From Octopus vulgaris (lineage: Eukaryota), in NCBI GenBank assembly GCA_951406725.2, contig OX597817.1:36580001-36644000 (forward strand): a DNA stretch of 64,000 bases, in the 5' to 3' direction. The first letter of the stretch is position 1. Every line of letters begins with the position of its first letter. The translations under genes and the position numbers were made by a program. Below are positions 1 through 64,000 of this stretch, one piece after another. The notes under the pieces were generated by a model. That model was not told the origin of the DNA, did not search any database, and saw only the letters and a program-made list of their open reading frames with translations.

Positions 1-14375: not shown

Positions 14376-14679
14376 TCGCCATTTTTTCAAGCCTAGCCAG
14401 GCTCATGAGCCCGGTTTCCCGGTTTCTGTGGCGTATGTGTTCCCCCCAGCTGGACGGGATGCCAGTCCATCGCAGCGTTACTCAAGAATCAGGAAGAAAG
14501 AATGGGAGAAATTTGTGACAAAAGAGTACAACAGGGGTCACCACCACCTCCTGCCGGAACTTCGTGGAGCTTTTAGATGTTTTCGCTCAATAAACACACA
14601 CAACGCCCGGTCTGGGAATACGAAAGCACGAACCACCGACCGCGAGTCCGCTACCCTAACCACTGGGCCATTGGGCCTC
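14376..14679 (-). mobile_element. SINE family B, tail type 2
   Basis: Same head and body as 13420 but a different 3' ~110 bp, shared with 32835-33106. TCAGT(G/A)AATAAGATA occurs on both sides. Confidence 0.85.
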
Positions 14680-15245
14680 TCAGTAAATAAGATACATATA
14701 TATTTTCAAGACCATTTAGCTCTACGTTGTTATTTCTAACTTCTGGCTAATTCTAACTGAATAGGAATATAATGAAATTTCTTCTTGAGAAGAATATCTT
14801 ATCTTTTTAATGGCATAGTTTATCTAGGAGTACGTTATATAACATACTTTTCTGCCTTTTTAAACGGTAAGTTGGAATATGAAGGATATATTTATCGCAG
14901 CTCAGCTAACGAAATAAAATCCCATAAGTCTAAGTATCTGATATTAATAATATATTTCATTCTTGTAATCTAAATAGATGGCGTTTTAAGAATCACCATA
15001 AAATCGTCGGGTACCATAGACCATACGGGACACAATGGTTAAAAATATTCACGACATGCTGATGGGAGAATAATTGAGGTAAATTCTCTAAATTCTATCG
15101 AGTAATTGCTATAGGAGCAACATATTATATAACATTGCTAAAACCTTTAATGATCTAGCACGTAACCATAAGCACATGCGTACATGTACATACATACATA
15201 CATACATATATGATATGTCTGTGAATGTGTGCATAACACAAAACA

Positions 15246-15281
<36 letters not shown>

Positions 15282-15642
15282 AAAACCATTGATAAGTATC
15301 ACTAAGTATATGCATGTATGTGTTCATGTGTGTATAAAAGAATTTGTTCAATGATATAATGCGTGTTCATATGTGTGTTGTATACAAGGAAATATATATC
15401 TTTTCAAAGAAATAATTCATACATATTTAGTTTCTGTATTTGGTTTGCAAGATTCTATATGTGAATTGGAGTGTTGAAGGAAAATTTAGTGTATGGGGGA
15501 GCGTTATTCTCTTTTAGTACCTTATTATTTTTACACACCCACCGGTTCGATTTTCACTCGTTGAGTGTCCGTTACCAGAGTTGCGTTCTTTTTGATTTTT
15601 GTTTGAGCGCAAGTGTGTACGTCAGTATGCATGTAGAGACAC

Positions 15643-15677
<35 letters not shown>

Positions 15678-15832
15678 TGTATGTATGTATGTATGTATGT
15701 ATGTATGTATGTATGTATGTATGTGTGTTTGTATGTATGTATATATGTAAGTACGTATGTATGCATGCTTGCATGTAATTATGCATGCATGTATATGTGT
15801 GCATGCATGTATGTATCTGTCTGTATGCATAT

Positions 15833-15883
<51 letters not shown>

Positions 15884-16012
15884 TGTAAGTACGTTTGTAT
15901 GTATGGGTATGTGTGTGTGTTATTTGGCCGTATTACCTATGTACTTATCTATCTGTTTATCTACCAGTTTACTTAGATATCTACTTACCTACACACACAC
16001 ATACACACACAC

Positions 16013-16079
<67 letters not shown>

Positions 16080-16149
16080 CATATATACATATACACACGT
16101 ATACATATATATATATATACGTTTACATAACACACTATTAACAAATCTG

Positions 16150-17530
16150 TGTTGATATGAAGTGTGGGTATGACTATCTTCTGCGTATATTTCCTATTTA
16201 GTACTGCGGGTATTTCATTTAAGAGGACGTACTCCTGTGTTTCTCAGACTGTTGTGTCCTTCGGGTGCTTGGATAAAATGCGGATGTCAAGTTGACCTAG
16301 GGTGCCTCCATGTTGGTCTTAGGCCTGTTGGTAGAATATAGTGGACTGTTTTTTTGTTGTCATATTGTCTCAAATGTTCATTTAGTCTCTCCACAATGCT
16401 TCTAGATGTCTCCCCTATATACGATGTTCTTGTCTTTACAAGCATCCTCTATGCACCTTATGCTGTAGAATACATTTCTAGTTCAACAGTTAACGCCAGG
16501 GTTAATCTTACATATCATGCAGTTACCATTGGTGCATACGGTATTCTCAAAGAGTACGTCCTACATAGTTGTGATCTGATGGAGATCCCTGGCCTTTCAA
16601 TGATCTTAATGTTGAGTTTGACCTTCGTCAGAGCTTTCCTAAATGTTCTGGCTAGTTTTCCATGGGCTGTGGCCTCTACAGTCCACCTCAAGCTTTGATA
16701 TTTGTCGGTCTTGTACTACGTGTTCGCTCTGTTTGCTTTGTCACAAACTATTTGTATCCTATTCCACTCTTTACTGCTATGTCTAGGGCAGATATCACAG
16801 GTTTCATTAAATATAATGTTAACTTCTTTCTAGCTCCCCTGTCTTTCTAATCATATCCAGAGAACTTCTTTCTAGCTCCACTATTTTTCTAATCATATCC
16901 AGAGACCTGCATGCGATGCATGAATTTCTGTACATATTTGTTTCATAGGGATGTTCATTATTTTAACTAAGTCTGCTTTGAGTATATTGATTTTCATGTT
17001 GTGTGACAAACGGAGTTCTTGGGAACAACATATTTAGAAGCTATGGGTTTCATGTAATATAAGTGGAGGAGCTGCACTCTCTTGTTCACAGTCTCTAACC
17101 AAAGTTCAGTATCAAAGATAAGGAGTCTATTGTTAGGGTGCCTGGTGGGGGTAATCTATAGCTACCTTGATAAGTTGCTGGATGGAGTTAGCTACTCGCT
17201 GGATGCTCTCTATTATGCTCCTCTAGGTTTCTACATTATAGTTACTTGAATCTGTCCTAACAAGAATATCAATGTCATCTACATACCTATAGTAAAGTAA
17301 AACAATTGTAGGTTGGTCCTCTAACGATTGTTTAAGTTTTCTGTCCCACTAGCTCATGAAGAGGCTGGCCACATCTCCAGCCACACTGACATCAATGGCT
17401 GCACCTTGAACCTGCATATATACTTTTCTGTTAAACCTTACTATGTGGTTTTTATGATAGCCCCTATTACATGTGCAATCATTCTCTTCGCCTGATTGTA
17501 GTTCTCAGGGTCCTTTGTAGGAGTGGCTGG
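16150..17530 (-). mobile_element. Decayed Penelope-like retroelement (RT + C-terminal GIY-YIG)
   Basis: Minus strand reads FNRKVYMQVQGAAI, LYYRYVDDIDILV (YVDD at 17274-17285) and YIGETSRSIVERLNEH (YIGETSRS at 16398-16421). Many stops and frameshifts. Confidence 0.8.
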
Positions 17531-18636
17531 ACTATACCCACTCAGGACACATACAAATATATATAGAAATGTATGTATATGAGTGTGTCTTTGGGTGTGT
17601 GTGAGTGCGTATGTACTTATGTGCGTGTGTGAGTGTGTTTCTATGTATCTAAAAATGTAAGTAAAACAAAATTCCTTTTATGAATTCATAATTATTTCAC
17701 TAAAAGGGATACATATAATTGCACAAATATTTATGCGCCTGTATATCCAATCCTACATACCTATGTAAATACGCGCACACGTACAAACACAAACATGCCT
17801 ATCTACCTACCTACCTACCTACACACACGCACATACACACATATACACACACACACACTCACATACACACATATACACACACACACTCACATACACACAT
17901 TCTCATATAAATATTGGTTGGTGAAATTATTTATATTGGTTTAAATGAAGCTATTACGAAGCGATTCAGTAGGGGAAGGGCTGTTTCTTTGACATATATT
18001 TTAGAAACAGCTGTGTCAGTGCTTCCATAATTAAGCTGTTATTAACTATGAATTAAAGATTAACAGTTACCAGGCGTAAACATTCAAAATTGATAAATGA
18101 GTTATCACACACCCTCAAATATAATCAAAGTGTGCATAAATATTTAGCACGAATCTTCAAAAAAAAAAGAAAAAACACGAGACAACTATTGAATGTACAA
18201 ACGTATTTAAAGAGTTTTAAGATTCAAACGCACAAACGTTTGCTGAAAATATAGTCTGCTTCTTTCTCTCTATCTCTTCTTTTCTCTGTCTGTCTCATTC
18301 CTTCTCACACACGCTCCTTCTCATACATAACACTGTCAATAAAAACATCCACATATATGTTATTTATGAAGGCAGCCTATGTAACTGATTATAAAAAAAA
18401 GTTATTCTTTATCGTTGAGTCTTTACAGAGAACTTCAAAGATTTTGCCGTTCTTATACAGGTGTTTTCAATATTTCAGAACTTATTGAGACACACGTTCT
18501 GTTTCCTCTAATTGTTTATCAGCTTAACAATCTTAATTTCAACGTTTGATGTGGAGGACGCACCTAACACAAATAAACAAATACAAAACACCTGAATCAA
18601 TATCATTCTCAATTGATTTCACAAAATCTTGGCTCT

Positions 18637-19103
<467 letters not shown>

Positions 19104-19344
19104 ATGAAGTACTCCATATATGTAGGCTTCTTTGTCATCCCAATCTTAGCTAAATCATCATTGTTGTGTGTGGGCGGGGCGGCCCTATTGAGGATCTCTC
19201 TGTGACTTCGAAGTTGTGGACTGTGAATCTTCCTCGGACTGTGGTACTTATGGGTTCGTCTACAAAATGAATGGAGAAATTCTTCAGTTTCATGTTAGAT
19301 CGTGTACGTCATAACACGATATATATATACAGATAGATAGATAG

Positions 19345-19391
<47 letters not shown>

Positions 19392-20920
19392 GGGGGCGTG
19401 AAAGAGAGAAATTTTAAATAAATGAACTACTTATTGCGTAGTCCATGTAGTGCAATCAACATATCTCGTACACCAGCAAAAAGGCCGCCACGCAGACAGC
19501 TTTCGACTGGTTGGAGACTATTATTTACACATTTGATATGTGTAATTTTTCTGATAGTTTCCTCTAATTTTCCTTTGTATCGTCTAATTGTTCTTCTGCA
19601 GTGATTGTAGGGCATAGCTATAGAACTGAGCCCGCCGATTTCGTTTCAAGACGAGTTTCTCATAAATGAATATTCATTAATGCAACTCTCCACGAACACG
19701 TTCCAGGTGGTGTGGATTACGATCATAATGGAATTTGTTGTGAAAAATTCTTCACACACCCCAATTTTGTTTCCTTATCGCTTTCAGGAAAATGAGTATT
19801 TTTATAATGAAATTTTCAACAAATAACTCTCAAGTCATTTAGATAACAGTTATATAGGAAATTAATGTGGAAAAGTGCTGGGTGGCGGGTATTTCACGTA
19901 TTGTCACCTTGTTTTCCTGATACGTTCTAATTACAATCCTGTTGAAAAAAATACTTTTGAGACCCGTGTGATCCCTCCTTCTTCGTACATATTAAACAGA
20001 CACATAGAAGACGGACCACCTTTCAATTTGTTTAGAAAATAAAGATGAAGATTGTGGTAAAATAATTGAAGAAATATATATTCAATGATAAGTGCTAGCG
20101 TTGCACTCACCTTTCTACAAAGATTCCTTTCGGGAGCTTTTCACGAAAGACTGAAATAGTCCTTAAATTTAACTTTCCTCCCACAGCATAACAGTTAAAT
20201 CAACATATATCTGGAAACCAACGCCAACATGCATGAAATATCGACTACCTTCACATTTTTTCCACGCTAAAAACATATAATTGTAATTTACACCATCTCA
20301 TAGTATTTATAGATAATTTTATTTAAAGATACCCATTTTTCTGCAAGTTACAAGGAAAGAAATTCGAGACCTATGAATTATTCGAAAATCCTCGCCCCAA
20401 AAACTGTGGAAATTGTTTTCACGACAAATTCCAAAATAAACATAACATATGCAATTAAAAACGTATTTGCTGGAAATGTCATTAAAAATAACCATTTTTT
20501 AAGAAAGTTATGTGGAAACAAAATCGGAGGAGGGGCATCTTCTGTAATGATGCCAAACTGACGTAAGTAAATTAAAATTCCTTTTCTTATTCCGTTTTCT
20601 GTTTCTTCATCAACACCCTTGTATGTGTTGTTTAAGATATGAAAGGATACTGGAATCAAAATAATTTGGCTGACGCTGAATTAAACTTACGATTTGTAGA
20701 AAGTGAGGGTGCAAATAATTGGGTAACCTTTGTTTTTTCAGAAGTATAAGCAGATATTAGAATTTTAAAAAAAACTTTCCACGCAATGTAGATTCTAATA
20801 ATTGCATAAGTTACGTAATTCCAACTAATTAACAAGCAGATAGACTAGGGCGTGTTGATGAAGTGTAAATCATTTGTCCTTATTTGTTCTCTGCCTGAAA
20901 ACAATTAGACACTCTTTTGC

Positions 20921-20951
<31 letters not shown>

Positions 20952-21120
20952 TGTATGTATGTATGTATGTATGTATGTATGTATGTGTGTATATACGTAC
21001 GTATGTATGTATGTACATATGTATGTGTGCATGTATGCATGCATATATGTATGCGTGTGTATGCATGTATGTATGTATTTTTTATGTTAGCTACTGTAAT
21101 ATGAGTAGAAAAGACGAAGA

Positions 21121-21155
<35 letters not shown>

Positions 21156-23049
21156 AAGAGAGAGTAATAGCGTGGCATTGGATTATGTTTATGGGGCAGA
21201 GACTGAATTGTTTCGCTGTGCAACTTCTCTATTCATGAAAATATTATATATAAAGAAAATGTGTTTAGTATAATATAGGATTGACGCAAAATTGCTCACT
21301 AATCGAACTAGCTACCGAGAGTACCTAATATATGGAAATTGTTATGGTCTTAGTAATAGTGTGTATAATAATTTGCCCTCAGTAATATGCAACTCTCCGT
21401 GGAGAGTTGAAGGGGATTCTCAGTATCTGATGAAATCTTAAAATAGTTCAGCTCAGCTCTTTTTCATGTTTACGAATATCTTGTAAATAAAAACAAGTTA
21501 TATGCATTTTGTCCACACATAGTGTATGAAATAATACGCTATAGCTTTATTCTTTTGTTCAGCATAACATTGGAAAGTTACCGCTCTTTCTTTAGTCTGT
21601 TTATATCTTTCAGCACAATCTATTTTGTGTATTCCTATGAGAGCAGCTAGTAATTTGTTCATGTCTACAAAAACGTTGCTGAAAGGATTTCCTGCGGATT
21701 TCGCTTGATTTTGAAAATGGCTTTAATATTAAATTGTAACAGCTCAACTCATTTGCAGTATTCAGTTATGACTTTGTATTTCTAAAGGTTGACTTTGCCT
21801 AACATTGCTAGGAGTTGATAAAATAAATACTAGCCAAATAGTGGGATCGAAATAATCACTTGATTGTCCCACCTACCAAACTTCTGGTCATCAGATTATG
21901 TTAGAGTTCGATATTATATTATACACCTCAAAAGCATTGTGTTCTCTCTTCTACTCATTGTTAGAGGTGATCAACTTGGCCGGCTAAGGTCATGGAACAG
22001 CTTCCACACAACAGGCCAATGTTCTTATATAATTATGCATAAGTATATTCGCGAGAATGTTAATCTAACTAACGACATGTTAAATAAAAAAAAACCATCA
22101 TTGTATAGCTATAGAAACTATCATAAACATAGCTTTAATGATATAAGAATTTAAAAGTGTTTTACTCAAATAATTTTCGTAATTATACTTTGAAGCGAAT
22201 TAACAGACACAAATAATTGCTTCAGCAGAAAATTAACATTTTGCTCTTAAACTAGTTAACGGACTGTGGATGTGGTTATTAACCCCATTTCATTTTTGAT
22301 TAAACAAACACGTGGTTAATCGAATTCTAGCATTGACTGTTATTTGCATTTTTGCTACCCAATGATAGTGTACGTAAAAAACAAAATGTATCCTATTTTT
22401 AAGATACTTAATGGAAATTTGGCGGCTACAAAGTAATAGAAGCTTTCTCGATGGACAGAGAACGTAAATACGGCAGGGTTTCTGATTATAAACTAAAGAC
22501 AGTTTACATACACAGATATATTTCATATGAAGAACTATAACCAACGTGCAACAAATCTGTATGTGAATAAAAAGCATTGTTAGCTCTAAATATGAGCACC
22601 GCTCAGTCCAGATCATTTATTATCAAGTAGCTCAGCCGTGAAAGTGATAATAGACACCTATAGGTAGAAACAAAGAAATTCATTAACATGGAGTGCTGTA
22701 TTCAACTTTCGATGTTGGCTTAAAGAATCTCCCCAGTATTAGAGATTTCATCTTCTCACACATTAATCATGGATTAGGACTCTCGTTCTGATACTTAGCT
22801 TCATGTACTGGTTGGTTTTCAGTCACATAAAACCTAGTTAACATTCAACCGACACCAGCCGAATATCTTTTGCATTCACCATTTTTTTCTGTAGTTTACA
22901 CCCAACAGTCTAAAAACAAAGGGAAAATAAATATTGAATAATGTAGTCCCTGAAATAACTAAGAAGATTACGCTTGGAAAACTTTCAATGAAACGTATAC
23001 TCGATCAGGCCTGACCTGGCGCTAAATAATTCTTTCAACCAAAGTCACA

Positions 23050-23215
23050 ATGTCTGAAATTTTGCGGTAGGGTACTAGTTGACTGACCCCACTGTTTCAA
23101 TGATACTTAATTTATTGACCCCCAAAAGGATGAAAGGCGAAGAGCATAAAATCGGACGAAATGTCGCTAAGCATTTTTCTCGGCGTGTTAACCGTTCTGT
23201 CAGCTCGCTACCTTC
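23050..23215 (-). mobile_element. Degraded SINE family C, internally deleted
   Basis: Reverse complement of GCGAGCTGACAGAA...GCCTTTCATCCTTTTGGGGGTCAATAAATTAAGTA, homologous to 26077, 46282 and 57193. Confidence 0.65.
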
Positions 23216-25431
23216 CACCGGAAAATAAATAACAAACCCACACTCTTGCGAGGGCATTCCTATTACATTTCGTTTTTCGGATAACTAATATCTCTCCCAA
23301 CTGGGATGCTTAAATACCATTCAAATATAAAGAAATATTTTGAGAAACAAAAGCAATTGGCATTTTGAGATTTTATCTATTAAAATTTAAATTAAATAAA
23401 AACTTGCAAACTTTTATTAGCTTCAGACATATCAGACAGAGCGATCAAGCATTTATCAAAGAAGCTGGATACGAGCTAATTACACTAAGCAGCACATCAT
23501 TGATTACGATGCTATAAGAAGTTAATTAATCATTTTCATTCTTTAAACGTAGATACACCGAAGACATTATAATTTAACGAAGAGTCTTTGTTTTTTCGTT
23601 AGAAGTTTTGTTCTGTTTAGTTTAAAAAGCCCGGAGATGCTGAATGGAATTAGTGAATTGTATGATTCTCATCCGTAAGTCTAGCATGAAAGTGATTATT
23701 GCTAAAATAGATTTGTGGTAGAACACAATGATGCAATTTCCAATACTTGTTTCCTCAAAAATTAATATTTTAAAACTGCCATATAGGAATTATATTCTTT
23801 CAAATAGAAAAACTTTTAGATTTGGATACCAGACTTATGCAGTAGCAAAAGAATTACTTTGAGCGGCAACGAATCATGATTTTTCATTTGGCATTGAATC
23901 GAAAGGAGTTTCACATATTTCTAGTAAGCTTTCTATGACTTTATATGCTTCAAAACAACCTTCTGAACTTGTTCCAAGATGTTGAACCTCCCTGTAGCAT
24001 ACTCCACGATTGATATCACGTTTGGTTCTTTCAGCCCTAGAGAAAATACTACGTAGTATTTTGGCAGTTGAATTATGTAGAAATTTAGCATTGATCTAAA
24101 TATACTTCTATTTGCAAAAAATAAGATAACCCGATTAAAGTCTTATAATATCCATTGTAAATAATTTGTGATAAGTGATGGCGGTCTGTAATTCCAAATT
24201 ATCTTACAACTTTGTGTCCTTTTACAATATAATTGGAATGCCTTTAACAAACATAGGTATACAAAGTTTCTCTTCGTATTTCAGCTCTGTTTTTTTTACT
24301 TGTTCATTCTAAAAATAATAACATAAATTTTGTCAGTGAATAAGAAATACAATTACACACTATTTACATGTAATGATACCATTTAATCCAATATTTCCTT
24401 GATTAAGACAAGTTCTACTTGAGATTCTATTTTAGACGGTGCACCATTCGTATCTATACCACTATCATTTGCAAAGGGTAAATTGAAAGCGTTTATCGTT
24501 ATTTAGGCCTCAGAAAAAATATTTTCATCTCCGTTATTCCCATGCATCGATTTTAAAGCAAGCAGATTGTCTTATACAGTAAAAGTTTCCATTATTGTAC
24601 TGACAAATATAGCCAAATGTTCTTTATTTATCTGTTGTCTCATCTACAGCTATCGAATATCGAATAAAACACAGCACAGACACTCAAGCTGCTTGTTTCA
24701 AGAATATATAACTATTGCTAACCATGAATTTTATAGAACCAGAAACACAACTCGGAACTAAACCAATATTTTCATCTAATATAGCTGGCTGTTCGTGGGA
24801 GTAAACTTTGTACGAAAGCATCAATAGATCCTTTAGGTAACTCGTCTCTGACATGTTATTTCACTTACTCTGCAGTTATATCACACATTCATGTGTTACA
24901 GAGGAATATTTATTAACATGTCACTTGAAAATGGATTGCTATTTGCATAAAATTTCTTTAAAATACATCATTTTGGCAGAATCTATAAGTTTTATACTTT
25001 AACTGAATTTTTACAATACACACACACGCACGCACGCACTCACACACACAAATACAAACGAACATACATACGCACCCATGCATGCACGCACACATATATA
25101 CATCAAGCCTATACATCACTGAAACTCCTATCCTTTCCTTTTACCTTGCTTCCAGCAACAGTAGTTAATCCGTTTTCTTTCCTCAGGATTAGAGGCAATT
25201 AATGTTCAATGTCAGATACAAATTGAATAGCTAAAATTAAGATGAAATATTCCATATTGCAGTTCACGAAAATAGTTCTTTCCATCATCGGCAGCCAGAT
25301 ATGCTTCAATATTTATATATCATTATTATATCTTCGTGGACAATTTGCATCAAAGTTTAAGATTTTAAATATATCTGTAATTGTGTTAAAACATAATTTA
25401 CATGATAACATGAAGCAAAATAAAATTGAAT

Positions 25432-25860
25432 TAAGCCTCAAGAATTTATCTTATGAAGGAAGGCTGAAGACGCTCGACCTTTATTCTCCAGAAAAATGAC
25501 GACGCCGTGGTGATCTCATTCTTGCTCACAACATCATAAGCGGAAAGTGTAACCTCTCCAAAGAGCTGTTCTTCACTCCTGCTCCAGAGCGTCGGCTGCG
25601 GGGTCACTCCGAAAAGCTCTATCTGCGACGATTTCGTCTCAATCGAAGGAAAGGGGCTTTCTCCGTCCGGGTTGCGGATCCCTGGAATAAGCTGCCGGAC
25701 GAGATGGTGAAGATGCCGACGACCGCTCCGTTCAAAGTCTCCCTTGGCCACAAGTGGCCTGAACTCTTTACATGAACACTACCCTGTACATAACTCCATG
25801 CCCCCTTACATGGCCTTGCGTTTTATTTTTTGAGCCAAAAATCAACTAACTAACTAACTA
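25432..25860 (+). mobile_element. 3' end of a 5'-truncated CR1-type LINE
   Basis: LSYEGRLKTLDLYSPEK*RRRGDLI...LRGHSEKL...FSVRVADPWNKLP is a typical CR1 ORF2 C-terminus. A short 3' UTR and (AACT)n tail follow. Confidence 0.88.
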
Positions 25861-26076
25861 TCCTCCCGTATGGCTAACTACCATCTCTCTGCTACAGCCA
25901 ATGACACTTCAGACTAAAGATGGTACTGTTCATGCAATTATTTTCTGGCTCAGAATGAGGTGTATTTCTTTTTTGCTATTACCAGTCTTATTTTTCTGCA
26001 GAGAGAAGAAAATATGAAGAAAACTGCCACGCTATTCTGTTAGCGGTAGTGATCACGCTTATACAACTCCACCTAA

Positions 26077-26300
26077 GGCGGCGAGCTGGCAGAAACGTTA
26101 TCGCGCCTGGCGAAATGCTTAGCGATATTTCTTCAGCCGTTACGTTCTGAGTTCAAATTCTGTCGAGGTCGACTTTACCTTTCATCCTTTCGGGGTCGAT
26201 AAATAAAGTACCATTTACGCACTGGGGTCGATGTAAATGACTTAATTCGTTTGTCTGTCCTTGTTTGTCCCCTCTATGTTTAGCCCCTTGTAGGCAATAA
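26077..26300 (+). mobile_element. tRNA-headed SINE family C (Meta/MESC-like core)
   Basis: GGCGGCGAGCTGGCAGAAACGTTA head, GAGTTCAAATTC B box and core CCTTTCATCCTTTCGGGGTCGATAAA. Confidence 0.85.
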
Positions 26301-26442
26301 ATATATATACTATTCTCAGTTTATTTATGAACGATTTATTCGTATTAATATTTTGGAATCCCCTTTCTAAAATTTTGATTGCTAATGTTAGATTTTATAG
26401 TTTCATTCTACTATGCGTTAGCACCCACATGTATACCATGAG

Positions 26443-26488
<46 letters not shown>

Positions 26489-26671
26489 CGGTTATTCAGT
26501 CAAAGAAAAGCAGACAGACATTAACTGACAGGTCACAAAATACGAATCAGTAGACTACAAAACTATCTTTGTATAGAAAGGATTTATATATATTCTGCTG
26601 ATTTATGTATGTATGTATGTATGTATGTATGTATGTATGTATGTATGTATGTATGTATGTATGCATGCATG

Positions 26672-26722
<51 letters not shown>

Positions 26723-27236
26723 TTTTAAACTCTCTGTTGTGTTCTCTCTCTCTTGTGCTCTCCCTTTTTACATATGTGTGCGCATTGCAAATAAGCAGGA
26801 AAGTTTGAAAGTCCGCTAAATAAGTGTTATATATTTGAATTATTTGTCAAATAAAACAAGCTGTCTCTTTTAAATAGAAGATAAATAAGTTTATTTCATG
26901 TATTACGTTATATACAAGGGTTATGTTTTCATATGAATATACACAGGAAAAATAATAGTGTTTGTTATTTGCAATATAAGAGTTTTATTGAAAACTGTTT
27001 TAGTAATAAACAAAAAGATGCATCTTTTTCCATTACTTGAAGTGTAAGAGCTGTGATTTCAATGAAGTGAGGTTTTCACAAAACGTATTTTGCAAAAAAA
27101 GGAAAATCACATTTTGCTGAACGTATGTATTTTACTGTAAAGTGCGTTGTCAGCGGAATTTCTGACCATGTTGCATATACACATATGCACACTCGCGCAC
27201 ATGCGTACACAGACACAGACACACACACGTGCATGT

Positions 27237-27276
<40 letters not shown>

Positions 27277-27714
27277 TATATATTGATAGAGATAGATAGA
27301 GAAATAGATACATAGATACATATATATACGTATAGAGACATATTTAAACTAATATAAAATCAAAAATATGTTGTTTTTTTTTAAATTTGCTTTTATATCT
27401 TTCGTGGAGAAACATTGGTTCTTTTCCCAATACTTTTCTAATTTACATAATTACTCCAATTTAGTTTTTGATCAGAAAATATTTTTCTCATTTTTAGAAA
27501 GAAAGAAGGAAAACATTTTTGTCTATGAACTCCTGCAAAATTTGTTTTCCTATGCAAAATTTAGCTAATCTGCTTTCAAAAATGTCACCGCCATCTTGGA
27601 ATATACATACACACATGCATACATCTATGCGTATATATGTGCACTCATACACACGTATATGTACACTAACCTACCCACCAGCCTATCTACATACATAGTT
27701 GTGTATATATTTAA

Positions 27715-27747
<33 letters not shown>

Positions 27748-27777
27748 CATACATACATACATACATGCATTCATACT

Positions 27778-27841
<64 letters not shown>

Positions 27842-28098
27842 CATGCATGCATACATACATACATATATATTCACTTTTTCTTATTAACATTATAATGCAA
27901 ATATTATCTAAACGATTCTGCCAAAATATCTTTTGCATTAAGCCTTAATTTTGTTATCTTGTCAATACATTAGTTGCTTTCTGAAGAGGAAAAATTATGA
28001 CGTGTATTAGAAAGGAAAAAGAACCCGAAATACATTTAAAACATTCATACTGTTTTCTGTGTGCATAAGTGTTTGTTTGTTTGTTCGGTTGTATGTGT

Positions 28099-28145
<47 letters not shown>

Positions 28146-28882
28146 CGTGCACGTGCGTATGCCTGGGTGGTTCGTTTTTATATTGAACTACAAAAACCTA
28201 TTGAATTGAATTCTACGTTCAGAACGAAATATATCGTGATCTAGCAAAAACGTATTATTCGCCATAAAAAAAACACGGGTTCGAAAGTGAAACTTGAAAT
28301 TTCATACCGCCTACCAAGTGGGATTTAAAATGGCGAAGCATGACACGCATGTTTCACGTATTCACTTACATTCTTCTAATCTCGTTTGAGCAACAAAGAA
28401 AACGAACACGAACTAAAATGATAAATGTGACCACGCAAATACATTCAAAACATATGAGTTGATTGATATACAAAGATGCATGTAATTATTCCGAGATATT
28501 CGTGTTCACATAAAAGAACACAGTTGCCTGCAAAATTCGGACAACCATATCTAATATAAAGTGTGCTTTTGAATACATACGTATGCACATGCATAATTGC
28601 TGTACCAAAAAGCGAACGCCCACGTCTAAACACACACACACACACAAAGGGATGTGCCCATACCTACTCATCCACACACACACACGTTTAAATAGACAGA
28701 CATGCAGACTGACAAACAAGTAGTCAAACAAACAGACAGGTACACACACACGCATACAATCATGCACGCATGTTACTTTTCTAGATGAATTTTCTTTCTA
28801 TCGTCCGCTGTGTACAAGTCATTTGTTTCAATACTTAACGATCTTCATCAATTGTCCTCTTCTCCCTCCTTATTTCTCTCAT

Positions 28883-28930
28883 CATCATCCTCATCCCCCC
28901 ATCATCATCAAAACCACCACCACCACCACC

Positions 28931-29022
<92 letters not shown>

Positions 29023-29085
29023 CATCATCATCATTATAATTATTAGATTTCCTTAATATTTTAATGCGAAAGAAATATTTGTTTT

Positions 29086-29157
<72 letters not shown>
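28883..29157. repeat. (CAC)n-(CAT)n and (AAT)n microsatellites
   Basis: Read directly; source of the poly-His ORF. Confidence 0.95.
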
Positions 29158-29158
<1 letters not shown>

Positions 29159-53800: not shown

Positions 53801-55587
53801 TTAAATTCATGATTTCTCGTGCTTTTCTCATACTCGTTATAATAATGTTAATTGTACACGAGAAGCCACAAGTATTGCGTATGCCAAACTCAAATAAATG
53901 AGATTCTGCTTTCAGGGAGTTTTGATTAAATCAATTGGATTACATGACTTTGGATTAAAATGAAAGGAAGCAATACCATTACTTCTATAGATTCGCGAAA
54001 TAAATCTCTGTGCGTATATGTGTGTGTATCTGTGTATTTGAATCTACAGTAGCATTTCGAGTGTTGTGCCTTCGACTAAAATTAACTACTTCCTGTTTCG
54101 TAATCCGCTTAACTTTTTACTTTTCTTCCCGCTTGCATATGCAATTATGTATACACACGTACGTGCTGTTGTTTTTGTATGTGATACGTTAAGAGATTTT
54201 AATTATTTTCCTTTTACTCTTGTTTCGCTTTGTCACATAGAACTTTCATCTACCGTTTATTCACCGCACCTCCTCAACCTCGCCTCCTCCCAATTATCCT
54301 GATTCCTCTCACATCCTTTTCAGCATTTCCAAACGTTCTTCCTCGAAGAAGGCCTCGGTTGAGTTGTCAGGACTGAAATTCTCCCCACGTTACTCACATG
54401 AGTAGCAATATACAAATGCAATATCTGCAATCAATATTCTTTGTTTATTAAATGTTACACGATTATTATACAGAATTCTAATTTTTTTCTCTTCTTTTTG
54501 TTTTTTGCTTTAGAAAGAGTTAATTATCACATTTAATACATTACCGTATCATATTTTCTCCTCAGAATATTCGAATTATTCTTCATCAATACGTGGGCGA
54601 AGAAATAATTCTAAAATATACTGACATCGATGCAGTCCTCTATTTTTCGCCTCATCTTAATAGATACAGAGTGAATTGTCGGAATGAATCATAATTATTT
54701 TTCCAATAATTGCTGTTGATGGCATAATTAGTAGAACGCCGGATGAAATGTCTTGCAGTAATTAGTAATGTTGCTTTAAGTTTATATTTTAATTCTTGCT
54801 GGAACTGACTTCGTTTTTTATTGTATGTATGAATGTATGCATGTATATATGTATGCATGTATATATGTGTGTATGTATATATATATGTATGTATGTATGC
54901 ATGCATGCATACATGTATGTGCGTGTGTATGTATGCATGTCTCTTACTCCTTTGAATTTTTCATACAAATAAGGAGCTGATATCTAATTAGGGAACATAG
55001 CATCATTATTGGAATTTAGATAAGAATATTAGAGTCCTTCTTGACTTTACCAGGTCTACAGTGATCTCTAGCGTATTGGTCTTACGCAGAAGTATAAGAC
55101 TGTTAACTGATGGAGTTGTTGATTATGAGAAAAACATATATGGTAAATACCGCAGTAAAGTTTGTTCTAGCGAACAGCCGCGTGTAAGAGAGAATAAATA
55201 TTAACTCTCGGTTTTAAAACCACCTTTGTCACTTATACATATATATTTTTAAACAAGCTAACTGGTTAATTGTGACACCAATGCATGTTCTGGCACTGAT
55301 TTTCTCGATATTGCTAGTAGAGAGATGAGTCGCTGGTATCTGTAGTGGTCGAAAATCAATCAAAATCAAAATCAAAATCCGATGGTCTCGGTGCTGCATT
55401 CTATGGGGAGTTATCACCCCACTGGAAATATAAACAACCAAGCGTACTTTCTGCGCTAAAAGCCTATGTGTGAGTTTCTCTTTTGTTAAATACCATGCCA
55501 CAGTAAAGTTTGCTTTAACTCCTGGTTCGTGTTTATCTTGCACGTTCTCTTCAAGAGCAGATTTTTCAGATATGTTCATCTTCAGGA

Positions 55588-55621
<34 letters not shown>

Positions 55622-55686
55622 ACAGACAGACAGACAGACAGACACACACACACACACACACACACAGACAGACAGACAGACAGACA

Positions 55687-55730
<44 letters not shown>

Positions 55731-55984
55731 TGTATTGTCTGTAATATGGTAACATTGCGTTAAGGAAAATCGTTGGATTCACTAACGCGAGATTTGTCTC
55801 CTACTGTCTAACATATTAGATCGAAAATATTAAAGATAATTGTAGCAACATATATTTCACATTTCGATACAATAAGATCTGGGGGCCGCAATCCAGCAGT
55901 AATGAGAGACACGTTTCTTTGGACATGCATGTGTGAGTGTATATGTCTATACATATAAACACACACACACACACACACAGAGGC

Positions 55985-55985
<1 letters not shown>

Positions 55986-56071
<86 letters not shown>

Positions 56072-56108
56072 AAGATAGATAGATAGATAGAAAGATAGAT
56101 TGATAGAT

Positions 56109-56168
<60 letters not shown>
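55986..56168. repeat. (GATA)n microsatellite
   Basis: Read directly. Confidence 0.97.
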
Positions 56169-57192
56169 CTATAGAAATATTTAGACATGTTGAAATACGT
56201 GTGATTTCATTAGAAAATAATCTTAGCATATTTACTCATACATTTATGCAAATATAGAAAGTAGTGGCGACATATATCAATAAGCGACTAACACAACAAG
56301 CACATATACATGAATGCGTAAATAGCCTAATTCTAGAAAATGCCTGTCTCTAACAGTTGTCGCATCTGGACTGAACTGAATAAATAAGAACTAACGTAAC
56401 GTTGGCCCAGGTAAGCCAGATACGTTCCTTGACTGCACAATGCGTAACTCTCTATTTCCTTACACAATTTCTGTTGCCTTTTAATTTTTTTTAACTGTTT
56501 CCAATGATTACTATTAACTGACTTGTAAATCAATAGAGCGCACATATTCATATGTATTTGGTCTCGATATAAAATTAGGCCCACGCTCAAAAATCTTCCT
56601 TCCCAAAATATGGAAATGACGTAAAGATTAGGTATCTAGCAACATATAAAATACAAACTATACTTGGTAAAATTAAATAACTGCTTCGGAATGTGTCTTA
56701 CTCCAAACTGTTTTGTGGACTCCAGTCACGGCAACACAATACTATTAAATAATAGTTGAGATTTTGAATTTTTATTTTTTGGCTAGAATTTTCAAGTGAC
56801 ATCAAGTGTTGAAATCAATATTGTTATATTTGGGAAGGGTCAGATAACCGGTAAGTATGTGTATGGGCGCTATCAATCATAACTTTTTGAAATTTAACAA
56901 TGGAAGAGTAATTAAAATTTCTTTCGTTAAGTCATCAGTTATGGATTTCCACCTCAGGAGGTACATGATTTTATCTTTGATTTTAATTCACTTTAGTCTA
57001 TTTGTGGAAAGTTTTATGAAATGGATATTTGTTAAACCTTCAGGAAAAGTAGTCTCCATCATATCTTTCGTCAAAAATATTCACAGCATGAGAGAAGACC
57101 ACAGCATGAGAGAAGACTGATTTTTCTTTTGTTGAATATATCAAATGACCAACAAAAGTTTTTTTTTTTAATGATATTCTTTGTATCAATAA

Positions 57193-57416
57193 GGCGGCGA
57201 GCTGGCAGAAACGTTAGCACGACGGGCGAAATGCGTAGCCGTAATTCGTCCGCCGTTACGTTCTGAGTTCAAATTCCAGCGAGGTCGCCTTTGCCTTTCA
57301 TCCTTTCAGGGTCGATTAAATAAGTACCAGTTACGCACTGGGGTCAATATAATCGATGTTTGTCTGTCCTTGTTTTTCCTCTCTGTGTTTAGCCCCTTGT
57401 GGGTAGTAAAGATATA
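57193..57416 (+). mobile_element. SINE family C with 18-bp target-site duplication
   Basis: GATATTCTTTGTATC(A/T)AT at 57173-57190 and 57417-57434. Confidence 0.9.
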
Positions 57417-57723
57417 GATATTCTTTGTATCTATGAGTGAGTCCTTACAATCGAGATAAATAGTATTGAATTTAGTTGAGAAAATTTTCATCGAATAGTT
57501 TTTTTTTAATTTTATGTTTTGTTCGAGCGGGATTGAAGACGGTATGGACTGCCTAGGTCCTCTGAGACTAGTAAGATAAATATAATTTCAAGCCTTTGAG
57601 CTATTAGATAACCGACTGCAGCAGTTCGAGTGGCAGGAAGGCAATTTCAAAAGTTTGCAGATTTGGAGTTAAATGAATGGTTCCCTGTGAGTTTCGTTTG
57701 GAGACAGAGCGTATGTCTGTCTG

Positions 57724-57796
<73 letters not shown>

Positions 57797-60700
57797 TTAT
57801 CTATCTACCTATGTGTCTGCATGTCTGTTTGCGTGCCTATCTGGCTGTCAGTCTATCTTCGTGTATGTATTATGTACAATCAAACTTAGATGTATATTAG
57901 TTTTCACAGTATTTGTCAGTTCAACTTGCGCTGGAAAGATTTGTGCAGAAAACTTAAAATCCAAGAGGCAGATGATGAAATGGAGTCGAAGTCTGGTGAA
58001 GTAAACGGAACTCGTATCAAATTTAAAGTGTAATAAGCTTGTTTACTGTGAAGAGATTGCAACGAAATCATGTGTTGTCTGAAGTAGTCAGTAGAAATAT
58101 CTCTACATCGAGGTATAAGAAAAACGAGACGTGATGAAGAACCATGTTAAAGTTACCATGTTGACTTTTATTTAACCCCGGGTAATACGTAGAGAATTAG
58201 AACAGCCTTGATCATTTCGTTTTTTCTTGCACTTTGTTTTTGTCTCTAGGTATAGGATATATGGATGTCATTATCCGCTATGCTTTTTTTTATTTCATCT
58301 CAAGACGACACGATATGATTAAGGTGCATTTGGATGATACTCCCCGGGGATTGGGGGACATTCGTGATCTGAGGAAGATTGGGTTACTATTTCTAGTACA
58401 TCCATGCACATGTACACACTGTCATTTTGTAGTTACCATTACGTTAGACGATCGAATTTTAGGTAAAATTAAATGATTACATAGTGCTAAAATTTAATAG
58501 CGCCCTGTTAATTCTAGTTAATTTTTCTTTTGTGATTTAATGATTATAACAATTATAGTCTCAGCATATTCAAAAATTCATAATTTTATGCCTAAAACAT
58601 CCAGTGCCTTAGTTAAGTCTTTTTATCCTTAAAAAACGTTTTGTTGGTCATTTGAGTTATTCAACATGTGGTGGAGTTTTTAAATATTTTTATCATTAAA
58701 TTTCATTTTTAACAATTCTGCCATGTGATCCTGCCGAGACAAACATTCGGGGTACTTGAAGGAATTGGTTAAACCTCACTGGCAGATCAAAATACAGTTA
58801 CTTCTATCTTATCAGCCAGTTAGGTCACGCGAAATATGAATTAAGTGCAATAACTGTGATAGCTCAACTCGTAATTCGCATGTTTAACAGAGAAAGATTT
58901 ATCTCCTCGGCTGCTGGGAATATTACGTACCTGTAAACATAGTTTACAATGTGGTTTCATAATTCGTCAAAAATAGCTCCAGCATATTATAGCTTATTTG
59001 GTTGCGATTACTAGCTACAGATATGGAATCTTGGTTTAAAAGAAAACTGGAATTTTTGTGCATAACAATGTGTAGCAGGCAAATATCATAAAAAGGACTT
59101 CGTTTTATGGTTGCTTTATTATTTTACGTGCCACTATAGAATTTTCGTTGGTTTGTTTGTAAACTTCTTTCATGAGCGCCCGCGTGGTATGCACGTTTGA
59201 TCGCTCGTTCGTTGGATTGTTTGCTCTTTTATGAGTTGCACCGGATGTAAATGTGAGAGAACTTCCTGTTCAATTGGAGGGTGAACTTTCTTTGTTTGGT
59301 AGCGTATTGTATGAATAACAGAAAAATGAAAAGACGAGGAGAATAATATAAAAAGGAAGAATACAAAACAGGCGGACATGAGATGATGATGATAATTACA
59401 ATACAACCATAATATGTTTTTATAGATTTATTATTTATTATTTGCATTTGCTTTACGGATTTTATTTTCATTGGACTAAATTCTCCACTGAGGAAGAGTA
59501 GACTAAACAACACTCCAAACTATTGATCCATCTTCTATTCGCTCTTTACTCTACTTTCACCATCATTCCTACACGCTCAACAGCAAAATTACATTCAGTA
59601 TTGAGGGTAATCACTGAATGAAGTTTAATGTAATTTGTACTTTTAATTCAAGTTTATTTCAAGATGAAGAATGAATTGTTGCTATTTTTTTGTACTTTGT
59701 TGATATTTACAGAAATGTTTTCTATTCTTTTGTAGTCAGAAAGTTATGCGAAATCCAATAAAATACAACTGTTTTTTTGAAATAAATGAAAATTAAATAT
59801 TAAAAGAAATAGTATAAAAAGTTGTATTGCATTGAATAAGGTAGAGAAAGAACAACGATTCATATTATCAGAACAAATGTAAATACGAACCAAAAACAAT
59901 GCAGCTGATAGAATAACAGTAGGCGTCCAACGAAAATCTGTTGCTGTTGTCGTTGCTGCTGTTGTTGTTGTTGATATTGATGTAACTGAGTTTAATTTTT
60001 CTTGTTGGTTACTGAATAAGTAGTAGCTGGAAGAGTAATCCTTTCTTCTCGCTAATCAGAATCGATTCAGTATGGAAATTGGCATGGTGGCCAATGTAAA
60101 TGGGAATGCTGCGGCTTGTTTGCTGTATTATTTAATACCAAATGCCCCTTTCATAACCTGAATAAAAGTATAGTCGAATACATAGTTTGAAAGATAATAT
60201 AAAACCAAAAAAAACCAAAAAAACAAAAAAACTAAAACAGAATTCAGAATCTAAATGGTGACCACAGACGAGGAAGTAGTAAGCAGACATCAATAAAGTG
60301 TAATATGGAGATGAGAGGGAAACACAATCTGTCGTGGAATCCATAAAGTAAATATCAAAAAGGAAAAAGAATTTATGCGGTAGCATAAATAATACAACTA
60401 ATTTGGAAGCGAAACCAAATAGAAAAGATATATCTCGTTTTTGAAATATAGCGTTGTTTTTTCACACGTCTCTCGCATTATAAAATATATAATTATGGTG
60501 AAATAGATAATTCTAGAGCAGGATAAATAATGATAATCTTAAAACTGAAAAGTTGCATCCTGAAATATAGATTTGTTTTAAACACAAACTTACGAATATT
60601 TTAGTATGTTTAGAAGACAATTGCTATAAATATTGAATCACCAGAGGAAAATTTACTGTATTCATGCATTGGTTGTAAGAAATAAATAGAAAATTATCTG

Positions 60701-61019
60701 ATTTTATCTATATGAATCGTTTGTTCTATGCTTAAAATTTAGTTGTCTAAAGTAATAATTCCCACCAAATGACACTGCGCTTATATGCATATATACATAT
60801 ATGCACAGGAAATAACCACTAAATCTTCCTCATACCCATATTTGTGGTCTGAAAAATGGCAAGGCTACATTGAATAATGTCTCAAATATATTATGTGACA
60901 CGAATAATTCTATGCATAGTTTCATTTCTTGCTTGTAACTATTACAATTATGTTAACTTACAAATACATTTCCGAGAAATACAAGAATAAAAGAATGGAG
61001 TCAGGTTCAGGTTTTTGAT

Positions 61020-61340
61020 CGTTTTGCGATTAGGTTTGTTTCATATTCAGTTCAGCAACGCGATACCTTGAGCAAATGTTATCTGACATAATCCTGGGCC
61101 AACCAGTGGTTTGTAAGTGAATTTGGTAGACATAAACTATGAAAGCTTATATATATAACAAATATCTTTAATATATATACATAGGCTCAGGCGTAAGAAG
61201 CTTGCTTCCGAACAATACGGTTCCGTGTTCAGTCCCACTGCGTGGAAGCTTGGGCAAATGTCTTCTAATATAGTCGCGGGCCGGCCAAAGACTTATGGTG
61301 AATTTGGTAGACGGAAAATGAAAGACGCCCGTCGTGTATA
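61020..61340 (+). mobile_element. Two tandem degraded family-A SINE 5' halves
   Basis: Both contain TTG(A/G)GCAAATGT..T and GTGAATTTGGTAGAC. The second ends GCCCGTCGTGTATA. Confidence 0.65.
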
Positions 61341-61630
61341 TAAGTTGTTTATAATTTTAACCTTTAAAGGTATTTTAATAAGCTGCCACATTTTGATTAA
61401 TTTTTTTTCTGAAGAAAATTTCATCCTATATTGATAATAGATTTATTACCATTCACTTAAGGACTGGTAACCACTATAAGCTGTGGTCTGGAATAGATCA
61501 CACGCGTGCTGAAGCTAGCAAAATGATTTTATATTTATATATAACGGGTACTTTTGTGTACACATCCTGACTTTTGCTTCTGTTTGTATCCATGGGTGCG
61601 TGTACGTATTTCAATTATTTCTTATCGTAT

Positions 61631-61689
61631 TTTCTACTGAAGTGGAAAAAGTCCATAGAATTAATTCCGAAATTGATTCAATATAGAAA
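61631..61689 (+). ncRNA. Type-I hammerhead ribozyme, A9U variant
   Basis: TTTCTA-CTGAAGT-GGAA...TTCC-GAAA-TTGATTCAA-TA-TAGAAA, with an AUA site. Confidence 0.62.
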
Positions 61690-61833
61690 TAACGAACTTG
61701 TTTTTAAAAACTCTGTTGGCTAGCTTCCCCGATTTCAGCACGACGTGTATAATATGTGGAAATTTACGAGTTAAAGTCTGTTATCAGCATATTGGCATGG
61801 AAATATTTTTTCTTTTGCCCTTGTTTATAAGTT

Positions 61834-61897
<64 letters not shown>

Positions 61898-61985
61898 ATA
61901 AATGGTAGGGTTGTGTTGACCGCACGTGGAGAAATGATAAGCAAGGAAAAATTGTAAAAATGCAGAATGCTAAATTGAAAGAAAA

Positions 61986-63200
61986 TGTGGTATTGCGATG
62001 GGTACCAAGGCTGCATCAGTCCTTTCGAACCTCATAATGGGTTTCTTCGAACTATCACTCTATGAAATATCACGCCAGAAATTTGGACATGTTTTCCACA
62101 CCTACCTAATGGAAAACTGGAAAAGGTATTTGGATGATTGTTTCATCATATGGAAAGAACCTTATGAAAAACTTCTGGAATTCAAAACCATACTGAACAA
62201 CATACATCCCAACATCCAATTCACTATGGAATTAAGCAAACTTCATCTCCCTTTCCTTGATCTCCTAATTATAAAAACACCTAAGAACCAAATCATAACA
62301 GACATCTATCACAAACCTACAGACTCACAACAATACCTCCTCTTTAGTTCATGCCACCCAATACACACCAATACAAATATCCCTTTCAACTTAGCTAAAA
62401 GGGTATGCACCATTGTCTCGGATCCAAAAACACGAGAAATACGCCTTCAAGACCTCAAATAAAAAACGCTATTACAACGCCAATATCCCTCCACCCTTAT
62501 AGAGTATGGAATAAAACGCGCCAAAGAACTAGACAACATTACACAGAAAACCACCCAACCTAACACCACACACAACCCCAAAATACTTCCATACATTTCC
62601 ACCCACAACCCCAAAAATATCGAAGCATACACCACAATCATACAAAACCTCAGTCTACTGTCAACAGACCCAAAAATGAAAAACATTATAAATACACACA
62701 AAATCCTCAAATGTAAAAGGCAACACAAATCTTTAAAAAAACTCTTGACAAATGCCAAACTTCACACACCACATCCACCCCCAGCAGTCAAAAAATGTGC
62801 ACGCCCAAACCGTGGCACCTGCCCCTTCCTACCTGAAGGCTCTGAATTTATCTTCAAACAAGGAACGAAGTTTAAAATCAAGACTAACTTCTCCTGTTCC
62901 TCCGAAAACCTTATCTACGTTCTCACATGCTCTGGTTGCCAACATAATTATGTTGGGCAAACGAGTCTCTCGTTACGTAAACGAGTAGCGGTGCATAAAG
63001 AACAAATAAATCTCCCGGAATACCGACAAATTCCACTGAATGACCACATAAACTCATGCGCTAAAGACATAAATCCCAAATTCTACATATTCCCCTTCTA
63101 CCAATGTAAAGACGGGATCACCACACAGGAGAGAATTAACAAGGAGAATCTCTTTATTGAAAAATTCAAAACGCAACTTAATATGCAAACTCTTCGTTGA
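61986..63200 (+). pseudogene. PLE reverse transcriptase (from motif B) + Cys linker + GIY-YIG endonuclease
   Basis: CGIAMGT, WKRYLDDCF, LPFLD, TDIYHKPT, CARPNRGTC and LIYVLTC..C...YVGQT..LRKR..H all lie in one frame, broken only by TAA at 62460-62462. Confidence 0.92.
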
Positions 63201-63872
63201 TCATACTTCCTTTTTCTAACTCATTCTTCATGGATGGACTAACACAAATATATAAGGATACCATGCATTCATCACTTCAAGCTAAAACTTATATTCTTTA
63301 AATATCATTATTATTATTGTTGTTATTATTACTATCATTTTTATTATATATGACATAACAATCTGAAATGTAATTATAAATTGGTTTATGCAAACTTACA
63401 AAATTGGAAAATAATATAAATAAAGTGTTAAAATCTGAATGTTAAGTTAACAAACAGTTATATAAAAAAGATAATGCAAATGAAGCTAAAATGATAATTT
63501 TATAATTTAAGGTTTATTAACACCCTTTATCACAAAAAATTGATAAACACAAATTGAAGAGCTCAAAACCCATAAAGTTGTCTCCCCTTATTCACAACAC
63601 AGGAACTGAAGAACTACAATTACTACTACTTCCTGTTTTGCCAACACCCTTAATTAAACTAAACAACACATGGCTTTAATCCCATTGGATCCTAATACTT
63701 CAAGGTAATTTTTTCGTGAACAATCATTAAACTCAAGATACACAAAGACTTCACAATGTATCGGAGTACTTATTTTTAATTTCTGTACATATTTATTATT
63801 ATTTTTTGGCAAAAAACAATATAATTTTCTTTTTTCCCCTTTCTCACTTTAATAAAAAAATTTTCCCTTTAC

Positions 63873-63914
63873 AATTCTTGAAAAGTCACATTATGACGAA
63901 AACCGGTTTGAATT
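63873..63914 (+). ncRNA. Minimal type-I hammerhead ribozyme with U3-A8 covariation
   Basis: AATTC-TTGAAAA-GTCA(CATTA)TGAC-GAAA-ACCGGT-TT-GAATT. All three helices are perfect and helix III is palindromic. Predicted cut after 63909. Confidence 0.8.
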
Positions 63915-64000
63915 AATATATATTTATATTTTTTATCAATTTTTCAAAAACTTTTTCCATACACCCATTTGCATTAAAATTTTCTTTCAATTTAGCATTC

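What the first reader, a model, noticed from the sequence alone, without database searches (positions are those of the whole stretch)
63873..63914. 42-nt hammerhead with U3-A8 swap and UUU cleavage triplet in a PLE 3' repeat
Seen: helix I (5 bp), helix II (4 bp + 5-nt loop) and palindromic helix III are all perfect. The core reads UUGAAAA instead of CUGANGA. Known: positions 3 and 8 form a Watson-Crick pair in the active fold, so a double C3U/G8A change is compensatory and argues for selected function. The motif lies ~670 nt after the PLE stop codon, which ties the window's hammerheads to an autonomous element.
Basis: partly seen in the sequence, partly recalled or inferred. Interest (0 to 1): 0.72.

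Follow-up and report, generated by a model that had tools for sequence, protein, structure and literature searches.

The report
Penelope retrotransposon's swapped-core minimal hammerhead
This is a real hammerhead-ribozyme motif at the end of a broken copy of a common Penelope-type jumping gene; its two 'unusual' features are already published for such elements, it is predicted (not shown) to cut RNA only as a pair, and the most numerous relatives in this genome have lost one base at the predicted cut site.

Summary
The 42-nt motif is there as described and is rare in shuffles. It sits 672 nt behind the stop codon of a 5'-truncated, stop-interrupted Penelope-like element (PLE) inserted in (TA)n. 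U3-A8 is family-wide: 840 of 853 pattern matches, with no C3-G8 sister. So the swap itself shows no covariation here. Selection on the fold shows elsewhere: across six subfamilies sampled without using the motif, 13 core positions show 0 changes (4.25 expected), and all 5 stem changes keep pairing. U3-A8 with U17 is already published in a Schistosoma PLE, and a UUU triplet in an oyster PLE (PMC4209133). Verdict: new member of a known kind; this copy is probably inert. Side result: a derived, more numerous subfamily (586 vs 230 exact matches) lacks one U at the cut site. It is either re-registered or dead, which gives a natural test of whether PLEs need their ribozyme. No copy examined begins at the cut site. 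The scan noted a similar U3-A8 PLE motif before, in another genome (e1-9180768).

The parts
63873..63914 (+). Type I minimal hammerhead motif (whole)
   Evidence: sequence; descriptor scans; pair counts on 10 subfamily representatives
63873..63877 (+). Helix I, 5' strand; pairs with 63910-63914
   Evidence: outer pair A-U here, U-A in subfamilies B, C, D; third pair U-A here, U.G in older subfamily E1
63878..63884 (+). Core U3 U4 G5 A6 A7 A8 A9
   Evidence: U3/A8 in 58 of 58 protein-selected copies and 29 of 30 older-subfamily copies; N7 varies A/U/C
63885..63897 (+). Helix II (4 bp, G10.1-C11.1) with 5-nt loop
   Evidence: loop-closing pair A-U here, G-C in subfamily E; loop varies
63898..63908 (+). 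G12-A13-A14, then 8-nt palindrome A15.1...U16.1 (helix III, possible only between two copies)
63909..63909 (+). U17; predicted cleavage on its 3' side
   Evidence: hammerhead numbering (established knowledge); A in 17, U in 9, G in 4 of 30 older copies; one U missing in subfamily D
63910..63914 (+). Helix I, 3' strand
   Evidence: sequence
63201..64000 (+). 3' untranslated region / pseudo-LTR of the PLE; runs on to window-equivalent 64024, then (TA)n 64025-64076 beyond the window
   Evidence: the same sequence lies upstream of the ATG in full-length tandem copies
62463..63200 (+). C-terminal part of the PLE frame: linker and GIY-YIG endonuclease, stop at 63198-63200
   Evidence: PF01541 E 1.2e-4, above curated cut-off; CxxC inside GIY-YIG at 62928; linker Cys motif broken in this copy
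61982..62462 (+). 5'-truncated reverse-transcriptase remnant (YLDD at 62127), ending in an in-frame stop at 62460-62462
   Evidence: RVT_1 weak, E 0.03; 93.6% identical to a 753-codon relative; begins at base ~2809 of a 4.8-kb full-length copy
61894..61986 (-). Inverted piece of the element's 3' end, carrying the longer 'tail' terminus
   Evidence: arrangement as described for PLEs in PMC8557442
61837..61894 (.). (TA)n microsatellite, left side of the insertion

Best explanation
The motif is the minimal type I hammerhead carried in the terminal repeat of a Neptune-like Penelope retrotransposon family, and it likely cuts slowly after U17 only when two copies pair through their palindromes, as would happen in a tandem transcript. 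SHOWN: the motif and its place in the element; full-length copies carry it about 200 nt upstream of the first ATG and again at the 3' end; the core is invariant and the stems covary across subfamilies; U3-A8 is shared by the whole family. INFERRED from known PLE hammerheads: two motifs form a double hammerhead, probably helped by the element's protein, and trim or circularise the RNA. This window copy is a 5'-truncated, single-motif dead insertion and is likely inert. Cutting was not tested.
For: Anatomy. PLE context: C-terminal GIY-YIG, inverted 3' piece, (TA)n target, two alternative 3' termini. 16 of 27 copies that reach the ATG carry a 5' motif. Constraint among six subfamilies from 103 copies chosen by protein or overall DNA similarity: core 0 changes in 13 columns (4.25 expected, P=0.014); 5 stem changes, all pairing-preserving (two compensatory pairs, one wobble); 8 changes in 7 free columns (P=0.0025). 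Double-hammerhead fold -15.3 kcal/mol. Precedent: PMC4209133 (U3-A8 min-HHRs; monomers inactive, dimers weakly active); PMC3088659 (natural U3-A8; active in vitro per its ref. 32); PMC11167929 (PLE hammerhead cleaves only with the PLE protein).
Against: No cleavage data. The double-hammerhead fold is 3.8 kcal/mol above the best two-molecule fold, in which helix I is open and U17 pairs with A14. Stems plus palindrome are not significantly slower than flanks by count (5 vs 7.2 expected, P=0.28); in an earlier, motif-selected set the 35 constrained columns gave P=0.13. Flank rates may be inflated by A/T-run misalignment. No copy begins at the cut site (0 of 27; 0 of 30). The most numerous subfamily lacks one U there. 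G17 occurs in 4 of 30 older copies. Clade assignment rests on motifs, not an RT tree.
Confidence: 0.75

Rival explanations
1. The motif was an active ribozyme in older subfamilies but is dispensable for retrotransposition. The family has drifted toward weaker forms (A17/U17, then loss of one U), and the newest subfamily amplifies with a dead one.
For: The two-U form is derived (nested in three-U subfamilies, 100/100), has the shortest end branches, and outnumbers the three-U forms 586 to 230 exact matches and 48 of 58 protein-selected copies. With a canonical core register its helix III is mismatched (+2.0 kcal/mol). No 5' ends at the cut. PMC11167929: hammerhead mutants do not affect insertion in vitro. 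PMC8557442: Naiads amplify without canonical hammerheads.
Against: The two-U form can be re-read as a GUU triplet with a 6-bp palindrome and one extra A in the GAAA box (-14.3 kcal/mol), and a natural insertion there (U13a) is described as tolerated (PMC3088659). Its core and stems are otherwise unchanged, though the branch is too short to test that. Read-through of the cut site is also expected from re-ligated circles.
Confidence: 0.35
2. The fold is kept for a non-catalytic role, such as dimerising the element's RNA through the palindrome or binding its protein near the reverse-transcription start sites about 95-145 nt downstream.
For: The 8-bp palindrome is intact in every subfamily including the two-U form. 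The best two-molecule fold keeps helix II and the palindrome but not helix I. 3' termini cluster at two sites downstream: 17 short, 12 long, 1 reading on, of 30.
Against: The single-stranded catalytic positions are the most invariant (0 of 13 changed), and N7 and N17 vary as the hammerhead rules allow. Dimerisation alone does not predict that.
Confidence: 0.12
3. A chance hammerhead look-alike in AT-rich DNA, conserved only because the copies are recent.
For: Monomer fold is no better than shuffles; no Rfam hit.
Against: 0.01-0.02 such hits per shuffled window; two compensatory pairs and a wobble across subfamilies; located where PLE hammerheads are known to lie.
Confidence: 0.03

Closest known systems
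U3-A8 minimal hammerheads of Cercyon PLEs in Schistosoma mansoni (Cervera and De la Pena 2014, PMC4209133; main text parts 1-3 of 4 and supplement parts 1-2 of 3 read)
   Same: Type I, in PLE terminal repeats, palindromic helix III, U3-A8 core (about 1,300 hits reported). Row S. mansoni(4) of Fig. S3 has core UUGAAAA and U at position 17, as here.
   Different: Here there is no extra base after A9, helix II is 4 bp rather than 6-8, the palindrome is 8 nt rather than 4, and the triplet is UUU rather than GUU. The host element is Neptune-like by motif.
Other metazoan PLE min-HHRs in the same Fig. S3 (Crassostrea gigas, Aedes aegypti, Drosophila spp.)
   Same: The C. gigas row reads A-U-U-U at 15.2/16.2/16.1/17, a UUU triplet (read from machine-extracted PDF text); many rows have U17; Aedes and Drosophila rows have lengthened palindromes.
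   Different: These have C3-G8 cores.
Poseidon PLE hammerhead of Anolis carolinensis, PAc (Frangieh et al. 2024, PMC11167929; passages read)
   Same: Hammerhead in the pseudo-LTR upstream of two reverse-transcription start sites that give the PLE 'tail'; uncut RNA is what gets inserted.
   Different: C3-G8 core overlapping the start codon; tested in vitro (protein-assisted, not needed for insertion). Nothing here was tested.
Natural U3-A8 hammerhead variants (Perreault et al. 2011, PMC3088659; section 8 and passages read)
   Same: Same compensated 3-8 pair.
   Different: Not described there as PLE terminal-repeat motifs in the parts I read.
Neptune/Nematis-type EN+ PLEs (Craig et al. 2021, PMC8557442; passages read)
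   Same: C-terminal GIY-YIG with internal CxxC, CX4CxxC linker in long-frame copies, (TA)n targeting, partial tandems, inverted 5'-truncated piece, tail on one end.
   Different: Full-length copies here have a separate 280-378-codon upstream frame before the RT-EN frame; not followed up.

Membership tests
Hammerhead ribozyme, type I minimal (PLE min-HHR) | Core boxes N3-UGAN-N8-A and GAAA with Watson-Crick 3-8 pair | tested here: met
   U3-A8; 840 of 853 family matches
Hammerhead ribozyme, type I minimal (PLE min-HHR) | Helix II starting G10.1-C11.1 and helix I closing the ends | tested here: met
   4 bp and 5 bp; compensatory changes in both
Hammerhead ribozyme, type I minimal (PLE min-HHR) | Palindromic 15.1-16.1 segment allowing a dimer | tested here: met
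   8-nt palindrome, duplex -10.1 kcal/mol
Hammerhead ribozyme, type I minimal (PLE min-HHR) | NUH cleavage triplet | tested here: met
   UUU at 63907-09; UUA in older copies. Rates for UUU could not be read (primary paper not held)
Hammerhead ribozyme, type I minimal (PLE min-HHR) | Extra unpaired base between A9 and G10.1 (usual in min-HHRs, absent in some published rows) | tested here: not met
   A9 is followed directly by G10.1; published Marsupenaeus and Saccoglossus(2) rows also lack it, so it is not obligatory
Hammerhead ribozyme, type I minimal (PLE min-HHR) | Self-cleavage at N17 | not testable with these tools
   needs a bench assay; only contigs, no raw RNA reads, were available
Rfam hammerhead families | Covariance-model match | tested here: not met
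   0 matches at E<=10 in 63800-63990
Penelope-like element (EN+) | RT followed by C-terminal GIY-YIG endonuclease | tested here: met
   RVT_1 E 9e-8 and GIY-YIG E 0.0017 in a 782-codon relative; GIY-YIG above cut-off in the window
Penelope-like element (EN+) | Partial tandems forming pseudo-LTRs, inverted truncated copy, tail at one end | tested here: met
Neptune clade | CX2-5CxxC linker and microsatellite targeting | tested here: met
   CX4CxxC in L023; (TA)n flanks. The linker is shared with Nematis
Neptune clade | Placement in an RT phylogeny | not tested
   no reference RT set was fetched
Autonomous element (this copy) | Complete, uninterrupted coding region and two terminal repeats | tested here: not met
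   5'-truncated, stop at 62460-62, one motif only in the window plus 16 kb downstream
Non-LTR retrozyme | Short non-coding tandem repeat units each with a hammerhead | tested here: not met
   the motif is contiguous with an RT-EN coding element in the window and in copies

The most novel reading that the evidence does not exclude
The newest and most numerous subfamily of this retrotransposon out-amplified its ancestors after deleting a base at its hammerhead's cleavage site. Either an active PLE needs no self-cleavage (and may gain by losing it), or a hammerhead can jump register to a GUU site with an extra A in its GAAA box. The series A17, U17, one-U-deleted within a single family would settle at the bench what the PLE ribozyme is for.
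Probability: 0.4. Interest if true: 0.5.

Novelty: new member of a known kind. Interest (0 to 1): 0.25.

Why it matters
As flagged, little: every feature of the motif has published precedent in PLE hammerheads. The value is the family around it. Why PLEs carry hammerheads is still open (PMC8557442 calls the function unclear; PMC11167929 finds it unnecessary for insertion in vitro). This family gives covariation evidence that the fold was selected, and a derived, very successful subfamily with a changed cut site. That makes a small, cheap natural comparison.

Tried and rejected
Rfam: no hammerhead among the 150 of 317 matches shown for the whole window (those shown are largely microsatellite matches to miRNA models) and 0 matches locally.
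Monomer folding: uninformative.
C3-G8 sister: 3 genome matches, none with this family's palindrome or similarity to the element.
First constraint test: 5 of 6 free vs 3 of 36 constrained columns varied. I set it aside as partly circular, because subfamilies A2, B and C had been picked with a pattern that fixed the core. It was redone on copies picked by protein (60 of 150 hits fetched, 58 reaching the motif) and by DNA similarity.
5' ends at the cut site: none; nearly all long copies tested belong to the two-U subfamily, so the test is weak for the U17 form.
Expression: no RNA holder listed. Runs guessed to be RNA were contigs only, and contigs stopping near the motif fall in a stretch the tool skipped; no conclusion.
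Other hammerheads in the window: 42588 and 16631 have cores but no complete fold; 61637 has a core mismatch.
Two primary papers were not held (Lunse et al., PMC5785218; Zoumadakis and Tabler, PMC306830), so published small-hammerhead variants and UUU rates could not be checked; they may bear on novelty and on the predicted slow rate.
Searches that found no report of a PLE subfamily losing its cleavage-site base. One search (hammerhead, octopus, Penelope; the host name was my recalled guess, not tested) found no description of this family. These cover open-access text only.

Full report
OBSERVATION. The sequence at 63873-63914 folds on paper as a type I hammerhead: helix I of 5 bp, core UUGAAAA, helix II of 4 bp with a 5-nt loop, GAA, the palindrome AACCGGUU, U17, and the closing strand. 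It is the only full hit in the window. In 200 dinucleotide shuffles of the window there were 4 loose hits and 2 of comparable quality. Helix III cannot form within one molecule (2-nt loop); between two it is an 8-bp duplex of -10.1 kcal/mol, and the double hammerhead evaluates at -15.3, against -19.1 for the best two-molecule fold, in which helix I is open and U17 pairs with A14. The monomer folds no better than shuffles, and Rfam does not recognise it.

CONTEXT. Upstream lie an RT remnant and a GIY-YIG endonuclease frame ending at 63200. The neighbouring genome shows the element ending at window-equivalent 64024 in (TA)n. On the left are another (TA)n and an inverted piece of the 3' end. This is the arrangement described for Penelope-like elements (PMC8557442, passages). 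Against a 4.8-kb full-length copy the window copy starts at base ~2809 and has a stop at 62460-62, so it is a dead insertion. No second motif lies in the window or the next 16 kb. Long-frame relatives have RT, a CX4CxxC linker and GIY-YIG. With (TA)n targeting this points to the Neptune/Nematis type; I ran no RT tree. In tandem copies the motif lies about 200 nt upstream of the first ATG and again at the 3' end.

FAMILY. The 31-nt core of the motif occurs exactly 79 times in the genome. With positions 3, 7, 8 and the loop freed, 853 matches are found, 840 of them U3-A8. A looser C3-G8 pattern gives 3 matches, none with this family's palindrome, so the other 13 are single changes. U3-A8 is therefore an old, single, family-wide state. 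It is also present in 58 of 58 copies chosen by protein similarity (60 of 150 hits fetched, 2 not reaching the motif) and 29 of 30 copies of an older subfamily chosen by DNA similarity.

SELECTION. My first test was partly circular, because some subfamilies had been picked with a core-fixing pattern. Redone on 103 copies picked by protein or overall DNA similarity and grouped into six subfamilies: 0 changes in 13 core columns against 4.25 expected at the flank rate (Poisson P=0.014); 8 changes in 7 free columns, N7, loop II and N17 (P=0.0025); 5 changes in 22 stem or palindrome columns, not fewer than expected (7.2, P=0.28) but all pairing-preserving: A-U to U-A at the end of helix I, A-U to G-C closing loop II, and U-A to U.G in helix I. 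Two groups are small (4 and 2 copies), and A/T runs may inflate the flank rate. N17 is A in 17, U in 9 and G in 4 of the 30 older copies. So the fold was selected in the source elements, though the 3-8 swap itself is not the evidence.

A DERIVED SUBFAMILY. Long-frame copies mostly carry a form with one U fewer at 16.1/17. Exact patterns give 586 of these against 230 three-U matches (both patterns exclude the older G-C helix II subfamily), and 48 of 58 protein-selected copies. In a tree of 62 of 105 extracted copies (those covering the whole 3' region), this form is a 100/100 clade nested in three-U subfamilies, with the shortest end branches. Its mean distance to its own majority (1.1%) is like that of the B groups (1.0-1.3%) and below the window's group (2.3%), so 'youngest' rests on the end branches. 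With a canonical core its helix III is mismatched (+2.0 kcal/mol). It can instead be read as a GUU site with an extra A in the GAAA box (-14.3), or with no base 17 (-16.9). A natural insertion in that box is described as tolerated (PMC3088659 section 8), so it need not be dead. Contigs of three runs from related organisms also show one base left out at 63907.

GENOMIC TRACES OF CUTTING. Of 27 copies reaching the ATG (30 fetched of 35 matches), 16 read through an upstream motif and 11 begin at scattered places 40-197 nt after U3, none at the cut (+31/32). Of the first 30 of 609 matches to the sequence just behind the cut, all 30 read through it. 3' ends fall at two sites downstream, 17 short and 12 long, with 1 reading on into the coding region. 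This fits insertion from uncut RNA (PMC11167929, passages) and equally from re-ligated circles (model in PMC4209133); it does not decide between them.

MECHANISM. Most likely, in transcripts of tandem copies two motifs pair through their palindromes, form a double hammerhead and cut slowly after N17, probably with help from the element's protein. The pairing partners, rate and protein help are inferred from other PLE hammerheads; none was tested here. The window copy has no partner and is likely inert.

WHAT IS KNOWN. PMC4209133 reports minimal hammerheads in PLE terminal repeats, a U3-A8 variant with about 1,300 hits in S. mansoni, and weak activity only as dimers. Its Fig. S3 lists a PLE-linked row with core UUGAAAA and U17, many other U17 rows, and a UUU triplet in C. 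gigas (machine-read PDF). PMC3088659 reports natural U3-A8 hammerheads. PMC6765202 (passages) and PMC3884650 (passages) give the dimer model and the NUH rule. The 2026 preprint 10.64898/2026.07.22.740005 (part 1 of 5 and passages) concerns retrozymes, which this is not. Lunse et al. 2017 could not be read and may hold closer variants. An earlier, unreviewed note of this scan describes a U3-A8 PLE motif in another genome.

VERDICT. Observation confirmed, interpretation partly supported. New member of a known kind, interest 0.25. The residual interest is the within-family series of cut-site forms.

Noticed in passing
G000 family-wide, e.g. L023-L041 (L034:6716-6756, - strand): The most numerous, derived subfamily lacks one U at the cleavage site (586 exact matches vs 230); dead or re-registered.
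   Followed up: partly
window 60440-61257 and L021:4097-4949 (window-equivalent 64097-64949): An 857-bp inverted duplication, 90% identical, flanks the PLE insertion on both sides. It is more diverged than the PLE copy is from its relatives; origin unexplained.
   Followed up: no
L026, L027, L031-L035, L039 (full-length copies): An upstream frame of 280-378 codons from the first ATG, with no convincing Pfam match, precedes a proline-rich, frame-broken region and the RT-EN frame. A run of six T followed by AG sits at the junction in nearly all long copies; it might be a +1 shifty-stop frameshift site (idea from recall, untested).
   Followed up: partly
L023-L038 long frames: In most two-U copies the 753-codon frame lacks, in frame, the N-terminal stretch that is contiguous in L039, L041 and L042, so these copies may not be fully coding.
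   Followed up: no
window 42588-42616 (+): CUGACGA core with a 5-bp helix II and GAAA but no helix I; unrelated to this family; perhaps a decayed hammerhead.
   Followed up: partly
window 37931-38446 (-): Endonuclease-region fragment of a second, more distant PLE family (36-52% identical to this one).
   Followed up: no
L137-L140 (G000:C1:94342381-94343226): Small array of very short head-to-head copies whose inversion point lies inside the hammerhead core.
   Followed up: no
runs X1 and X2 laid on L034:6560-6900: Single contigs with clustered A>G or T>C differences, as RNA editing of double-stranded inverted copies would give; no matching DNA control, run type only guessed.
   Followed up: no
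L043-L045: Three C3-G8 hammerhead-like motifs with the same helix II but other palindromes, from unrelated repeats.
   Followed up: no
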